Positions 1 through 64,000 of a stretch of 64,000 nucleotides of DNA are shown here, piece by piece (positions within the stretch are counted from its first letter, which is position 1; every line of letters begins with the position of its first letter). The translations under genes and the position numbers were made by a program. The stretch lies in NCBI GenBank assembly GCA_041499805.1, contig JBGQKZ010000010.1, positions 28,224 through 92,223 of the forward strand. Reading direction: 5' to 3'. Under the pieces are notes generated by a model. It made no database searches. It was not told the DNA's origin and saw only the letters and a list, made by a program, of their open reading frames with translations. The DNA comes from Gemmataceae bacterium (GTDB lineage: Bacteria; Planctomycetota; Planctomycetia; Gemmatales; Gemmataceae).

Positions 1-1699
1 GCGGCGTGGTTCGGTCTTCATCCAGGTTGAACGACAGCAGTTTGCTCCAGAGCTTGTTGTCCTGCACGCTCCCTTCGCGGTCGCTGTCGCCGCTGAAATG
101 AGCCGGCACGTCAAAAACCGTGCGGGCCACCACCGGCTGATCGAAGTCGTTGAGTTTCTTTTCGTCGATGGCGAGCCGTACCAGCCGGGCTCGGCTATGG
201 GCGTCCAACAACTCGTTGGTGACGCCACGGCGGCGTTCACCCGGCGGCACTTCCAGCCACAGCTCGCGCTGCAGAAGGGCCGCGGCGCCGTAGAACAGGC
301 TGGTCCGCTCGCAGCGCGAGGAGCCGTCGGCCCCGACGTGGACGTGGGTTTCCTGCTCAATGCGGTTGTCGCCGCGCGTGATCCTCGGTGTCCTCACCAA
401 CCGGCAGGGCGGCGCGCCGGGCTTTGCCGGCACGTCGATTAAGTAGCAAAGCCGATCGCGGTCGTCCCGCGGCAGGTAATCCCAGGCGCCCACGCTCAGG
501 GTCGTGTCGATCCAGTGCTCCTGACCGTCGAGCGTGACCAGCAGGATCGCGTGCGTGCCCCACGGCGACGGTACTTGTTCAAGCACTTGGCCGTCGTCCA
601 GCGTGCCGAGCGTCACGAGCGAGACGGGGATGCCGGCGTCGCGCAGCATCGCCGCGAGGAGTTGACTTTGGTCTTTGCAATCGCCGAAGCGGTTGGCGAA
701 CACCACCGACGGCGTGTGCGGCGTGAAGTCATGCTTCTCGCCCGCCGACACATAACGAATGTTCCGGCGCACCCAATACGTTAATGCCCGTACTTTCTCG
801 AGCGGCGTCTGCAGATCGCGCGTCACTTCTTGCACGATCGGCTTGATCTCCGGCGCGCAATCCCAGCACGCGGCGCGGAGCTGACGCTTCCAGGCGCCGA
901 TTTCGTCCCAGGAGGAAAACGTCGAACACGACACTTGCAGCCGGAATTCCTCTTTCGAGGGGAGGTTTTCATCCTGAGGCAAGCGCGGCCGGTTTGTGGC
1001 GCGCCATACGTATAACCGTTGATCGCCCTCCTCGCTCACGGTCGGCTCGATCTTGCCGCCAATCGCTGCGTGCTTCAGCGTCCGAGTCTTCGCCAAACGC
1101 ACGCGCAGCTCGTCGCGCAGAACGGGCGTGTTGTCGTCGCCGAAGTTGTAAACTGTGAAGAAATGGCCGGCGTATTCCGGGTGCTGCCCGCGCACGGTCC
1201 ATTTCACTTCAATCGTGTCGCCAACCTCGAGGCTGGGGAATGAGATGATGAGCTGCTTCTCGTGGTCGTAGACGAGATAATCCGTGCTCATGTCGCGGAG
1301 CTGCACGTGTTGCGGCTCGATCTGCACAAGGCGACCGTTCGCCTTGTGGACGCACGCCTCGTTCAACGTCAATTTCTGAAATGTCGGGTCGAACGTGATG
1401 TTGCGATATTCGCCAAGCTTCTCGATCGCCTTGCGGCCGCTGAAGCGCGTGATCTCGTGCGTGATCGCCTCGGTGTCGCCGTTGGCCTCGACGAGATAGC
1501 TCGTTCCGGAATAGAGGACGCAGGCCGGTGCGTCGTCGAGAAACTCCTTCGGCGCCTGCTTCCACAGCTCCGCGTCGAAGCGATACGGCTGCGGCTCGCG
1601 CGACGGCCCGCGGGCGACCGGCCATTCCGCTGCGTAAATCTGCCCCGCGAAAACGACCCACAGCGGAACAAGAAGCGCGAAGCGACGCGACGTACGCAT
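1..1699 (-). CDS. Secreted transglutaminase-like cysteine protease-family protein (DUF3857-like N-region), 5'-partial in window
   Basis: Manual reverse-complement translation gives one uninterrupted frame from an ATG at 1699..1697 (GGAGG RBS 6 nt upstream) running off the window start. N-terminus MRTSRRFALLVPLWVVFAG looks like a signal peptide. FANRFGDCKDQSQLLAAMLRDAGIP matches the transglutaminase-like catalytic-Cys core. Absent from the ORF track because no stop falls in the window. Confidence 0.7.
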   Translation of the reverse strand, partial: MRTSRRFALLVPLWVVFAGQIYAAEWPVARGPSREPQPYRFDAELWKQAPKEFLDDAPACVLYSGTSYLVEANGDTEAITHEITRFSGRKAIEKLGEYRNITFDPTFQKLTLNEACVHKANGRLVQIEPQHVQLRDMSTDYLVYDHEKQLIISFPSLEVGDTIEVKWTVRGQHPEYAGHFFTVYNFGDDNTPVLRDELRVRLAKTRTLKHAAIGGKIEPTVSEEGDQRLYVWRATNRPRLPQDENLPSKEEFRLQVSCSTFSSWDEIGAWKRQLRAACWDCAPEIKPIVQEVTRDLQTPLEKVRALTYWVRRNIRYVSAGEKHDFTPHTPSVVFANRFGDCKDQSQLLAAMLRDAGIPVSLVTLGTLDDGQVLEQVPSPWGTHAILLVTLDGQEHWIDTTLSVGAWDYLPRDDRDRLCYLIDVPAKPGAPPCRLVRTPRITRGDNRIEQETHVHVGADGSSRCERTSLFYGAAALLQRELWLEVPPGERRRGVTNELLDAHSRARLVRLAIDEKKLNDFDQPVVARTVFDVPAHFSGDSDREGSVQDNKLWSKLLSFNLDEDRTTP

Positions 1700-1900
1700 G
1701 ATGACCTCCCGGCTGAGGAGAAATTCCGCCTTGCATTGTGCGAAGTTCGACGCTTCGGAACAAGGTCAAGCCGGGACGCCGTCGGCTGCGACATGCCCAC
1801 GCCGCAGCGCCGTAGAGCGCAAACAGGCAGAGAGCGGCGTGGGCATGGCACAACATGAGAAAAAGTTTCCAGGAGGGTCGGCAACGCGTTCGTCGTCGCC

Positions 1901-2368
1901 CTATCCACGGTCGAGGAGGCGGGGATCCAAGGCAAAGGGCATTTTGGCGACGATCGTGAACCGCCGCGCGTCGGCGTGCAGAGGATTGAGCAAGTAATTG
2001 GATTCTCTCGGCACGAGGGCCGACGGCACGCGGAGCACGGCCGTGGTGCGCTGGTCGAGCCAGGCATCGCCCAGCTTCTGAACCGACCGCGGGGCCGGAT
2101 GGCGTCGCCAAGACCTCGGCAAGTCGGCGGGCGTCAGTTCGGCGACAGCCACGCGCGCGGGCACGTCGAGCTCGATTGCGATGAGATCGCGCGGCGCCAG
2201 GTCCGGATCGACATGCACCAAAACTTCCAGACTGGCCAACGCCAGGGACTCCGAGGCGTAGACGACGTGTCGCGGCGCCGTGTGCCAACGGCCGGAGGCG
2301 TACAACCCGCCTTCGCCGCTAAGCGGTTTCTTCGCGAACGCTTTTCGCGCGAGTCGCCACAGCCGCAT
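1901..2368 (-). CDS. RES-domain toxin (RES-Xre type II TA)
   Basis: 155 aa. GGLYASGRWHTAPRHVVYASESLALASLEVLVH carries the conserved R...E...S residues of RES toxins. The start ATG directly abuts the TAA stop of the upstream antitoxin. Confidence 0.8.
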   Translation of the reverse strand: MRLWRLARKAFAKKPLSGEGGLYASGRWHTAPRHVVYASESLALASLEVLVHVDPDLAPRDLIAIELDVPARVAVAELTPADLPRSWRRHPAPRSVQKLGDAWLDQRTTAVLRVPSALVPRESNYLLNPLHADARRFTIVAKMPFALDPRLLDRG

Positions 2369-2815
2369 TTATGCGTACATCCCATGATTGATGCGGGTTA
2401 AGACCTCCTCGACCTGCCGCGCGCCGATCTCGGTGTCGAGCACGCTGAGGGGGGTCTGGCCGCCAAGGGCCCGATTGACGCGGCCTAGCCAAGACCGGGC
2501 CCGGTCGATATTGCCGAGCGTCTGCGCGGCGAGCTGCGTGATGTGCGCCAGCCGATAGAGCCGGTCCGATTCGAGCGGTGAGAGGCGTCGTTGTCGCTTC
2601 CGCCGGGCCAGCGTGCGCGGAGCGGTTCCCAGTACGGCCAAAAGGTCGCGGTGGGCGAGTCCCAGCAGCGCCCCCAGCGACTCCAGCGCCGCGTAGGGCA
2701 GACCCTCGCGAATGGCATGTTGCAGGTCGGCGGGCTCCTTGAACCGGCCAAGCACTCCCGCCCCGCCGAAAAGGTCAGCGGCATTCGCGCCAACGAAGAT
2801 GCTGGTCGCTGTCAT
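2369..2815 (-). CDS. Xre/MbcA/ParS-type antitoxin (DUF2384) partner of the RES toxin
   Basis: The C-terminal 149 aa of the 225-aa ORF (internal ATG at 2815) read MTATSIFVGANAADLFGG...RARSWLGRVNRALGGQTPLSVLDTEIGARQVEEVL, typical of the DUF2384 antitoxin. The upstream extension is Arg-rich and non-protein-like. Tightly coupled to the RES gene. Confidence 0.72.
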   Translation of the reverse strand: MTATSIFVGANAADLFGGAGVLGRFKEPADLQHAIREGLPYAALESLGALLGLAHRDLLAVLGTAPRTLARRKRQRRLSPLESDRLYRLAHITQLAAQTLGNIDRARSWLGRVNRALGGQTPLSVLDTEIGARQVEEVLTRINHGMYA

Positions 2816-3000
2816 ATGGCCTGTATTGTAGTGCCATTTGGCCGAGGCACAAGACGAACGAAGCCAAAACGCCCGGCGAGAAAGGGCACAGCATGAGAAC
2901 CTGTGCTCGTCCGCTGCGCCGTACCCACGCCGCAGCGCCGCAGACCGCAAACAGTCAAAGACCGGCGTGGGCATATCGGCTGCCAGCGCGACCCTTGCAT

Positions 3001-3528
3001 TCACTTGCCCTTCAGGACCATGCACATCTTGGCGATGGTGTCCCAATTCCGTGTGGTCGCCGGTATGCCAAGCTGCTTTTCGACGACTTCATTCGGGTAC
3101 AGCAACTTGTCGCCCAACCGCCGGTAGGCGCTCGGCACCAGTCGGCCGAAGATGCCAAGGAGTTTCACTTGCCAGCGGTCGCCCGGCGGCTGGGTGTACG
3201 GCAACGGCGGCAATTTTTGCGGCCGCTTCGCCAAGACGCAGACGCACCGACGTACATCGTCATCGAATGCCTCGTCCGCAAAGGGGTCCGCTGCGGCTAA
3301 GTCCAGCACTTCGCGTGCGCTACAGATCATCAACTCGGGCTTGAACGGCAATCGTCGGAGAATCTCGGCACGCAGCTTTGCCTGGCCGATTGCCGTGCGG
3401 ACAACAAAAGTGCCTGCGGCGCCAATGTTGACGACATCAAGATCGGCCAGCTCTTTCGCGAGGGCGCTGGGCCGAAAAGTTTGATGGCCGCCGACATTGG
3501 CGGCGCGGAAGAAGACGACGGAAGGCAT
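3001..3528 (-). CDS. DUF1697 family protein
   Basis: Internal ATG at 3528 gives MPSVVFFRAANVGGHQTFRPSALAKELADLDVVNIGAAGTFVV..., the characteristic DUF1697 N-terminus. The longer ORF extension has poor composition. Confidence 0.6.
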   Translation of the reverse strand: MPSVVFFRAANVGGHQTFRPSALAKELADLDVVNIGAAGTFVVRTAIGQAKLRAEILRRLPFKPELMICSAREVLDLAAADPFADEAFDDDVRRCVCVLAKRPQKLPPLPYTQPPGDRWQVKLLGIFGRLVPSAYRRLGDKLLYPNEVVEKQLGIPATTRNWDTIAKMCMVLKGK

Positions 3529-3700
3529 GAAGGAACTCCCAAGCGGCGGCTTCGACAAGATTTTCAACTGCTCTCCTTGACTTCCCCTTGGCGATTTTGT
3601 TACGGTCGGTCTAGTGGACAAATGAATAACAAACATAACACCCCAATAGGGCACGAACAACCAATTTCCAATCTCGATGTTAGTCATTCGGAGCAGAGCC

Positions 3701-4792
3701 ATGAGCGATACTTGTGTACAAGCCGTTGCCGATGCAGAAGTTGCGACCGTTGGACAACACTTGTCCGTTGCGGATGCCGGATTTCTCGGGCAGTCGCTCG
3801 ATGATCTCCGTGCCGCAGCTGTGATCGAAACGCAGTGGCTTTGGCACGGCTACCTGGCCGAGGGGAACGTAACGCTGCTGACCAGCCAGTGGAAATCGGG
3901 CAAAACCACGTTGCTCTCGGTCCTGCTCTCGAAGTTGAAAGCAGGCGGAACGTTGGGCGGACTCGCGGTGCGGGCCGGGACGGCGGCGGTGGTGTCGGAG
4001 GAACACGCCGGCATCTGGCTGCGGCGCAGTCAGTCGCTCGATTTCGGCCGGCATGTCCGCTGGTTCTGTCGCCCGTTCCGCGGCCAACCGACGGTGGAGC
4101 GCTGGAACGCCCTGATTGATTCGCTGTGCGACCTGCGTCGCCGCGAAGGGCTGGACCTGGTCGTGATCGATCCTCTGGCTTCATTTCTCCCCAGCCGCAA
4201 CGAAAACAACTCCGGCGTGATGATGGCCGCCTTGCTCCCCTTACAACGGCTGGCCGCCGAGGGGGTGAGCGTCCTCATCCTGCACCATCCGCGCAAAAAA
4301 GAAGCAGTCGAAGGCCAACTCGCCCGCGGCAGCGGCGCCCTGTCCGGCTTTGTGGATATCCTCATGGAGATGCACGTCTACACGCGCGGCGAGCCGAGCG
4401 ACCGCCGGCGTCGTGTGCAAGCGTTCTCGCGCCATCCCGAAACGCCGGGACACATTGTCCTGGAGTTGAACGCCGACGGCACCGACTACCTGGGCCGCGG
4501 CGACTACGACGAGCGCTCGTTCGGCGACTGCTGGGGCGCGCTCGAACGCATCTTCGCCAACGCCCGCCGGAAGCTGACCCGCCGCGACGTCCTCGACGAA
4601 TGGCCGGACGACTCGCCCAAGCCGACCGACATGACGGTCGGCCGCTGGCTGACGCATGCGCTCGACGACGCGAAAATCGTGCGCGATGGCGCGGGCACGA
4701 AGACGAAACCGTATCGGTATTGGATCAAAGGGCGGGAGAAGTATTTTGGGATGGGCGGGCTCGATCTCGATTTGGATGAATTGTGGGCGTGA
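3701..4792 (+). CDS. AAA_25 / RecA-like P-loop ATPase (RepA-like; often on integrative or plasmid elements)
   Basis: Walker A TSQWKSGKTTLLSVL and Walker-B-like LDLVVIDPLASF, then LILHHPRKK. Second ATG at 3701 has a GGAG RBS. Low-GC divergent intergenic region upstream. Confidence 0.7.
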   Translation: MSDTCVQAVADAEVATVGQHLSVADAGFLGQSLDDLRAAAVIETQWLWHGYLAEGNVTLLTSQWKSGKTTLLSVLLSKLKAGGTLGGLAVRAGTAAVVSEEHAGIWLRRSQSLDFGRHVRWFCRPFRGQPTVERWNALIDSLCDLRRREGLDLVVIDPLASFLPSRNENNSGVMMAALLPLQRLAAEGVSVLILHHPRKKEAVEGQLARGSGALSGFVDILMEMHVYTRGEPSDRRRRVQAFSRHPETPGHIVLELNADGTDYLGRGDYDERSFGDCWGALERIFANARRKLTRRDVLDEWPDDSPKPTDMTVGRWLTHALDDAKIVRDGAGTKTKPYRYWIKGREKYFGMGGLDLDLDELWA

Positions 4793-5065
4793 AGCGGGGG
4801 ACATCATGCGCGGCGGCGGCGGGGCGAAACAGGAGATCCGGCGGCAGCGCCGGCCTCCGGTTCTTTGGCGAGGGCATTCGGGCTGAAGGTTTGTTCGCCG
4901 CCGGTGTTGGTGGCGCGGAAGAAGACGATGGAGGGCGTGAAGTCACTCAGAAGGCTGGGCCGTACGCGCGCTGTCCGTTCGTCGCTGGCCGTCGCCGTTC
5001 GTCACGCGACGTATTAGCGGCAAAGCGCTGCGAACCTCACTTGTGGCAGCGGTGTCCACCCATCC

Positions 5066-5872
5066 ATGGACACGAACCTTTTGAATACCAAGTTCAGGCG
5101 GATCGGCGCACGCCTTAAGATCGCCGACGGCGCCGGCCGTGTCAATCGGACGGCCGGAGTCATTTCCCTGGATGTGCGAGCCGACCGCAAGGGCGAGTTC
5201 TTCGAGGTCGTGCGCCGGCCGGGAGCGGAGGCCGAGATCGCGGTCCTCGACCTTCGGGCTGCGGACCGCCATTTGCTCCTCCTCGTCCGGGAGAGTAAGG
5301 ACAAGAGCAAGTTTCTCTGCGGCCACGACGAGCGCCACTGGTTCGTCGCCGGCATTCCGGAGTCCGCACCGGTCGGCACCGTCGGTCAGGCCAAGGAAGC
5401 GTTGAAGCCCGTCGAAGTCTTGAACGCCCAGGTGGAAAAGTGCCTTCGGGCCAAGGCCCGCAATCGCCGCAAGAACGCCGCTTTTGTCCGCCAGGGTGAG
5501 TGGTTCTTCCTGCCGGCCCGGGACTTCGCCGTGGACGAGAAGCTGGTCCTGCCGAACGAGCCGCTGCGCCGGGGCAGCCGCAGCAAGCCCCATTGGGCCG
5601 AGTCTTGCTACCGCACGGGCGGCGAGACGGTCTACGTCTGCTCCCGGTACCCCAACGGCGTCACCGAGACGCCTTACAAGGCCATCCTCGCCCGTAGCCC
5701 GAAGGCCAAGGGCTGGGGCTGGCGCCCAATGCGGCGCAATCCTGGCGTTTACGTCCGGGGTCGCGTCCGACACGCCGACCACGGAACGGTCACGCTCCAC
5801 GGCTGGCACCGCGTCGTGCTGAACACCGAGGGGCAGTCGAAGGCGATGAAGAACGTGGCCTTCCTCGATTGA
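5066..5872 (+). CDS. Hypothetical protein (268 aa, Lys/Arg-rich, no recognised domain)
   Basis: Balanced, protein-like composition, unlike the overlapping minus-frame ORFs, which are Ala/Arg/Gly artefacts. Follows the AAA_25 ATPase on the same strand. Confidence 0.5.
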   Translation: MDTNLLNTKFRRIGARLKIADGAGRVNRTAGVISLDVRADRKGEFFEVVRRPGAEAEIAVLDLRAADRHLLLLVRESKDKSKFLCGHDERHWFVAGIPESAPVGTVGQAKEALKPVEVLNAQVEKCLRAKARNRRKNAAFVRQGEWFFLPARDFAVDEKLVLPNEPLRRGSRSKPHWAESCYRTGGETVYVCSRYPNGVTETPYKAILARSPKAKGWGWRPMRRNPGVYVRGRVRHADHGTVTLHGWHRVVLNTEGQSKAMKNVAFLD

Positions 5873-5989
5873 CGCGCGAACAAGGTTGAGAAGAAGGGCG
5901 CCCGTGGTCCCAATACCCCGCGGAGCTACGTCCGTGGTAGCTGGTTTGCGATCCGGCCGATGTATCCACCTAGTCCTGGTCTGGTGGGT

Positions 5990-6325
5990 TCAGGGTCTCT
6001 GTCCACGATTGACTCGAATACACCATCTGCCTTGAGAACGGCCGACGAGCGCCGCATGTATACGCGAAGCCAAGGAAACGGGATTCTTGGGGTCTTGTGT
6101 CGCGGTCACAATTCCGCTGTGCGCCGTCCCTTGATGATCTAAGCGCTCGTAATGACGGCGGTTGTGCGTGAGCACCGCTCGATTGAGCGCGTGGGCGCGG
6201 GCCAAAATGTCAGGGTCGGGCGCAGCCCGTCGGTTGTCTTCTTGAGCCGTCAGCACATCATGACCAAGCCGGCGCAGTTCCGCGACTGCCCCAAGGGGGA
6301 AATCCTCATCGGCGTAGAGCAGCAT
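5990..6325 (-). CDS. DUF5615 (PIN-like) toxin-family protein
   Basis: MLLYADEDFPLGAVAELRRLGHDVLTAQED...ILARAHALNRAVLTHNRRHY matches the DUF5615 pattern. Sits immediately downstream of a DUF433 gene. Confidence 0.7.
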   Translation of the reverse strand: MLLYADEDFPLGAVAELRRLGHDVLTAQEDNRRAAPDPDILARAHALNRAVLTHNRRHYERLDHQGTAHSGIVTATQDPKNPVSLASRIHAALVGRSQGRWCIRVNRGQRP

Positions 6326-6331
6326 CCGGGA

Positions 6332-6652
6332 TCACTCCGCAATTCCGCCTTCCCCTTTTTCGTTCTCCCGAATGACGCCGTCGATCTCGGCTGCGTGATC
6401 CGCGGCATATCCCCACGCGGCGTCGAGATCGGCCGGAGTCAAGGAAGGATAATCGCGCAGCAGGTCCGCATCCAATCCACCCAGGCGGCGATAGTTGACG
6501 AGCACCCAAACCGGAATCCTGCTGTCCCGAATGCAGGCATCCCCGCCGCAGCGATCGGGTCTCTTGGAAATGCGGACGGCGCTCGTGTGTGCGATCCCAC
6601 TGCCGAAGGCACGCAATCGCGTCGGTGGATCGTAAACGGCTGCCTGGCTCAT
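6332..6652 (-). CDS. DUF433 antitoxin-family protein
   Basis: Internal ATG at 6652. CGGDACIRDSRIPVWVLVNYRRLGGLDADLLRDYPSLTPADLDAAWGYAADH matches DUF433 (GKPCIRGTRIPV...YP.LT..DI..AL.Y). The start overlaps the stop of the upstream gene as ATGA. Confidence 0.7.
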   Translation of the reverse strand: MSQAAVYDPPTRLRAFGSGIAHTSAVRISKRPDRCGGDACIRDSRIPVWVLVNYRRLGGLDADLLRDYPSLTPADLDAAWGYAADHAAEIDGVIRENEKGEGGIAE

Positions 6653-7101
6653 GACGAACCTCCGAGCGGAAGAACCTCTATTTTTACCTGGCCGAGGATT
6701 TGGAACCCGCCGGCGCCGGCATCCTGGGTTCGGAGGGATAGCCGGACAAAATAGACGCCGGGAGTCGGAAAAGACACTCCTTGGTAATTGAGGCAAATGG
6801 TGGTCCAGTTGCCCCGCTCGGGATTTCTAGGATGTGGAAATGGTTTAATAGAAAGCCACATATCGGGCGACATGTCAGGCGGGAGAGCGCACCCATCAGG
6901 ACCGATGATTTCTCCGTGCAAAAGGTAACTCTTTCCCATCTCGTCGGCCGGAAACGTAACACGTCCGACGAGGGCCATCGCAGACTTGGTTGCCGGAAAC
7001 GCCTGCGGTTTGAGAACGTCGAACCCGCCACCAACGACGGCAAAGAGGCCGTCGTCCGTGATCGTCGCGGCGTCGGCGAGAAACGCGAAATCAAGCTTCA
7101 T
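6649..7101 (-). CDS. Hypothetical protein (151 aa), translationally coupled to the DUF433-DUF5615 pair
   Basis: Protein-like C-terminal 151 aa (MKLDFAFLADAATITDDGLFAVVGGGFDVLKPQ...) from an internal ATG at 7101. The longer N-extension is Cys/Arg-rich junk. Its TGA overlaps the DUF433 ATG. Confidence 0.45.
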   Translation of the reverse strand: MKLDFAFLADAATITDDGLFAVVGGGFDVLKPQAFPATKSAMALVGRVTFPADEMGKSYLLHGEIIGPDGCALPPDMSPDMWLSIKPFPHPRNPERGNWTTICLNYQGVSFPTPGVYFVRLSLRTQDAGAGGFQILGQVKIEVLPLGGSS

Positions 7102-7219
7102 AAGGCCTACCCGACCTGCTTCTCGAAAGAATCGAGACCAAGTATTCAGCTTGCTCCAATTGTACCAACGAATCGAAAGTCCGACACAATGCTGCCGTGT
7201 TCGAAGCTGGCGTAACGAT

Positions 7220-7978
7220 TCACGCGGCTGGCGGCGGCCCCTCCAGCACCCCGCGCCAAAACCCCGGCAGCCCCTCATACGCCGCCTGGTAGGTTGGTTC
7301 CAGCGGCACGTTGACATACCGGTCCGGCCGCAGAAACAGCGGCATTTCCGGCAGGGCGGCGCCGACGGCGACGTGTTCCAGGTACACGTCGAGTTGCGGG
7401 CCGGCGGTGTAGCTGGCAAGCGTCAACGGTTCTTCGGTGGGAAGATCGTAGATCGTTTCCGAGCCCTCAAGGCGCTGGTGAAGCACGCCGTGAATGCCCT
7501 GCGGATCGTGCGGACCGGGCGGGAACGGGTCCACGACGAGAACGTGAATCCCTGCATCGAGCGCGGCGACGGCTTTGGCCGCAAAGTCGTCGAGATGACT
7601 TGCGCGATCCTTGTTCGCAAGGGACAGAATCTCGATGAGCGCCACGAGGCGGTGGCCGCTCACATGCCGAATGGCGACTGTACGCCGGCGAGCGAGCAGC
7701 CCGGATGGGAGCGTTAGTCTTCGACGCACGCGCGGCGGGCCTTCCGCAACGGCAGTTCCACCCGTCGCGGACGGCCAGGGCGTCGGCTCGCGCGACTCCG
7801 CACCGGTGTGGAGCGTCAACACGTCGGCAATCCCTCGGCCCGCGTGCTGTTCGGCGAGAGCGTAGTACCCTTCCGGCAATACGCCGCCGTTTAGCGCCTT
7901 CTGGATTTCCGGCACCCAGCCGACGTGGAAAGCGTGAGAGATCCCTGCTTCGACTCGCGTCCAATCATGCACGGGCAT
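7220..7978 (-). CDS. DUF4058/Uma2-like (restriction-endonuclease fold) family protein
   Basis: MPVHDWTRVEAGISHAFHVGWVPEIQKALNGGVL... resembles the DUF4058 N-terminal pattern. The family call is tentative. Confidence 0.45.
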   Translation of the reverse strand: MPVHDWTRVEAGISHAFHVGWVPEIQKALNGGVLPEGYYALAEQHAGRGIADVLTLHTGAESREPTPWPSATGGTAVAEGPPRVRRRLTLPSGLLARRRTVAIRHVSGHRLVALIEILSLANKDRASHLDDFAAKAVAALDAGIHVLVVDPFPPGPHDPQGIHGVLHQRLEGSETIYDLPTEEPLTLASYTAGPQLDVYLEHVAVGAALPEMPLFLRPDRYVNVPLEPTYQAAYEGLPGFWRGVLEGPPPAA

Positions 7979-8080
7979 GGTCCGTTCTCCGCAACTGGGA
8001 ACGAACATGATTATATCACGGCCATAGGCTGAAAAAACTGGGACGGAGACAGCATCGCCATCCCCGTCCCGTTCACTACC

Positions 8081-9700
8081 CTACACCTCCACCGCCTCCA
8101 CTTCCCGCACAAACCGCTCCTCGTCCGCGCTCAGGAAGGCGGCCACGACGTTGAACACTGCGTCGCTGAAGCCGCCGATGTTCAGGATGTCCGAGCGGTC
8201 GGGGGCCTGCGTGGTGGCATAGGGCTGGAGGTCGATGCACACCAGCTTCGGGGCCGCCGCGCCGCGCGGGTGCAGGCGGGCCTGCTGGACGACGAACGAC
8301 TGCCAGGCGGTCATGACGCCGGTCGAGCCGTGGCGGCCGACGCCGATCCAGCTTTCCATGTCGCTGACCAGGATGCAGCCGGCGAACGGACGCTTGCCGT
8401 GGCGCGCGACGGCTTCCTTCAGCGGCAGCGCGCAGTCGGTGCCGCCGCCGCCGTACTGGGCCAGGCGCGTGGCCAGGCTCAGGATGGTGTCGTGCGGATC
8501 GACCGTGACCCGGTGCGTCTTGTCGTCGAACGGAATCAGGACGCTGTCCGGGTTGCGGCGGAGGATGGCGGCGGCGAATAGGGCCGCCACGTCCACGCAG
8601 CGGACTCGGCTGGTGGCGCCGCGGCCGCGGCGGCCGGTGATCGGCGACTGCATCGAGCCCGACACGTCCAGGCCGATGACGACGGGCTCCGGCAGCTCCG
8701 GCACGTTGCCGCACGCGATCTCCGCCGCCTGAGCGAGGGCGGCCTTGATCTTCTGCGGCAGATTCGTGTCCGCGTTCAGGTACGCCGCCAGGTACTGGTA
8801 CGGGAACTGGCGCGACGCGCGGATTTCGTCCGCATCGGCGATCTTCGCGGCGACGAAATCGATCACGTCGGCATCCGCGAAGGCGTCGTGGCGCAGAAGC
8901 GTGTTCAGATTCATGCGCAGCGCCTGCGGACCCATCTGGCGGGCGATGGCCTTCCAGACGAGCGGGCCGCGCGCAGCATCGGCGAGCAGGTCCCAGCGGA
9001 AGCGGGCGTTCTCCAGAATCTGCACCTGCTCCTCCGGCGTGGCGGCCTTGCGGTAGGTGTCGAGGGCTCGCACTTCCTCCGGCAGGTCGTCCGCCGTCGC
9101 GGGCGACCACTTCTCAAGCGGGCGGTCCGTCAGCCAGCCGAAGAGGGCGCGGCGGGCGTCGTCCTTCGGCGTCGGGCGAGCCAGGCGAAGCACGTCGCGC
9201 AGGCTCGGGTCGTTGCCGATCGACGCGGCAAGCAGTCGGCTGACGCTCGCTTCATTCAGCCAGCGCTGGCAGGCACGCTGCGGCGCGTACGACAGGCTCT
9301 TGCGGCCGAACTGGCCCGAGCGGAGCATCTGGAAGAACGTGCGCAGGAACCGGCCGTTATCGACCACGCGGTCGAACACTCGACGGAACAGGGCACGGTC
9401 ACGCTTCGACAGGAGCAGCAACAGTGCCGCCGGCATGTCCTTCATGTAGGCGCGCTCGCGGCTGTAGAGAGCCAGCTTCGCCAGGAAGACATTGTCGTCC
9501 ACCGCGTTCGCCAGCGCGAGCAGCGTGGCGAGCTGGTTTTCCGCGTGCGCGTAGAAAATGCCGTTGAAGCAACCGGTGGCGGCGAGCTGGGCCAGCGCGT
9601 GCTTCGGCGGCAGGCGGTAGGCCGGAGCGCCCTCTTCATTGCGCGCCTCGGCGCGCGGCAGCAGGCTCGCCAGACTTGCAAACAGACCCTTGTTCGCCAT
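8081..9700 (-). CDS. rsr: Ro60-related protein Rsr (TROVE domain + C-terminal vWA/MIDAS)
   Basis: 539 aa. [14 protein letters not shown] resembles the TROVE GTEGGTYYA motif. The C-terminus has a vWA MIDAS motif ([11 protein letters not shown]). ATG at 9700 is preceded by a GAGGAG RBS. The overlapping 344-aa minus ORF in another frame is an artefact. Confidence 0.85.
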
Positions 9701-9728
9701 CGGCTTCTCCTCATGCAGAAAAAAAGGT

Positions 9729-9826
9729 CCGACGAAAGTTGGGCAGAGCGGTCGTACCTCGCGGTACGTGGAGGCTCCCGCCTCCTGGCCACGGTACAGG
9801 TGGATGTACTCCGCACCGGCAGTCGG
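9729..9826 (-). ncRNA. Y-RNA-like unit I (YrlB-like). Shares the terminal Ro-binding-type stem but has three small GNRA-capped hairpins instead of a tRNA-like module
   Basis: Minus strand: 5' CGACUGCCGGUGCGGAGUACAUC ... 3' CUCUGCCCAACUUUCGUCGG, then a U7 tract and the rsr RBS. Middle hairpins are GGAGGC-GGGA-GCCUCC and GUACC-GCGA-GGUAC. Coordinates approximate. Confidence 0.45.
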
Positions 9827-9842
9827 ACCGAAAAAGCAAAAA

Positions 9843-9938
9843 CCCGACGAAGTTTGGGCAGAGTCGCGACCCCTCCGAAAAGGAGCCGGTCAGGATTCGA
9901 ACCTGAAGGTACCGATGTACTCCGCACCGGCAGTCGGG
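9843..9938 (-). ncRNA. Y-RNA-like unit II (T-arm only)
   Basis: Same 5'/3' arms (CCCGACUGCCGGUGCGGAG / CUCUGCCCAAACUUCGUCGGG). Perfect T-arm UCAGG-UUCGAAU-CCUGA, then a CUCC-UUUUC-GGAG hairpin. Coordinates approximate. Confidence 0.45.
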
Positions 9939-9953
9939 TGTGTTTTCAAGCGA

Positions 9954-10075
9954 CCGACGAAGATTTGTTCAGAGTCGTTCCGGTGCTCTGCCATTGAGCT
10001 ACGGCGTCTTGCGACGCTGGCGGGACTCGAACCCACAACCTCCGAATTAAGATGTACTCCAAAACGGCAGTCGGT
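9954..10075 (-). ncRNA. Y-RNA-like unit III with a full permuted tRNA mimic (YrlA-like)
   Basis: 5' arm ACCGACUGCCGUUUUGGAGUACAUC. T-arm GUGGG-UUCGAGU-CCCGC. Acceptor-like stem closed by a GNRA loop (GCGUC-GCAA-GACGC). D-arm GCUC-AAUGGCA-GAGC. 3' arm CUCUGAACAAAUCUUCGUCGG. Coordinates approximate. Confidence 0.5.
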
Positions 10076-10092
10076 CTTGTTTCACAAGGCCG

Positions 10093-10208
10093 GAGCGACG
10101 AAGGATTGGTCAGACGCATTGCTCTACCCATTGAGCTACGCGCACCGCGAAAAAAGGGTGCGCGGCCGGACTCGAACCGGCAACCGATGTACTCCAACCG
10201 GCAGTCGC
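10093..10208 (-). ncRNA. Y-RNA-like unit IV with a full permuted tRNA mimic (YrlA-like)
   Basis: 5' arm CGACUGCCGGUUGGAGUACAUC. T-arm GCCGG-UUCGAGU-CCGGC. An 8-bp acceptor-like stem CGCGCACC/GGUGCGCG closed by CUUUUUUCGC. D-arm GCUC-AAUGGGUA-GAGC. 3' arm CUGACCAAUCCUUCGUCG. Coordinates approximate. Confidence 0.5.
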
Positions 10209-10289
10209 TGCGGCCAGGCTGCTTGGTGAGATAGACAGGGCGGCCGCGGGATGGGTTCGCGGTTCGTCGTCGAACTTGATTCCAACCAT

Positions 10290-10940
10290 TCAAGTCATCG
10301 ACGGGTCCGCGCACGCCGCCACCCGCTGACAAGCCTGCCCATAGAACTTGATCTGGTCCCACGCAAAGCAACCCAGGAATATCGCCGCCCAAGCGCCGCC
10401 GAACAGGCCGAGGTTGGTTGCACTCGGTAAGGAGGGCGTTTCCTTGAAGATGCCGGCCGCGAGGAACGAGAGCAGGGCGGTCGCCAAAAAGGAGCCGAAG
10501 CGAACGAATCGGCTGGCGAGCAACACCACGGGGATCTCGAAGTGATAGGGGTCGCGGCCGTTGTCGAAGTTAAGGGTTACGGGAAGGGAGCGCACCTCGC
10601 TGCGAATCAGGTTTAGCCAGTCGTGCGACAAGGGCGAGCCAATATCGAACGAGAGAGCGCGGCGGTTGCCGTCCGGTTCATCCGGCGCTTGTGTATGGAC
10701 CACGCTGCGCGGCGCGACCAGGCGCAAGCGCCAACCGGCGGCCGTTTGCTCTTGCGTGACGACGCGCAGGCGGTAGGTTTTGCCGCGTCGGAGCTTGTAG
10801 CCGACCAGAGTCGGGGCGATGCGGCGGTCGTGTTCGTCACGCAATTCGTAGCTGAGCGGCGCCCGCGGCTGGAGGCAGGGCGGAATGACGCAACGCTCGC
10901 GCGGCGGCGGGACGGCACTTGTCGATAGGGTCAGGACCAT
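10290..10940 (-). CDS. Hypothetical protein with two C-terminal TM helices, last gene of the STAND-NTPase cassette
   Basis: Internal ATG at 10940, 5 nt after the upstream stop. C-terminal hydrophobic stretches VVLLASRFVRFGSFLATALLSFLAAGIF and LGLFGGAWAAIFLGCFAW. Confidence 0.45.
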   Translation of the reverse strand: MVLTLSTSAVPPPRERCVIPPCLQPRAPLSYELRDEHDRRIAPTLVGYKLRRGKTYRLRVVTQEQTAAGWRLRLVAPRSVVHTQAPDEPDGNRRALSFDIGSPLSHDWLNLIRSEVRSLPVTLNFDNGRDPYHFEIPVVLLASRFVRFGSFLATALLSFLAAGIFKETPSLPSATNLGLFGGAWAAIFLGCFAWDQIKFYGQACQRVAACADPSMT

Positions 10941-10944
10941 GAGT

Positions 10945-13029
10945 TCAGCTCTCCGGAGCAATGAAGGCCAGGTGCGGCGCGGTCTGTTCGGCCACAAAGT
11001 GATTGAGGATCGACGCGGAAGCGTGCGGCGTTTCGGTGGCGATTTGGTTCCACCACTTCGGCAGCGCGAGCCAGGGTGCTAAGTCAACGGGCGCGACGGC
11101 ACGCAACTGCACGCGCGGACCTGTGCCGTTCGCGGCGAACTGGTCCCACATGGCCCTCGTTCCCGCCGGCAGGTGTTCGTGATACGGCGGCGTGAGGTCA
11201 CTGCCGCGCGGCCACAGGAGGATGAGCAGGTCGGCAGGGCGGACCGGCCCGGCCATCATTTTTAGTTTCGTTTCCAGGTCGCGCGGCATGGCCCGTTTCT
11301 CGCCGAGGAGCAGGCCGATGCCGAGTGCCCGCGTTGTCGTTCCCGCGCGCCACTGGCACTTCGTGATCTGGCCGTACGTGGGATGGGCGCCGGCTTGCGG
11401 ATCGTTCGCGGCGGCGACCGGCATGCCGGCGCCGTTGGCGACGCCGTCCGCGATGAGGCACTGCAACCACTTCAAGAGTCCGGCGTGCAACTCATCGGCC
11501 TGCCCACCGCAGCCGGCTTCAAGGATTTGCCGGGCCTTGCGGAGTTCCCGTTGCCAGCACGCTTCGAGCGGCTCGATCAACATGCCTTCGGCGACGGCGG
11601 CGCTGGGCTGCGCGGCGGGCGCCAACGCCACGCGATTGCCGAGCCGCTCGTCGTAGCGATCGCGCAGCGCTTGTAATGCCTGGCGCAACGGCGGTTCCTC
11701 ACCCGGCGAACGAACGATCCGTTCGAGGTCCTCTTCGCGGAGCGGAAAGATCGGCGGCGCGTCGAAAGAGTCGGCTTCAAAGTACTCGCGGAGCAAGGGG
11801 CGCATGCGCGACGCGACGATTTTCTGCAACTGTGCGGCCGTGACGTTCGGCATCTGCATGCGGCTCAGGCTGCCGTGGCCCGGCACGCGAATGACGCCTT
11901 GCTGAATGCGTTGCAAGGCGTAGCTGCTGATCATCGACTTTTCCAACTGCTGCCAGTGGCCGATCTCCGCGAACAGCAGAAAGGGAATGCCGCGGTGCGA
12001 GTCGAGCACGTCGGCGAGACCCTTGAAGAAGGGATGGCACAGCTCTTTGTCCGGCGGGTCGCCGAGCAACGATTCGAGAGCGTCGAACAAAAAGATGATC
12101 GGCAAGCGGGCCAGGAGACACAGCTCAAGCAACGCCTGAAAAAGCTCATCGACCAGCGTTTCGCGGGCCGGCTGGATCTTTGCATCGACTTCCGTGTAGC
12201 CGTCGAGGAGAAAATCGTACACAGTTTCGCGCGGCGCGCCGAACGCCAGGCCGACGAGGCGGTCGTAGAGGCCGCGGCGGATTTGGCCTGCGATGGTATG
12301 GCTCGGTTCACTGCGGATCTGTTGCAAGGCCAGCGTCCGCAGGGGTTGGAAATCCACTTCGTTCTCCGCGCAAACCTCACGTAGCGTTCGGTCGCCGGCC
12401 TGTTCCAGGTCGTGGATGAGCCGACGACGACGTTCGGCGCGAAGACGGACGCCGACGCCGAAGAAGTAGCGCCAGAAGCGGCCCGCGGCGGCTTCCCGAG
12501 CGAGCCAGTCGATCTCCGTCATGCCGCGGAGAGCTTGCACGAGCGCCTGCCGCGTGAACGCGTCGGCGAGCAGCTCCAGCGTGCCGGGCGCGCGCTCGTC
12601 CGCCTCGCTTTGCAGATGGCGCACGACCTGATGGAGCAGATACTCCATAAAAGGACGCTGTGGCTCGTAAATTACGGGAGTGACCGCGAGGCACGGCCGG
12701 CCATCGCCGGCGCGGCGTTGCAACGCATGGACCATGTGCGTTTTGCCGATGCCGCGTTTCCCTTCGACGACCACCACGCCGGACCGGGGCAAGTCGCTGT
12801 CCCATTCCAGCCCGGGTAGCCGGTAGCGCTCCACCACGGCGTTCAAGGCGCGGGCGATATCTTGGTGAATGTCGGGCACATGAACGCGCGCGAAGTCGGC
12901 CTCCGGCTTGCGCGCGGCGACGAACACGTCGAACGGGTTGTCCTTCCCTCGCAGAAAACTCATCAGGCCGGCATGCTCCGTCGCAGGAGCCGGCGCCGGG
13001 GTTTCAAGCGTGAGCAATGAGTTGGGCAT
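10945..13029 (-). CDS. STAND/AAA_16-like P-loop NTPase (~690 aa)
   Basis: Walker A VVVVEGKRGIGKTHMVHAL (GxGKT, AAA_16-like) and a Walker-B candidate PIIFLFDALE, with a long helical C-terminal region. Start uncertain: ATG 13029 overlaps the upstream gene by 26 nt; the alternative ATG at 12963 (MSFLRGKDNPF) leaves a gap. Confidence 0.65.
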   Translation of the reverse strand: MPNSLLTLETPAPAPATEHAGLMSFLRGKDNPFDVFVAARKPEADFARVHVPDIHQDIARALNAVVERYRLPGLEWDSDLPRSGVVVVEGKRGIGKTHMVHALQRRAGDGRPCLAVTPVIYEPQRPFMEYLLHQVVRHLQSEADERAPGTLELLADAFTRQALVQALRGMTEIDWLAREAAAGRFWRYFFGVGVRLRAERRRRLIHDLEQAGDRTLREVCAENEVDFQPLRTLALQQIRSEPSHTIAGQIRRGLYDRLVGLAFGAPRETVYDFLLDGYTEVDAKIQPARETLVDELFQALLELCLLARLPIIFLFDALESLLGDPPDKELCHPFFKGLADVLDSHRGIPFLLFAEIGHWQQLEKSMISSYALQRIQQGVIRVPGHGSLSRMQMPNVTAAQLQKIVASRMRPLLREYFEADSFDAPPIFPLREEDLERIVRSPGEEPPLRQALQALRDRYDERLGNRVALAPAAQPSAAVAEGMLIEPLEACWQRELRKARQILEAGCGGQADELHAGLLKWLQCLIADGVANGAGMPVAAANDPQAGAHPTYGQITKCQWRAGTTTRALGIGLLLGEKRAMPRDLETKLKMMAGPVRPADLLILLWPRGSDLTPPYHEHLPAGTRAMWDQFAANGTGPRVQLRAVAPVDLAPWLALPKWWNQIATETPHASASILNHFVAEQTAPHLAFIAPES

Positions 13030-13834
13030 AGTACTTGATCTCTTGGCCTGCGAGCAGGGCGTACTGTTCTTCCTGCAATTGATAGCCGGCGCCGGTAAAG
13101 GGGTGTAGCCGCACTTTGCCGTGCTCGACCAACTGCCGCACCCCATCGTGAAACTGACCGATGGTCAATCGACGAGGCTCGGCGACGCGGTGGAAAAGCT
13201 CCGGGAGCGCACAGTGTCCCAGGGGATGCCGCCGTTGGTACTCCTCAAGATGGCGTACTGCTTCCGCCAGCCATTCGGAGTCGGATGCCGGGGCTGTGGC
13301 CGCGCCCGCGCGAGCGCTTGTTTGGAGCAGTCCCGCCACGTCAGGCGGTCGTAGGCGCTCCTGTAGGGCGGTCACGAGTTGCTTATGGTGGAGAAACGCC
13401 TCACTCAGTTGGTCGATCTTACCGCGAATGGCTTTCAGCTCACCGGCGCCTTCCTGCAAGGAGGAGACGGCTGTGTCGAGCAGCTTTACGGGTTCGCTGT
13501 TTTCCAGGACGGCACGGATGCCGGTCGGCGTGATGCGATAAAGTTCCTTGCGTGAATTCCCTTTTCCTACAAACTCGCCGGTCGTTGCCAGCCAACCGCG
13601 ATCGAGACAGAGCAGGGCCGCCGGTTTCGCGGTGGAACTGTCGAAGACCCCCGGTTTCGCCTTGGTGCCAAGCAGCACTCGTGGCGCGGGATCGAGCAGC
13701 GCCCGGGCCAGCGCCTGAAATGCCACGGCTTGCGGGTCTGCTTTCACCTTTGCCACGAACGGCGCTCCATCCGCTTCGGAGATTTCAGCATCGCGTTCGG
13801 CAACATTATGGAAGCGGCGGCGCTTGCCTAGCAA
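13004..13834 (-). CDS. Hypothetical protein (276 aa), first gene of the NTPase cassette
   Basis: Protein-like composition (K/E/Y/Q-rich) and no recognised domain. The opposite-strand ORFs here are Arg/Ser artefacts. Confidence 0.5.
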   Translation of the reverse strand: MLGKRRRFHNVAERDAEISEADGAPFVAKVKADPQAVAFQALARALLDPAPRVLLGTKAKPGVFDSSTAKPAALLCLDRGWLATTGEFVGKGNSRKELYRITPTGIRAVLENSEPVKLLDTAVSSLQEGAGELKAIRGKIDQLSEAFLHHKQLVTALQERLRPPDVAGLLQTSARAGAATAPASDSEWLAEAVRHLEEYQRRHPLGHCALPELFHRVAEPRRLTIGQFHDGVRQLVEHGKVRLHPFTGAGYQLQEEQYALLAGQEIKYYAQLIAHA

Positions 13835-13882
13835 GCAGATTCTGCAAAGGAACGGATTTCGCGCGATTTTCAGCTCTCGCCT

Positions 13883-15121
13883 CTACCCCTGTGGCTTCGC
13901 CACCCGCCCCATAAACAGCACACTCCCCGTCTGATTTTCCCGAATCGCGAACACAAACGGGTGATCCGCCTTGAACGTCGCCCGCTTCATCGCTTGCGCG
14001 ATGCCGGCCGCCTTCATCATGACGGCCGTGGCGGCGGCAGCTTCGGTGCCGGCTTCGTTCACGTCCACGAACGCCTTGTGGACGATGGCGTCGATCCACA
14101 GTTTTTCTTCCTGTGTCATGCCCGAAAAATCCGCCTTGCTGGAATCGAAGGCGAGGGGTATTCCCATGGACGCGAGGGTCTTCGAAAGCTCGAATTCCGC
14201 GGTCATTTTGAAGCGGGGCAGGGCGAGATCGACGATGTAATGCTGCATCTTCGTACGCCAGGCGTCCATGTTTTGGGCGGTCAGCTTTTTCTCGAATTCA
14301 GCCAGGCCGCTCGCGTCTTTCGGCAGGAAGATCAGCGTCGACTGCTGGCCGCCTTGATAGGGCAGCTCCACCATCTGGAACGAGCCTTCGTCGAAATAAG
14401 AGAGCCCTTCGACCTTGTGCATCATCGGCACGGTAACGTTCGTGCGGTCGGCGAGGTGAAAATCTTCCGGCTTGGTGTTCTCCTTGCGAAAGGCTTCACT
14501 CCACGCGCCCTTGAAGTAGATGGCGTTGACCAGGACCAGGCGGGTCGCCGGGCCGAGCAGGCCGGGAGCGATCAGGTCTTTGATCTTGTCTTGGGTTTGC
14601 TGCTCGACCCAGCGGTTGATCGCCAGCCGGGCCGGTTCGGCCGCGGTGTGGAAATCGACCTCGCGCAGCCCGGCGGCGTAGTCGTCGCGGAGGATATCAA
14701 GGAAGGGCGGCTTGAAGTGGTAACCCGATTGCCCCCACAGCGAATTGGCGGTGTTCAACTGAAACTTCCGCGGCGTGCCGTCCCCTTGCAAGGCGCGAAT
14801 CAGGTTTGCGAACGCCGGATCGAGCCGCGCGCGTTCGACTGGGTAGTGCAGCGTGTGGGCCATCTGCTCGGCGGTTTGGCCTTGAGCGCCGGCGTAGGTC
14901 ATGGCGAGGGCGGTGGAGATGCTGTACGGCGAGAAGAAGAGGTTGCCGTCCTTCCGCGCCAGGCGGGCGTAGAGGTCGCCGGCGAAGGCGTTGTTTCCCT
15001 GCACGACCGCGTTCATGTCCAAATTAGGTTTCAGCGGTTTCTCTCCTTCCGCACGGCCGGGCGGCAACGCGGTTAGAAACAGGGCCGAGAGGATCAGCAA
15101 CGACCAGAGCAAGCGGTTCAT
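13883..15121 (-). CDS. Serpin (serine protease inhibitor) with signal peptide
   Basis: Serpin motifs FFSPYSISTALAMTYAGAQGQTAEQM, NAIYFKGAWSEAF, and a reactive-centre-loop region EAGTEAAAATAVMM ... HPFVFAIRENQTGSVLFMGRV. Start taken at the ATG at 15121 (MNRLLWSLLILSALFL). The track M at 15142 is a TTG. Confidence 0.85.
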   Translation of the reverse strand: MNRLLWSLLILSALFLTALPPGRAEGEKPLKPNLDMNAVVQGNNAFAGDLYARLARKDGNLFFSPYSISTALAMTYAGAQGQTAEQMAHTLHYPVERARLDPAFANLIRALQGDGTPRKFQLNTANSLWGQSGYHFKPPFLDILRDDYAAGLREVDFHTAAEPARLAINRWVEQQTQDKIKDLIAPGLLGPATRLVLVNAIYFKGAWSEAFRKENTKPEDFHLADRTNVTVPMMHKVEGLSYFDEGSFQMVELPYQGGQQSTLIFLPKDASGLAEFEKKLTAQNMDAWRTKMQHYIVDLALPRFKMTAEFELSKTLASMGIPLAFDSSKADFSGMTQEEKLWIDAIVHKAFVDVNEAGTEAAAATAVMMKAAGIAQAMKRATFKADHPFVFAIRENQTGSVLFMGRVAKPQG

Positions 15122-15272
15122 GTCAGTGTCTCCGACTTGCAAACGGGAATCAAGCGACCGGCGGCAAAGGGCCGGTGTTACGATTCTGAGACGTGCGGAG
15201 AGAGCGGAGATAATATCGGAAAGTCGGCGGCGTGGTTCACGTTACAGAGCCGTTACACACAGCAGACACCGT

Positions 15273-16178
15273 TTACGGCGTGCGCTGCCGCTTCGCTCGG
15301 GAGTTAATCTGTTCAATCAGCGCGTGATCCTCGGGTGACACATTTGGACCGGGCGGCGCGGCAAAAAGGAATACGGTTTGAAGGCGTGGCAGCTTCTGTA
15401 GAAATCCGAGCGGAGGCAGTTTGCGAATCTCGCGCGTGTGCAGCTCTTCCAGATTTGGTGCTTGGACAATGTTCTCCAAAGGGAAGGAAAGCCGACCGCC
15501 GAGGACCAAGTATCGCAAATCAGGACCGATGCGGCGCCAATCCGGCTCGAACGAGCCGCAGAGACTGATATCCAAGGCACGAACGTGCGCCTTGGGATGC
15601 AAAATGAGGGTGCGAAGTTTCGGGCAGTGATTGAGTTCAAGCTCTCGGAGCTTGGGCATATGAGAAAGATCGAGGTCACGCAATCGTCCATCGGATTCGT
15701 TCCTAATCGACAGTTCTTGAATCCCGATGCACTGGAGGATGGATTCAAACGGGCGGCACAACATAATGTCGGCGTGCCGAAGCTTGCCTAATCCCGACAA
15801 ATCAACACTGGGAAAGCGATCCGCCGTTCTCCAACCCATGCCACAGTCAATCCACAACCATTCCAACTCGGAGAGCTGGCCGAGTGCCGTGAGTTCAATT
15901 GGAAGATAGATCGAAAGCGCCAGCTTGCGAAGTACCGGCAGCTCACCCAACAAGTCCGCGAGCCGGCGGTCGCCGAGTGACTGATTGCTCAAGTGAACCG
16001 AATTGACTTTGTACTTCCATGCCAACTTCGTATGGCGCTCAGTCCAAGGGCCAACGGCGTTCAGGTCAATGGTTTCATCAAATCGGTTGATGTAGCAATC
16101 CGCTTCCTCCAGCAAGAATTCGTGATCAACTGCTTTGCCGGCTCCGCCAAGAAAAAAAGGCCGGTCGTGCTTTGCCAT
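15273..16178 (-). CDS. Leucine-rich-repeat domain protein
   Basis: Repeated LxxLxLxxCxxL periods: LRDLDLSHMPKLRELELNHCPKLRTLILHP, LRALDISLCGSFEPD. Confidence 0.55.
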   Translation of the reverse strand: MAKHDRPFFLGGAGKAVDHEFLLEEADCYINRFDETIDLNAVGPWTERHTKLAWKYKVNSVHLSNQSLGDRRLADLLGELPVLRKLALSIYLPIELTALGQLSELEWLWIDCGMGWRTADRFPSVDLSGLGKLRHADIMLCRPFESILQCIGIQELSIRNESDGRLRDLDLSHMPKLRELELNHCPKLRTLILHPKAHVRALDISLCGSFEPDWRRIGPDLRYLVLGGRLSFPLENIVQAPNLEELHTREIRKLPPLGFLQKLPRLQTVFLFAAPPGPNVSPEDHALIEQINSRAKRQRTP

Positions 16179-16283
16179 ATCTAGAAGAGCGACTAGTTGG
16201 TGCGTCGGCGAGCCAAGAGCGTCAACGACCGGAGTTTGCGGATCAAACTCCGGTCGCTCACGCTTCCGCTCGCCCGAATTGGT

Positions 16284-17318
16284 TCACTTGCCGTACACCA
16301 GCACCGCAAAACTTCCCGGCGCCATGGACGGACGCCCGCCGCCTGCCGCGGCCTTGAATTCCGCCGACGGCAGGAACAGCTTGTGCGTCTTACGGTCGAG
16401 CGCCATCGTTTTCGAGCGCGGCTTCGTCTTCATCGTTTCGACGACCGTGTACTGGTCCGGACTGTCTTCATGGACGACGGTCACGGTGCCGTCGCCGCAG
16501 GAAGCGAAGATCAACCCGGTTTCCGGATCGAAGGCGCCTGCGTCTACGCCCTGGCCAATCGGCGCATTGGCGACAACCTTGCCATTCTCGGCGTTGACGA
16601 CGACGAGCAGCTTGTTGCGGCAGCCGACGAAGAGGCGGTGCGTTTTCAGGTCTATCGCCAGGCTCGACGGCGTCTTGCCGGGGGTGAGCTGCCATTTCTC
16701 CAGCACGCTGAGCGCGCGGGCGTCAATCTTGAGGAGAACGTCCTTGTCTTCGATGTTGACGAAGACGTTGCCGGCGCCGTCGGCGACGGCGAATTCGGGT
16801 CGGCCGCCGACGTCGATGGTGCCGGCGACTTTGCCGTCCGCGGCTTCAATGACCGTGGCGTTGGCGCTGCCGCCGTTGAACGCGAACACACGCTTGGTGG
16901 ACGGGTCGTAGATGATGCTGTCGGGATTGCGGCCGGTCGGCACGTCGCCGAGCGATTTCAGCGTCTTGAGGTCGAAGATCGTGACGGTGTTCGCCTGGCC
17001 GTTGCTCGTGAAGCCGCGGCCCAGGTCTGGGGCGAGGGCGATGCCGTGAACGCCTTTGGTGTTTTCGATCTTGCCCTTGATCTCGCCGCTGTCGGCGTCG
17101 AGGACATCGACCTTCGTGCCGTGGGAGATGTACACGCGGCGGGCGGCCTCGTCCACGATGAGATAGTCCCAACCGCCGTCGCCGGGGACGGGGATGGTTT
17201 GAAGCAGTTTGTAGCCTTCCGGCGCGGCGACGGCCACGGAAGTGAGCAGGATCAGCAGACAGAAGGTGAAGATTCGCACGGCGGCCTCCCAGGGGTAACG
17301 AGCGACGGACCGAAGCAT
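16284..17318 (-). CDS. YncE-like / YVTN beta-propeller repeat protein, secreted
   Basis: Signal peptide, then repeated beta-propeller blades (GDGGWDYLIVD..., KGVHGIALAPD..., NPDSIIYDPSTKRVFAF). ATG at 17318 has an AGGGGG RBS. Confidence 0.75.
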   Translation of the reverse strand: MLRSVARYPWEAAVRIFTFCLLILLTSVAVAAPEGYKLLQTIPVPGDGGWDYLIVDEAARRVYISHGTKVDVLDADSGEIKGKIENTKGVHGIALAPDLGRGFTSNGQANTVTIFDLKTLKSLGDVPTGRNPDSIIYDPSTKRVFAFNGGSANATVIEAADGKVAGTIDVGGRPEFAVADGAGNVFVNIEDKDVLLKIDARALSVLEKWQLTPGKTPSSLAIDLKTHRLFVGCRNKLLVVVNAENGKVVANAPIGQGVDAGAFDPETGLIFASCGDGTVTVVHEDSPDQYTVVETMKTKPRSKTMALDRKTHKLFLPSAEFKAAAGGGRPSMAPGSFAVLVYGK

Positions 17319-17371
17319 ACCCCCTGCGCGAGGCGATCGCAAGTGCTCGGCGCACGACCTTCACATGTTAT

Positions 17372-17890
17372 TCACTTTGCCTGTTCCCTTGCTACGGTTG
17401 CGATCGCCCCGAAATGTACATGAAACAACTTGAGGGCTTTTTCTGTCCGGTCCGAGTCCCCTGGGTTGATGGCCTGCTGCACGTTGCGGAGGTAAGTAGC
17501 GGCGGTCCGCAAATTGGTGTGAAGCTCGTCCATTGCGGCCACATCGTTGTTTCGAACCAATGAGGAAATTGCCGGCCCGGTCGAAAGTCGGGTCATTGCG
17601 GCCAAAGCCTGCTCTGCCTGTTCGCGTGCGGTTTTCCAGTCTTTCTTCGCCAACGCCTGCTCGAGGCTGGCGACGGACGTATCCGCCATCCCAATCTGTT
17701 GCTGCGCAAACGGGCGTGCCATCGCGCCTAACGCCGGCATCGCGAGACAAAACGAGACCACGCGCGCGGCGCCCGTAAGGAAGACCAACCCCATGAGCCC
17801 AACGGCCGACGTGCCAAGTGCGGAAAGCCGGATGAACGATTTGTTCACGTTCCGCACGCGCCACTCGAACAATCCCCACGCAAGCGCCAC
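17372..17890 (-). CDS. Hypothetical helical protein (172 aa)
   Basis: Coding-like composition with no recognised domain. The overlapping plus-strand ORFs are Arg/Ala-rich artefacts. Confidence 0.4.
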   Translation of the reverse strand: MALAWGLFEWRVRNVNKSFIRLSALGTSAVGLMGLVFLTGAARVVSFCLAMPALGAMARPFAQQQIGMADTSVASLEQALAKKDWKTAREQAEQALAAMTRLSTGPAISSLVRNNDVAAMDELHTNLRTAATYLRNVQQAINPGDSDRTEKALKLFHVHFGAIATVAREQAK

Positions 17891-18050
17891 TGCCGCGGTG
17901 CGGTGTCGGGCGCGCCGTCACTCGACATTGCGGATAGGAACGCCCGTAACTCGCCGGATTATGAAGATCGTCCGTCACCTTTGTCTGCCCGCTGTCGCGG
18001 CAATTCGCCTCTGCTAGAATGGTCTCCCCCGTGCCCGAGGAGATTCGGCG

Positions 18051-20282
18051 ATGCAAGGTCCCACTGTCCTGCCGTTCACCAACCTGGAAGACTCCAACCT
18101 TTACATCAACCGCGAGTTGAGTTGGCTCGAGTTCAACCGTCGCGTGCTTGAAGAGGCTCAGGATCCGCAAGTCCCACTGCTTGAACGCCTTAAGTTCCTT
18201 GCAATCTTCAGCTCGAATCTCGATGAGTTCTTCATGGTGCGGGTTGGCGGTCTGCAGCAGAAGGTGCAGGCACGGATTGCGCAGGGGTCCGGCGCGGATC
18301 GCATGCCGCCGACCGAGCAATTGGAACGCATCGGCCAACTGGTGCGGCAGCTTGTGGCGGAGCAATATCGCATCTGGAAAGAGGAAGTGCAGCCCGCGCT
18401 GGAACGTGAGGGAATTGTCATCCGCGGCCTACGAGACTTGACCGAAGCCGAAGTGAAACACCTGCGTGAAGTTTTCCGCCAGCAGATTTTCCCCGTGCTG
18501 ACGCCGCTCGCGATTGACGCGGGCCATCGCTTCCCGCACTTGTCGAACAAGTCGCTCAACCTTGCCGTGCAGCTGCAAAGGCCGGGTCAGCCGGACAAAT
18601 TGCTTGCGGTCGTGCAGGCGCCGGCGGTGTTGCCGCGGTTCGTGCAGCTCTTGCCCATCCCGCAGTTCCTGGCGGCGGAGAAGGCGTCGGCGACGAGTGT
18701 GGACGGCACGGGCAAGGGCCATGTTTTTGTGCCGCTCGAAACCGTCATTCGCATGCACCTGCCGGACTTGTTCCCCGGCATGGAAATCCTCGGAGCCACC
18801 GTCTTTCGCGTCACCCGCGACAGCGAGTACGAGATTGACGACGATGAAGTGGAGGATCTGCTCAAGACCATCGAAGAAGAAATCCGCAAGCGGCGCCGCG
18901 GCGCGGCGGTGCGCTTGGAAGTCGATGTTGACGATCCGCCGGAGGTCGAGCAGTTCCTGACCAATGCTCTGGATCTCGATCCGCAAGACGTGTACCGCAT
19001 TCCAGGTCTGATCGACCTGAATGGGCTGTTTCAGATTCATGGCCTAACCGGTTACCCGCAGTTGCGCGATCCCCATTTTGTGACGCAGCTGGTGCCGGAG
19101 TTCGTGCAGGCGCCTGACCCGTGGACGGCAATTCGCAGCCGCGACATCCTGCTGCACCACCCTTATGAGTCGTTCAGCCATGTCGTTGATTTCATCGACG
19201 CCGCGGCCGACGACGAGCGCGTGCTGGCCATCAAACAGACGCTCTACCGCACGAGCAGCGATTCACCGGTGGTCAAGGCGTTGCAGCGGGCGGCGGACAA
19301 CGGCAAACAAGTGACGGCGGTCATCGAATTGAAAGCCCGCCTGGATGAAGAACGGAATATTGCGTGGTCGCGCGAGTTGGAAAAGGCAGGCGTACATGTC
19401 GTTTTCGGTTTCATCGGCTTGAAAACGCACTGCAAGGTCTCGCTCGTTGTCCGCCGCGAGGACGACGGCATCCGCCGCTACGTGCATCTCGCGACCGGCA
19501 ACTACAACCCGCAGACGGCGCGTGTCTATACCGATCTCGGTTATTTCACGTGCAATCCTGACTTTTGCGACGACGCGTCGGCTCTGTTTAACTACTTGAC
19601 CGGCTACTGTGAGTTGCCGCAGTTCAAGAAGCTCGTCGTCGCGCCGAGCCGTATGCAGACCTTTTTCATCGAAAAGATCGACCAGGAGATCGTGCATCAA
19701 ACCGCGGGTCGGGGAGGGCGGATTATCGCCAAGATCAACGGTCTCCTGGAACCAGCGGTGGTGCAGGCGTTGTACCGTGCCAGCCAGGCGGGGGTGCGGA
19801 TCGACATCATTTGTCGCGGCATCTGCGCGCTGCGGCCGGGACTTCCGGGGGTGAGCGACAATATCCGCATCACGTCGATCGTGGACCGCTTCTTGGAACA
19901 CAGCCGGATTTTCTACTTCGGCAACGCCGGCGATCCACAGGTCTACATCGGCTCGGCCGACTGGATGGACCGCAACCTGAGCCGGCGCGTGGAGGCGGTC
20001 TGGCCGATCGACCCGCCGGACTTGAAGCAACGGCTGATCCGCGAGATTCTGGCGACGTCGTCGGCGGACAACATCAAAGCGCGGGAGCTGCGGGCCGACG
20101 GCACCTACCGCCGGGTTCCCCCGGAGCCGGGCCAGCCGCGCGTTCGCAGTCAGGAACGGTTCCTGGAGATTGCCGCTCAGAACGCAGCCCGCCGGCTCCC
20201 CGAAGTGCCGACGCCGCCGCTGCCCGTGGAAAACGTCCTTCCCTCGAAGGCGAGGCGGCCGCGCAAGCGACAAACGGGGTAG
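18051..20282 (+). CDS. ppk: Polyphosphate kinase 1
   Basis: 743 aa with the canonical PPK1 N-terminus (LYINRELSWLEFNRRVLEEAQDP..LLERLKFLAIFSSNLDEFFMVRV) and the two PLD-like HKD regions. GAGGAG RBS. Confidence 0.95.
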   Translation: MQGPTVLPFTNLEDSNLYINRELSWLEFNRRVLEEAQDPQVPLLERLKFLAIFSSNLDEFFMVRVGGLQQKVQARIAQGSGADRMPPTEQLERIGQLVRQLVAEQYRIWKEEVQPALEREGIVIRGLRDLTEAEVKHLREVFRQQIFPVLTPLAIDAGHRFPHLSNKSLNLAVQLQRPGQPDKLLAVVQAPAVLPRFVQLLPIPQFLAAEKASATSVDGTGKGHVFVPLETVIRMHLPDLFPGMEILGATVFRVTRDSEYEIDDDEVEDLLKTIEEEIRKRRRGAAVRLEVDVDDPPEVEQFLTNALDLDPQDVYRIPGLIDLNGLFQIHGLTGYPQLRDPHFVTQLVPEFVQAPDPWTAIRSRDILLHHPYESFSHVVDFIDAAADDERVLAIKQTLYRTSSDSPVVKALQRAADNGKQVTAVIELKARLDEERNIAWSRELEKAGVHVVFGFIGLKTHCKVSLVVRREDDGIRRYVHLATGNYNPQTARVYTDLGYFTCNPDFCDDASALFNYLTGYCELPQFKKLVVAPSRMQTFFIEKIDQEIVHQTAGRGGRIIAKINGLLEPAVVQALYRASQAGVRIDIICRGICALRPGLPGVSDNIRITSIVDRFLEHSRIFYFGNAGDPQVYIGSADWMDRNLSRRVEAVWPIDPPDLKQRLIREILATSSADNIKARELRADGTYRRVPPEPGQPRVRSQERFLEIAAQNAARRLPEVPTPPLPVENVLPSKARRPRKRQTG

Positions 20283-20287
20283 CGAGG

Positions 20288-20413
20288 ATTAGGGATTGGG
20301 GACTCCGGACCGTCATGACCGTACGTCGTTTAACCCGGAGCCAGCGGCGACGGGGTAGTTCCGTCGCCGCTGGCTCCGGGTTAAACGAGGCGGTCATGAC
20401 GGCTCTCTAATCC
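20288..20413. repeat. ~125-bp near-perfect palindrome between the convergent ppk and small secreted-protein genes (bidirectional terminator or MITE-like)
   Basis: Inner 22-bp arms aacccggagccagcggcgacgg / ccgtcgccgctggctccgggtt around ggtagtt. Outer arms gaccgtcatgaccg / cggtcatgacgg and gattagggattgg / ctaatccctat. Confidence 0.7.
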
Positions 20414-20647
20414 CTATTCTTTATCCGGCTTCGGTTTCGGCATTTCCTTGATCGGCTCCGGCTTCACGGCCGGAATGGGGGGCAGCGGCGCCGGTGGAAT
20501 GTGAGCCGGGGCGGCGATCGGGCCGACGGCATACGGCGCACACGGGCACGGGCCGGAGTCGCAGTCGCACACGCCGTGCGTGTGCGAGCAGCCGAGGGCC
20601 GCGCTGAACAGACCGAGTACGGTGAACGAATTCAGGAGACGACGCAT
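20414..20647 (-). CDS. Small secreted Cys/Pro-rich protein (~77 aa)
   Basis: Internal ATG at 20647 gives MRRLLNSFTVLGLFSAALGCSHTHGVCDCDSGPCPC..., a signal peptide with a possible lipobox, followed by a PAPLPPIPAVKPEP tail. Confidence 0.4.
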   Translation of the reverse strand: MRRLLNSFTVLGLFSAALGCSHTHGVCDCDSGPCPCAPYAVGPIAAPAHIPPAPLPPIPAVKPEPIKEMPKPKPDKE

Positions 20648-20970
20648 GGGGCTTCCCTGCCTTTCGTAAACGGGAGCGTCAGCGGGCTGCTTCTTCCTCT
20701 GCGACCCGCTGTCGCGGTTGCTTCCCTCAATTTCGTCCCTTACCAGCGGCACTCTTCACCGATTGGGAGTCATCGCGGCAAACCGGGCTCGCCGGGGGGC
20801 CGGCACAGGCGGTACATTTTCCAGAGGAGCGCTGGAAGCGTTTCGCGCCAAGGCGCCAAGAGGGCAAAGCTCGCACAGGGCCAACTCTTGGCGAACTTGG
20901 CCGACTTTGCGCCTTGGCGAGAAATCTGGTCGTGTTCACGCCAAAGATTGACTTCAGGAGTTTCACGCGT

Positions 20971-21666
20971 ATGGACGCCGTCATCCTCGCCGCCGGTCTT
21001 GGCACTCGCCTCCGACCGCACACCGAGAAAACGCCAAAGCCCCTTCTGCCGGTACGAGGCCGGCCGATCCTCGATTGGACGCTCGGCGCGTTGCCGCGCA
21101 CCGTGGACCGCGTCGTCATCGTCGTGAACTACCTTGCCGAACAGATCGAGGATTATCTGCGCGCGCAAACGCACTTTGCACACTGGCAAACGGTCCGTCA
21201 GCAAGTACCGCGCGGCACGGGGGACGCGGTACGTCACTGCCAGGCGCACCTCCGTTCGGAGCACTTTCTGGCGCTCAACGGCGACGACCTGTTCGGCGCC
21301 GCCGACCTCGCGAAGCTGGCTGCGTGTCCCGCCGGTTTGCTCGTGCATCCCGTGGATGACCCGCAGAAATTCGGCATCGCGTTCTTAAAGGCGGACGGCA
21401 CGCTCGACAAGCTTATCGAAAAGCCCAAACTCACCGGTCGACAGTTAGCCAACACGGGCGCTTACGTTTTTCCGCGCAGCGTGTTCAACATCGAGCTGAA
21501 GCTGTCGCCGCGCGGCGAGTACGAGATCACGGATTACGTGTCGGCGCTCGCGGCGAACGGTCCGGTGCAAGTGGTCGAGGCAAAGTTCTGGATGCCGATC
21601 GGCGATGTGGCGGCGTGGGAGCGCGCGGAGGGGATGGCGTTGGACGCGGTACTGACGCGGAATTGA
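20971..21666 (+). CDS. Sugar-phosphate nucleotidyltransferase (NTP_transferase family)
   Basis: MDAVILAAGLGTRLRPHTEKTPKPLLPV is the G-rich NTP-binding loop of glucose-1-P thymidylyl/uridylyltransferases. Confidence 0.8.
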   Translation: MDAVILAAGLGTRLRPHTEKTPKPLLPVRGRPILDWTLGALPRTVDRVVIVVNYLAEQIEDYLRAQTHFAHWQTVRQQVPRGTGDAVRHCQAHLRSEHFLALNGDDLFGAADLAKLAACPAGLLVHPVDDPQKFGIAFLKADGTLDKLIEKPKLTGRQLANTGAYVFPRSVFNIELKLSPRGEYEITDYVSALAANGPVQVVEAKFWMPIGDVAAWERAEGMALDAVLTRN

Positions 21667-21757
21667 TGCGTCTCTTAAGAGCCGCGCACCGAGCACTGCG
21701 AAGTAAGCGGTTGCCGACATCGAGGAGGCTGCTTTCTTCGTTCGCAGCTTTGGTGTC

Positions 21758-22456
21758 TCATGGTCTCGCTGGACCAGCGGATGCTTGCTGGTCGAGAATC
21801 GTCCGAAGTCGGGCAACTTCTGCTTCTGCCGCCGCGGTGCGTTGGGCTTCGCGGGCGGCTTGCTTCGCGGCCGCGTCACGCTGTTCGTGCAATTCGATGA
21901 ATGTAAGGAATCGTTCGCCGTCTGGGCGGTAAATGACGAGTTCGCCGTCTTCCAACTCCAAGCGCAATCCCAAACGCGGGCTAATCCAGCCTTTCATTAT
22001 CGGGATCTCTTCCAAGCTCGCCCCGGCTCGACGCCAGCCGGTCAGTTCCCCGGTCTCCGGGTCGTAAAAGTAAAACTCCTCGACGCCGTAGCGGTCGTAG
22101 AATTGGAGCTTCCGCGTCAGGTCCGGCGGACGATTACTGGGCGACCAGACCTCGAACACCACGTGCGGCGCGATGTCGCCTTCTTCCCATTGCTTGTACG
22201 AGCCACGGTCTCCTTTCGGCCGGCCGAAGACGACGAGCGTGTCGGGCGCCGTGCAAATCTCCGGGTGGCCTTCCACCGGATACCATAGCAAGTCACCGGC
22301 GACGAAGACGTTCGGGTCATCGCGGAAAAGGGCATCGACGCCGCCCTCGATCATCACGATATAACGGAACTGTTTCGTGTTATCAGCCATCGGTTTCCCG
22401 TCGCTGTCGGGGTAGACGATTCTCTTGGGCTTTGTCAGCGTTAGCGGCGCGCTCAT
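21758..22456 (-). CDS. Uma2 family endonuclease (DUF820)
   Basis: 232 aa. The PD-(D/E)XK-like core (FVAGDLLWYPVEG...PHVVFEVWSPSN) is typical of Uma2. Confidence 0.75.
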   Translation of the reverse strand: MSAPLTLTKPKRIVYPDSDGKPMADNTKQFRYIVMIEGGVDALFRDDPNVFVAGDLLWYPVEGHPEICTAPDTLVVFGRPKGDRGSYKQWEEGDIAPHVVFEVWSPSNRPPDLTRKLQFYDRYGVEEFYFYDPETGELTGWRRAGASLEEIPIMKGWISPRLGLRLELEDGELVIYRPDGERFLTFIELHEQRDAAAKQAAREAQRTAAAEAEVARLRTILDQQASAGPARP

Positions 22457-22506
22457 GGCAATTCTCCTCTCGAACCGTGGCGAGTCGTCGCATTATAGCA
22501 CAGGCA

Positions 22507-23469
22507 TTACCTCAAATACCGCGTCGGTATCTCGGCCCCCGCGACGTAGTTTAGCTTCCCGAGCCGGCACATCTGATACACGTGTATCCGAAAATCGGGA
22601 CACGTGCTTACCAAACAGTACGCGTCCGTCGGCGTGAAGCCGTAGTCGGTGGCGAGCCAGTCCATGAGGTTCACGGTCGCCGTCTCGACCGCGATTTCCA
22701 GAGGCCGGAAGGCGTGAATGGAGATGAGCGACTCCGGCTTCTCGATCCGCATCCACGGTACGCGCTTGCCTTTGATCACCTCCAACTTCAATCGAACGGT
22801 CGCGCACGTCTCCGCCGCGGTGCCGGTGAATTCGGTGTCCCCCTGGCTGGCGTGGACGTCGCCCAAGTAGAAGCGAGCGCCTTCGTGGAAGATCGGCAGG
22901 TAAATCTTGTTGCCGACGGTCACATCGCGAATGTCCAGGTTGCCGCCCCAGTCGCCCTGGCCGTCGAGGCTGGTCGTCACCTCGCGTTCGGGGCAAACGC
23001 CGAGCGTGCCGATGAACGGCGTGATTGGCCAGGAGAGCCGGTCGCTGAAGTGCAGCGTGCCGTCGCGTGTGGTGCCGCTCGGGCCGGGAGTATGATGGAA
23101 AATCTTGGTCGTGTACTCCGCCGACAACTCCGGCCAGCGCGTCGATTCGCCGAGCGGGCCGCGCTTGGGGCCGATGGCGATCCATGAATAGTCGGCGACG
23201 AGAATGTCTTCGATCTGGACGATGAGCGTGTCGCCCTTTTGGGCGCCTTCTACCCAGACCGGCCCGGCGATTGGATTGGCGAGCGGCGGCGACTTGTCGA
23301 AGCCGGGCCGGAGAGCGGGGATCGCCTTGTCAGCCGGCGTCTTGAAATAGGCGCTGCTGGCATCGAACGTCTCGATTTCAAAGCTCTCGCCGGGGCGGAC
23401 GCGGAGGAGCGGTTCGTCACGCCAGTCGAAGGCGAACTTGCGGGCGAGGTCACGCGGGATGCGTTGCAT
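22507..23469 (-). CDS. Acetamidase/formamidase family protein
   Basis: FmdA_AmdA-like sequence (GPVWVEGAQKGDTLIVQIEDI ... GNLDIRDVTVGNKIYLPIFHEGARFYLGDVHASQGDTE). ATG at 23469. Confidence 0.78.
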   Translation of the reverse strand: MQRIPRDLARKFAFDWRDEPLLRVRPGESFEIETFDASSAYFKTPADKAIPALRPGFDKSPPLANPIAGPVWVEGAQKGDTLIVQIEDILVADYSWIAIGPKRGPLGESTRWPELSAEYTTKIFHHTPGPSGTTRDGTLHFSDRLSWPITPFIGTLGVCPEREVTTSLDGQGDWGGNLDIRDVTVGNKIYLPIFHEGARFYLGDVHASQGDTEFTGTAAETCATVRLKLEVIKGKRVPWMRIEKPESLISIHAFRPLEIAVETATVNLMDWLATDYGFTPTDAYCLVSTCPDFRIHVYQMCRLGKLNYVAGAEIPTRYLR

Positions 23470-23936
23470 GAGAAGTCCTTCGTTCGCCGCCGGCATCGCG
23501 CGAACCGACCTGCCGGCGGAACACCGTTCTTCATTTACGGCGAATCGGGCGCTTCATGATAATAGCCGTTCGTAGCCACTTTTTGGAAGTAGGCCATTCT
23601 CATGGATTCCGCAACGTCTTGGCGCATCGTCGCTTGCGTCACGGACAGCCGGTGAAATAAAAAAGGGATGACATAATTCCACTTTGTCCGTTATTCGCCG
23701 TAAATAGGATGGGGACGGGCTTCGAGCGCGCTGCGTTTGCCGAGGCGGTAGGCGAATGTCTCCGGCGGGATGCGGGCCAGGGTCAGCGACGGGTTGACGC
23801 GCAAGGTTGTCTTGTCCTTGCTGAGCCGCATTTTGTCGTCGACGCGGTAGGAGAGGGCGTCTGGAAACGGCGTGGCGGGCGAACCGCCGAGCGAGTGTTT
23901 GGATGGGAAAAATGCCTTGCGCCGTCTTGGCGCTTC

Positions 23937-24707
23937 TCAGTTCGCTCGCCGATGCCTTTGCACAAGATACGCATCCAGTATGCGAACGACTCGAAGCATT
24001 GATTTGACGACCTGGATGACCGTTGACTCGCGCGCGCGTGGATCACGCTGTTTCGCGTCTTGAGGACGCAGGTCGAACGGTACAACTTCTGCCAAGGTTC
24101 TCTGGGCCGCGGGGCCCAAAGATCGCTTCTTTTGAATTTCACGCCGCCAAAGAGCAACAGCATGTCGACTTGAATTGACGGGACCAAGCGCGCTCTCAAA
24201 CAACTCGATCAACGTCAACAGAAAAGTCTCCAGAGCTTCTGGGGGCGCGAAGGACTTACCAGTTCGAAAAAACTTCGTGAGCAATTCGGCCAAAATCTGG
24301 GCGGTCCGGTCTTTTGCGGTCAAGTCGTCAATCGCTAGATTGTCGTACTCACTGAGAACGCCCTTGTAAACTCGCCGCAGTCCATCAAGTACGCTTTGAT
24401 GCGCCTTGGCGGTAATGTTCCTATCACTTGCCCGTGGTCGGTTCGATTCGGGAGCAACTACGGCGTCCGCCAGAGTCAGACCAGGATGGTCCCGATGGAC
24501 TTTCCGACAGCGCTCTTGCCAGAGTTTGAGCCAATGGCAGGAATTCGAGTCGCGCAACGTGATCGCTTCCCATGCTGCCAAAAGCGCGCAGATTTGGAAC
24601 TCCAGCGCCTTAGGCGCAAATAGATAGGGCCGGTGCTGAGCGAGTTCAAGAGTTCTCGCAATCCTGCCGGGGAGGTCCAAGCATTCTGTCTTGGCTGAAG
24701 ACTTCAT
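23937..24707 (-). CDS. Hypothetical protein (256 aa) in a low-GC islet
   Basis: Coding-like composition. Translationally coupled (ATGA) to the upstream 111-aa ORF. Confidence 0.42.
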   Translation of the reverse strand: MKSSAKTECLDLPGRIARTLELAQHRPYLFAPKALEFQICALLAAWEAITLRDSNSCHWLKLWQERCRKVHRDHPGLTLADAVVAPESNRPRASDRNITAKAHQSVLDGLRRVYKGVLSEYDNLAIDDLTAKDRTAQILAELLTKFFRTGKSFAPPEALETFLLTLIELFESALGPVNSSRHAVALWRREIQKKRSLGPAAQRTLAEVVPFDLRPQDAKQRDPRARESTVIQVVKSMLRVVRILDAYLVQRHRRAN

Positions 24708-25039
24708 TGGTTCGTTTCCAACGGTCGCACGACCAGAATGTCCCGTTCCTCAAACATCGCGAAGTACTGTTGCTCCGTCATCCCGGCGGGACCGGTCATG
24801 CGATCGTAGATTCGCTCGTCCGCGCGCACTGCACGATGGTAACGCCAATCGGTAATTACGCCGCCGCCCGGCGGGTTCACTGCACCCAGCCACATCACCG
24901 CCTCATCCGGAGGGGCAATGTGGACAATTTCCCCCTTCCCAATCGCCCTGCGAATGCGCTTTGCGTCAAGCTCACATTTGAAGCGTAACAACTCATCGGC
25001 CGTATACGGCTTTCTCCTCCGGAAACCGCGTGGCCACAT
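24704..25039 (-). CDS. Hypothetical protein (111 aa)
   Basis: Coding-like and overlaps the downstream gene's start by 4 nt. No recognised domain. Confidence 0.38.
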   Translation of the reverse strand: MWPRGFRRRKPYTADELLRFKCELDAKRIRRAIGKGEIVHIAPPDEAVMWLGAVNPPGGGVITDWRYHRAVRADERIYDRMTGPAGMTEQQYFAMFEERDILVVRPLETNQ

Positions 25040-25256
25040 GCGAAAAAACCCGAGGAAATCTCGTTCCCTGGCTGCAATGCCGGCGTATCCGCTCAGTATA
25101 CCTCCTGCGACACCGCTTCACTAGCGAGCTCGATGGTTAGCAGCAGCATCACCTCGTTGGCGAACGGCTGTTCGCGGTAGACGCGCGGCAGGTCCTACGT
25201 GCGGCCGCGGTCGCGGGGTATGCGTTGCATGGAAAGAAGTCCTTGAATGAACTCAG

Positions 25257-25880
25257 ATGGCAAGGACTGTCGCATCATGGCATGATTCGCGAAGGGGCCG
25301 CTTGCACGAATACGCGGCTCCGTTTCGGCCAACCGTTATTCCTATCAGCGGGAAAGTGAAGCAGGCCGTGGAAACCGTGAGAATCTTGCTCCTCAGCATG
25401 GCTGCCGCAGTCGCCTATGGCTTGTTGCAAGACCAAATCACTGTCCGAATTTGCGCGGAATACTTCAGCGTTGCCCATCCGCCCTTATTCTCGACCGATG
25501 ACCCCACTTTGCTTGCACTCGGCTGGGGCGTGCTCGCCACGTGGTGGGTTGGCTTGCTTCTCGGCGTGCCCTTGGCGTTTGTGGCTCGTTTCGGCTCGCG
25601 ACCAAATATAAACGCCCGCAATCTGGTCAAGCCCTTGGCCATACTAATGGGCTCTGTCGCAGTGTTCGCTCTTTTGGCTGGCGTAACCGGATTCGCTCTT
25701 GCGCAGTCAGGCGCGCTGCGGATCGTAGGCTGGCTCGCGACGGCCGTGCCGCCAGACAAACACGCGGCGTTCCTCGGCGATGCGTGGGCACACACCGCCG
25801 CCTATGCGGCTGGTTTCGTCGGCGGTTTTGGATTATCAATGTGGATTTGGCGCCGACGTAACGCCGGCGGAGGTCTCTAG
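25257..25880 (+). CDS. Hypothetical polytopic membrane protein
   Basis: At least four hydrophobic helices (ILLLSMAAAVAYGLL, LALGWGVLATWWVGLLLGVPLAFVA, LAILMGSVAVFALLAGVTGFALA, AAYAAGFVGGFGLSMWIW). Start uncertain. Confidence 0.5.
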   Translation: MARTVASWHDSRRGRLHEYAAPFRPTVIPISGKVKQAVETVRILLLSMAAAVAYGLLQDQITVRICAEYFSVAHPPLFSTDDPTLLALGWGVLATWWVGLLLGVPLAFVARFGSRPNINARNLVKPLAILMGSVAVFALLAGVTGFALAQSGALRIVGWLATAVPPDKHAAFLGDAWAHTAAYAAGFVGGFGLSMWIWRRRNAGGGL

Positions 25881-25882
25881 CA

Positions 25883-26305
25883 GTGCCCGAAATCCTTCTC
25901 ATTCCCGTCTTTTTCCTCGCCATCTGGTTCGGCGTCCTCAACCTCGTCGCCTTCATCGGCGGCTGGACGCGGTTGGCGCGCTCGTATCCGGCGCCGGCTC
26001 ATTTCGAGGGAAAGCGCTGGCGGATGCGGACCGGCATGGGACGGTTCAGCATGCACTACGGCAACTGCTTGCAGATCGGCGCGAACGCGGAAGGGTTGCG
26101 CGTCGCCGTCTTTTTTCCCTTTCGGCCGGGGCATCCGCCGCTGTACTTTCCGTGGGCGGACATCACGATTACTTACGAACGCATGTGGCTCTCGCGCTGG
26201 GCACGTTTGCAGTTCGCCCAGGAACCGGGTGTGCCGTTCTACTTGCCGGAGCATTTGCTACTGACGATTGGCGCGGCAGTCACGGAGAAGGGGCTTGGAC
26301 TTTAG
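25883..26305 (+). CDS. Hypothetical membrane-anchored protein (140 aa)
   Basis: N-terminal TM helix (ILLIPVFFLAIWFGVLNLVAFIGGW). Starts 3 nt after the upstream stop. Confidence 0.48.
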   Translation: MPEILLIPVFFLAIWFGVLNLVAFIGGWTRLARSYPAPAHFEGKRWRMRTGMGRFSMHYGNCLQIGANAEGLRVAVFFPFRPGHPPLYFPWADITITYERMWLSRWARLQFAQEPGVPFYLPEHLLLTIGAAVTEKGLGL

Positions 26306-26338
26306 CGGTCGAAGCAGGGTAGGAAGCAAGGAGCCGTC

Positions 26339-26698
26339 ATGGAGAAGGTCAACCTGCGGGCGAAGTTCGGACAATTCGCGGAGTCGTGGAAGCCGAAAAT
26401 CGCCGGCGAGTTGAACGGGCAGTATGTCAAGCTCGTCAAGTTCATCGGCGAATTTGTCTGGCATCATCACGACAACGAGGACGAGCTGTTCCTTGTGGTC
26501 AAAGGCCGCTTCCGCATGGAATTCCGCGACCGGCATGTGTGGCTGGAGGAGGGCGAGTTCCTCATCGTGCCGCGCGGCGTCGAGCACCGGCCTGTGGCCG
26601 ACGAGGAGGCCGAGGTGCTGCTGTTCGAGCCTGCTGCAACGCTCAATACAGGCAACGTGCGGAACGAGCGCACCGTGCCGGTTCTCGAAAGGCTGTGA
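26339..26698 (+). CDS. Cupin-domain protein
   Basis: Cupin metal-binding motifs (WHHHDNEDELFLVVKG ... GEFLIVPRGVEHRP). Confidence 0.75.
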   Translation: MEKVNLRAKFGQFAESWKPKIAGELNGQYVKLVKFIGEFVWHHHDNEDELFLVVKGRFRMEFRDRHVWLEEGEFLIVPRGVEHRPVADEEAEVLLFEPAATLNTGNVRNERTVPVLERL

Positions 26699-26701
26699 GC
26701 G

Positions 26702-26911
26702 ATGGCGGCGCCACGTCCAGCGGCTGTGCAGAGCCTTTGCGAAACGTGCGCGTTTCTGCGCGAGATTGTCACGCCGAAGGGTTCGCGTTTCTTGCTGTGC
26801 CGGCTCTCCCAGACGGACGATCAATACCCACGGTATCCACCGCAACCCGTCTTGCGCTGTAGCGGGCACCAGCCGCGAAATGCACGCTCGAATCCGCACC
26901 GCGCCGAGTGA
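26702..26911 (+). CDS. Small hypothetical Cys-containing protein (69 aa)
   Basis: Starts 4 nt after the cupin stop. Contains CxxC...C...C. Weak call. Confidence 0.3.
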   Translation: MAAPRPAAVQSLCETCAFLREIVTPKGSRFLLCRLSQTDDQYPRYPPQPVLRCSGHQPRNARSNPHRAE

Positions 26912-27053
26912 GAGGCGGATAAGGTATTCTTTATGCTCATTTCATGGCCGCTTCATCGCGATCGTTTAGACTTCGGTATGCAAACGGCAAGCGCTCGGCC
27001 GGTACAATAGCGGCGCGTCCACGGGCGGCAGCGGCGGCGGGCGAGAGCGCGGC

Positions 27054-27734
27054 ATGGGCATTCGCATCCTGGTGATCGAGGACGAAGACGAGATCGCCGA
27101 CTTTGTCGTGCGCGGCTTGCGCGAGGAAGGCTTCACGGTCGAGCGGGCGGCGAATGGCGAAGACGGTTGGCATCAACTCAAGACCGCAACGTGGGATGTC
27201 GTTCTGCTCGATTGGTGGCTGCCCGGCTCGGACGGCTTGTCGCTCTTGCAGCGGTTTCGGCAACTCGGACAGTTGACGCCGGTTTTGTTTCTAACCGCCC
27301 GCGATGCCGTCTCCGATCGGGTTCGTGGTCTGGACGCGGGCGCCGACGATTACCTGTGCAAGCCGTTCGCGTTTCAAGAACTGCTCGCCCGCGTCCGCGT
27401 GCTGGCGCGCCGGCAGGGGTCGGGCGCGGGTACGGTGCTCGGCTACGAAGACGTGCGCGTCGATCTCGCGACGCAACGGGCCGAGCGGGCCGGCCAGCGT
27501 TTGGAGCTGACGGCGAAGGAATACGCCCTTCTTGTCTTTTTCCTGCGCCATCCCGGCGAAGTGCTCTCCCGCACCCGTATCTACGAACAGGTCTGGGACG
27601 ACCGCTACGACGGACTGTCGAACACGTTGGAAGTTCACGTGATGGAGCTGCGGCGGAAGCTCGAAGGGCACGGCCCGCGGCTGATTCAAACGCTCCGCAA
27701 CCGCGGCTACTTGTTCGGCAACGAGCCGAGGTGA
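27054..27734 (+). CDS. OmpR-family response regulator
   Basis: Receiver domain (ILVIEDEDEIADFV...VVLLDWWLPGSDGLSL...LFLTARD) plus a winged-helix output (LTAKEYALLVFFLRHPGEVLSRTRIYEQVW). Confidence 0.9.
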   Translation: MGIRILVIEDEDEIADFVVRGLREEGFTVERAANGEDGWHQLKTATWDVVLLDWWLPGSDGLSLLQRFRQLGQLTPVLFLTARDAVSDRVRGLDAGADDYLCKPFAFQELLARVRVLARRQGSGAGTVLGYEDVRVDLATQRAERAGQRLELTAKEYALLVFFLRHPGEVLSRTRIYEQVWDDRYDGLSNTLEVHVMELRRKLEGHGPRLIQTLRNRGYLFGNEPR

Positions 27735-27738
27735 CGCC

Positions 27739-29223
27739 GTGACGCTGACGACCCGGCTCTCCGTGTTCTTCCTGACGACGCTCGCCATCGTCCTCGCCGG
27801 CTTTTCCGGCGCGCTCTACTTTCTGGCCAAGGACCATCTCCGTCGGCAAGTCGAAGATCACCTCGACGCGGTCCTCAATACCTTGGCTGCCGCCGCGGAA
27901 GTTAGTCCGGAAGGCGTCGAATGGGAGCCGTCGGAACGCCAGCTCCGCGTGCCGCCTTACTCGGGAGAGGACATTTTGTGGCTTGTGAGCGATCCCGCGG
28001 GCCGAGCCGTGGATCTGGCGGCGTCTGCCGATGCGACCGAGTTTCTTGGCGAAGCGGCCGAGCACTTGCGGAGCATGGAGCGAACGTCAAAGCGGCTGGA
28101 GTGGTCCGGCGGGCGTTGGCTATTTCGGCAGCAGTGGGTGCGCGCGGACAATCGAGACGCTCCTCCGCAGCCTCGCCCGGACGACGGCGGCCGGCGCTAT
28201 CCGCAATTGTCGTTCGTTGTCGGCGCCTCGCTGGAACCGATGCAGGCGACGCTGCGGAACCTTGCGTGGACGCTCGCCGCGTTATCCTTGGGAATCTGGT
28301 CGGTCGCCCTCTTCGCGGGCCGTTTCGTGTGCCGCCGAGCCCTCATGCCGGTGTCGCGCATGGCGTCTTCGGCACGCGGCATGGACGCGACCGACTTGGG
28401 GCAACGGTTGCCGAGCGCCAATACCGGCGACGAGTTGGAAGACCTGGGCCGTGCGTTCAACAGTTTGCTGGATCGGTTGCAGGAGTCGTTCGAGCGCCAA
28501 CGGCGTTTCACGGGCGACGCCTCGCATCAACTTCGGACACCGCTGACCGCCATGCTCGGACAGGTCGAGGTCGCCCTGCGCCGGCAGCGGCCCGTCGAGG
28601 AGTACGAGCGCGTGCTGACCTCGGTGCGACAGCAGGCCGACCGGCTACGGCAGATCGTGGAATCGCTGCTCTTTCTCGCCCGCGCCGATGCCGACGCCCG
28701 GCTGCCCGAGCGCGCGCCGGTGGACCTCCGCGAATGGCTGCCGGGACACTTGCACGCGTGGGCCGGTCATCCGCGCGCGGACGATTTCTTGGTCGAAGCT
28801 TATGACGTGGGCCCTGCCTGGGCCGAAGTGCAGCCGATTCTTCTCGGCGAGTTGCTCAACATCCTGCTCGACAACGCCTGCAAATACAGCGAGCCAGCGA
28901 CGCCGATCACGCTCAAACTCTGTCGCGCGGGAGACGCCGTCCAGATGGCCGTTCAGGATCGCGGATCGGGGATCGCCGACGAAGATATGCCGCACGTCTT
29001 TCGACCGTTCTTCCGCTCAGCAACGGCGCACAATCGAGGGGTTGAAGGATTGGGGCTTGGACTTGCGATTGCTCGGCGTTTGGCCGCTGCTTTGGGCGGA
29101 AGCATTGCCGTCACGAGCCAAGTCGGAAAGGGCGCGTGTTTCATCGTTTCGCTGCCGGTAGCGGAAGCTCATCCCACCACATCCGCCAGCGCCGCCTCAA
29201 GCGTCGGGAATCGGAACGTGTAG
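27739..29223 (+). CDS. Sensor histidine kinase (HAMP-HisKA-HATPase_c)
   Basis: Two TM segments. H-box FTGDASHQLRTPLTAMLGQ. N/G boxes LLNILLDNACKYS and DRGSGIADEDMPHVFRPFFR, GLGLGLAIARR. Confidence 0.9.
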   Translation: MTLTTRLSVFFLTTLAIVLAGFSGALYFLAKDHLRRQVEDHLDAVLNTLAAAAEVSPEGVEWEPSERQLRVPPYSGEDILWLVSDPAGRAVDLAASADATEFLGEAAEHLRSMERTSKRLEWSGGRWLFRQQWVRADNRDAPPQPRPDDGGRRYPQLSFVVGASLEPMQATLRNLAWTLAALSLGIWSVALFAGRFVCRRALMPVSRMASSARGMDATDLGQRLPSANTGDELEDLGRAFNSLLDRLQESFERQRRFTGDASHQLRTPLTAMLGQVEVALRRQRPVEEYERVLTSVRQQADRLRQIVESLLFLARADADARLPERAPVDLREWLPGHLHAWAGHPRADDFLVEAYDVGPAWAEVQPILLGELLNILLDNACKYSEPATPITLKLCRAGDAVQMAVQDRGSGIADEDMPHVFRPFFRSATAHNRGVEGLGLGLAIARRLAAALGGSIAVTSQVGKGACFIVSLPVAEAHPTTSASAASSVGNRNV

Positions 29224-30092
29224 CCCGCTTCCAGCGCCCGCTGCGGCAACACGCGCTGTCCCGTCGTGATGACGTCCGCGACTTCGCCGAGACCCAGACG
29301 TAAAGCGAACGCCGGCGTCGGTACGTAGCTCGGACGGCGAAGCGCGTAACCGAGTTCTTTCGAGAAGTCCTTATTGGTGACGGAATTCGGCGCGGTGGCG
29401 TTGAACGGGCCGTGGGCTTCCGCGTTTTCGAGCGCAAAGAGGAGAATACCGACGACGTCCGCGTTGTGGACCCAGCTCATCCACTGTGTGCCGCTGCCGA
29501 CTTTGCCGCCGACGCCGAGCTTGAACGGCGTCAGCATCTTCGAGAGTGCCCCGCCGCCACGTTCGAGCACGACGCCGATACGGACGATGGCGACCCGCAC
29601 GCCAAGGGGCTCGGCCTGCTGGGCGGCGTTTTCCCACTCGACGCAGATGCGGGCCAGGAAGTCGTTGCCGGGCGGGCTCTCCTCCGTCACCTCGTCGTCG
29701 CCGTGCGGTCCGTAGATGCCGATCGCGGAGGCGTTGATGAGCGTCTTGGGCTGGCCGCGGGCGGTGCGCGGCTTGCGGGCCAGAGCCTCGACGACGTTCG
29801 CCGTGCTTTGCGTGCGGCTGTCGCGGAGAAGATTCTTGAACTTCTCGCTCCAACGGCGGGCGAAGATGTTCTCGCCGGCAAGGTTGATGACGGCGTCGCA
29901 GTCCGTGACCGCGTCTTGCCAATCGCCCGCGCGCATCGGATCGCCTTCGATGAGCGTGACGCCGGCGCCCAAGTGTTGGCGGGCCTCGGCGTAGCGGCGT
30001 GTGAGGACGACCGGCTCGTCGCCGCGCTCGAGAAGGCATTTGATGAGTCGCGTGCCGACGAGCCCCGTCCCGCCGGTGACAAAGACGCGCAT
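29169..30092 (-). CDS. TIGR01777/YfcH-family NAD-dependent epimerase/dehydratase-like protein (DUF1731 C-terminus)
   Basis: MRVFVTGGTGLVGTRL Rossmann motif with a YfcH-like C-terminus. Confidence 0.82.
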   Translation of the reverse strand: MRVFVTGGTGLVGTRLIKCLLERGDEPVVLTRRYAEARQHLGAGVTLIEGDPMRAGDWQDAVTDCDAVINLAGENIFARRWSEKFKNLLRDSRTQSTANVVEALARKPRTARGQPKTLINASAIGIYGPHGDDEVTEESPPGNDFLARICVEWENAAQQAEPLGVRVAIVRIGVVLERGGGALSKMLTPFKLGVGGKVGSGTQWMSWVHNADVVGILLFALENAEAHGPFNATAPNSVTNKDFSKELGYALRRPSYVPTPAFALRLGLGEVADVITTGQRVLPQRALEAGYTFRFPTLEAALADVVG

Positions 30093-30254
30093 GGCGAGGG
30101 CCTCCCAAGAGTTGATGGCGTCCGCACTTGGCTACCGTCGTCTATTGATAGGCGCAACCGTCGTGCTGGACCACTTGCCAAGAATTCAGCAGCGAGACCG
30201 GGATTCGTAGGGTAGAATGAACATGGACCAACTTTCGCCTGGGGAGAGAGGAAT

Positions 30255-30575
30255 ATGCGCTCTTACACGAAACTGTTCGCCGCAGCCGCCTTGAGCCTGC
30301 TGGCCGCCGCCACGGTCGCCTTCGCGGAGCGGGTTCCGTCTTACAAGGCACAAGGGCAAAAAAGCACCGGCGCCAAGCCGGATATTTCCGTGCCGTATAC
30401 GACCAACGGCAGCTCGACGCTCGGCGCCTATTCCGTCGGGCCGCGCATCTATAGTTCGCCAAGCGTGGACGACCCTAACAATCCCCAAGCGCGGAAAGTG
30501 TATAACCTGCCCTTTTACGGCGCCACCATGAGTTACGGCGACAAGTCGAATGGCGCCGTGTCGAAACCGAAGTAA
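30255..30575 (+). CDS. Small secreted hypothetical protein (106 aa)
   Basis: Signal peptide MRSYTKLFAAAALSLLAAATVAFA. A perfect palindromic terminator follows. Confidence 0.45.
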   Translation: MRSYTKLFAAAALSLLAAATVAFAERVPSYKAQGQKSTGAKPDISVPYTTNGSSTLGAYSVGPRIYSSPSVDDPNNPQARKVYNLPFYGATMSYGDKSNGAVSKPK

Positions 30576-30588
30576 CAAATTCATCGTT

Positions 30589-30622
30589 TACGTTTCGCGC
30601 CCGCGGGCGGGCGCGAAACGTT
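30589..30622 (+). terminator. Perfect 15-bp-stem palindrome (aacgtttcgcgcccgc ggg cgggcgcgaaacgtt)
   Basis: Seen directly downstream of the 30255..30575 ORF. Confidence 0.55.
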
Positions 30623-30808
30623 AAACGACGGCATCGCTTCTCGTTCACCTCGATACATTTTTCCACTACTTTCCTCGACAATCCCCGCGCGTCGCCGGCG
30701 AAATACAATTCACTAGCAGGCTTCCACCGCGGATTACGCACCCTGAATCGGCGTTGGCGCCGGTCGCGCGCCGCGGCCCCTGTCCCACTTCTGTGAAGGA
30801 GTATCGCC

Positions 30809-33193
30809 ATGGCGTCGGGAGTGTTGCTCGATCTGTGGAGCGCCGTTGCTCCGATCGTGGCGGCCGACCCGTCCCAAGGTTCCGGCTCGCTACTGTGGTT
30901 TTTGTTGCCGGTGGCCGTCTTGCTCGCCGTCATCCTCGCGTGCGAGCTGATGGGCATGCGCTGGATTCCGAACAACCGAGTCGGCATTGTCGAGAAACTG
31001 TGGTCGCCGAAAGGCTCCGTCACGGAGGGCCGCATCATCGCGCTCGGCGGCGAGGCGGGCTATCAGGCGGACCTGCTGCGTGGCGGCGTCCATTTCGGTT
31101 TCTGGCGCTGGCAGTTTCGCATTCACAAGGCGCCGCTCGTCACGATACCGCAAGGCAAGGTCGGTTATGTCTACGCCCGCGACGGCGAGGCGCTGCAACC
31201 GAGCCAAACGCTGGGCCGTGTCGCCGAATCGAACCACTTTCAGGACGCGCACGCGTTCCTAAGCGAACCCCCCGCGGACGGCAGCAAGCACGTGCCCGGT
31301 CAGCGCGGCCGGCAGCGTGCGATTCTCCGCGAAGGCGTCTATGCGATTAACCTCGCGCTCTTCGTCGTCATCACGGAAGACGTCGTCTATCGGCTCGACA
31401 TGCACGGGCAGAAAGAGTTCGAGACGTTTGTGAGCTGGCAAAAAGAGCTACGGCGGATGGACGGCTTCAGCCCCGTCATTGTCGGCGCGCCAATCCAGTT
31501 CGTCGAGAACGTGAACGACGACGACAACGTCGGCCGCACGGTCGCCGCCGCCGACGCGATTCGCATCAAGAGAGGAAAGGGCGGCGCCGCGTCCACCGAT
31601 GCGTCCGCCTTCGACATGGTGCAAGGGCCGGTGGACTCCATCGCGATCATCACGGTCCACGATGGCCCGGCCCTGCCTCCGGGCGAGATCATCGCTTCCG
31701 CGGTCGGCGACGGACCGCAAGATCCAAACTACCACAACAATTTCCAGGACCCCGAGGCGTTTCTGCGCGCCGGCGGCCGTCGCGGCCGGCAGTACGGCGC
31801 GCTGACCGACGGCACCTACTTCATCAACCGCTGGTTCGCGACCGTCGAGTTGATTCCAAAAACCGTGGTGCCCGTCGGCTACGTCGGCGTGGTCGTCAGT
31901 TACTACGGCCGCATCGGCCGCGACGTCTCCGGCGACACCTTCCGCCACGGCGAGCGCGTCGCGGAAGGCGAACGCGGCGTCTGGGAACGGCCGCTCGGAC
32001 CCGGCAAGTACCCGTTCAACACCTACGCCGGTCAGATCATTCTCGTGCCGACGACCAACTTCGTCCTGCACTGGATCACCGACAAATCCGAGGCGCACCG
32101 CTACGACGAGAATTTGCAGTCGATCGACCTCGTCACAAAGGATGCCTACGAGCCGCTGTTGCCGTTGTCGGTCGTGGTACACATCGACTATCAGAAGGCC
32201 CCGAGCGTAATCCAGCGCTTCGGCGACGTGAAGCGGCTCATCACGCAGACGCTCGACCCGATGTTGTCGGCGTACTTTCGCGACGTCGCCCACAAGAAGA
32301 CGATGTTGGAACTGCTGCACGACCGCGATCAGATTCAGCAGGAAGCCCGCGACGAGCTGCGCCGCAAGTTCCGTGATTTCGACATCGAATGTGTGGACGT
32401 GCTGATCGGCAAGCCCGACACCGCCGAAGCCGGCGGCAAGATCGAGCAGCTTCTCGAACAGCTCCGCCTACGGCAACTGTCGATCGAGCAAATCGAAACG
32501 TTTGAACGGCAACGGGCCGCGGCCGAGAAGCAACGAACGCTCAACGAGGCCCAGGCGCAGGCCGCGATGCAGACGCAGCTCACCAACTCGTTGGTGCAGG
32601 TACAGGTTTCGGAAAACCAGGGCGGCGCCGACCTGGCCCGCGCTCGCAAGGCGGCCGAGCAGATGGTGGTCACCGCCCAGGCCGAAAATCAGAAACGGAT
32701 TCTGCAAGCGGAAGCCGACCTGATTCGGTCGAAGAAGCAGGCGGAACAGACCGTTGTGCTGGCTCAGGCCGAGAGCCAGCAGCGCATTTTGGCGGGCAAG
32801 GGCGAAAGCTCGCGGATCGCACAGACCGGTTTGTCAGAAGCGGCGGTGCTGTTGCGAAAGATCAGCTCGTTCGGCGACCCGCGGCTTTATGCGTTGGCTC
32901 AGGTTGCGGAGCATCTGTCACACAGCAGCCAACCGCTGGTGCCGGAACGCATCTTTGTCGCAGGAAGCAATGGCGAGAACGGCCACTCCGCCGCGCCGGC
33001 TCAAGGAATGCTCGGCCTGCTGATTAACTTGCTGGTGGCGGAGAAATCGGGCTTCCAATTAAGTGAGGATGCGGGTTTAGGAACGCTGCGCGAGTTCGCC
33101 GACAAGCTGACGCGCGAGGCGATGGAGACGATGCAACAGCCGGCCGTGGCGACGGAACCGCCGAAGGTGATTGAGGCGACGACGGCGAAATGA
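30809..33193 (+). CDS. Flotillin-like SPFH/Band-7 domain protein with long coiled-coil C-region
   Basis: N-terminal TM helix, SPFH core, then extended QAEQ.../AQAE... heptad-like repeats typical of YqiK/flotillin homologues. GAAGGA RBS. Confidence 0.78.
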   Translation: MASGVLLDLWSAVAPIVAADPSQGSGSLLWFLLPVAVLLAVILACELMGMRWIPNNRVGIVEKLWSPKGSVTEGRIIALGGEAGYQADLLRGGVHFGFWRWQFRIHKAPLVTIPQGKVGYVYARDGEALQPSQTLGRVAESNHFQDAHAFLSEPPADGSKHVPGQRGRQRAILREGVYAINLALFVVITEDVVYRLDMHGQKEFETFVSWQKELRRMDGFSPVIVGAPIQFVENVNDDDNVGRTVAAADAIRIKRGKGGAASTDASAFDMVQGPVDSIAIITVHDGPALPPGEIIASAVGDGPQDPNYHNNFQDPEAFLRAGGRRGRQYGALTDGTYFINRWFATVELIPKTVVPVGYVGVVVSYYGRIGRDVSGDTFRHGERVAEGERGVWERPLGPGKYPFNTYAGQIILVPTTNFVLHWITDKSEAHRYDENLQSIDLVTKDAYEPLLPLSVVVHIDYQKAPSVIQRFGDVKRLITQTLDPMLSAYFRDVAHKKTMLELLHDRDQIQQEARDELRRKFRDFDIECVDVLIGKPDTAEAGGKIEQLLEQLRLRQLSIEQIETFERQRAAAEKQRTLNEAQAQAAMQTQLTNSLVQVQVSENQGGADLARARKAAEQMVVTAQAENQKRILQAEADLIRSKKQAEQTVVLAQAESQQRILAGKGESSRIAQTGLSEAAVLLRKISSFGDPRLYALAQVAEHLSHSSQPLVPERIFVAGSNGENGHSAAPAQGMLGLLINLLVAEKSGFQLSEDAGLGTLREFADKLTREAMETMQQPAVATEPPKVIEATTAK

Positions 33194-33222
33194 AGATGAG
33201 GGAGCCCGACGCATGAAGCGAG

Positions 33223-33253
33223 GGACGGCGGACGTAGTTCGCCGTCCCTTTTG
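33223..33253 (+). terminator. Rho-independent terminator (gggacggcg-gacgtagtt-cgccgtccc + TTTT)
   Basis: GC hairpin followed by a T4 tract just after the flotillin-like gene. Confidence 0.6.
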
Positions 33254-33291
33254 AGTAGTGCCTCAGTTGGACACTTGCTAGGCTAGATCAC

Positions 33292-33585
33292 ATGCCCGAC
33301 CAGCGACCTGTGTATCTTTGCCCGCGCTGCAAGACCCGCATCTCGTTCGGAACCCAGACCGATCCGCCGCCCCGTAATTGTCCCGGATGCCGGCGCCGAC
33401 TCTACATTCCCACGGAATTTGCGCCCAACTCGTGTATTGAGCTCACTTGTCCCAGCTGCTCCGCCAGTTTCACCGTCGTCCTGTTGCGGGTCGGTCAGCA
33501 ACGTAACCGATTCGCACGTCCCAAGTGCGGCGTTATGGTAGATCCACCAACCGACCCGCCTTCCACGGCAAGCGAATCAAGTTGA
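33292..33585 (+). CDS. Putative zinc-ribbon protein (97 aa)
   Basis: Three CxxC pairs (CPRC, CPGC, CPSC) spaced for zinc-ribbon folds. Confidence 0.4.
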   Translation: MPDQRPVYLCPRCKTRISFGTQTDPPPRNCPGCRRRLYIPTEFAPNSCIELTCPSCSASFTVVLLRVGQQRNRFARPKCGVMVDPPTDPPSTASESS

Positions 33586-33674
33586 GACACTACCCCCCAA
33601 TTGTGTTGAATGGACAGCGGGGCGAACAACGGTTAGATTAGAGACCTAGATGTCCGCAGGTCGAGAGGTGGAAC

Positions 33675-33968
33675 ATGACTATCCAATTGCCCCCGGAATT
33701 AGAGCAATTTGTCCGGGAACAGATCTCCAACGGATATTATGACACCGAAAGCGAGGCGTTTCTCCACGCAATGGAGTTGCTTCGCGACTGGCATCACGTT
33801 CGGCAAATGCGCTTGGACGATGTGCGCAAGAAGGTCATGGTTGGCGTAGAGCAGTTGGAGCGTGGTGAGTACAAGGAATACGACGATAACTCGTTAGATG
33901 AGCTATTCCAGGAGATTCGGAACAACACGTTGGCCCGACTGGCCGAGCAACGAAGAGACGCAATATGA
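33675..33968 (+). CDS. parD: ParD-family antitoxin (COG3609)
   Basis: MTIQLPPELEQFVREQISNGYYDTESEAFLHAMELLRD... is the ParD/ribbon-helix-helix type. Overlaps parE by ATGA. Confidence 0.75.
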   Translation: MTIQLPPELEQFVREQISNGYYDTESEAFLHAMELLRDWHHVRQMRLDDVRKKVMVGVEQLERGEYKEYDDNSLDELFQEIRNNTLARLAEQRRDAI

Positions 33969-34264
33969 GCCAGTATCGCCTCACTGACGAGGCGTTCGCC
34001 GACATCGGCGAAATCCACTTCTCGCTCGGTCAGCTGAGCATCGCGGCTGCCGACCGGCTGCTTGTCAAGTTCTTCAACAATTTTCGATCGCTCGCCCGGC
34101 TCCCCGAAATGGGATCGCCGTGCGATGAAATCGTCCCAGGGCTGCGGTACTTGGTTGTGAAGAAGTATGTGATCTACTACCGAGTGGTCCCAGAGGGAGT
34201 CGAGATCGCACGTGTCGTGAGCGGCCAGCGAGACATCGACACGGTATTTGGGCTCAATAATTAA
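33965..34264 (+). CDS. parE: ParE/RelE-family toxin
   Basis: YRLTDEAFADIGEIHFSLGQLSIAAADRLLVKFFNNFRSLARLPEMG...YVIYYRV is a typical ParE. Confidence 0.8.
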   Translation: MSQYRLTDEAFADIGEIHFSLGQLSIAAADRLLVKFFNNFRSLARLPEMGSPCDEIVPGLRYLVVKKYVIYYRVVPEGVEIARVVSGQRDIDTVFGLNN

Positions 34265-35045
34265 ACGCCTCATCCCCCAGCCCCACATTCACCCGCAAAT
34301 CAATATAGCTATACACCTCAATCAACTCCCCATCCGCCGCGCCGCCTTGTCGCGGCCAGTCGTACACTTCGATGCGGATCGGCAGCCGATTTTCCTTATC
34401 GAAATACAGCACGGTGCGGTAGCTCGTGAACTGCCCGCCGCGGTTGTCGGGGTGGAACGTTTCGACGCGCATGCAGCGGCGTTTGTTGTACTCGTACTCG
34501 GCAACCCGCGTCTGCGTCAGGCCGAGGGCTCGTTCCTGTTGCCAGGTGCGCTCGAAGCGCGTGATGAGATTGCCGATGCCCGCTTCGGTGATGGAGTGTT
34601 TCGTGTTCGCCAGCACGCGCGGGTCGTTGGTCGCCATCGTGACGAAGCCGACGACGCCGAGGATGCCCTGGGAGTGAACGCGCATCTGCCCGTTGTACTT
34701 GCCGACGACGTAGCACGCTTCCTGCCCGGCGGACTCCTTTGGGGCGACCCAGCCGAGGTAGACGCTGAACGGCTGGTTGCGGACTTTCATGCGGACGACG
34801 TTGTCCGGTTGCAACTGGCCGTTGAGGCGTTCCTTCTTGATCATGGTGCAGGTGTAATCGCGGACGTTCTGATAGCTCTGCCGCGCGTCGGCGAGGATGC
34901 GCAGCGGTTCGTCAAGCGGCGAGGCGGCGGGCGGCGACTGAGAATTGGCGAGCGGGCTGATCGCCGCGCTAACCGCAAGAGCCGCGAGACCGGCGACGGC
35001 GACGATCCACAATCGTCGCGTGGAAGGGCAGGGCGGTCGAAGCAT
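34254..35045 (-). CDS. DUF1571 domain secreted protein
   Basis: ATG at 35045 gives a signal peptide (MLRPPCPSTRRLWIVAVAGLAALAVSAA), then a DUF1571-like region (YTCTMIKKERLNGQLQPDNVVRMKVRNQPFSVYLGWV). Confidence 0.6.
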   Translation of the reverse strand: MLRPPCPSTRRLWIVAVAGLAALAVSAAISPLANSQSPPAASPLDEPLRILADARQSYQNVRDYTCTMIKKERLNGQLQPDNVVRMKVRNQPFSVYLGWVAPKESAGQEACYVVGKYNGQMRVHSQGILGVVGFVTMATNDPRVLANTKHSITEAGIGNLITRFERTWQQERALGLTQTRVAEYEYNKRRCMRVETFHPDNRGGQFTSYRTVLYFDKENRLPIRIEVYDWPRQGGAADGELIEVYSYIDLRVNVGLGDEAFNY

Positions 35046-35373
35046 CCTGGTCGATCCTTTCACGGCGATGGAAAGAATTGGCGACGCCGAGTCCGGCGCG
35101 CGCATGAATCAACGAAATCACGCTGCGGGAAACGGCACGACACAAGCCTGACGCGCGAGCGAAGGACCGCAGTGCCCTTCGCTCGCGCGTCAGGCTTGTG
35201 TGCTGCGAAATCATGCGCCGTCATTTAGAAAGCAACTGCCGTACCGCCGCCGTGCGCGTTTCGACAAGGGACGCCGCAAACGGAGCGGGCGAAATCAGTT
35301 CGGTTTTGGCTCCGAACAAATGACGGGGACAGAACACGCCGTCCGCCTTGTACAATTTACAAGGGAGGGCGCC

Positions 35374-36021
35374 ATGCCGGACGCTTTGCAGATTCACACC
35401 ATCGTTTCGCAGCCGTTTGGCGAGAACACTTATGTCATCCGGCGGCCGGGCCGCCGTGATGCGTTGGTGATCGACCCCGGTTTGGAGCCGGACCTTATTC
35501 TGGACTTCCTCCGGGATCAAGGGTTGACCGTCGCCGCGATTCTGAACACGCACGGCCACGGCGACCACATCGGCGGCAATGCGGCGGTCAAAGAAGCGTT
35601 TCCCGAAGCGCCCATTGTCATCGGCGCGAACGAGGCGCCGCTGCTCGTAGACGCGAATGCCAACCTCAGCGCGCCGTTCGGGATGCCGATTACCAGCCCG
35701 CCGGCGGATCAGACCGTGCGTGAAGGGGACGTGATTGAATTCGCGGGCATCCGCCTGGAGGTGCTCGACATTCCGGGGCACTCGCCGGGGCACGTCGTTT
35801 ACGTTTTCCGCGATACGCCGTGCGTGGTCTTCGGCGGCGACGTGCTCTTCCGCGGCAGCATCGGGCGCTCGGATTTTCCAGGCAGCAACGGGCCGTTATT
35901 GTTGCGTGGCATTCGCGAAAAACTATTCGCGCTCCCAGACGATTCGATCGTTTATTCGGGACATGGGCCCGTTACAACCGTGGGGCATGAGAAGCGAACG
36001 AATCCGTTCGTCGGGGTTTGA
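35374..36021 (+). CDS. MBL-fold metallo-hydrolase (hydroxyacylglutathione hydrolase-like)
   Basis: HxHxDH motif (ILNTHGHGDHIGG) and DIPGHSPGHVVYV. Confidence 0.85.
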   Translation: MPDALQIHTIVSQPFGENTYVIRRPGRRDALVIDPGLEPDLILDFLRDQGLTVAAILNTHGHGDHIGGNAAVKEAFPEAPIVIGANEAPLLVDANANLSAPFGMPITSPPADQTVREGDVIEFAGIRLEVLDIPGHSPGHVVYVFRDTPCVVFGGDVLFRGSIGRSDFPGSNGPLLLRGIREKLFALPDDSIVYSGHGPVTTVGHEKRTNPFVGV

Positions 36022-36048
36022 GTTTAGCGGCGGTTCGGAGAGCCGCCG

Positions 36049-36756
36049 TCAGACGAGTTGGCTCATATTCGTGATGCGTGGCACGTCCGCGGATGCGAAC
36101 TTGCCACGCGGATCGAACAATACCGTCCGCAGGCCCGCCGCAACGCCGCCGACATAATCGTTTTCCCAATCGTCACCGACGAACAGGATATCCGCGGCAG
36201 CTAACTCGACGGAGCGGCAGAGCGCCGCGAACAACTCGGCCGAAGGCTTGCGCCAACCGACTTCGGAGCTGATGACAATATGTCGAAGCGGCCGCAACTC
36301 CGCCCGGCCCGCAAGGACCGTGCGCAGGCGGCGATCGTAGTTGGACGCCAAACCGAGCGCAATGCCGCGCCGTGCAAAATCGGCGACCGCGGCGGCAGCG
36401 TCCGGCTCCACACGCCACGATTCGGGACGGCTGAAATGGTCGTACAGCTCGTCGAAGCACGCGCCGGGGTCGTTCACATCATCCAGCACCGCCGCGACGA
36501 TGCGCTGCCAGCGCGCACGTTCGCGCTCCTCACTCGTTCGGAGGCCCTGTTTCAGGTCGATCGCTTCTTCATTTTGAAAAGCGGTGCGAAAGCGCGACAG
36601 GATCGCAGCGGCGTCATGGCAGCTGCCGCGGCGGCGCGCAACGTCGGCGTAGACGACGGGCGCCGGCGGATCGGGATGCAGCAACGTGCCGACGGCGTCG
36701 AAGAACACGGCGCGCGGCGGGCCTCCCTCGCTGGCGCTTCGGGCTCCCAAATTCAT
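36049..36756 (-). CDS. HAD-family hydrolase
   Basis: Motif I (VFFDAVGTLL) and motif IV (FVGDDWENDYVG). Confidence 0.8.
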   Translation of the reverse strand: MNLGARSASEGGPPRAVFFDAVGTLLHPDPPAPVVYADVARRRGSCHDAAAILSRFRTAFQNEEAIDLKQGLRTSEERERARWQRIVAAVLDDVNDPGACFDELYDHFSRPESWRVEPDAAAAVADFARRGIALGLASNYDRRLRTVLAGRAELRPLRHIVISSEVGWRKPSAELFAALCRSVELAAADILFVGDDWENDYVGGVAAGLRTVLFDPRGKFASADVPRITNMSQLV

Positions 36757-38012
36757 GCTGCTTTCCTATGGAGCGCGAGGCCCAGAGCGAAGAGGCCGAT
36801 CAAGGTATAGGTGAGGAACGCGAGAACGGTGAGCGTTTGCCAAGGCGTCGCGACAGAGCTGCCGAACTCGCCGATTGTCGCATCCCAGAGCACCTTCGGA
36901 TTGATCCAGGACACCGCGAGCAACAGGAGAAACCACGCGCGCAACGACCCGTCTGCCGGCAGCCGCAGCCACCATAAGGCCATCGGCACGAGCAACAGAC
37001 AGAAATAATGATCCCACGCCACCGGCGAGAGCAGCAGCATGGCGACGCACGAGAGTCCGAAGTCGATGTCTTTCTGCTCCGGCGTGCGCGTGCGGCGGAC
37101 TCGCGACACGAGCAACACGAGTACGAGCGCCGCCCATGCGATTGTCAGGGCCAGCGCGAGCGACGGTTGCTGGACAACGACGTCGACCTGGCCGCTGCGG
37201 CCGTCGAACAGCCGGCTCCAAAAACCGAGCAGCGAGGCGTTCAGCCACCAGTCGCGGAAAATCTGCACATGGGGCATCACGTCACGGACGTAATCGCGAT
37301 AGGCGTCGATGCCTAGCACCCCGGCGGTGACGAGCGTGAGAGCGCTGAAGGAAAAGACGCCGGCCGTGACCGTCTTCCATTCCTTGCGAACCAGAAACGT
37401 CAGAAAAAACAGGCCGGGAACAAGCTTCGCCGCGGTGGCGACGCCGAGCAGAATGCCCGCAAGGAGAGGCCGATCCGAACGATCCGCCGCCCACATGCCT
37501 GTCAGCAGCAACAACAAGACGAGGTTGAGTTGTCCTTGATGCGTTTGCGAGCGCAGGGGATTGCACACGAGCAAGAGCGTGACCAGCGGCAAAACGTTCC
37601 ACCACGTCCACGGAATGCCCAGTTGACGCACGACGATCACAACGCAGGCGGCGAGACACGCGAGCGAGAACAGATTCCACGCCAACCCGGCATTCTGATA
37701 ATCGAGGGCGGCAAAAGGCAACGCCAGCAGGACTGAACTCGGCGGGTGGGCGTTGTATCGATAATAGAAGGGTTCCTGCGGCCGATAGCCGAGGTAGCGC
37801 TCAACGGAGTCCGATTGCTCCGCGTAAATGGGGAGGCCACTCCAGAAATTGCGGGCCGACGCCCATTCCTGGAAGAAGTCGCGCACCGGCTCGTGCGGCG
37901 GCCGCAAACGCTCGACAAAGCTCGGACCCCAGACCGCGCAGACGACGGCGGTCAACCCCAGCCAAAGCAGGCGTTGCCGCGGCGACCAAAAGCCGAACGG
38001 ATCTTTCGTCAC
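36753..38012 (-). CDS. Glycosyltransferase family 87 / DUF2029 polytopic membrane protein
   Basis: 419 aa with multiple TM helices and a GT87-like DUF2029 pattern. Overlaps the HAD gene by 4 nt. Confidence 0.7.
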   Translation of the reverse strand: MTKDPFGFWSPRQRLLWLGLTAVVCAVWGPSFVERLRPPHEPVRDFFQEWASARNFWSGLPIYAEQSDSVERYLGYRPQEPFYYRYNAHPPSSVLLALPFAALDYQNAGLAWNLFSLACLAACVVIVVRQLGIPWTWWNVLPLVTLLLVCNPLRSQTHQGQLNLVLLLLLTGMWAADRSDRPLLAGILLGVATAAKLVPGLFFLTFLVRKEWKTVTAGVFSFSALTLVTAGVLGIDAYRDYVRDVMPHVQIFRDWWLNASLLGFWSRLFDGRSGQVDVVVQQPSLALALTIAWAALVLVLLVSRVRRTRTPEQKDIDFGLSCVAMLLLSPVAWDHYFCLLLVPMALWWLRLPADGSLRAWFLLLLAVSWINPKVLWDATIGEFGSSVATPWQTLTVLAFLTYTLIGLFALGLALHRKAA

Positions 38013-38040
38013 GCAAATGCAAAATGAATGGCGGGTACAA

Positions 38041-38099
38041 GAGTGGTCGCCTCGCTCCGCGAGGCGAATGCCGCGCCTCGCGGAGCGTGGCGGCCACTC
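38041..38099. repeat. Family-B nested palindromic repeat, copy 1
   Basis: gagtggtcgcctcgctccgcgaggcg ... cgcctcgcggagcgtggcggccactc. Each arm is itself a hairpin (gcctcgc/gcgaggc). Confidence 0.7.
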
Positions 38100-38111
38100 T
38101 CATGCGCTGGC

Positions 38112-38531
38112 TCAAGTGTAGAATTTTTCTTGCAACGTTGCCAGGCTGCGTTCGAGCTGGCGGATGTGGTTGTACTGGCGTCGTCGGGCGATTTCGAGGT
38201 GGGTTAAGCGGGTGCGGTCTTGTTCGATGTTGTACCGAAGCTGATCCAGTTCCAGCGCGTGCTGCCAGGCGTTGCCCCGGTCGTTGACGTGCATGTAGGT
38301 TTCGACCCGCGAGGCGTGCAGCGCCGCCTGCGTCTCGATCTGGGCAAGGCGTTCCTTCAGTTCGCGAATGGCTTCTTCATTTTGGGAGAGTTGGAGATTC
38401 CGTTGTTGCAGGTCTTCACTCAGCTGATCGATCTGCTCCTGCATCTGAATCGCGGGGTCGGCGGGGAAGAAGCTCCGCCCCAGCCCGTAGATTTGGTCTT
38501 CGAGGTTGTTGAGGATTTGATCCAGCGTCAT
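38112..38531 (-). CDS. Hypothetical coiled-coil protein (139 aa)
   Basis: Heptad-rich Q/E/L composition, protein-like. Confidence 0.5.
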   Translation of the reverse strand: MTLDQILNNLEDQIYGLGRSFFPADPAIQMQEQIDQLSEDLQQRNLQLSQNEEAIRELKERLAQIETQAALHASRVETYMHVNDRGNAWQHALELDQLRYNIEQDRTRLTHLEIARRRQYNHIRQLERSLATLQEKFYT

Positions 38532-38647
38532 CCGTTCCTCCTTCCCGCGGTAGCCGACGAGACGGCCGGGCGCGGCGGCTCCCGTAGGTAATTCGCCGGC
38601 CGGCTTTCTGCATTTGCCAATTCTTCACAAAAAAAAGCCTTCCAGCA

Positions 38648-38722
38648 GTTTAGCCGCCCGTCTCGGACGGGCGCGTGGCGCTCTGTCGCGCCTACGCGCC
38701 CGTCCGAGACGGGCGGCTAAAC
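38648..38722. repeat. Family-A REP-like palindromic repeat, copy 1
   Basis: gtttagccgcccgtctcggacgggcgcg - 19 nt - cgcgcccgtccgagacgggcggctaaac. Each 28-nt arm is an internal palindrome (ccgtctcggacgg). Confidence 0.75.
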
Positions 38723-38829
38723 ACACTGCGGGAACGCACTGTTTTCCTTTGCATCGAGAGGGCCGGTCGGATAATGTCACACATGCCCGCGGGATTCGAG
38801 TCGCGGGCGGCTGATTCAGGAGCGCAGCG

Positions 38830-39723
38830 ATGGGCACGAAGGGTGAACAGTTCGCCGGGCTGACCGTGGCCCTCGTGACGCCGTTCCGCAACGGCGACAT
38901 CGACTTTGGCGGGTTGAAGCGGCTGGTCGATTGGCACGTCGAACAGGGGACCGATTGCCTGTCCCCGGTCGGCACCACGGGCGAGTCGCCGACGCTGGAC
39001 CACGACGAGCATGAACGGGTCATCGCCGCCGTCGTGGAGAACGCCGGCGGACGCATCAAGGTGATGCCCGGCACCGGCTCGAACAGCACGCGCGAGGCGA
39101 TCCGCCTGACGCGCTTCGCCAAGAAAGCCGGCGCCGACGGAGCCCTGATGGTCGGCCCCTATTACAACAAGCCGACGCAGGAAGGTTACTACCGCCATTT
39201 TGCCGCGGTGGCCGAGGCGGTGGAGCTGCCGATCGTCCTTTACAACATTCCCGGCCGCACGGGTTCGAACATTCTGCCGGAAACCATCGCCCGCCTGGCT
39301 GCGTTGCCCAACATCGTCGGCATCAAGGAAGCCACCGGCTCGCTCGACCAGGCGTCGCAGATCGCGGCCTTGACGAACCTGACAATCCTCAGCGGCGACG
39401 ACAGCCTGACCTTGCCGCTGTTGAGCATTGGCGCCCGCGGCGTCGTATCGGTGGTGGGGAACATCGTGCCGCGCGACATGAAGGCGCTGCTCGCCGCCTT
39501 TAATGCCGGGAAAATTGGGGAAGCGCTCAAGTGGCATCGCAAGTTGTTCCCGCTTTGCCGGGACCTGCTGGGCGTGGCGACCAACCCCATCCCGCTCAAA
39601 GCTGCACTGAAGCTGCTCGACCGCGGCACCGGCGAGCTGCGGCTGCCGCTCTGCCCGCTCGATGCCGCGGGCGAAGCGAAGGTCCGGCAAACGCTTGTTG
39701 AATACGGCCTGCTGCGCGGCTAA
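38830..39723 (+). CDS. dapA: 4-hydroxy-tetrahydrodipicolinate synthase
   Basis: The full-length DapA pattern: TALVTPF, GTTGES, the [13 protein letters not shown] region, YNIPGRTG. Confidence 0.92.
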
Positions 39724-39737
39724 TTCGGGGAGCACAA

Positions 39738-39794
39738 AGTGGCCGCCTCGCTCCGCGAGGCGCGTGCTTCGCCTCGCGGAGCGAGGCGGCCACT
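39738..39794. repeat. Family-B nested palindromic repeat, copy 2
   Basis: agtggccgcctcgctccgcgaggcg cgtgctt cgcctcgcggagcgaggcggccact. Confidence 0.7.
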
Positions 39795-39965
39795 CTGGGC
39801 CGCGCTTGCGGTGACCGAGATTGCTTGGGGAAGTCGTGGATTTCGTTTGACGCGACCGCGCGGCCCGGTATCCTGGTCCGAACGGCAGAGAACGAGTGAA
39901 CCCGAACCAACGTGTCGAGAATTGTTCCTTTGTCAACGCCGATGAAGGAGAGGGAACCCTCTGCC

Positions 39966-40373
39966 ATGAATGCCGTTCTTCGCACCAACCATCAGCCGCG
40001 CGCCCGCGCTTCGGCCAAGACCGTGTCCACGCTGAAAGCCTCGGACACCAGCATCCTTCGCCTGTCAGAAGTCTTCAAACTGTTGGCCGACAAGTCGCGG
40101 CTGAAGGTTCTGCTCGCCCTTGCCGAAGAGGGCGAGCTACACGTGACGGCGTTGTGCGACCTCCTCGGTCAGTCGCAGCCCGCGGTGAGCCATCATCTGA
40201 CCCTCATGCGCATGTCGGGGCTGCTCGGCTATCGCCGGGACGGGAAGCACAATTACTACCACCTCGAATCCGGTCTTATCCGTGATCTCCTCGAACAGTT
40301 TTTTGCCGATTCGGGCAACGGGCACCGGCAGTTCCAATTCGCCGATTTCGCGTTGGCTTATCGGCGGAAATGA
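39966..40373 (+). CDS. ArsR/SmtB-family metalloregulatory transcription factor
   Basis: HTH (LSEVFKLLADKSRLKVLLALAEEGELHVTALCDLLGQSQPAVSHHLTLM). ATG at 39966. Confidence 0.8.
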   Translation: MNAVLRTNHQPRARASAKTVSTLKASDTSILRLSEVFKLLADKSRLKVLLALAEEGELHVTALCDLLGQSQPAVSHHLTLMRMSGLLGYRRDGKHNYYHLESGLIRDLLEQFFADSGNGHRQFQFADFALAYRRK

Positions 40374-41751
40374 GCGCTGCGCCGCGGCGCGGGCGGTTCG
40401 GCGAACCGCGGCTAAACGGTGGCTCGTTTTTTTCGTCATTTGCATTGCTGGATGCGGCGCGCAAGGGCCGGAGACGGCGCGCCTTGTCCTCATTTCGCCG
40501 CACCGCGATGAAATCCGCGAGGAATGCGCGCTCGCGTTTCAGGATTGGCTCCGCGAACGGGGCGCAGGTCCCGTCGAAGTCGTCTGGCAAGACATCGGCG
40601 GCGGCACTTCACAGATCAGCCGTTACGTCAACGCTCGCTTCGAGGCCAATCCCGACGGCATCGGCATCGACATCGTCTTCGGCGGCGGCACCGACATCTT
40701 TCTCCGCTTCGCCAAGCAAGGCTTGCTCGAACGCTACGATCCGCCGGCTGAGCTGCTGAACCGCATTCCGCCGAAATTGAACGGCGTCGAGATGTACGAG
40801 CCCGAGCACCGCTGGTTCGGCCCGGTCGTGAGCAGCTTCGGCATTCTCTACAACCGCAAAGTGCTGGAACGTATTCAGCAGCCGGAGCCGCGCCGCTGGG
40901 CCGACCTGGGCGAGCCGGGTTTGCAAAGCTGGGTCAGCGCCGGCGATCCGCGGCTCACCGGCAGCGTCCACATGGTCTACGAGATCATCTTGCAAGGCCA
41001 CGGCTGGGACGAAGGCTTTCGCCTGTTGATGCGGCTCGGCGCCAACACACACAGTTTCATTCGCGACAGCGGCACCCTGACGCGGACGGTGATCAACGGC
41101 GAGACGGCGGCCGCCGGCAATCTTGACGCCAATGCCCTGAGCGCCGTCGGCCGTGATCCGGAGATGATGGGCTTCGCGTTGCCGATCGGCGAGACGATCA
41201 TCAACCCCGACGCGATCGCCATTCTCAAAGGCGCTCCGAACCTGGAAATGGCCAAAGCGTTCGTCGAATTCACCCTCAGCGACGCGGGGCAGAAGGTGTT
41301 TCTGCTTCGTCCCGGTCAACCGGGCGGGCCGCGCCGTTACGCGCTCTGTCGCTTGAGTGTGGTGGAAGACTTGTATCGCCAGTATCCGCCCGAAGTCCGC
41401 TCGGTCGGCGCCGCCAACCCGTTTGCGGTGACGAGCACCATCTCCTACAACAGCAAGCAAGGCAACGACCGTTGGGACGCGCTGAACGATGTGTTCGGCG
41501 CCGTCGTTGTGGACGCGCAGCCCGAATTGGCCGCGGCGTGGCAGGCGGTCGTGAAGCTACCGCCATCGCCGGAGCGCCAGCAGTTGGAAGACGAGCTGTT
41601 CCGCCCGCCGGTGAACGAAGCACAGTTAATGGAACATCAGCGCCAGATCACGCAGGGCAGTCCGCGAATGCGCGCGGAGACGGTCAACCGCTGGGGTGAA
41701 GAGACGCGAAAACGCTATCGCGACATCAAGAAGCGGGCCGAAGGGGGGTAA
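40282..41751 (+). CDS. ABC transporter substrate-binding protein (Fe3+/polyamine-type SBP, lipoprotein)
   Basis: Lipobox LVFFVICIAGC, then an SBP_bac fold. Start uncertain: no in-frame ATG/GTG/TTG between the arsR stop and the signal peptide, so the GTG at 40282 (or TTG at 40303) overlaps arsR by ~70-90 nt. Confidence 0.75.
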   Translation: MISSNSFLPIRATGTGSSNSPISRWLIGGNERCAAARAVRRTAAKRWLVFFVICIAGCGAQGPETARLVLISPHRDEIREECALAFQDWLRERGAGPVEVVWQDIGGGTSQISRYVNARFEANPDGIGIDIVFGGGTDIFLRFAKQGLLERYDPPAELLNRIPPKLNGVEMYEPEHRWFGPVVSSFGILYNRKVLERIQQPEPRRWADLGEPGLQSWVSAGDPRLTGSVHMVYEIILQGHGWDEGFRLLMRLGANTHSFIRDSGTLTRTVINGETAAAGNLDANALSAVGRDPEMMGFALPIGETIINPDAIAILKGAPNLEMAKAFVEFTLSDAGQKVFLLRPGQPGGPRRYALCRLSVVEDLYRQYPPEVRSVGAANPFAVTSTISYNSKQGNDRWDALNDVFGAVVVDAQPELAAAWQAVVKLPPSPERQQLEDELFRPPVNEAQLMEHQRQITQGSPRMRAETVNRWGEETRKRYRDIKKRAEGG

Positions 41752-41900
41752 TGACGAATGGCGAATGTCGAATGCCGAATCAATGACGAATGCTCGAATG
41801 AGCCGGCATTGGCCTTCGGCCTCCGTCATTCATTCGGCCTTCGGCCTTCGGCTTTCGTCATTGATTCGGCCTTCGGCCTTCGTCATTCATGATTTCACCA
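41752..41900. repeat. ~150-bp imperfect palindrome built from short tandem motifs (cgaatg on the left, ccttcgg / cattcg on the right) between the SBP and ATPase genes
   Basis: Left half gacgaatggcgaatgtcgaatgccgaatcaatgacgaatgctcgaatg. Right half is its approximate reverse complement (cattcattcggccttcggccttcggctttcgtcattgattcggccttcggccttcgtcattcat). Confidence 0.65.
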
Positions 41901-42967
41901 TGACCCCTATCCGCATCGACAACGTGACCAAGCGCTTCGGTCCCACGGTCGCCGTCGATGGCGTCACGCTGCGCATTGAGGCGGGCGAGTTATTTTTTCT
42001 TCTCGGTCCCTCTGGCTGCGGCAAAACGACGCTGCTGCGTATCCTCGCCGGTTTCGTCGCGCCGGACGCGGGCGACGTCTTCTTCGCCGACCAGCGCATC
42101 ACGCAACTGCCGCCGCGGGCGCGCGACGCCGGCATGGTGTTTCAAACGTACGCTTTGTGGCCGCACATGACGGTGGCGAAGAACGTCGCCTTTGGTCTCA
42201 ACGTGCGCAAGATCAAGCGCGACGAGATCGCCCGCCGCGTGGAGCGTGTCTTGAAGTTAGTCCGCATGGAAGGCTATGGCGAACGCCGGCCGAATCAGCT
42301 TAGCGGCGGACAGCAGCAACGCGTCGCCCTCGCACGGGCGTTGGTGATTCAGCCACGCGTGCTGCTTTTGGACGAGCCGTTGTCGAACCTCGACGCCCGC
42401 CTGCGCGATGAGATGCGCGAGGAGATTCGCCGGCTCCATGAGGAGACGGGCCTGACGATGGTTTACGTCACGCACGATCAGAAGGAAGCGCTCGCACTTG
42501 CCGGGCGGATCGGCGTGATGGAGCGCGGGAAACTCGTGCAGGTGGGGACGCCGGACGGTGTTTACCGTCACCCCGCCAATCGCTTCGTCGCCGGTTTTCT
42601 CGGCGACAGTAATTTCCTTCCCGGTGCGGTGAAAAGCGTGGCCGACGGGAAATGCACCGTCGAAACCGCGCTGGGGATGTTGACCGCGACACCGTTTGCC
42701 TGGGCGCCGCAACCGGGAAGGCGGGTCGTCTGCTCGATCCGGCCGCACGACATCCTCCCCGCCGCGGACGGGACCGGCGCGAACCGGTTTTCGGCGAAGG
42801 TGCAACACGTTACGTTCCTTGGCGAGGTTTGCCACGTGCGTTTGACGTCGGGTGAAACGCCGCTGCTTCTCGTCGGCACGCCGCAACAAGCCGCCGCCTG
42901 GCAACCGGGCGCAGCCCTGACGTTGACCATCGCGCCGGAAAACGTCGTCGCGTTGCCCGAAGTTTAG
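41900..42967 (+). CDS. ABC transporter ATP-binding protein (FbpC/PotA-like, with C-terminal TOBE-like domain)
   Basis: Walker A GPSGCGKTT, signature LSGGQQQRVALARAL, Walker B LLLDEPLSNLD. ATG at 41900. Confidence 0.9.
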   Translation: MTPIRIDNVTKRFGPTVAVDGVTLRIEAGELFFLLGPSGCGKTTLLRILAGFVAPDAGDVFFADQRITQLPPRARDAGMVFQTYALWPHMTVAKNVAFGLNVRKIKRDEIARRVERVLKLVRMEGYGERRPNQLSGGQQQRVALARALVIQPRVLLLDEPLSNLDARLRDEMREEIRRLHEETGLTMVYVTHDQKEALALAGRIGVMERGKLVQVGTPDGVYRHPANRFVAGFLGDSNFLPGAVKSVADGKCTVETALGMLTATPFAWAPQPGRRVVCSIRPHDILPAADGTGANRFSAKVQHVTFLGEVCHVRLTSGETPLLLVGTPQQAAAWQPGAALTLTIAPENVVALPEV

Positions 42968-42971
42968 AAGC

Positions 42972-43031
42972 TTAGCCGCCCGTCTCGGACGGGCGCGCGG
43001 TCACGCGCCCGTCCGAGACGGGCGGCTAAAC
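42972..43031. repeat. Family-A REP-like palindromic repeat, copy 2
   Basis: cttagccgcccgtctcggacgggcgcg cggtca cgcgcccgtccgagacgggcggctaaac, just after the ATPase stop. Confidence 0.75.
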
Positions 43032-43043
43032 GCGGGTTCCAAT

Positions 43044-44996
43044 ATGCGCTGGCGCACACTGCCAATCGAACTGCTGCTGCTCGCCTTTCTGGCGATCTTT
43101 CTTCTCTACCCGCTCGCCTACGTCATCCCCGGCGCGGCGAGCGATACCGAGTACGAAGTTCATCTCCTTTCCTTTCCGGAGAGTGCGGAAGGCAAAGCGA
43201 AGGTTGCCGCCCTGCTCGCGAAGGCGGCGCCGAGCAAGCCGCAAGCGATCCAATTGCCGTTTACCGTTCAGAGTTTCACTGTGTCGCGCAACGCCGAAGT
43301 GCTCGCGGAGCAGCTCCGCGCCGCCGGCGCCGGCGCGGACGTTGTCACGCAACGCCACTGGACCGGCTTTTACTTCCGCCAAGCCCTTGGCTTTGAGTTC
43401 GCCCGAACCTCCTCGTTCCCGTTTTTCCGCGTCGAGCCAAACGCGCCGTTCTTATGGGAATGTCTGCGCAACAGCCTTCTCCTCGGGTTCTTGACGACAT
43501 TGGCGACGACGCTGCTCTGCTTGCCGTTGGCGCGCTGGTTGACGCGCTATCGTTTCCCGGGCCGCGGGCTGGTTGCCGGCTTGCTCCTTGTTCCGCTCCT
43601 GATGCCGCCGTTCGTCGGCGGCATCGGCCTGGAGCGCTTCCTCGACCGCTTCGGATCGTTGAATTTAGTGCTTATGAAGATGGGCTTGCTCGATCCCGGC
43701 AAGCCGATTGACTGGCTCGGCGAAGGCGGCTTCGTCGGCGTGCTGGTGATGCAGGTGTTGCACCTGTATCCAATCTTGTATCTGAACCTCGCGGCGGCAT
43801 GGGCGAACATCGATCCGACGCTGGAGGACGCCGCGCGCAATCTTGGCGCGAGCGAAGGACAGGTCTTTCGCACCATCACGTTCCCGCTGTTGCTTCCGGG
43901 ATACTTCGCGGGAGCGAGCCTCGTTTTCGTCTGGGCGTTTACCGACCTGGGAACGCCGCTCGTCTTTCAGTATCGGGCGGTGATTCCCGTGCAGATCTTC
44001 GATCAGGTCAGTGACCCGCAACGAACGAATTCCGTCGCGTACGCATTGGTGGTCGTCACGCTGGTCGTCACGGCGGTGCTCTTCTATGCGGCCCGCTGGC
44101 TGGTGAATCGGCGCGCATACATCGGCGGCGGCAAAGGGGCGGTGGCGGCTGCCGTCCCGGCGGCGGGGAAAGGCAGGACCTGGCTGATCTACACGACCGT
44201 TTTCGTCATCACGTTCCTTGCCGTGTTGCCGCACCTCGGCGTCGTTTTGACCGCGTTCGCCGAGCGCTGGTCGTTCAGCCCGCTGCCGCAGTCGTACACC
44301 ACGGCCTATTGGCACGAAGTGTGGTCGAACCGCGTGTCCGCCCTCAGCATTCGTAACAGCGTGTCGTACAGCTTAGCGAGCACACTGATCGACCTGGTGC
44401 TCGGCGTGACGCTGGCCTGGCTCGTGACCCGGCGGCCGAGTTGGCTGACCGGGCTCCTCGACGGCCTCGCGACCCTGCCGTTGGCGCTGCCGGGCCTCGT
44501 ATTGGCCTTCGGTTATCTGACTTGCTACAGTAAATGGAATTTCGGGCCCGCCGCGTTTCTCGACCCGGTGCAAAACCCGGTGCCGCTCTTGATTATCGCG
44601 TACGCCGTGCGCCGGCTGCCGTATGTGACGCGCTCCGCGCAAGCTGGTTTGCAGCAGATTGCCCCGGTGCTGGAAGAAGCGGCGGAAAACCTCGGCGCCA
44701 GCCGTTGGCGCGTCGTGCGAACGGTGACGCTGCCGCTCATCGCCGCCAATCTCGTCGCCGGCGCGGTCCTGACGTTCGCCTTCGCCGTGCTCGAAGTCAG
44801 CGACAGCCTGATGCTGGCCCGCGAGGAGAAATACTTCCCGATCACGCGGGCGATCATCGGCCTGCTCATGCGGCCCGACGACGGCGACCAGATCGCGAGC
44901 GCCCTCGCGGTGTTCGCGATGGCGCTGTTGGGCGCGAGCCTCCTTGTCGCGGGGCTCGCACTCGGGCGCAAGATGGGAGAGATGTTCCGCGCGTAA
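43044..44996 (+). CDS. ABC transporter permease (fused double-TMD, FbpB-like)
   Basis: 650 aa with two permease repeats, each carrying the EAA-like loop. Confidence 0.88.
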   Translation: MRWRTLPIELLLLAFLAIFLLYPLAYVIPGAASDTEYEVHLLSFPESAEGKAKVAALLAKAAPSKPQAIQLPFTVQSFTVSRNAEVLAEQLRAAGAGADVVTQRHWTGFYFRQALGFEFARTSSFPFFRVEPNAPFLWECLRNSLLLGFLTTLATTLLCLPLARWLTRYRFPGRGLVAGLLLVPLLMPPFVGGIGLERFLDRFGSLNLVLMKMGLLDPGKPIDWLGEGGFVGVLVMQVLHLYPILYLNLAAAWANIDPTLEDAARNLGASEGQVFRTITFPLLLPGYFAGASLVFVWAFTDLGTPLVFQYRAVIPVQIFDQVSDPQRTNSVAYALVVVTLVVTAVLFYAARWLVNRRAYIGGGKGAVAAAVPAAGKGRTWLIYTTVFVITFLAVLPHLGVVLTAFAERWSFSPLPQSYTTAYWHEVWSNRVSALSIRNSVSYSLASTLIDLVLGVTLAWLVTRRPSWLTGLLDGLATLPLALPGLVLAFGYLTCYSKWNFGPAAFLDPVQNPVPLLIIAYAVRRLPYVTRSAQAGLQQIAPVLEEAAENLGASRWRVVRTVTLPLIAANLVAGAVLTFAFAVLEVSDSLMLAREEKYFPITRAIIGLLMRPDDGDQIASALAVFAMALLGASLLVAGLALGRKMGEMFRA

Positions 44997-45013
44997 TGAA
45001 GTTCTGTAATAAA

Positions 45014-45092
45014 GTTTAGCCGCCCGTCTCGGACGGGCGCGGACCGCAACCCATGCCATCGCGCCCGCGCCTGTCCGAGACGGGCGGCCAAA
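45014..45092. repeat. Family-A REP-like palindromic repeat, copy 3 (right arm degenerate)
   Basis: gtttagccgcccgtctcggacgggcgcg ... cgcgcccgcgcctgtccgagacgggcggccaaat. Confidence 0.7.
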
Positions 45093-45106
45093 TAAGTGAG
45101 AAGTTG

Positions 45107-46222
45107 ATGTCCGACGTTGTAGCGAAGTTGGCTCTCGCAGACGGCACGGTTTACACGGGCCGCGCTTTCGGTGCGCGCGGCGAGACCTTTGGCGAGGTTG
45201 TGTTCAACACAAGCATGACCGGCTACCAGGAGGTGCTCACCGATCCGTCGTACAAGGGCCAGATCGTCACGATGACGTATCCGCTTATCGGCAACTACGG
45301 CGTCAACGAGGATGACGTGGAATCGGACCGGCCGCAGGTGGAAGGGTTTATCGTTCGCGAGTTAACCCGCATTCCGAGCAACTTTCGTTCACACGGCAGC
45401 CTCGACGAGTATCTCGCGGCGAACCGTATTTTGGGTTTGGAGGGAATCGACACCCGCGCCCTGGTCCGCCGCATTCGCGTTCGCGGGGCGATGACCGGCG
45501 TTCTCTCTACCAGCGACCTCGATGACGCTTCTTTAGTGAAGAAAGCACAAGCGTCGCCGGGCATCGTCGGCCGAGACCTCGTCCGCGAAGTGATGGTCGA
45601 GCGCGCCTTTCGCTGGGAGAAGGGTTTCACGAACTCGCTTTGCACTTATCTGCCGGCCCACCCACCGACGCACCGCGTCGTCGCGCTCGACTACGGCATG
45701 AAGTGGAACATCCTCCGCTGTCTCACGCAAGTCGGCTGCCAGGTGACGGTGCTGCCCGGCTCGGCGACGGCGGACGAGGTGCTGGCTCAGAACCCCGACG
45801 GCATCTTCCTATCAAACGGCCCCGGCGACCCGGAGCCGTTGACGTACGCCCACGAAACGATTCGCGATCTCGCCGGCAAGAAGCCGATTTTCGGCATCTG
45901 TCTTGGTCATCAACTCCTGGGCCTCGCGCTCGGCGGCAAGACGTTCAAGTTGAAGTTCGGCCACCGCGGCGCCAATCAGCCGGTGCTAAATCAGCAGACC
46001 GGCCGCGTGGAAATCACGACACAGAATCACGGGTTCGCGGTTGGACTCGACAACCTGCCGCGCGATCTGGAGCCGACGCACATCAATCTCAACGACGGCA
46101 CCCTGGAAGGGATGCGTCATAAGCGCTGGCCGATCTTCAGCGTGCAGTATCACCCTGAGGCGTCCGCCGGGCCGCACGACAGCACCTATCTGTTTGAGGA
46201 GTTTCAGAAGCTGATGGGCTGA
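45107..46222 (+). CDS. carA: Carbamoyl-phosphate synthase small (glutaminase) subunit
   Basis: N-terminal CarA domain ([14 protein letters not shown]...[21 protein letters not shown]) and a class-I GATase triad region (GICLGHQLL...H...E). ATG at 45107. Confidence 0.93.
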
Positions 46223-46462
46223 GCCCGTATCGAGTTACGGCGATTCAAAGATAAAGCGGATGGTGTCATTCTTTTAGTGTTTCCGGACCGTATGTTCGAC
46301 GTAAGCGCGTGCGGATTTATGATACATGGCACATGGCCGCGCAGGGAGGCCACGAAAATCGCGACAAAAAGCGACACGATGTTTTTGAAAAGCTCGCCGT
46401 AAGTCATCCCGCATAGCGCGCCAACATTTCAAGCGGGTCGGCGTTATACCGAAGGAGTTTTC

Positions 46463-47437
46463 ATGCGGGCCGTCGTCGTGCTTGCCGTGCTCGGCTCATG
46501 GTTCACCGCGCGGGCCGTTCCGGCCGAGATCGTGGAGAAGGGGATTGTCCATTTCGAGCCGCGCGGCGATCAGCAGAACGTCCCCGAGCGCTATCGCCTG
46601 GCCGCCCATTCATTCGATTTCGAGGTGGAGCGCAAGCAAGAGCTGCCGGCAAGTGGTGTGGATGTCTTTCGCGTTCGCTATCCGTCGCCGGTGACGAGTG
46701 CCCACCCGGAGAACAACACCGTTCACTCGGAATACTATCGACCCAAAGGGCCAGGGCCGTTTCCGGGCGTGGTCGTCCTCGACATCACCGGCGGCGATCA
46801 AAGCGTTTCGCGGATGATCTCAACAAACCTCGCAAACAACGGCATCGCCGCGCTGTTCATGCAGATGGCGTACTACGGGCCACGGCGGCCGCCCGGCACC
46901 AATCTGAAGCTACTTACGTCCGATTATCGCCACACCATGGACGCAGTGCGGCAGACGGTGCTCGACGTGCGGCAGTCGGTCGCCTGGCTGGAAGCGCGGC
47001 CCGAAATCGACAAGGAACGCCTCGGCGTCCTCGGCACCAGCCTCGGCAGCTTCATCGGCTCGCTCGCCGCCGAGATGGAGCCGAAAGTGACCCGCTGCGT
47101 CGTTCTCCTCGGCGGCGGCGGTCTGGTGGATGGGTTCTACGATCATCCACTCGCCGCCCCGTACCGCAAGATTTACGAGAAGCTCGGCGGCAGCAAGGAA
47201 AAGCTCGCCGCACTGATCGCCCCCGCCGATCCGTTGACCTGTGCCGCCAACTTGAAGGACCGCAAGGTCCTAATGATCTGCGGCGAACGCGACGAGATCG
47301 TGCCGCCCAAGATGGCGAAGGCACTATGGAAGGCGACCGGCGAGCAAAAAATCGTCTGGTTCGACTGCACGCATTACGGGGCGGCGCTCTACTTCGTGCC
47401 TGCCCTCGGGCATATCGTTCGGCATCTCAAAGAATGA
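46463..47437 (+). CDS. Secreted alpha/beta hydrolase (dienelactone-hydrolase / peptidase S9-like)
   Basis: Signal peptide and a nucleophile elbow (GVLGTSLGS) with downstream D/H. Confidence 0.72.
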   Translation: MRAVVVLAVLGSWFTARAVPAEIVEKGIVHFEPRGDQQNVPERYRLAAHSFDFEVERKQELPASGVDVFRVRYPSPVTSAHPENNTVHSEYYRPKGPGPFPGVVVLDITGGDQSVSRMISTNLANNGIAALFMQMAYYGPRRPPGTNLKLLTSDYRHTMDAVRQTVLDVRQSVAWLEARPEIDKERLGVLGTSLGSFIGSLAAEMEPKVTRCVVLLGGGGLVDGFYDHPLAAPYRKIYEKLGGSKEKLAALIAPADPLTCAANLKDRKVLMICGERDEIVPPKMAKALWKATGEQKIVWFDCTHYGAALYFVPALGHIVRHLKE

Positions 47438-47456
47438 ACCGATCTGGGGGTGAAGC

Positions 47457-48251
47457 ATGCGGCGATGGATTTGTCTGTGCTCATTACTGTTGGTTGTCGG
47501 GGTGCTGATGGCGGCAGCGCCGGCGCCGGAGACGCCGAAGCAAGACCGCGGATCGGCGCTCGCGGAGTTGTTACGCAGTCCGGTGAATTTCGGCGGGTTC
47601 GATGACCCGAAGAGCACGTTCCAAGAGGTCAAGGAGTCGCTGGAGGACCGTTACGGCTTGACGATTGAGGTCAATGAAGCGGCATTCAAAAACGAGCAGG
47701 TCAACGACGTCCTGTCCTGCCCCATCGTCGAGAAGCCGATTTCGAAGGCGAAGAATATGCGGTTGGATCGGATTCTGCGCCGTGTTCTGTTGCGCGTGCC
47801 GGCGCCGTCGGGTGCTACTTTCTTGGTTCGCCCCGATTGCATTGAAATCACGACCGAAGCCGCGGCAAAACAAGAAATCGCCGGCGACCGCGTCGGAACG
47901 CTGCCGCCGCTAGTAAACCAGACCTTTGACAAACGCGCTTTGGAAGTCGCCTTACGCGACGTATCCGACGCGACGGAAGTCAGCATCATTCTTGACCCGC
48001 GGGCCGGCGAGAAGGCGAAAGCGCCGTTGACTGCCAAGTTCACGAACACGCCGGTCGATACCGCTGTACAGGTCCTCGCCGACATGGCCGAACTGAAGAT
48101 GGTGCAGCTCGACAACGTGCTTTACGTGACGACACGCGAAAACGCCGATAAGATCCGCGCGGAGCAGGAGAAGGAAGCCGAGAAGAATGACAGGCCCGTC
48201 GCCCGTCCATCGCTCCGGCCTATCAATTCGTCCGGCGGCGCCGGCATGTAG
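47457..48251 (+). CDS. Secreted protein with two STN-like (secretin/TonB N-terminal-like) domains, paralogue 1
   Basis: Signal peptide. Domain 1: VNFGGFDDPKSTFQEVKESLEDRYGLTIEVNEAAFK. Domain 2 ends NVLYVTTRE. Confidence 0.55.
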   Translation: MRRWICLCSLLLVVGVLMAAAPAPETPKQDRGSALAELLRSPVNFGGFDDPKSTFQEVKESLEDRYGLTIEVNEAAFKNEQVNDVLSCPIVEKPISKAKNMRLDRILRRVLLRVPAPSGATFLVRPDCIEITTEAAAKQEIAGDRVGTLPPLVNQTFDKRALEVALRDVSDATEVSIILDPRAGEKAKAPLTAKFTNTPVDTAVQVLADMAELKMVQLDNVLYVTTRENADKIRAEQEKEAEKNDRPVARPSLRPINSSGGAGM

Positions 48252-48428
48252 ACCGAACGCCTGCCCAGCGCTCTACTGGGATGATCCCGTCCGCACGGCG
48301 CGGCCCGAATCCAGTTCGCCCTGCGTGCGGATTCGCCGCCTAAGCCTCCAAAAAGCGCGCATGTCGAGTCGCTTCCGGCGTTCTCTGTTCGCACACCGTT
48401 AGTTAGACGGCGCACGGAACTTAGGCGA

Positions 48429-49280
48429 ATGAGGGCACATCCAGTGTGGCGACGAACTTGCGTCTTCAGCATTGCGATTCTTGCGGCAGTTGCGGCGCGA
48501 GTCCCGGCGCAGCAGGCCGGCGCTACGCCGGCGCAACCGTATTACGGCCTAACGATCAGTCCTCCCCGGCTTGACCCGTTGCCGCGGACTCCAACTAGCT
48601 TCGATAAGAGGGCCGTGAAACTCAGCGAAAGGCTTCGGCAAACGGTCGATTTCGATGGTTTCGATGATCCGAAGTTGACGCTTCAAGAGGCGCTGGACTC
48701 ACTTGCGAAGGTTTATGCTCTCAAATTCCTCGTGAACGAACAGGCGTTCAAGCTGGATCAAATCAACGACGTTCCTTCGCTGCCAGTGGCCGAAAAACCG
48801 TTGCCGAAAGCTCGAAACATCAAACTCGAAACAGTGCTTCGACGGTTGTTGGCGCGCATCCCCTCCGTGTCGGGCGCGATGTGGAGGCTGCAAGGGGACA
48901 CGGTTGAGATCACGAACGGCATTGCTCTATGCAAGGAACTCGGACTGCCCGAGGAGTCGCCGATACCCGCCCTCGTTCATCTCGATCTCGACCGAGTGCC
49001 GTTAGAGACGGCGGTTCGAATGATTGCAGATTCAGTTGGCATCAACATTGTGCTGGACGTGGGCGTGGGAGACAAAACAAAGTTCCCAATTTCCGCGACA
49101 ATCACGAACGTGCCTGCCGACACCGCGGTGCGACTGTTCGCAAACATGGCTAACTTAAGGGTCGTCGTTGTGGAAAACGTGCTCTATGTGACAACGAGCA
49201 AGAAGGGCCGAATGCTAGAAAAGGAGCAACGCCTGCTGCTGACGCCGAACGACATCGCCGGCATGCACGACAAGAAGTAG
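48429..49280 (+). CDS. Secreted STN-like two-domain protein, paralogue 2
   Basis: VDFDGFDDPKLTLQEALDSLAKVYALKFLVNEQAFK ... ETAVRMIAD...NVLYVTTSK, collinear with paralogue 1. Confidence 0.55.
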   Translation: MRAHPVWRRTCVFSIAILAAVAARVPAQQAGATPAQPYYGLTISPPRLDPLPRTPTSFDKRAVKLSERLRQTVDFDGFDDPKLTLQEALDSLAKVYALKFLVNEQAFKLDQINDVPSLPVAEKPLPKARNIKLETVLRRLLARIPSVSGAMWRLQGDTVEITNGIALCKELGLPEESPIPALVHLDLDRVPLETAVRMIADSVGINIVLDVGVGDKTKFPISATITNVPADTAVRLFANMANLRVVVVENVLYVTTSKKGRMLEKEQRLLLTPNDIAGMHDKK

Positions 49281-49376
49281 GCGTTGAGCAGCACATTCCG
49301 ACAAGAACCCATGCAACCCGCACCGGCTGCTTCTACAATACAGCAGCCCAATTCAATGGTCGAAGGAGCCCCGCTG

Positions 49377-50288
49377 ATGCGTCTCTCCATCCCCGTTCGC
49401 TCGCTGGCGGTTGCCGTCTTCCTCGTGACGCCGTTCGTCGCCCGTTCCGCGCCGGCGGACGGCGCCAAGTCCGAAAGCCCCGCGGAGCGCATCCGCAAGG
49501 CGCTCGATCAAGTCATCACGATCGACATCAACGACCAGCCGCTCAAGCTGGCCCTCAATCAACTCCACGAGCAGACGAAGATCAACTTCGTCCCCGACAC
49601 GTTCACGATGCAGCAAATGGGCATCGATTCGGACGGAACGCCGGTCAGCCTCAAGCTGCAAAACGTGAAAGTAAAGACGGTGTTGCGGTCGATGTTCGGG
49701 CAGTTCAACCTCAGTTACGCCATCGTCGGCGAGGCGGTCGTCATCACGACGGACGACATGGCGATGTATCGGCAGATGAAGCAGCGAGTCAGCGTCGATT
49801 ACGACAAAACGCCGCTCGGCGAGGCGCTCAAGCAATTGTCGCGGAACACGGCAACTAATCTGCTGCTCGACGCGAAGCTGGGCAAGGAAGGACAAGCGCC
49901 GGTGACGTTGCAACTGGAAGAGGTGCCGCTGGAAACCGCCGTGCGGCTGATCTCGGAGCTGGGCGGATTAAAACCGGTGCGGTTGGGGAACGTCCTTTAC
50001 GTCACGAGCAAGGCGAACGCGAACGAGCTGCGCGCTGATCCCGATCTGGCGCCGTTGCCGCAGCCGCGCCAGCCGGGGCAGGAAGACGTGATTATTCAGC
50101 AGGGCTTGATGCGCGGCGCGTTAGGCGGGATTGGAATGCCGGGCGGCGTCGGTATTGCCATGCCGGCGCAGGCGGCGCCTGCGGCTCCCGTTGTGCCGCC
50201 GGCGGGCGCTGAAAAACCGGCCGACAAGCCCGCGTCGGACAAGCCTGCGGGCGGGGATGACAAACCGCCGGCGGAGAAGAGACCGTAA
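49377..50288 (+). CDS. Secreted STN-like two-domain protein, paralogue 3, with Pro/Ala/Lys-rich low-complexity tail
   Basis: ATG at 49377 with a GAAGGAG RBS. Same two-domain layout (LKLALNQLHEQTKINFV ... ETAVRLISELGGLKPVRLGNVLYVTSK). Tail PAQAAPAAPVVPPAGAEKPADKPASDKP. Confidence 0.55.
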   Translation: MRLSIPVRSLAVAVFLVTPFVARSAPADGAKSESPAERIRKALDQVITIDINDQPLKLALNQLHEQTKINFVPDTFTMQQMGIDSDGTPVSLKLQNVKVKTVLRSMFGQFNLSYAIVGEAVVITTDDMAMYRQMKQRVSVDYDKTPLGEALKQLSRNTATNLLLDAKLGKEGQAPVTLQLEEVPLETAVRLISELGGLKPVRLGNVLYVTSKANANELRADPDLAPLPQPRQPGQEDVIIQQGLMRGALGGIGMPGGVGIAMPAQAAPAAPVVPPAGAEKPADKPASDKPAGGDDKPPAEKRP

Positions 50289-50295
50289 CTCGCCG

Positions 50296-50358
50296 TTTGG
50301 CCGGCGCGCTTGCTCGCCGCGGATGAGTGGCGTCACGGCGAGCAAGCGCGCCGGCTAA
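50296..50358. terminator. 20-bp-stem palindrome (ggccggcgcgcttgctcgccg ... cggcgagcaagcgcgccggc) between convergent genes
   Basis: Seen in sequence. Likely a bidirectional terminator. Confidence 0.55.
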
Positions 50359-50376
50359 ACTAAGTTACTGTAAGTT

Positions 50377-51180
50377 TCACTTCCCACCCGCCATCGCCTT
50401 ACACACCAATTCAATGTCGAGCCCAAGCATGTCAGATATCTCGTCGGCGGTCATGTTACGTTCCGACAATCGCACGATCGCGCGGCGACGTTCTTCAGCG
50501 GCGCCTTTTTCTCGCCCTTCTTGGTGGGCTTCTTGGTAGACTTTGCTTTCACGAATGTCATGCAGTTGCAACATGGCCTGAATCTCCTCACGGGTCAGCC
50601 GGGGCAGCTTGTAAATGATCACCGTCTCGATCAATTCTACCAAAGCGGTTCGAAGCGATTCATCCTCGATTTCGCTTCGGACTCGCACAATCAAGTCGCG
50701 AGCCATCACCGGCGCCAAGCTTTCGGCCTGCCGAATCAGGTACAGAATCGACAAGCCCAGCGGAGCCTCAGCGACTTCCGGCATCTCATCCAAATAGAAA
50801 CGGCGAAGCATGCCGGCGTCGAGCAAGGGCTGGTACGGCGCCAGAGCCGTCGGTTCCAAATCGCGACTGCCGAATAGCACGACAGCAACAACTGGCTGGC
50901 CAGGATCGTGCTGCTTGAGGTACGTAAAGGCCTTCGCCAACACGTCTGCGTACACCGCAGCTAATGGGTAGAACTGCACTTCTAGAAAGTAGACGGGCAA
51001 TTCCGGCTCACGCGGCGAGAATACGCCATCCGTGTGGAATGCCGTCTCTTTGAACTCGATCGATTCGTATTGGTAACGCGCTGCCAGTTCCTTGGCGTCC
51101 TTGTGCGGATATCCAAGCAGAAGAAAGAACGTCTCGGGGCTGGTCTTGAAGACGCTGTAGAAGATTGAATCGGTTCTCAT
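50377..51180 (-). CDS. Rpn/YhgA-like recombination-promoting nuclease / transposase_31-family protein
   Basis: ATG at 51180 gives MRTDSIFYSVFKTSPETFFLL, the characteristic Rpn N-terminus. PD-(D/E)XK region (YESIEFKETAFHTDGVF) and a DUF4351-like C-terminus. Confidence 0.68.
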   Translation of the reverse strand: MRTDSIFYSVFKTSPETFFLLLGYPHKDAKELAARYQYESIEFKETAFHTDGVFSPREPELPVYFLEVQFYPLAAVYADVLAKAFTYLKQHDPGQPVVAVVLFGSRDLEPTALAPYQPLLDAGMLRRFYLDEMPEVAEAPLGLSILYLIRQAESLAPVMARDLIVRVRSEIEDESLRTALVELIETVIIYKLPRLTREEIQAMLQLHDIRESKVYQEAHQEGREKGAAEERRRAIVRLSERNMTADEISDMLGLDIELVCKAMAGGK

Positions 51181-51248
51181 GCGGGCATCCGGCAGTCTGA
51201 CCGACGACTGTCGCGACGTCGGCGGCAGGCAAATCTGCACGCGGCGTT

Positions 51249-53084
<1,836 letters not shown>

Positions 53085-53285
53085 GCTCTCTACTCGAATT
53101 CTTCACGGGAGAGTGGTTGCGGCCGGTGGCCGGGCCGGGAAAGAGACTTTATTATAGAAGCGCCCGGCGGAAAGCGCATAGATCAATGAGCGATTCGCCG
53201 CGAGACTCCGGCGAGCGCAGCCGTTGTGCCCAACGCGCGGGTCCGCCTTCGTCGGAGTCTCGCGGCTGAACAAGGGGGAAAACCG

Positions 53286-53774
53286 ATGGACGTCTATCTG
53301 ATTCGACACGCGGACGCGATCCCGCTGGGCGAGGGCGGAATGAATGACGACGCGGACCGTGCGTTGACGGCGGATGGTCACGCGCAAGCGCGGGATCTGG
53401 CGAAGGCACTGCAAGCCAGGGGAGCGCGGTTGGGCGCCGTCGTCTCCAGCCCGCTCGTCCGCGCTCGGCAGACGGCGGAAGACCTCATCCAGCATTGGGC
53501 CGCCCCCGCGCCGGAACTGCGCATCTGCGAGGAGGCCGCGCCGGGCGGATCGCGGAAGGCACTGTCGAAGTATGTTCGCGGCGTCGCCGCCGATGCGGTG
53601 GCGGTGGTGGGCCATCAGCCGGATCTCGGCGATTACGCGGGCTGGTTGGTTGGCAGCAAAAAGGCGCACGTCGAGATCGCCAAGGCGGGCTTCGCGCACA
53701 TCACGTTCGACGACGGCGTACGCAAGGGTGAAGGCGTGCTGCTCTCCTTGCTGTCGCCGGACTGGATGCGTTGA
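53286..53774 (+). CDS. sixA: Phosphohistidine phosphatase SixA-like (histidine phosphatase superfamily)
   Basis: ATG at 53286. RHG motif (MDVYLIRHADA) and a conserved His (VVGHQPDL). Confidence 0.68.
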   Translation: MDVYLIRHADAIPLGEGGMNDDADRALTADGHAQARDLAKALQARGARLGAVVSSPLVRARQTAEDLIQHWAAPAPELRICEEAAPGGSRKALSKYVRGVAADAVAVVGHQPDLGDYAGWLVGSKKAHVEIAKAGFAHITFDDGVRKGEGVLLSLLSPDWMR

Positions 53775-53884
53775 CCGCGGCGCGGTCGTCACTTCGTATT
53801 GCTCCTTTCTCGTGAAATGGTGTACAGACGGTGCAGAACCGCAGCGGTCGTGCGCGGCGCACGCCGTTGAGGAAGGAGCCGGCA

Positions 53885-54772
53885 ATGCAGGAATGGAAGC
53901 AGGTTGCGCTGCTGCTCGGTCTGCTCGCGCTCGGCGGCTGTGACGAAGAAAGCAGCGCCGTCGCCGGCGCCGCCGCCGCGCAACTGCAGCCAAGGGCGGT
54001 GGCCCAGGACTTCGACGCAAGCACGGCGGGCAGCATTCGCGGGCGTGTCGTCTGGAAGGGCGACTTGCCGGTTGTAGTTACGTTTCATGCTCCCACCGGC
54101 GCGGGCGCGGAGGCGGTGGCGCAAAGAGTGTGGTCCGATTGGCCGAATCCGCACGCACCTGCGGTAGACCGCGCCACCAACGGCATCGCGAACGCGGTCG
54201 TCTTCCTCCGTGGCGTCAATCCGAGACAAGCGCGGCCTTGGGACTTGCCGCCCGTGGTGGTGGAACAGCGTGATTACGTGTGCCACATTCGGCAGGGAGA
54301 GAGCGATTCGCCGGTCGGCTTCGTGCGCCGTGGCGAGGCGATTCAGATGGTCTCGCGGCAGCCGGCGTTTCACCTGCTGCACGCGCACGGCGCGGCGTAC
54401 TTCAGCCTCGCCTTTCCCGATCCCGAGCGGCCGTTGAGCCGCCGGTTGCCGCGCTCCGGTCTCGTCGAGTTGACGAGCGCCGCGGGCTATTTCTGGATGC
54501 GCGGCTACCTCTTTGTGGACGACCAGCCGTACTTTGCCCGCACCGATTGCACGGGACGATTCAGGCTGGACGCCGTGCCGCCGGGAAACTACGAGCTTGT
54601 ATGCTGGCTCCCCAACTGGCACATCGCCAAGCATGAGCGCGACCCGGAAACAGCGCTCATTACGCGGATCGTCTTCCAGCCGCCGGTGGAACTGTCGCAG
54701 CCGCTGGCGCTGCGACCGACGGCGACCGTGGAAGCTTCGTTCACCCTATCCGCGGACCTGTTCGCACCGTGA
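53885..54772 (+). CDS. Lipoprotein with carboxypeptidase-regulatory-like beta-sandwich region
   Basis: ATG at 53885. Lipobox LALGGC. RFRLDAVPPGNYELVCW resembles CarbopepD_reg-like domains. Confidence 0.5.
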   Translation: MQEWKQVALLLGLLALGGCDEESSAVAGAAAAQLQPRAVAQDFDASTAGSIRGRVVWKGDLPVVVTFHAPTGAGAEAVAQRVWSDWPNPHAPAVDRATNGIANAVVFLRGVNPRQARPWDLPPVVVEQRDYVCHIRQGESDSPVGFVRRGEAIQMVSRQPAFHLLHAHGAAYFSLAFPDPERPLSRRLPRSGLVELTSAAGYFWMRGYLFVDDQPYFARTDCTGRFRLDAVPPGNYELVCWLPNWHIAKHERDPETALITRIVFQPPVELSQPLALRPTATVEASFTLSADLFAP

Positions 54773-55288
54773 CTAGCGCTCCGCGCGCGGCATTTCGGCG
54801 CATTCCTGCCACTTCCGCCCCCCATTCGTGCGGCGTGTTTGCGCCGAAAACGGCGGTTGGATATTGTGTTATGGCGAATGCGCTTTTCTCATTCCTGCCA
54901 CCCTTGGCAGAAAACCCCCTTAACTTCCGACTGCGAAAGGACTTACCCTCTGCTGCAGTCCGCAAGAAAATTCTTAAGTCACTGGAATAAAAGGAGTTGC
55001 GCGTTACAGGCCGCTTGGACGGGCAGACTGGGCCTAATTTCGTTCGGTCCCGTTCATGGCTCGGCCCTTGATTCCCCGGCCGCTCCCTCTAGCATCATCC
55101 CCACTCGCCCCGCTTCGGCGGCGCCCGCCGCAACGTCGTTCGCCGCCGGTTCTGCGTGAGTTCGTCTGCCCCGCGATTCACCTTTCGCCCTTCTCAGCTG
55201 CTCCCCTTTCCACGGATGGCTATGGGACACGGTGCCTGCGATGCGAGCCCGGCAAGTGGCCGGGGATTGACTCCACACCGAGGTCGGC

Positions 55289-55654
55289 ATGGCGAAACGT
55301 GCCTCTGCTTCCTCGTCCGCGGCGGCGAATGCGGTAACATCCAAGCGTGCGGCCCGGCTGCACCGGCTTTTGCTGTTGCTGGGCAAAAAACCGCAGCAGC
55401 GGGAGTCGCTCACCCGGCGTCTGCGTCTTGACGTGCGCGGCTTTTACCGCGACCTGAAGTTGCTGCGCTCTGCGGGCATTCTGGTCGTGCTGGCGAAGGG
55501 GCGCTACGCGCTGCAAGGCGCAGCGTCCGCGGCGCTGGAAAAACTGCCCTTTCCCGATCCACTTTTGACGCTCGGCGAGGCGCGCCTGCTGGCGAAGGGA
55601 CGCACGGCGGCGCATCGGAAGCTGAAAGAAATCATCGCGGCGATCGAGGAGTAA
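55289..55654 (+). CDS. HTH_11-type (YafY/PafBC-like N-terminal wHTH) DNA-binding protein, stand-alone (121 aa)
   Basis: RLHRLLLLLGKKPQQRESLTRRLRLDVRGFYRDLKLLRSAGILV matches the HTH_11 pattern. No WYL domain follows. Confidence 0.5.
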   Translation: MAKRASASSSAAANAVTSKRAARLHRLLLLLGKKPQQRESLTRRLRLDVRGFYRDLKLLRSAGILVVLAKGRYALQGAASAALEKLPFPDPLLTLGEARLLAKGRTAAHRKLKEIIAAIEE

Positions 55655-55973
55655 CGTTGGGGCGACGTTAATTTCCGTTAACACGCTTGATTAACCGTGT
55701 AAACACACGGAGCGCGGCGCCGGGCGTCGGCGTTGCGGCTTGTGCGGGTTGTGCGCGGGTTTCCAGCGCCGGACGGGGCAAACCGGCTTGTTTTCCGCCG
55801 CCGTTCGCGTCTAGTCCCTTCGGCACAGCGGTTGCTAAACTCGCTTTCCAGTTACCGGCGCACGGCCAAGTTTACGGGGGGCCGTGCCGCCGTCCGCTGT
55901 CGGGCGGCGACGGTAATGAGGATAAAAAGGACACGGACTCTGCTTGTTGACCGTGGAGACCGCTTTACTTCCC

Positions 55974-56031
55974 CGCTGAAAAGGGGACTGGACCTCTGAG
56001 GAAAAGGTCCAGTCCCCTTTTCAGCGGGGCC
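55974..56031. terminator. Perfect 24-bp-stem hairpin (ccccgctgaaaaggggactggacc tctgaggaaaa ggtccagtccccttttcagcgggg)
   Basis: Seen in sequence, in the intergenic region between the HTH gene and the TPR gene. Confidence 0.55.
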
Positions 56032-56277
56032 GCGGCCGGGCGTTGCGGCGCCGGGTCGCGAGACTTCCGAACTCCTCGGAAGTCGAAGCACGGCGAACCG
56101 TCTCCCTCACGTCGCATGTTGTGCCTTGCCGAGTTAGGGAAGGACGCCCGCCGGTCGCTTGCCGGCGCGGCCGGACAAGAGAATCGCACACGTGCCTCCC
56201 CGTGTCCCTGGGAGCGTGGACCCGTCGGGGCCATCCCGCGACCACGCTCCCTCCTTTTCTTCCCGGAATTCGCGCCA

Positions 56278-56310
56278 GAGTGGTCGCCTCGCTGCGCGCG
56301 GCGACTACTC
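56278..56310. repeat. Family-B repeat, degenerate half-copy
   Basis: gagtggtcgcc tcgctgcgcgc ggcgactactc. Confidence 0.5.
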
Positions 56311-56363
56311 TGCCGGCTTTCGGAAATAGCTCCGTCCAACGTCGTTGAACCGAGGAGTTCGCC

Positions 56364-59300
56364 GTGCAACCGCGTCGCCGTCGTCGCTGGGTCGCGTGGG
56401 GATTGCTGTTGGCGGTCGTCGCCTGCGGCGGCGTGTATGCGGCAAACTGGTGGAACAACCGTCCGGCGCAGCTCCTCGCCGCCGCCGGCCATTCCTTCGA
56501 GGAAGGCGAGCGCGCGTTTCAGCAGGCGGAGGACGTCAACGACGAGGCTCACAGCGCCGAACGCCGAGCCGCTGCCCGCGCCGCCTATGAAGCGGCGGAA
56601 CGCGATCTGCAACGGGCTTGCGACGAGACCAAGACGCCGCTCGACTCGAATCATCTCCTGCTGCGGCACAAGCTGCTTCTCAAGCTGGCGCAGTTGCACT
56701 CTCTTGAAGAGCGCGAACGCGGTGACGCCGATCCGAATCGGCCGTCGCTTGAGATGGTGAAAGAGGCGTGGAAACAGGCGCTGCTGGCGGCGGCGGAGCC
56801 CACGTGCGCGGAAGCGCAGGCTCTAATGCTGGGCCGCTGCTTCGCCGCGGACGCGCTCGATAAGGCGGGGCCGTTCGCGACCAACCTGCTGCTGCATCCT
56901 CCGGCCGATACGTCCCAGGGGACTGATTTTCACCCCTATGTCCTTGGCGCACATTTCGTCCTGGCGCAGGCGGCGCTGACCGGAGCTGCGCCGCGGCCGG
57001 AAGAAGCCCTCGAACACCTGCGTCAGTCCCGCGCGCTGCAAAAACCCGGCGAAGAAACCAAATGGCGGGCCGTGGCGCTGGAAGTCCGAGCATGGAAGGC
57101 GCTCGCCGTCGTCCAAAAACCGACGAAAGTGGAACCGGCCGATGGGCCGCGCGCGCGCTGCCGCGCCTGCGTACGAGAGGCGCTGGACCGTCTTCACCGG
57201 GAACACGAGCAGATCGCCGCGTGGACGACGAAGGCGACCGGCGCGCCGCCGACTCTGTTGACGCTGTCGCCGACCGATACCCGCGGCCTGTTCGAGTTCT
57301 TGACGCTAAGTATCGAAGGCGCAACGGATAGGGACGAAGTTGCGCAGCGCACGGCGCTGGCGCTCTCGACGTGGGAAATGCTCGTCGCCGTCGACAAGCC
57401 GAGCGAGCTGGTTCTGCGCGAGGCTGCACGGCGCATCACGGCGCTGCCGGCCTTGCTCGACAAGCTCCCTGCCGCGGTGAAGCTCAAGCCCGATGACGAG
57501 GCCAAAACCCTGGAGCACGTTGAGAGTCTCACGGGGCTGATTCAGGACGCCGGTCATCCCGTCGATCCTGGCGTATTCCTCGCGCAGGCCCGGCTGGCCC
57601 ATCGCCAAGGGCGCTTCGCCGCCGCTCAGCGGCAGGCACAACGCGGCATCCAGGCGGCAAAGGCGGGCCGGCTGCCGGGCGACCAGCGTCCACTGCTCGA
57701 TCTCCATGCGGAAGCGGCGTGGATTTTCGTGCTCCAGGGCCGCGTTCACGACGCCGAAGAGCATCTCGCGGTGTTGCGGCAATTCCCAAAAACGTTCGGC
57801 GGTCTGGCGCGATTGGCCGAAGGGCTCGCCGCCGTGCTCGATGGCCGGCTGGACCAGGGCGTGCGTTCGCTCCTCGAAGCGCAGCAACATCAAGATTACG
57901 GGCAAACGGTCTATCCCTATCTCGGTCTCGCCTACGCCTATGTCGCCATGGGCGATTGCACGCGGGCGCTGCCGTATCTGGAAAAGTTAGTCGCGCGCTA
58001 CAACCGGTACGAGCAGCTACCCGCCGAGGAAAAGGCCGTCGCCGCGCAATTGCTGCCGGGACCGGCAGCGCTGGCGTTGGAGCTGTATCGCTCTCACTTG
58101 GGTCTGGATCATCTCGCGGAAGCCGAGCAATACAAGGAGCTGCTCGAAGGCCAGCCCGAAGCGCTCACGGCGTCGTTGGCTCTTATCCATCGCTGTCTTT
58201 CCTTGGACCGGCATTATCGGCAGGCGCGGCAACCGGACCTTGCCCGCCAGGCGCTCGATGCGGCGCGCAAAGAACTGACGCTGGCCCGGCAGCAAGCGCC
58301 CGACGACGTGCGTCTGCTGTCCGCGGAAGTCGAGCGGTTGAGCGCGGAGCCCGGAAACGACGTTCGCGCGGAACCCCTCCTGCGGACCTACATCGAACAA
58401 CACCCCGAGCGGAAGATCGACGGTGAGCTCGCCTCGGCCCGCTGGCTGTTGCAGCAAGGCCGGATTCGTGAGGCGGGCCGTTCGCTCGACGGGTTGGCGA
58501 AGGTCGAGTTACCGGAGCATCGGCGGCAATACCAGTTCTTGCGGGCACAGTGGTTGCTTGCCGACGGGCATAGTTGCGATGCCGCGGACCAGTTGCTCGG
58601 CTTGTTGCACGCCGAACGCCATGACGCGGGCGGCGAATTCTATCTCGTGTCCGCCAGCGGCATAATGAGCCGGCATGAAAACGACGGTCTGACGCATTTC
58701 TGGCGCGGCACGCTCGCCCAGGTTCGAGGGGATTATGCGCAAGCCGTGCGCTCGTACGAGCGGTCGGTGCAGTTCGCGCCCTTCCGCACGGCGTCGCAGC
58801 GCGGATTGCTCGCGTGTCTGCTTCAAGTGAGCGCCAAGGATTCGCCGGTGGCGGCCCACGAGCTGGCCGCCGAGCTGTTGCGGAGTCATCCCGCGGATGT
58901 CGCGTTGCTGCTCGGCTTCATCGAGGCGGCGGCGAAGCTGGACAACCTTTATGGCGCTCAGGGCATGGAAGGCGCGTTGGCGGCGCTCGAAACCGCTCTG
59001 CGCGCGCAGGGACTCGACCCTGCCCTCGGGCCGTATTTCAAGGCCCGCGCCTGGCTGAGCGTGCAGCGTCCCGATCTGGCCCGCCGCGAGTTGGCGCGGG
59101 GACTGCAAGCAAATCCGGCACACGAGCCGTCCTTGCTTCTGGCCGTGCCGCTGGTTGCCGCGGAGGAAGATTGGGAAGCGACGTTGCGCTACGCGACGGC
59201 GCTGTACGGGTTTACGCCCGACCGGATCGACGTGCGTGTGGCGAAGGCGAAGGCGTTGGCCGGCCTCGGACGCTTCGCGGAAGGCGAGGCGATTTGCCGG

Positions 59301-60302
59301 TCGCTCATGGAGCAGCAGCCGGGCCGCGCCGAAGGTTACTTCGGCATGTCGAACGTGCGCGAGCTGGCGGGCGACGACGCGGGCGCCGCGTCCTGGCTGG
59401 CGCGCTGGCGGGAACGCCATCCCAACGATCTGCACGCGCTGGAAGAAGAAGTGCGTTTGCGCGTTGTCGCGGCGCAAAGCGCGGAAGCGATGGAAATGGG
59501 CGAACACGCCCTCATCGAGCAGATCAAGCGGATCGAAGAGAGCGCCGCCGCCGGCGCCGGCAGCCGGCAGAAACGGCAGCAAGCCGAGCGCGACCGCGTG
59601 GCTCGCTTCGAAGCACAAATGACGCTGGCGATCGCCCGCGGTTTATTCGCCGGCGAGTCCTACGCGTACGCGGCGAGCTGGGGGACAAGGGCGCTGACGC
59701 TGGCCCAGCGGCTGCCGCCGAGCGAAGCGGAAACACTTCCCGACGCGCACGTGCTCTGCGGCGACGTAAATGCGGCACTGGCCCGGCAGGAGAAAGCCGG
59801 CGCCGCCCGCAAAGACCTTGCCGAGCGCGCCATCGAGCATTATCGCGTGGTTTTCGCAAAGGTTCCGGGCCATCCGACCGCGGGGGCGCGCCTCGCCGCG
59901 CTTCTCAGTCGGGAGCGTGGCGAGCACGAGGCGGCCCTTGCCATCGTGCAGCGCTTGCGGCAGGGGCGGTATAGCCAAACGCTTGTCACGGGCGAACGCT
60001 TGTCGCTGGAATTCCTCGACACGCTCGGCATCGTGTACCGCGACGCGGGCCGGCACAAGGAGGCGATACAGCTTTTCCAGGAAGCGCTGCGCCGTTACGC
60101 CGGGGAGCCGGAAATTTACCTTCATCTCGGACGGGCCTACGCGGGCCTCGGCAAGCCGCGCGACGCGGTCGAGACGCTGAGCCGCGCGGTGCGGTTGGCG
60201 GAGGAACGGGCCGAGAGCAGCGCCGCGATGAGTGTGAAAACACGCTGGCTCGACATTGCCGCCGAGGCGCGGCGCGAGCAACAGGGTTTGGTGAGTCGGT
60301 GA
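56364..60302 (+). CDS. Large tetratricopeptide-repeat protein with N-terminal membrane anchor (1312 aa)
   Basis: GTG start. N-terminal TM WVAWGLLLAVVACGGVYA. Alpha-helical TPR-like periodicity throughout (AxxA, WxxLGxxY motifs). Confidence 0.8.
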   Translation: MQPRRRRRWVAWGLLLAVVACGGVYAANWWNNRPAQLLAAAGHSFEEGERAFQQAEDVNDEAHSAERRAAARAAYEAAERDLQRACDETKTPLDSNHLLLRHKLLLKLAQLHSLEERERGDADPNRPSLEMVKEAWKQALLAAAEPTCAEAQALMLGRCFAADALDKAGPFATNLLLHPPADTSQGTDFHPYVLGAHFVLAQAALTGAAPRPEEALEHLRQSRALQKPGEETKWRAVALEVRAWKALAVVQKPTKVEPADGPRARCRACVREALDRLHREHEQIAAWTTKATGAPPTLLTLSPTDTRGLFEFLTLSIEGATDRDEVAQRTALALSTWEMLVAVDKPSELVLREAARRITALPALLDKLPAAVKLKPDDEAKTLEHVESLTGLIQDAGHPVDPGVFLAQARLAHRQGRFAAAQRQAQRGIQAAKAGRLPGDQRPLLDLHAEAAWIFVLQGRVHDAEEHLAVLRQFPKTFGGLARLAEGLAAVLDGRLDQGVRSLLEAQQHQDYGQTVYPYLGLAYAYVAMGDCTRALPYLEKLVARYNRYEQLPAEEKAVAAQLLPGPAALALELYRSHLGLDHLAEAEQYKELLEGQPEALTASLALIHRCLSLDRHYRQARQPDLARQALDAARKELTLARQQAPDDVRLLSAEVERLSAEPGNDVRAEPLLRTYIEQHPERKIDGELASARWLLQQGRIREAGRSLDGLAKVELPEHRRQYQFLRAQWLLADGHSCDAADQLLGLLHAERHDAGGEFYLVSASGIMSRHENDGLTHFWRGTLAQVRGDYAQAVRSYERSVQFAPFRTASQRGLLACLLQVSAKDSPVAAHELAAELLRSHPADVALLLGFIEAAAKLDNLYGAQGMEGALAALETALRAQGLDPALGPYFKARAWLSVQRPDLARRELARGLQANPAHEPSLLLAVPLVAAEEDWEATLRYATALYGFTPDRIDVRVAKAKALAGLGRFAEGEAICRSLMEQQPGRAEGYFGMSNVRELAGDDAGAASWLARWRERHPNDLHALEEEVRLRVVAAQSAEAMEMGEHALIEQIKRIEESAAAGAGSRQKRQQAERDRVARFEAQMTLAIARGLFAGESYAYAASWGTRALTLAQRLPPSEAETLPDAHVLCGDVNAALARQEKAGAARKDLAERAIEHYRVVFAKVPGHPTAGARLAALLSRERGEHEAALAIVQRLRQGRYSQTLVTGERLSLEFLDTLGIVYRDAGRHKEAIQLFQEALRRYAGEPEIYLHLGRAYAGLGKPRDAVETLSRAVRLAEERAESSAAMSVKTRWLDIAAEARREQQGLVSR

Positions 60303-60318
60303 TCGGGTAACGACCTCT

Positions 60319-62049
60319 ATGTCCTACGCACTGGAACCATCCGCGCCGTCGGTCGCCGTTTCGCTTGCGGGAACGCCGTGGCGGCGCGCGCTCGCCCGCG
60401 CGGTCGTGCCGGTCGTCCTGGCCGCGGTCTTCTTTCGTGCGAGCAACTTGCCGATCACGCCGGTCGATACGTGGAGCCATTGGAAGCACGGCGAATGGAT
60501 CTGGCAGCACGGCCGTTTGCCGGATCGCGACCTGTTCGGTTACACGAGCGAGCCGGGCCTGCGCCTGGCCGACACCGCGTGGCTGAGTCAAGTCGTCGGC
60601 TACCTCGTTTATCGCGGGGCCGGCATGGAAGGAATCGCCTTGCTTTACGGTGTGCTGGAACTATTGAAAGCGCTATTTCTGCTGCTCGCCGGCCGGCGCG
60701 CGACGGGCTCGCTTGGGTGGGCGCTGGTCGGTGTGATCGTGTTCCAGGCGGCGCGTGGCAATTTCTACGGTGTTTTTCGGCCGCAGGTGATCGGCGACGT
60801 CTGCTGGTTCGCGCTCTTGTGGCTGTGCGTGCGGCCGCCGCTCACGCGGGTGGCGGTGGCGGTGATTCCCGCAGTCTTCGCGCTATGGGCAAATCTGCAC
60901 GGGGCGTTCTTGCTCGGTTACGTCCTGCTGGCGGTGATCCTCGCCGGGCATTTCGTTGAACAGGTCCGGACGCAGCGCAGTCTGGCCCGCGCCTTTGCCG
61001 ACGGCGGGGTGCGCCGGCTGGCGTTGGCCTTGGGGCTGAGCGTCGCCGCGGCGTGTGTGAATCCGTATGGGCCGAAGCTGCTGCTGGAGGTGGTGCGTTT
61101 CAGCAAATTGCCGATTCTGCAAGCCGTCACCGAATGGCAGCCGCTCGTGCCGTTGTTTGATTTCGACGGCAAGATGCTCGCGCTGTCGTTTCTCCTCGTG
61201 CTGGTCACGCTGCGGCTGAGTCCCCGGCGTTTCGCGGCGGGTGAGGTTGGTCTGTTGCTGCTGTTCGGTCTCTCGGCCTGGTTCACGGCGCGGATGGCGC
61301 CGTGGTGGGCGACCTTGTGGCCCTTACTGCTGTTGCCGCACTGGCAGGCGCTGGCGCCTTGGAGCGATGAGCCTCCGGCGAGGCACTCCACGGTTCTTGG
61401 CGCTTCGCTCATGATTCTCGGTTGGTTCGGGGCGGGGGCACTGGTGCTGGCGTCGGGGAGCGGTCGATGGTTGTTGCACGGCGAGGCGCGGGCGACGGCG
61501 GTGCAGACGAGCGCCGATACGCCGGTGCGGCTCGCGGAGTCCCTGGCCGACTGGATGAGCCGGCGCGAAGCGGCGGGCCACGGCCGGCCGTGGCGGGTCT
61601 ATGCGTCGTTTCGTTGGAACGATTACCTGCTCTGGAAACTGCCGCCGCAGACGCGCTTTTATTTCTACAGTTTCGTCCATTGGTTCGACGTCGAGCGCTT
61701 CAACGACCGCATCTATCTCGAAGAGATGCACGACGGACCACACGACTGGCGCGGGTTGCTCGAGCGCTACCGGATCGACGTCTTGGTGTTGCAGGCACAG
61801 CCAAGCACGGCGCTGTTTGAGGCGTTCCACGGACCACGGCGGCCGGAGGAATGGGACGTGATTTACGATGATGCGACGCCGGGGGACACGCTGGGCCGTG
61901 GCTTGATCGCGGTGCGGCGCGTCGATTCGTTTGCGGAGCAACTGACGGCGGTGGATGCAGCGCAGGGCTGCGTCGGCGCGCTCGGGCAAACGCCGCTCGC
62001 GGGGACGTGGCGCGCGTTGGCTCGGCTGCCGTGGTACGGGAAAAAGTGA
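60319..62049 (+). CDS. Polytopic membrane protein, possibly GT-C-fold glycosyltransferase-like (paralogue A)
   Basis: At least 10 TM helices. Conserved first-loop motif PVDTWSHWKHGEWIWQHGRLP. WANLHGAFLLGYVLLAV. Large C-terminal soluble domain. Confidence 0.65.
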   Translation: MSYALEPSAPSVAVSLAGTPWRRALARAVVPVVLAAVFFRASNLPITPVDTWSHWKHGEWIWQHGRLPDRDLFGYTSEPGLRLADTAWLSQVVGYLVYRGAGMEGIALLYGVLELLKALFLLLAGRRATGSLGWALVGVIVFQAARGNFYGVFRPQVIGDVCWFALLWLCVRPPLTRVAVAVIPAVFALWANLHGAFLLGYVLLAVILAGHFVEQVRTQRSLARAFADGGVRRLALALGLSVAAACVNPYGPKLLLEVVRFSKLPILQAVTEWQPLVPLFDFDGKMLALSFLLVLVTLRLSPRRFAAGEVGLLLLFGLSAWFTARMAPWWATLWPLLLLPHWQALAPWSDEPPARHSTVLGASLMILGWFGAGALVLASGSGRWLLHGEARATAVQTSADTPVRLAESLADWMSRREAAGHGRPWRVYASFRWNDYLLWKLPPQTRFYFYSFVHWFDVERFNDRIYLEEMHDGPHDWRGLLERYRIDVLVLQAQPSTALFEAFHGPRRPEEWDVIYDDATPGDTLGRGLIAVRRVDSFAEQLTAVDAAQGCVGALGQTPLAGTWRALARLPWYGKK

Positions 62050-62124
62050 AAGCCGCCGGTCGTCTTTCGCGATCACGTGTCGTGCTGGTCGCGCGAAGCC
62101 GCGAACGGCCGTGTGAGTCAATTG

Positions 62125-63909
62125 ATGAACGTCTTTGTGAAAGAAAGAGTGAACCGTCTGCCGGAGCCGGGGACGCCGGGCTTCGTTCTCGGCGCCGGCT
62201 TCGACCTCGCCGACCCGAAGTCGCGCTGGGCCCGGTTCTACCTGCGCTATAGCCACGTGGTCGCGGTCCTGCTGCTCGGCGCGTGCTTCGTGCTGGTCAA
62301 TCTCCGTTCGCTGTGGCACACCGACGTTTGGGGGCATCTGCGCTTCGGCGAGAGCATCGTGCAGCAACGCGCGCTGCCGCAACACGAGCGTTTCAGCGGC
62401 GACTATGCCGATCAGGACGCGCCGTACATCAACTATCAATGGCTATCGCAGGCCGGCGCCTATCTTGTTTTCGATCTGGGCCGGCAACTTGGGAACATGG
62501 CGGCGACCGAGCATGTGCCGGCCGCGACGCGCGACGGCAAGCCGTTGACGGAGAAACAGAGGGGCGAGCTGGCGGACGACTATCGGCTGGGCGGCGGCGT
62601 GGTGTTCCTGCAAAGCACCCATGCGGCGTTGGTCACGCTGCGGCTGGTGCTGCTGTTGCTTGCGTTTCGACGGTTGACCGGCTCCCTGGCGTGCGCGCTG
62701 GTTGGCGTGGTTCTGGAATATGGGATGGGATTGTTCTGCCACGTCGGCGTCATTCGGCCGCAGGTAGTGGGCGAGCTGTTCTTCGCCGCCGTGCTTCTGG
62801 CGCTGAGCCGGCCGCTGTTGTCACGGCGTGCCTTATTCTTCGTGCCGCTGGCGATGGTCCTGTGGGCGAATAGCCACGGGTCGTTTCCGATAGGGTTTGT
62901 TCTGCTGGCGGCGGCGCTCGTTGCTCAGGCGTGGCAGGCGGCCGCCGTGGGCGATGGTCAGGGTTCGGTATTCCGTACTCCGTACGCGCTGCCGCGGCAT
63001 GTTCTTGGTATGGCGAACCGAGCTTTCCGCGCTGCGCAAGTGCAACGACTCGCCGCTGTTCTTGTGCTGTCGCTCGCCGCCGTGGCGTTGCTCAATCCGC
63101 ACGGGCCGAATCTGTTTGTGCGGAGCTGGGAGCTGGCGAATCATCCGAACATTCGGTTCATGGAAGAATGGAAGCCGTTGCCCTTGAAGACCACCGCGGG
63201 TTACACGTTTTTGGCCACACTCCTGGCCCTGGCGCCGTTGCTGCGATGGAGTCCGCGGCGTTTTACGTCGCTGCAAATTCTGCTGCTGCTCGGTTTCGGC
63301 TGGCAAACGCTGGCGCACACGCGCGTGCTCGTGTGGTGGATTATGGTTTACGTGTGGGTCGTGCTGCCGCATGTGTACGCCCTTTGGCAGCGCTGGGCGC
63401 CGGCGCTGCCTGCGACGTGGGACCTGCCGAGTTTGCGGAAAACGGCTCTTACGGCTCTCGCCGTGCCGGCGGTCGCGTTGTGGACGGGGCCGGCTCTATG
63501 GTTCGTGTGGGGCGAGGCGCCGCTCGGATCGAAGCGGGTGACCAATGTGACGCCGTTGAAGGCCGCCGCGTATATCCGCGACGAATTCACCAAGAACCCG
63601 GAGCTGCCGCGCGTCGTGTTCGCCAGCGAAACCGAGGGTGAGTTTTTGCTGTGGGATTTGCGGCTGGAGCCGCCGGTCCGCGTCTTCGCGTACACGCACG
63701 TTCATTTATTCACGCCGGAGCATTGGCGCGAGACGTTCGCCGTCAAGAGCGGCGAGCCGACGTGGCAAGCGATTCTCGACCGGCACGCCGTACAGTTCGT
63801 CGTCGTCGAGCCGGACATGCACCCGCTCTTGACGGAGAAAATCCGCGCGGCGAAGGAACGGTGGCAGGTGATCGCAAGCGATCCGGTGCTGGTGGCGAAA
63901 CGACGGTGA
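62125..63909 (+). CDS. Polytopic membrane protein, paralogue B of 60319..62049
   Basis: Collinear motifs HTDVWGHLRFGESIVQQRALP and WANSHGSFPIGFVLLAA. Start could alternatively be 62077. Confidence 0.65.
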   Translation: MNVFVKERVNRLPEPGTPGFVLGAGFDLADPKSRWARFYLRYSHVVAVLLLGACFVLVNLRSLWHTDVWGHLRFGESIVQQRALPQHERFSGDYADQDAPYINYQWLSQAGAYLVFDLGRQLGNMAATEHVPAATRDGKPLTEKQRGELADDYRLGGGVVFLQSTHAALVTLRLVLLLLAFRRLTGSLACALVGVVLEYGMGLFCHVGVIRPQVVGELFFAAVLLALSRPLLSRRALFFVPLAMVLWANSHGSFPIGFVLLAAALVAQAWQAAAVGDGQGSVFRTPYALPRHVLGMANRAFRAAQVQRLAAVLVLSLAAVALLNPHGPNLFVRSWELANHPNIRFMEEWKPLPLKTTAGYTFLATLLALAPLLRWSPRRFTSLQILLLLGFGWQTLAHTRVLVWWIMVYVWVVLPHVYALWQRWAPALPATWDLPSLRKTALTALAVPAVALWTGPALWFVWGEAPLGSKRVTNVTPLKAAAYIRDEFTKNPELPRVVFASETEGEFLLWDLRLEPPVRVFAYTHVHLFTPEHWRETFAVKSGEPTWQAILDRHAVQFVVVEPDMHPLLTEKIRAAKERWQVIASDPVLVAKRR

Positions 63910-63918
63910 GGGACGAAC

Positions 63919-64000
63919 ATGGATTTGAGCCACGGACGCGGCTCGAAACGGTACGCACCCCCTTCACTCATCATGCTCGTGCAGCGCGTTTCTTGCCGTC
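63919..64000 (+). CDS. Start of a further ORF (3'-partial)
   Basis: ATG at 63919 (MDLSHGRGSKRYAPPS...). Too short to judge. Confidence 0.2.
   Translation, partial: MDLSHGRGSKRYAPPSLIMLVQRVSCR

Follow-up and report, generated by a model that had tools for sequence, protein, structure and literature searches.

The 64,000-nucleotide stretch of Gemmataceae DNA analysed here (hereafter the window) carries a gene for a Ro60 orthologue (rsr), and immediately upstream of it lie four repeated units on which no ORF was placed by the gene callers. The question raised by this locus is whether these units are genes for non-coding Y RNAs and, if so, how the array compares with the Y RNA loci of other bacteria.

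Array upstream of rsr

A first-pass annotation had proposed four Y-RNA-like units on the minus strand, co-directional with rsr. This was borne out by a pattern scan of the window with CGACTGCCG-N{3,4}-GGAGTACATC, which gave four matches, all on the minus strand, against an expectation of 0.00 from dinucleotide shuffles. The units occupy positions 9726–10211, placing all four 25–511 nt upstream of the rsr ATG on the rsr strand; the gap between the end of the unit I stem and the ATG measures 25 nt, not 28 nt as first given. The 5′ motif CGACUGCCG-N3/4-GGAGUACAUC is exact in every unit and is accompanied by a matching 3′ arm, CUCUG..CAA..CUUCGUCG, found in all four by alignment (A2) and by a repeat search. 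Near-identical direct-repeat blocks of 23 nt and 8 nt recur four times within 500 bp, and the spacers between units are A/U-rich and 15–20 nt long. The features of the locus are as follows:

10092–10211, minus strand: unit IV, putative Y RNA with a compact permuted-tRNA module (T-arm 10165–10181; 8-bp acceptor-like stem-loop 10139–10164; D-arm 10121–10136)
9951–10077, minus strand: unit III, putative YrlA-type Y RNA with a full permuted-tRNA module (short anticodon-like stem; T-arm 10020–10036; GCAA-capped acceptor-like stem 10002–10019; D-arm 9985–9999)
9841–9940, minus strand: unit II, putative Y RNA with an acceptor-T minihelix (T-arm 9890–9906; 9-bp hairpin 9867–9888)
9726–9829, minus strand: unit I, putative rsr-proximal Y RNA with no tRNA-like part (hairpins 9789–9803, 9770–9785 with loop GGGA, and 9753–9768 with loop GCGA)
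9803–9825, 9914–9936, 10051–10073 and 10186–10207, minus strand: 5′ motif matches from the pattern scan of the 64-kb window
9701–9725, minus strand: junction of unit I and rsr (U7 run 9719–9725; Shine-Dalgarno GAGGAG 9707–9712; then the ATG at 9700)
8081–9700, minus strand: rsr, full-length 539-aa Ro60 orthologue with TROVE ring and vWA/MIDAS domain

Identity of the rsr gene

The TROVE assignment of the adjacent gene holds in an HMM search, with matches above the cut-offs for both Pfam TROVE (E 1.4e-8, 34.8 bits, cut-off 23) and Pfam vWA_Ro60 (E 1.7e-13, 51.3 bits, cut-off 27.7). The protein also aligns with the D. radiodurans Rsr structure (PDB 2NVO, E 2.5e-17) over residues 14–524, including the MIDAS motif DVSGSM, and with X. 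laevis Ro60 (1YVP, E 4.3e-8), and it shows a distant relation only to the phage protein 9L5Y (E 4.7e-16). Its score against the NCBIfam Rsr equivalog (76 bits) lies far under the cut-off of 900, which indicates that it belongs to a divergent subfamily. More than 5,700 homologues were found, the closest being 70–80% identical and from Planctomycetota. The presence of a vWA domain had been regarded as unusual, but Ro60 proteins have one as standard: Pfam includes a dedicated Ro60 vWA family and the D. radiodurans Rsr aligns through this domain.

None of the genes called over 10 kb in each direction from rsr belongs to RtcB or an RTC family. The rsr loci of M. smegmatis and D. radiodurans are not known to carry rtcBA either. 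M. smegmatis YrlA is outside RtcR control, and in the mapped loci of both species the Y RNAs are located upstream of rsr (PMC4201824). The absence of rtcBA, which the first-pass annotation had considered noteworthy, is therefore ordinary.

Structure and covariation of the terminal stem

In all four units the two ends are paired with each other in the minimum-free-energy fold. The proposal that they form two helices around an internal loop was retained, but the distal helix, originally put at 4–6 bp, is 7–8 bp in every unit and has the form NNNCGAC/GUCGNNN (GGUCCGAC/GUCGGACC in unit I). The internal loop is asymmetric (5′ UGCC, 3′ CAAnCUUC) and is followed by a proximal helix of 7–8 bp, GGNNNGGAG/CUCUGNCC, and then UACAU. 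The 5′ strand of this module is nearly invariant, and its CCGAC core appears to be the counterpart of the motif (GNCGAA / GGUCCGA) through which known Y RNAs contact Ro60.

Covariation in the terminal helix, which had been suggested as a check on homologue alignments, was found, and all proposed helices covary in three class alignments. In the T+D class (alignment A3, of which unit III is a member) 95.2% of cells are paired, compared with 83.7% after shuffling and 35–49% in slid-partner controls, with two-sided changes in 24 of 36 pairs. The corresponding values are 93% and 17 of 24 pairs for class I (A4), and 91.2% and 20 of 28 pairs for class II (A5). None of 500 shuffles, a control that ignores phylogeny, reached the observed pairing in A3, A4 or A5. 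Pairing in the flanks beyond GAC/GUC is likewise specific to the unit, with a mean of 4.08 extra pairs within units against 1.89 between units. At the tertiary level, the Levitt pair 15:48 is A:U in 36 and G:C in 13 of 49 sequences with zero exceptions, U8:A14 is invariant (49/49) and the T-loop is UUCGANU. It should be noted that the structure predicted by RNAalifold for the T+D class missed the proximal helix and contained a dubious 3-bp hairpin; a hand-built structure was used and then tested.

Outer modules of the four units

While the terminal module is shared, the outer modules differ: those of units IV and III are an L-shaped tRNA mimic with the RNA ends at the anticodon-stem position, that of unit II a minihelix and that of unit I three small hairpins. 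The individual units were scored with the Rfam YrlA model (gathering score 69) and with a clade-specific covariance model, R1, built from 49 related units. For units III and IV, the claimed permuted arrangement of a T-arm, a closed acceptor-like stem-loop and a D-arm was confirmed by the Rfam alignment and by R1.

Unit IV, with no anticodon-stem or extra hairpin, reached 63.6 bits with YrlA (E 4.5e-14) and 89.8 bits with R1, in whose training alignment it was included. It has A15:U48 and U8:A14 at its tertiary positions, and the units of other genomes that match it best are short T+D ones from four related loci (L006, L009, L016 and L041). Its proximal helix had been read as GGUUGG/CCAAUC in a shifted register; this pairing is possible on paper and was dropped for the family-wide register, in which GGUUGGA/UCUGACC forms as in the other units. 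Unit III scored 49.2 bits with YrlA (E 6.5e-10, below the gathering score) and 116.4 bits with R1; like unit IV it was in the training alignment, so that the R1 scores of both are expected by construction.

Unit II was outside the training set and was matched by R1 at 48.2 bits (E 5.6e-10), with 26.2 bits from YrlA (E 0.003, below the gathering score). It had been described as keeping the T-arm alone, but a 9-bp acceptor-like hairpin directly follows this arm and only the D-arm is absent. Unit I, also outside the training set, was matched by R1 through its terminal arms only (35.9 bits, E 6.4e-7) and had no match in Rfam, even in permissive E-value mode. Three GNRA hairpins had been assigned to it; two are GNRA-capped (GGGA and GCGA) and the other has a 4-bp stem and a loop of 7 nt. 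In other genomes, unit I is matched best by rsr-proximal units about 93 nt long (L052, L060, L021, L010 and L078). In single-sequence folding it gave a z-score of −3.7, with units II–IV unremarkable at −1.2 to −1.9.

Family assignment

At gathering thresholds, Rfam gave no match in the window, YrlA being seen in permissive E-value mode only, and tRNAs were its sole matches in 17 related planctomycete loci, where no unit reached the YrlA threshold. The expected hits to a Y-RNA covariance model on the minus strand were thus obtained for units IV, III and II, but all lie below 69 and unit I has none. No match to the metazoan Y_RNA family (RF00019) was found up to E = 10 in positions 9600–10400.

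Of the features that characterise YrlA RNAs (Chen et al. 2014), the location applies to all units, which share the strand of the Ro60 orthologue and stay inside the distance of about 4 kb from it. The permuted order of T-arm, closed acceptor-like stem-loop and D-arm is present in units IV and III and all three elements are absent from unit I, and the tertiary pairs with compensatory G15:C48 / A15:U48 are found. With respect to the motif GNCGAAN0-1G (Chen et al. 2014), all units show NCGACUG at the equivalent position, with C for the second A, and this sequence aligns with the corresponding part of the Rfam YrlA model.

A canonical tRNA has an open acceptor stem made from its 5′ and 3′ ends and an anticodon arm, whereas the acceptor-like stems here are closed by loops. 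As had been predicted, ARAGORN found no tRNA in the window. An Rfam tRNA match at 9882–10008 (24.9 bits, below the threshold of 29) is a chimera which joins the D-arm of unit III to the T-arm of unit II across a 64-nt insert. The tests run (Rfam YrlA matches, R1, covariation of the helices and of the Levitt pair) all support the core prediction that a genuine rsr is preceded, in the same direction, by four genes resembling Y RNAs, of which two are permuted tRNA mimics of the YrlA type.

Arrays in related Planctomycetota

The R1 model found exactly the four array sites when run over both strands of the window. Over 80 related loci it gave 332 matches at E<=1e-3; each of the 300 listed among these lies upstream of rsr, in the same orientation. 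The 5′ motif is similarly distributed in the related loci, with 348 occurrences on the rsr strand against 12 on the opposite strand. The same kind of array, with 2–9 units upstream of rsr and on its strand, was seen in 80+ related Planctomycetota loci, so that the four units of the window, at first thought exceptional in number, are mid-range for the clade. Planctomycetes carrying such an array include Stieleria marina K23_9 (L073, about 9 units), Stieleria magnilauensis TBK1r (L062), Rhodopirellula maiorica SM1 (L064) and Pirellulaceae SH467 (L076).

Each unit of the window represents a separate class conserved at the same array position in other Planctomycetota. Its inner module has a similarity of 0.34–0.52 to its positional counterparts elsewhere, compared with at most 0.18 among the window units themselves. 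Judging from these sequences, the units are old paralogues, and neither recent repeats nor decayed tRNAs.

In 44 of 57 related loci, for which 4 kb was examined, the Y array and rsr form the 3′ end of a tRNA array on the same strand, and the tRNA arrays ahead of the Y arrays comprise 5–33 genes in most relatives. The layout of array before rsr is standard across planctomycetes, usually at the tail of a long tRNA array. The window has neither this long tRNA array nor the two or three short leading units of its closest relatives, and it is atypical by reduction, the opposite of expansion.

Conservation did not extend to the neighbouring proteins. When 17 flanking proteins of the window were tested next to rsr in the 80 loci, two recurred in L012, one in three loci and the others in none; the AAA_16/STAND ATPase, DUF4058, DUF6941 and toxin-antitoxin genes are thus not part of the system. 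A spacer motif, UGAAACA, was considered as a processing signal and rejected, being present in only 34 of 179 spacers.

Comparison with known Y RNA loci

The closest resemblance is to YrlA (RF02553) of S. Typhimurium and M. smegmatis (PMC4201824), which likewise adjoins rsr on the same strand and has a stem formed from its 5′ and 3′ ends with a conserved motif in the 5′ strand. Like units III and IV, it carries a permuted T-arm, closed acceptor-like stem and D-arm and a covarying Levitt pair 15:48. It differs in its motif (CGAA, against CGAC in the window) and in the sub-threshold Rfam scores of the window units. Moreover, one YrlA is reported per locus, whereas here there are two YrlA-type classes per array (the compact IV, and III with its anticodon-like stem), further classes beside them, arrays of 4–9 units and no RtcR/rtcBA context.

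The role of the second Y RNA of a locus, non- or partly tRNA-like as in YrlB (S. Typhimurium, M. smegmatis) and Yrn2 (D. radiodurans), would be taken here by units II and I. The M. smegmatis YrlB has a T-arm, and unit I is placed between the tRNA-like units and rsr. No sequence homology of units I and II to YrlB or Yrn2 is detectable, and their form is different, unit I being a multi-hairpin junction with conserved GNRA loops and unit II an acceptor-T minihelix.

The rsr locus of D. radiodurans (Yrn1, Yrn2 and RNAs a, b and d; PMC4201824) also has several small RNAs upstream on the same strand, polycistronic with tRNA-Asp and some with T-arms. In Yrn1 the arms come in the opposite order and the stem is more like that of metazoan Y RNAs, and RNAs a, b and d have no shared Ro-binding stem, unlike the window, where the same terminal module is present in every unit. 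In the Thermus phage phiLo (PMC12135203), Yrl1 and Yrl2, recognised by a 5′–3′ stem with a CGAA-type motif, are also directly upstream of the Ro60 gene; there are two units in this phage and four here, and the phage protein (9L5Y) is only a distant relative of the Rsr in the window.

The 5′ end of unit I, GGUCCGAC, contains the vertebrate Ro-contact sequence GGUCCGA. In humans, the Y RNA genes are clustered in the genome. Like the units of the array, hY1, hY3, hY4 and hY5 are four paralogues with a common Ro60-binding stem and a differing loop or effector region (PMC4030889), but they are separate Pol III genes with no tRNA-like domain.

Long tRNA arrays have been described (PMC8421152; Tran et al. 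2016, PMC4758250). Such arrays precede the Y array in most relatives, although the window itself has no tRNA gene, and the text of PMC8421152 says nothing of Ro60, TROVE or Y RNAs where the tRNA arrays end. No paper was found in which an rsr locus has a third Y RNA; that of D. radiodurans has two, beside three other ncRNAs. The first-pass annotation had suggested an undescribed expansion of the Ro RNP system; this does not apply to the window, reduced as it is relative to its closest relatives, but may hold at the level of the clade.

Interpretation of the locus

The region probably holds four genes for non-coding Y RNAs, arranged as a polycistronic array, that serve the Rsr encoded immediately downstream. 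Points against this reading are the Rfam scores below the gathering threshold, the variant form of the published motif, the unremarkable fold z-scores of units II–IV, the lack of a promoter or terminator in consensus scans and the missing upstream tRNA array. The four RNAs and rsr would be transcribed as one precursor, because the spacers are short and the 25 nt before the ATG hold only the U-run and Shine-Dalgarno sequence, leaving no room for a promoter. The conservation of the junction of stem, U-run, Shine-Dalgarno sequence and ATG in related loci also speaks for co-transcription. In relatives, transcription is presumably supplied by the upstream tRNA array that is absent from the window. 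Across 12 loci that have no tRNA genes, no promoter-like motif was seen to be common to the 150 nt ahead of the first unit. Cutting in the spacers would release RNAs of about 100–125 nt, each predicted to be bound by Rsr at the common stem module. There are precedents for such processing: in M. smegmatis, YrlA and YrlB upstream of rsr are made as one precursor, processed and bound by Rsr, and Yrn1 and Yrn2 of D. radiodurans form a polycistronic unit with a tRNA; in both species the upstream units are released as stable RNAs to which Rsr binds (PMC4201824). The different outer modules may tether or gate Rsr toward different partners, much as Yrn1 links Rsr to PNPase in D. radiodurans. Together, the distal stem and the U-run of unit I may serve as a partial terminator, through which rsr expression would depend on the folding of the Y RNA or on occupancy by Rsr.

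It is also conceivable, if unlikely, that the units act mainly in cis as a 5′ leader of the rsr mRNA, that is as Rsr sites through which termination or translation is autoregulated, and not as genes for trans-acting sRNAs. The closing stem of unit I is followed at once by U7, the Shine-Dalgarno sequence and the ATG, all within 25 nt, and related loci repeat this layout of stem, U-run, Shine-Dalgarno and ATG in which the stem ends a median of 22 nt before the ATG and a U-run comes after 40 of 55 last units, compared with 58 of 296 other units. A separate rsr promoter was not detected either: consensus scans of 9500–10500 gave no sigma-70-like promoter and no canonical terminator. Yet for such a leader the last unit alone would suffice, and what is conserved is 2–9 units of distinct classes, among them full tRNA mimics in which the signature of tertiary pairs is intact. 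The upstream units of M. smegmatis and D. radiodurans are released as stable RNAs, as noted above, and in phage-size viral contigs the homologous units come after the Ro60 gene. The cis and trans roles are compatible with each other.

Degenerate tRNA clusters have been reported in Planctomycetes, and the position of the array directly after a long tRNA array in most relatives, like the sub-threshold tRNA match of 24.9 bits at 9882–10008, could suggest that the units are functionless decayed tRNA genes at the eroded tail of such a cluster. This explanation is largely refuted and is considered very improbable. The acceptor-like stems are not only loop-closed but still covary, the RNA ends lie at the anticodon-stem position with a 23-nt non-tRNA motif identical in all four units, and classes I and II, counted here as lacking tRNA parts, are conserved with compensatory changes across orders; the absence of any ARAGORN call on a unit and the two-unit chimera behind the Rfam match point the same way. 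Still more remote is an origin as copies of a REP/MITE-type repetitive or mobile element, or as a chance repeat, which the four direct repeats with their 23-nt and 8-nt blocks within 500 bp would by themselves allow. Copies are confined to the rsr strand upstream of rsr, with none elsewhere in the 64-kb window, and the motif is strongly strand-biased in related loci (348 against 12); the unit interiors are unrelated to each other and substitutions keep the base pairing.

Beyond the reading of the region as a Y RNA array, a wider proposal can be put forward tentatively, with the balance rather against it: that Planctomycetota and some phage-size viral contigs possess a cassette of a long tRNA array, 4–9 Y RNAs of distinct classes that diverged long ago, and rsr, in which the Ro RNP would be functionally coupled to accessory tRNAs and each class would recruit its own partner. 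Its genomic linkage is observed, while the functional coupling and class-specific partners are conjecture; examples of such coupling would be quality control, protection or a decoy function when stress or attack damages tRNAs. The classes would be the full tRNA mimic, compact mimic, acceptor-T minihelix, GNRA-hairpin module and minimal stem, the window being a stripped-down version that retains the four rsr-proximal classes.

Significance

Current RNA annotation misses the Y-RNA-type arrays of planctomycetes, as no unit of the window or of the 17 related loci tested reached the curated Rfam threshold. The 'degenerate tRNA clusters' of Planctomycetes may include a structured and selected set of Y RNAs. 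For the question of what the tRNA-like domain does in bacterial Y RNAs (PMC4201824; bioRxiv 10.1101/312249), the array offers a natural deletion series in one putative operon, behind one shared, putative Ro-binding stem: full mimic, compact mimic, minihelix and no tRNA part. As this series is conserved across the phylum, module-specific partners can be sought directly. The linkage of Ro60 genes to long tRNA arrays, in bacteria and in phage-size contigs alike, points to a tRNA-centred role of bacterial Ro RNPs.

Identification of the array

Four Y-RNA-like units lie directly upstream of rsr, the gene of the Ro60 orthologue Rsr, in the order IV to I:

10211-10092, minus strand: unit IV (exact 5' motif at 10207-10186)
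10077-9951, minus strand: unit III (exact 5' motif at 10073-10051)
9940-9841, minus strand: unit II (exact 5' motif at 9936-9914)
9829-9726, minus strand: unit I (exact 5' motif at 9825-9803)
8081-9700, minus strand: rsr, with Pfam TROVE and Ro60 vWA domains, both over cut-offs

The 5' pattern CGACUGCCG-N3/4-GGAGUACAUC was searched on both strands of the whole 64-kb window and gave these four minus-strand copies, with no further exact copy on either strand, against a chance expectation of 0.00 matches in dinucleotide shuffles. Each copy is followed 60-100 nt downstream by the 3' arm CUCUG..CAA..CUUCGUCG, and the 5' and 3' ends pair in single-sequence folds of all four units, with a distal helix of 7-8 bp (GGUCCGAC/GUCGGACC in unit I). 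Unit IV, for which a shifted helix register had been proposed in the first-pass annotation, pairs in the common register. The units are separated by spacers of 15-20 nt, and 25 nt lie between the end of the unit I stem and the rsr ATG (9700). No ORFs were placed on the array by gene callers. A hairpin (GUUCG-ACGA-CGAAC) was also noted at 10262-10275 (minus strand), approximately 50 nt upstream of unit IV and 15 nt past the stop codon of an upstream 216-aa ORF; no U-run follows it.

The TROVE assignment of the adjacent gene holds. Window Rsr aligns end to end with Rsr of D. radiodurans (2NVO; E 2.5e-17, residues 14-524), the alignment including the MIDAS motif DVSGSM, and the phage and Xenopus Ro60 proteins are more distant. 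It scored 76 bits against the NCBIfam Rsr equivalog cut-off of 900, which places it in a divergent subfamily. Nearly all of its nearest homologues, which are 70-80% identical, come from Planctomycetota (Gemmataceae, Isosphaeraceae, Thermoguttaceae and Pirellulales).

Comparison with known RNA families

No match was obtained in the window at Rfam curated thresholds. With RF02553, the YrlA model (gathering score 69), the E-value mode gave the expected minus-strand matches, all under the gathering score, to unit IV (63.6 bits, E 4.5e-14), unit III (49.2 bits) and unit II (26.2 bits, E 0.003); unit I gave none even in this mode, and the metazoan Y_RNA model did not match the array. At gathering thresholds, seventeen related loci gave tRNAs only and no YrlA. 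ARAGORN detected no tRNA gene in the whole window, as had been predicted. A sub-threshold Rfam tRNA match at 9882-10008 (minus strand, 24.9 bits) was rejected as a chimera of the unit III D-arm and the unit II T-arm with a 64-nt insert; this artefact of two neighbouring permuted tRNA mimics could misguide tRNA pseudogene callers.

One genome per species was scanned with an Rsr alignment, giving 347 confirmed relatives, of which 80 loci were retained, all from Planctomycetota except stray bins (L-numbers below denote related loci or viral contigs). A covariance model, R1, was trained on 49 related units containing both a T-arm and a D-arm. In the 64-kb window R1 found exactly four sites, namely units I-IV; units II (48.2 bits, E 5.6e-10) and I (35.9 bits, E 6.4e-7) had no part in its training set. 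The original identification of a Y-RNA-like array upstream of rsr is borne out.

Structure and covariation

The hand-specified structure of the T+D class (alignment A3, n = 49) comprises distal and proximal helices, a small hairpin, a 3-bp anticodon-like stem, a T stem, an acceptor-like stem and a D stem. Paired cells made up 95.2% against 83.7% in shuffled alignments, with changes on both sides in 24 of 36 pairs; none of 500 shuffles matched any measure, and a shift of 1-3 columns in the 3' partners reduced pairing to 35-49%, these controls, like those for the other two classes, ignoring phylogeny. The D stem is uninformative since it is invariant. Positions 15:48 are A:U in 36 units and G:C in 13 without exception, a Levitt-pair compensation identical to that reported for YrlA (Chen et al., 2014; PMC4201824). 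U8:A14 does not vary, the T-loop reads UUCGANU and the D-loop GG is kept, so that the tRNA tertiary signature is, as read from the alignment, intact in this class. In many class III units (A3 columns 73-77, e.g., L035 3531-3537) N-ACU follows the 3' strand of the acceptor-like stem. This can be compared with M. smegmatis YrlA, in which an encoded C gains CA after RNase P cleavage; window unit III differs in having a GCAA tetraloop at that place.

Class I (A4), made up of 18 rsr-proximal units with window unit I among them, had 93% paired cells and both-side changes in 17 of 24 pairs, and class II (A5), made up of 14 units with window unit II among them, had 91.2% and 20 of 28, values reached by 0 of 500 shuffles in each case. 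In class I a conserved 7-bp hairpin carries a GGGA cap and a second hairpin a GNNA cap; window unit I has two GNRA hairpins rather than the three first described. In class II the T-arm is followed directly by a 6-9-bp hairpin without a D-arm, and window unit II forms a minihelix where a lone T-arm had been read. Among 354 units with defined ends, the bases flanking GAC...GUC gave a mean of 4.08 extra pairs within a unit against 1.89 between units.

Conservation of the array

With one mismatch allowed per half, the 80 loci contained 348 copies of the 5' motif on the rsr strand and 12 on the opposite one. Motif-defined units numbered 2-8 per locus (two in 17 loci, three in 15, four in 17, five in 10, six in 9, seven in 2 and eight in 2). 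R1 gave 332 matches at E<=1e-3, and the 300 listed were all upstream of rsr on its strand, up to 7-9 per locus. As related loci carry 2-9 units, the four in the window, first taken as unusual, are mid-range for the clade and not a genome-specific expansion; the vWA domain and the missing rtcBA, also thought unusual, are ordinary. In several planctomycete genomes rsr occurs at two distinct loci, both of which have a Y RNA array of their own (L008/L024, L021/L041, L017/L050 and L020/L028).

The inner modules of the window units are mutually unrelated (normalised alignment score <=0.18), and each resembles same-position units of other genomes (0.34-0.52). Counterparts of unit I are units of approximately 93 nt adjoining rsr in Thermoguttaceae and Pirellulales; those of unit II are T-only units second from rsr; those of unit III form a widespread long T+D class; and those of unit IV are short T+D units (L006, L009, L016 and L041). 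The two closest long-contig relatives (Rsr approximately 80% identical) keep the order IV-type, III-type, II-type ahead of rsr. By these scores, the window units are old paralogues conserved separately.

Junction with rsr

In the window, the unit I stem is followed by U7 (9719-9725), GAGGAG and the ATG. In related loci the stem end and the ATG are a median of 22 nt apart (interquartile range 20-24.5), and 72 of 78 loci show an SD-like sequence. An rsr promoter would not fit into so short a junction, which argues for co-transcription of array and rsr. Of the last units, 40 of 55 (73%) are followed by a U-run of four or more U, compared with 58 of 296 others (20%), which suggests a partial (leaky) terminator or 3'-end signal; simple scans called neither promoter nor terminator at the junction. 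The closing stem of unit II is also trailed by a U-run (U5-GC-U5, 9831-9842, minus strand).

Genomic context

No protein-coding neighbour of window rsr recurs in other loci, and the conserved cassette is the RNA array with rsr. The neighbours include two toxin-antitoxin-like pairs (Xre-MbcA/ParS with RES and DUF433 with DUF5615; 1901-2815 and 5990-6652) and, upstream of the array, a 694-aa AAA_16/NACHT-like ATPase (10945-13029), not conserved beside rsr elsewhere.

Upstream sequence of at least 3 kb was available for 57 loci. In 44 of them the array is immediately preceded by tRNA genes on its own strand, with at least 5 within 4 kb in 28, at least 10 in 18 and at least 20 in 8. A Cys tRNA comes last in 28 loci. 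Overall, 492 tRNA genes were same-strand and upstream, compared with 1 located downstream and 1 on the opposite strand. The nearest relatives show 20-29 tRNA genes, then 6-7 units, then rsr. The window belongs to the minority (13 of 57) without a tRNA array, and also lacks the relatives' two or three short leading units; counterparts of their leading short and long classes are absent. No shared promoter motif was found upstream of arrays without tRNA genes. Examples in relatives are:

L031: tRNA array 1-3830
L035: tRNA array 1-2975; leading short and long units 2977-3330
L090: tRNA array 2359-4191; leading short and long units 4195-4578
L091: tRNA array 1552-4042; leading short and long units 4046-4436
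L054, L056 and L070: tRNA array

These tRNA arrays contain 5 to >33 genes, usually ending ...Trp-Thr-Arg-Arg-Arg-Cys, and many of the tRNAs score low in Rfam (31-61 bits); in L090 and L091 gene callers laid ORFs over parts of them. The Y RNA arrays of relatives open with two short units (approximately 57-75 nt, stem module only) and one long (approximately 170-180 nt), AAC/GUU replacing GAC/GUC in some short units.

Long tRNA arrays are already known in Planctomycetes (PMC8421152), where they were termed 'degenerate tRNA gene clusters with partially degraded tRNAs' (PMC4807772); Ro60, TROVE and Y RNAs go unmentioned in both papers. Ro60 homologues (37-62% identity) are also encoded on six viral contigs of 24-275 kb, three of which have 20-35 tRNA genes and interspersed R1 matches. 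In these three, L084, L087 and L089 (phage-size, 112-275 kb; 38-41% identity), the YrlA-like matches lie downstream of the Ro60 gene. An ARAGORN tmRNA call in L089 overlaps tRNA genes and is probably spurious.

Novelty and proposed role

Two Y RNAs per locus have been described in S. Typhimurium, M. smegmatis and phage phiLo, and two with three other small RNAs in D. radiodurans (PMC4201824, PMC12135203, bioRxiv 10.1101/312249). No report of Y RNAs in Planctomycetes, or of a tie to tRNA arrays, was found in the searchable literature, though the supplementary species list of Chen et al. may hold single planctomycete YrlA candidates. The window units are homologous to YrlA and are predicted to work like YrlA/YrlB, but they fall under the curated Rfam cut-off and have CGAC where YrlA has CGAA.

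Four distinct, structurally constrained RNA genes with a common terminal module adjoin a genuine Rsr gene; two of the four carry what reads as a complete L-shaped tRNA-like signature. Judged by sequence comparison, the multi-class Y RNA array is real and conserved. By analogy with the named precedents, Rsr would bind the common stem, chiefly its invariant 5' strand, the units may be freed from an rsr-containing precursor, for which M. smegmatis is the precedent, and the variable modules would tether or gate Rsr in the manner of Yrn1, which tethers Rsr to PNPase. More speculatively, unit IV could be a substrate of RNase P and of the enzyme that adds CCA, like M. smegmatis YrlA, because of its 8-bp acceptor-like stem on a 5-bp T stem, and the unit I stem with its U-run could give Rsr-dependent autoregulation.

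Follow-up and report, generated by a model that had tools for sequence, protein, structure and literature searches.

Genes A, B and C, on the minus strand of the window (the whole 64,000 nt stretch of DNA that was analysed), constitute a self-contained three-gene operon that is translationally coupled and is inherited together across otherwise unrelated neighbourhoods. Gene A encodes a protein carrying two winged-helix domains, gene B an AAA+ ATPase of ORC/Cdc6-like fold, and gene C a protein that faces the cytoplasm and is held in the membrane by a hairpin of two helices. At a probability of roughly 40 %, A-B-C may be an accessory switch in which an ATPase that senses nucleic acid is coupled to an effector or anchor in the membrane; its role could be defence.

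Gene boundaries and adjacent genes

Four co-directional ORFs are present on the minus strand within 10290–15121, as the earlier note had described: a serpin gene (15121..13883), A, B (13029..10945, 694 aa) and C (10940..10290, 216 aa). The second was reported there as an unknown protein of 276 aa. This maximal ORF does exist, running from TTG 13834 (13834..13004), but its likely true length is 250 aa. The most likely start is GTG 13756 (13756..13004); a GGAG lies 8 nt upstream of this codon, homologues begin at the equivalent MAKA/VAKA, and the NCBI annotation is likewise 250 aa. When the junctions are read from the window sequence, the suspected overlap of A and B measures 26 nt, and the B stop codon is separated from the ATG of C by 4 nt rather than by the 5 nt given previously.

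The serpin stop codon is located 126 nt from the GTG 13756 start of A, or 48 nt by the maximal ORF. A consensus scan places a promoter-like site, TTGCTA-N18-CATAAT, at 13805..13834 on the minus strand, between the serpin stop and the revised start of A. It matches at 9/12 positions; the region scanned holds two such sites where chance would give 1.0. It could possibly be the operon's own promoter, although this is weak on its own.

The serpin itself is a clear member of its family (Pfam Serpin, E = 2.6e-123), with a signal-peptide-like N-terminus and a hinge of the inhibitory type, EAGTEAAAATAV. Its shared strand and short distance to A are what speak for a four-gene version of the cassette, in which the secreted serpin would be a protease-regulating partner of the ATPase genes. 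However, no serpin is found at any other A-B locus within 8–10 kb, or to the contig end where this is nearer (tblastn for L001–L013; gene tables elsewhere), so that a conserved association is already refuted. The signal peptide implies an exported serpin, whereas A and B are cytoplasmic, and the cassette encodes no protease. Given its absence from every other locus and the promoter-like site in the gap, the serpin is placed outside the cassette, against the suggestion of the earlier note; it is a chance neighbour, adjacent in this genome only, and the likelihood of a functional partnership is next to negligible.

Just downstream of C the window contains a Ro60/Rsr gene with four tandem Y RNAs. 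The cassette, the Y RNAs and rsr are all on one strand, only 78 nt lie between the C stop codon (10290) and the first Y RNA (10211) with no terminator-like hairpin found between them, and a strong terminator (14-bp stem and T run) follows rsr at 8070..8040. This layout would fit a single unit, A-B-C-Y1-Y4-rsr, concerned with RNA damage sensing or repair. However, no Rsr homologue was found by tblastn in L001–L013 and no TROVE protein in the gene tables of the remaining loci and contigs; thus the cassette keeps its integrity without rsr, and for want of co-occurrence the link is largely refuted as a general property. Additionally, Y RNA genes adjacent to rsr are the norm in bacteria and other partners are not required (PMC4201824). 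A combined unit is highly improbable, and the Rsr/Y-RNA genes are neighbours of the cassette in this genome only. In practical terms, the serpin and Rsr/Y-RNA genes are removed from the hypothesis and exact gene boundaries are set.

Linkage and distribution of A, B and C

Genes A and B occur together in 14 of 14 distinct other loci examined (L001/4, L002/3, L005, L006, L007, L008/9, L010, L011, L012, L013, L014, L015-17 and L018, and also three JGI contigs read from gene tables). Their overlap is always 17–32 nt where both genes are intact, while B shares between 61 % and 21 % identity with the window protein. Of the 11 loci whose sequence continues beyond B, 10 have a C-type 2-TM gene next; it starts a few nucleotides on, or is set off by a frameshift or a short gap. 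In the divergent clades L005, L015 and L018 the gene after B has the same build as C (a soluble domain and 2 TM, about 200–225 aa); in L014 the ORF after B is shorter, at 144 aa with 2 TM. The C-type gene is missing only in the L007/L008 clade, so the core activity may not depend on C. Thus the unknown protein, the NTPase and the 2-TM protein, whose co-occurrence the earlier note had proposed as a check, do recur together.

The three proteins also diverge in parallel, the identities of A, B and C to the window proteins being 51, 59 and 53 % in L002 and 35, 37 and 23 % in L005. By comparison, the genes flanking the cassette differ in every lineage; the serpin, Rsr, DUF4058 and LRR proteins of the window have no tblastn match in L001–L013 and are absent from the gene tables of L014–L018. 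Linkage this consistent between A, B and C far exceeds what chance would give.

The cassette is rare, with 366 representatives among 1.84 billion, and all named sources are Planctomycetota. In this analysis it is found only in that phylum, in which it is not universal. The identical 694-aa B product is present in both NCBI and JGI.

Architecture of the encoded proteins

None of the three non-serpin proteins belongs to a recognised family in Pfam, NCBIfam, PADLOC or PHROGs, as had been surmised from the sequence; A, B and C have no match at curated thresholds, A and C have no PADLOC match at all, and C is also without a match among PDB sequences. No enzymatic effector domain can be recognised in any of them. 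Against known anti-phage systems (PADLOC-DB v2) the best match is mad8, covering the P-loop only (E = 0.0033, 15 bits), and none is significant.

Structure comparison shows the AAA+ core and lid of B to be most similar to ORC/Cdc6 structures, and the nearest solved folds are ORC/Cdc6, TnsC and BrxC. The residues predicted to bind and hydrolyse nucleotide are conserved, in a Walker A (G90-x-x-G-x-G-K96-T97) and a Walker B (D316-x-L-E319), and an N-terminal LR..(D)NPF(D) motif at aa 26–34 is invariant. In the AF2 model an all-helical insert of ~180 aa (aa 127–306) follows strand 2, between the strand at 114–116 and the Walker B strand at 311–315. An invariant R374 directly before strand 5 (379–382) is a candidate arginine finger, and the lid helices (398–462) carry a near-invariant R408; the roles proposed for these arginines are based on their positions. 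K96, D316/E319 and R374 provide motifs for mutagenesis, alongside a set of orthologous loci.

The last ~210 aa of B (~480–690) are modelled by AF2 (pLDDT 84) as an α/β domain of five strands with α-β-β-β-α-β topology, without repeats in the model or among Pfam matches. The helical C-terminal sensor attributed to the NTPase in the earlier note is therefore not borne out; the helical stretch is the insert within the ATPase domain. Invariant residues of the C-terminal domain in a deep alignment are limited to W492, W521, G553, L602 and A655, and conserved catalytic residues are absent from the same alignment. Foldseek returned weak matches of this domain to MspJI, PaqCI, AddB/AdnA and Cap4 (probability 0.35–0.89, E of at least 4e-3). 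Assignment as a PD-(D/E)xK nuclease was rejected, as the core strands bear no conserved acidic or lysine catalytic residues in the deep alignment.

Pfam scores for B fall short of the cut-offs for AAA_16 (26.2 bits, cut-off 32.6) and NACHT (23.9 bits, cut-off 26.7); two distant members of the B family narrowly pass AAA_16, at 34.6 and 33.5 bits. Profile searches place B in no housekeeping family and in no LuxR/MalT-type regulator family, an outcome that had been named beforehand as a test of the proposal. The LuxR/MalT assignment was rejected on the lack of an HTH/GerE match in Pfam or NCBIfam and on the α/β model of the C-terminal domain. A C-terminal TPR, WD40 or LRR sensor of the STAND type was not found, the model showing no repeats and an α/β C-terminus instead. 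A single distant member of the B family matches KAP_NTPase below threshold (16.2 bits, cut-off 20); this class probably does not apply either: the insert is modelled as a run of helices, and the TM helices that were detected are on the separate protein C.

With archaeal Orc1/Cdc6 and the eukaryotic ORC subunits, B shares the Walker motifs and a helical insert that follows strand 2. It also shares two conserved arginines, one immediately ahead of strand 5 and one in a helical lid. A winged-helix module is common to both as well, but no winged helix is present in the B model; here the module is on the separate protein A, not fused to the ATPase. B differs from ORC/Cdc6 in sequence, with only 8–17 % identity, in the expansion of its insert to about 180 aa, in its unrelated α/β C-terminal domain and in its pairing with a membrane protein. 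Unlike ORC/Cdc6, A-B-C is not associated with replication genes.

A bacterial precedent is BrxC, an ORC/Cdc6-like AAA+ ATPase that has been described as the scaffold of the multi-gene anti-phage system BREX (PMC12839542). It is grouped here with the DUF499/DUF6079 ATPase-centred defence systems and, as B may do with A, acts together with separate DNA-binding helper proteins. However, BrxC has 1200–1300 aa, including wHTH and coiled-coil domains in the same chain; the defining components of BREX, PglZ and a methyltransferase, are both missing here, and BREX has no 2-TM partner. With only A, B and C, no Brx/Pgl match in PADLOC, and a serpin and Rsr as window neighbours, the cassette was not classed as BREX. 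RADAR was rejected in the same way, there being no adjacent deaminase and no PADLOC Rdr match. In comparison with RADAR RdrA and Avs5, the cassette contains no RdrB deaminase, SIR2 or nuclease effector domain and B is without a TPR-like sensor; the similarity is confined to the generic ATPase core.

In protein A (276-aa ORF numbering) the winged helices span ~aa 34–112 and 185–272, joined by a long connecting helix (115–161) and a variable linker. The most conserved region is the C-terminal winged helix, in which a GQFHD helix and a YQLxEEQYAL wing, the presumed recognition helix and wing, are kept from 100 % to about 30 % identity.

The description of the last gene product as a small 2-TM protein holds. 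Hydropathy places two hydrophobic segments in C at about aa 138–166 and 174–195, followed by a short tail; no signal peptide is present, and the N-terminal soluble domain of ~135 aa is probably β-rich. Its homologues (n=16) have a mean column identity of 65 %. CBASS Cap15-type and Pycsar TM effectors combine a small soluble β-rich domain with a two-helix membrane hairpin and are encoded immediately beside their sensor. By analogy with these, C would have a comparable build and gene position. C differs from them in having no detectable sequence similarity and a C-terminal hairpin, and the cassette differs from CBASS and Pycsar in encoding no cyclase or second messenger.

Neighbourhood context and proposed function

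In some loci the cassette lies near predicted conflict genes. An FtsH ternary system is directly upstream in L018; CARF6 (PADLOC 6e-95), an ORC-CDC6-like gene and PRTase-CE are 4–10 kb away in L012; a patatin-like phospholipase adjoins the cassette in L007; L002 has a PhdYeFM/PIN toxin-antitoxin pair at a distance of 4 kb; L013 contains a transposase, PIN and DUF4258; and an N6_N4 methyltransferase abuts C on one JGI contig. In L001, L015, one JGI contig and the window itself the neighbours are ordinary metabolic or regulatory genes, and the defence-island signal is anecdotal. Because the cassette is rare, its contexts are variable and it is sometimes located beside predicted conflict systems, an accessory conflict or defence role is favoured over housekeeping.

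Under the proposed switch, B would oligomerise in an ATP-dependent manner on a nucleic-acid or protein cue, as do ORC/Cdc6, TnsC, BrxC and RdrA, while A would help to recognise the cue or would restrain B through its winged-helix domains. The C-terminal winged helix of A (GQFHD, YQLxEEQYAL) and the NPF motif of B are the most conserved surfaces and are candidate A–B contact sites; the coupling of the genes suggests that A, B and C interact physically. The activated complex would act on or through C at the inner membrane, with an output of either damage to the membrane, aborting infection or growth, or tethering of bound DNA to it. That C would kill cells is an assumption drawn from other small TM effectors.

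It is possible, though we hold it tentatively, that the cassette is an undescribed Planctomycetota immune system, in which invading DNA would be recognised by the ORC/Cdc6-like ATPase and a double winged-helix adaptor detached from it; the two would then signal to a two-TM protein that collapses the membrane or tethers the DNA there. Counting against a defence reading are the lack of significant PADLOC matches for A, B and C, the lack of homologues in the plasmid and phage collections searched, the lack of an effector enzyme, and the absence of C in L007/L008. If it is a defence system, it would represent a new wiring of an initiator-type AAA+ switch to the membrane, with a design free of enzymatic effectors and unlike that of BREX, RADAR or Avs; replication-initiator ATPases, already linked to immunity through BrxC and RdrA, would gain a further such link. 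Mobile elements and immunity have been little sampled in Planctomycetota, and pipelines for discovery that rely on E. coli and Bacillus hosts overlook operons confined to such phyla.

The same gene set could instead be a membrane-tethered signalling or transcription-control module, unrelated to immunity, in which A is a DNA-binding winged-helix regulator and B controls whether C retains it at the membrane or lets it go, in the style of anti-sigma or sequestration switches, with the regulated genes elsewhere. Sigma70-WD40 fusions, or ECF sigma factors and Ser/Thr kinases, are encoded next to A-B-C in L002, L012 and one JGI contig. The lack of an encoded enzymatic effector is compatible with such a role. 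However, genes for sigma factors and kinases are so common in Planctomycetota genomes that finding them close by carries little weight. The conserved presumed recognition helix and wing of A fit a constant protein partner better than diverging DNA operators, no neighbouring target gene is conserved, and ORC/Cdc6-like ATPases are not known to partner switches of this type. The control module is considered unlikely, but not strikingly so; a regulatory or DNA-tethering device would put the ORC fold to a use that is unusual for bacteria.

The transposase in L013 (2.5 kb upstream), a terminase small-subunit gene 6 kb downstream in L014 and the differing neighbourhoods among lineages raise a further reading, in which a mobile or integrated element uses the cassette as its DNA-transaction module. 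B would then resemble TnsC, MuB, IstB or ORC in being an ATP switch on DNA that serves to select targets, start replication or effect partition, with A as DNA-binding adaptor and C as membrane attachment point. Against this, no transposase, integrase or replication gene is consistently linked; TnsC/MuB-type systems differ in this respect, no TnsA/B or MuA accompanying the cassette, and B is twice their size with extra domains. Direct or inverted repeats flanking A-B-C were not found within the window, and homologues were not found in 72,556 plasmid or 50,697 phage records. This reading is improbable; the GC content of B and C, 0.65, is similar to that of the surrounding DNA.

Organization and conservation of the A-B-C operon

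The serpin gene (15121..13883; Pfam Serpin, E = 2.6e-123) and genes A, B and C all lie on the minus strand. The maximal ORF of gene A opens at TTG 13834 and would encode 276 aa. However, homologues begin at residues corresponding to GTG 13756, this codon has a GGAG 8 nt upstream and the NCBI annotation gives a 250-aa product; thus, A most likely starts at GTG 13756 and extends over 13756..13004. The 126-nt gap between the serpin and the revised start of A contains a promoter-like TTGCTA-N18-CATAAT. The first 26 nt of gene B (13029..10945, 694 aa) overlap the 3′ end of A, and the B stop is separated by 4 nt from the start of gene C (10940..10290, 216 aa). B and C have a GC content of 0.65 without compositional anomaly, with A slightly lower (0.62, GC3 0.67). 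The earlier note described the four-gene layout correctly in essence, except for where A starts and what the C-terminus of B is.

A search of 5.8 billion clustered proteins returned small families (B, 35 proteins; A, 55; C, 16), and many of these matches sit on shared contigs where contig data exist. Fourteen distinct other loci (L-numbered below, except for three JGI contigs without DNA) were examined via exact-protein look-ups and pattern scans; the pattern-based scans of genome and metagenome collections, with their narrow peptide patterns, yielded only 3 + 2 loci. A adjoins B in all 14, the two overlapping by 17–32 nt wherever both are intact, while the identity of B to the window protein falls from 61% to 21%. 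Of the 11 loci whose sequence continues beyond B, 10 have a C-type third gene next, and only the L007/L008 clade is without one. The products of this gene are about 200–225 aa long and combine a soluble N-terminal domain with two transmembrane (TM) helices at the C-terminus, a build that is kept despite loss of sequence similarity (unrecognizable by BLAST in L015; weak in L018, E = 1e-4, and L005, E = 2.8e-6). A-B-C is a robustly conserved, unannotated operon. Frameshifted copies occur in L001 (12257-12896, C split) and L013 (9020-12062, A and B both split); both are ENA metagenome assemblies, and the frameshifts are sequencing errors or decaying copies/pseudogenes.

The earlier note had suggested the serpin as a possible protease-regulating partner of the cassette. 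The window serpin, Rsr, DUF4058 and LRR proteins gave no tblastn match in the DNA of L001-L013, and the gene tables of later-fetched loci and of contigs without DNA list no serpin, Rsr, DUF4058 or LRR protein. Because A, B and C recur together and no serpin was found with them in the other loci, the conserved unit comprises these three genes, with the serpin a neighbour by chance; a four-gene system including the serpin, which is present in no other examined locus, is extremely improbable. With an N-terminus resembling a signal peptide and a hinge of the inhibitory type, EAGTEAAAATAV, the serpin itself is predicted to be secreted and inhibitory. No protease gene was found near it.

Y RNA genes and rsr downstream of the cassette

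Four tandem Y-RNA-like genes, all on the minus strand (9735-10211), lie within the 589 nt that separate C from the next gene. Three match the Rfam YrlA model, all below its gathering score of 69: Y1 (10211..10089; 63.6 bits, E = 5.6e-14), Y2 (10074..9951; 49.2 bits) and Y3 (9940..9838; 26.2 bits). Y4 (about 9826..9735) has only the conserved Ro-binding stem in common with the other units, with a 5′ half of CCGACUGCCGGUGCGGAGUACAUC and a 3′ half of CUCUGCCCAA..UUCGUCGG. Y1 and Y2 carry YrlA-type tRNA-like T-arm and D-arm modules; ARAGORN calls no tRNA in the intergenic region, and its tRNA-like elements are these Y-RNA modules.

The Ro60/Rsr orthologue follows at 9700..8081, also on the minus strand, with vWA_Ro60 and TROVE matches and the JGI product name ‘60 kDa SS-A/Ro ribonucleoprotein’. 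Its score of 76 bits against the NCBIfam Rsr model, far under the cut-off of 900, marks it as divergent. This placement of Y RNA genes with rsr is the standard one in bacteria (PMC4201824). A strong terminator-like hairpin with a 14-bp stem follows rsr (8070..8040). No terminator-like site was found between C and the Y RNAs, so that transcription may read through from the cassette into the Y-RNA/rsr region in this genome, as would be expected if the cassette were tied to Rsr and its RNAs. Such a tie is nevertheless very improbable: no Rsr was found in the other loci examined, and an Rsr-linked function of the cassette was rejected on this co-occurrence test. A DUF4058 protein is encoded directly downstream of rsr (7220-8008, minus strand), and L013 also has a DUF4058 gene close to its copy of the cassette.

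Predicted architecture of the three proteins

No match reached a curated threshold when A, B and C, and the individual members of the A and C alignments, were scanned against Pfam, NCBIfam, PADLOC and PHROGs, and B belongs to no curated family. B scores sub-threshold for AAA_16, NACHT and AAA_22, with two of its distant relatives just above the AAA_16 threshold. Sequence profiles of the three proteins against PDB chains gave only P-loop/coiled-coil noise and one weak PadR-like match.

An AlphaFold2 model of B built from 24 homologues (mean pLDDT 84) has a P-loop core with an all-helical insert of ~180 aa (aa 127-306, numbered on the 694-aa protein) after the second strand, followed by the Walker B strand, two more strands, a helical lid (398-462) and a separate α/β domain (about 480-690). 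Foldseek against the PDB agrees in kind with the model, with no match at E <= 1e-3. In a deep alignment spanning 21–40% identity, the Walker A GxxGxGKT, the Walker B D316-x-L-E319, E355, R374, R449 and an N-terminal LR..NPF motif are invariant, and R408 of the first lid helix is almost so. R374 stands just before strand 5, matching the position described for the ORC-type arginine finger (PMC12839542). By the structural tests applied, B behaves like an AAA+ ATPase of the ORC/Cdc6 clade; it has no fused winged helix. The STAND label and helical C-terminal sensor proposed earlier did not hold: B lacks the defining repeat sensor and its modelled C-terminal domain is α/β. A KAP NTPase was rejected, as B has no intradomain TM helices. 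Likewise, a MalT/LuxR-type regulator, the identity that the earlier note had held would count against its proposal, is not what B is, since it shows no HTH.

The C-terminal domain of B, of topology α-β-β-β-α-β, conserves only W492, W521, G553, L602 and A655. Its weak Foldseek matches are to restriction-type nucleases. An active nuclease domain was rejected, the restriction-endonuclease-like hints being unconfirmed and the catalytic motif absent from the alignment; we read the domain as a putative binding domain.

The model of A (pLDDT 83) comprises two winged-helix domains, a 47-residue joining helix and a variable linker. Within the C-terminal domain, helix 3 and the wing show the highest conservation of the protein (TIGQFHDGLR ... 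HPFTGAAYQLxEEQYALVAGQEIKYY), and the GQFHD helix is kept in even the most distant copies. Since this surface stays constant across such divergence, it suggests a protein partner, probably B, over diverging DNA sites. Two segments are very strongly conserved and modelled at low confidence: aa 26-34 of B (LR..DNPFD) and the HPFTGAAYQLxEEQYAL wing of A (aa 245-272 on the 276-aa ORF). These look like docking motifs that may fold upon partner binding.

Two hydrophobic segments lie towards the C-terminus of C, which has no signal peptide and no structural or family match. Its N-terminal domain has alternating hydrophobic patterns typical of β-strands and is putatively β-strand-rich.

Distribution, neighbourhoods and proposed role

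When 1.84 billion cluster representatives were searched exhaustively with an HMM, 366 B-family proteins matched at E <= 1e-3, of which 114 reached E <= 1e-30, the non-fragment matches being mostly full-length (about 660–750 aa). All named sources are Planctomycetota (Gemmataceae, Pirellulales, Planctomycetia or Planctomycetaceae), and no B homologue was found in plasmid and phage collections. The family is thus rare, apparently confined to a single phylum and rigid in its architecture. The absence from plasmid and phage collections, together with the failure to find flanking repeats (insertion scars) around the cassette in the window, also makes it improbable that A-B-C is a mobile-element module for DNA transactions.

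Flanking genes differ from lineage to lineage. In L018, from a 6-Mb planctomycete genome, a complete-looking FtsH ternary system lies directly upstream of A-B-C (1968-6861), with a radical-SAM/SPASM protein, fvmX6, fvmX5, an FtsH-like AAA + M41 protease and an fvmX3-analog. In L012, genes for a CARF6 protein (PADLOC 6e-95), an ORC-CDC6-like protein, PRTase-CE and a PfkB-like kinase (6979-12206) lie 4–10 kb from the cassette and form a second predicted ORC-like conflict system in that neighbourhood. A patatin-like phospholipase gene adjoins the cassette in L007, and an N6_N4 methyltransferase gene abuts C on one JGI contig (a further copy without DNA). Additionally, a PhdYeFM/PIN pair is found in L002, a transposase, PIN and DUF4258 in L013, and a terminase small-subunit gene in L014. 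Neighbours are ordinary in L001, L015, one JGI contig and the window itself. The conflict and mobile-element neighbours are no more than suggestive of a conflict role.

A mechanism may be proposed on the operon structure, conserved ATPase site and domain inventory established for A-B-C. B would oligomerize and serve as an ATP switch, as ORC, TnsC and BrxC do. A would be an adaptor or regulator for B that carries winged-helix domains on a separate protein, and C would provide the output at the membrane, acting either as an effector that forms pores or lesions or as an anchoring site. Abortive-infection systems repeatedly place a small TM protein beside a sensor ATPase. This design, and the fact that the cassette encodes no other effector, tentatively favour an accessory conflict or defence role, to which we give a probability of about 40%. 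That A-B-C is instead a membrane-tethered regulatory switch appears unlikely. The cassette lacks the PglZ or PglX of BREX and the RdrB of RADAR, and is best placed as a variant within the broad class of multi-gene systems centred on initiator-type AAA+ proteins. The earlier interpretation was right in part: A-B-C is a cassette with plausible sensor-effector logic, to which neither the serpin nor the STAND/helical-sensor label belongs. It is a clearly delimited candidate system, found only in Planctomycetota, with a testable mechanism and a function that is a proposal.

Elsewhere in the window, a 301-aa protein is encoded at 15273-16178 on the minus strand, its only match being a sub-threshold one to the leucine-rich-repeat model LRR_4 (22.7 bits; cut-off, 27). 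The gene has a GC content of 0.546 and GC3 of 0.62, against 0.61–0.69 for its neighbours, and this low GC may reflect recent acquisition.
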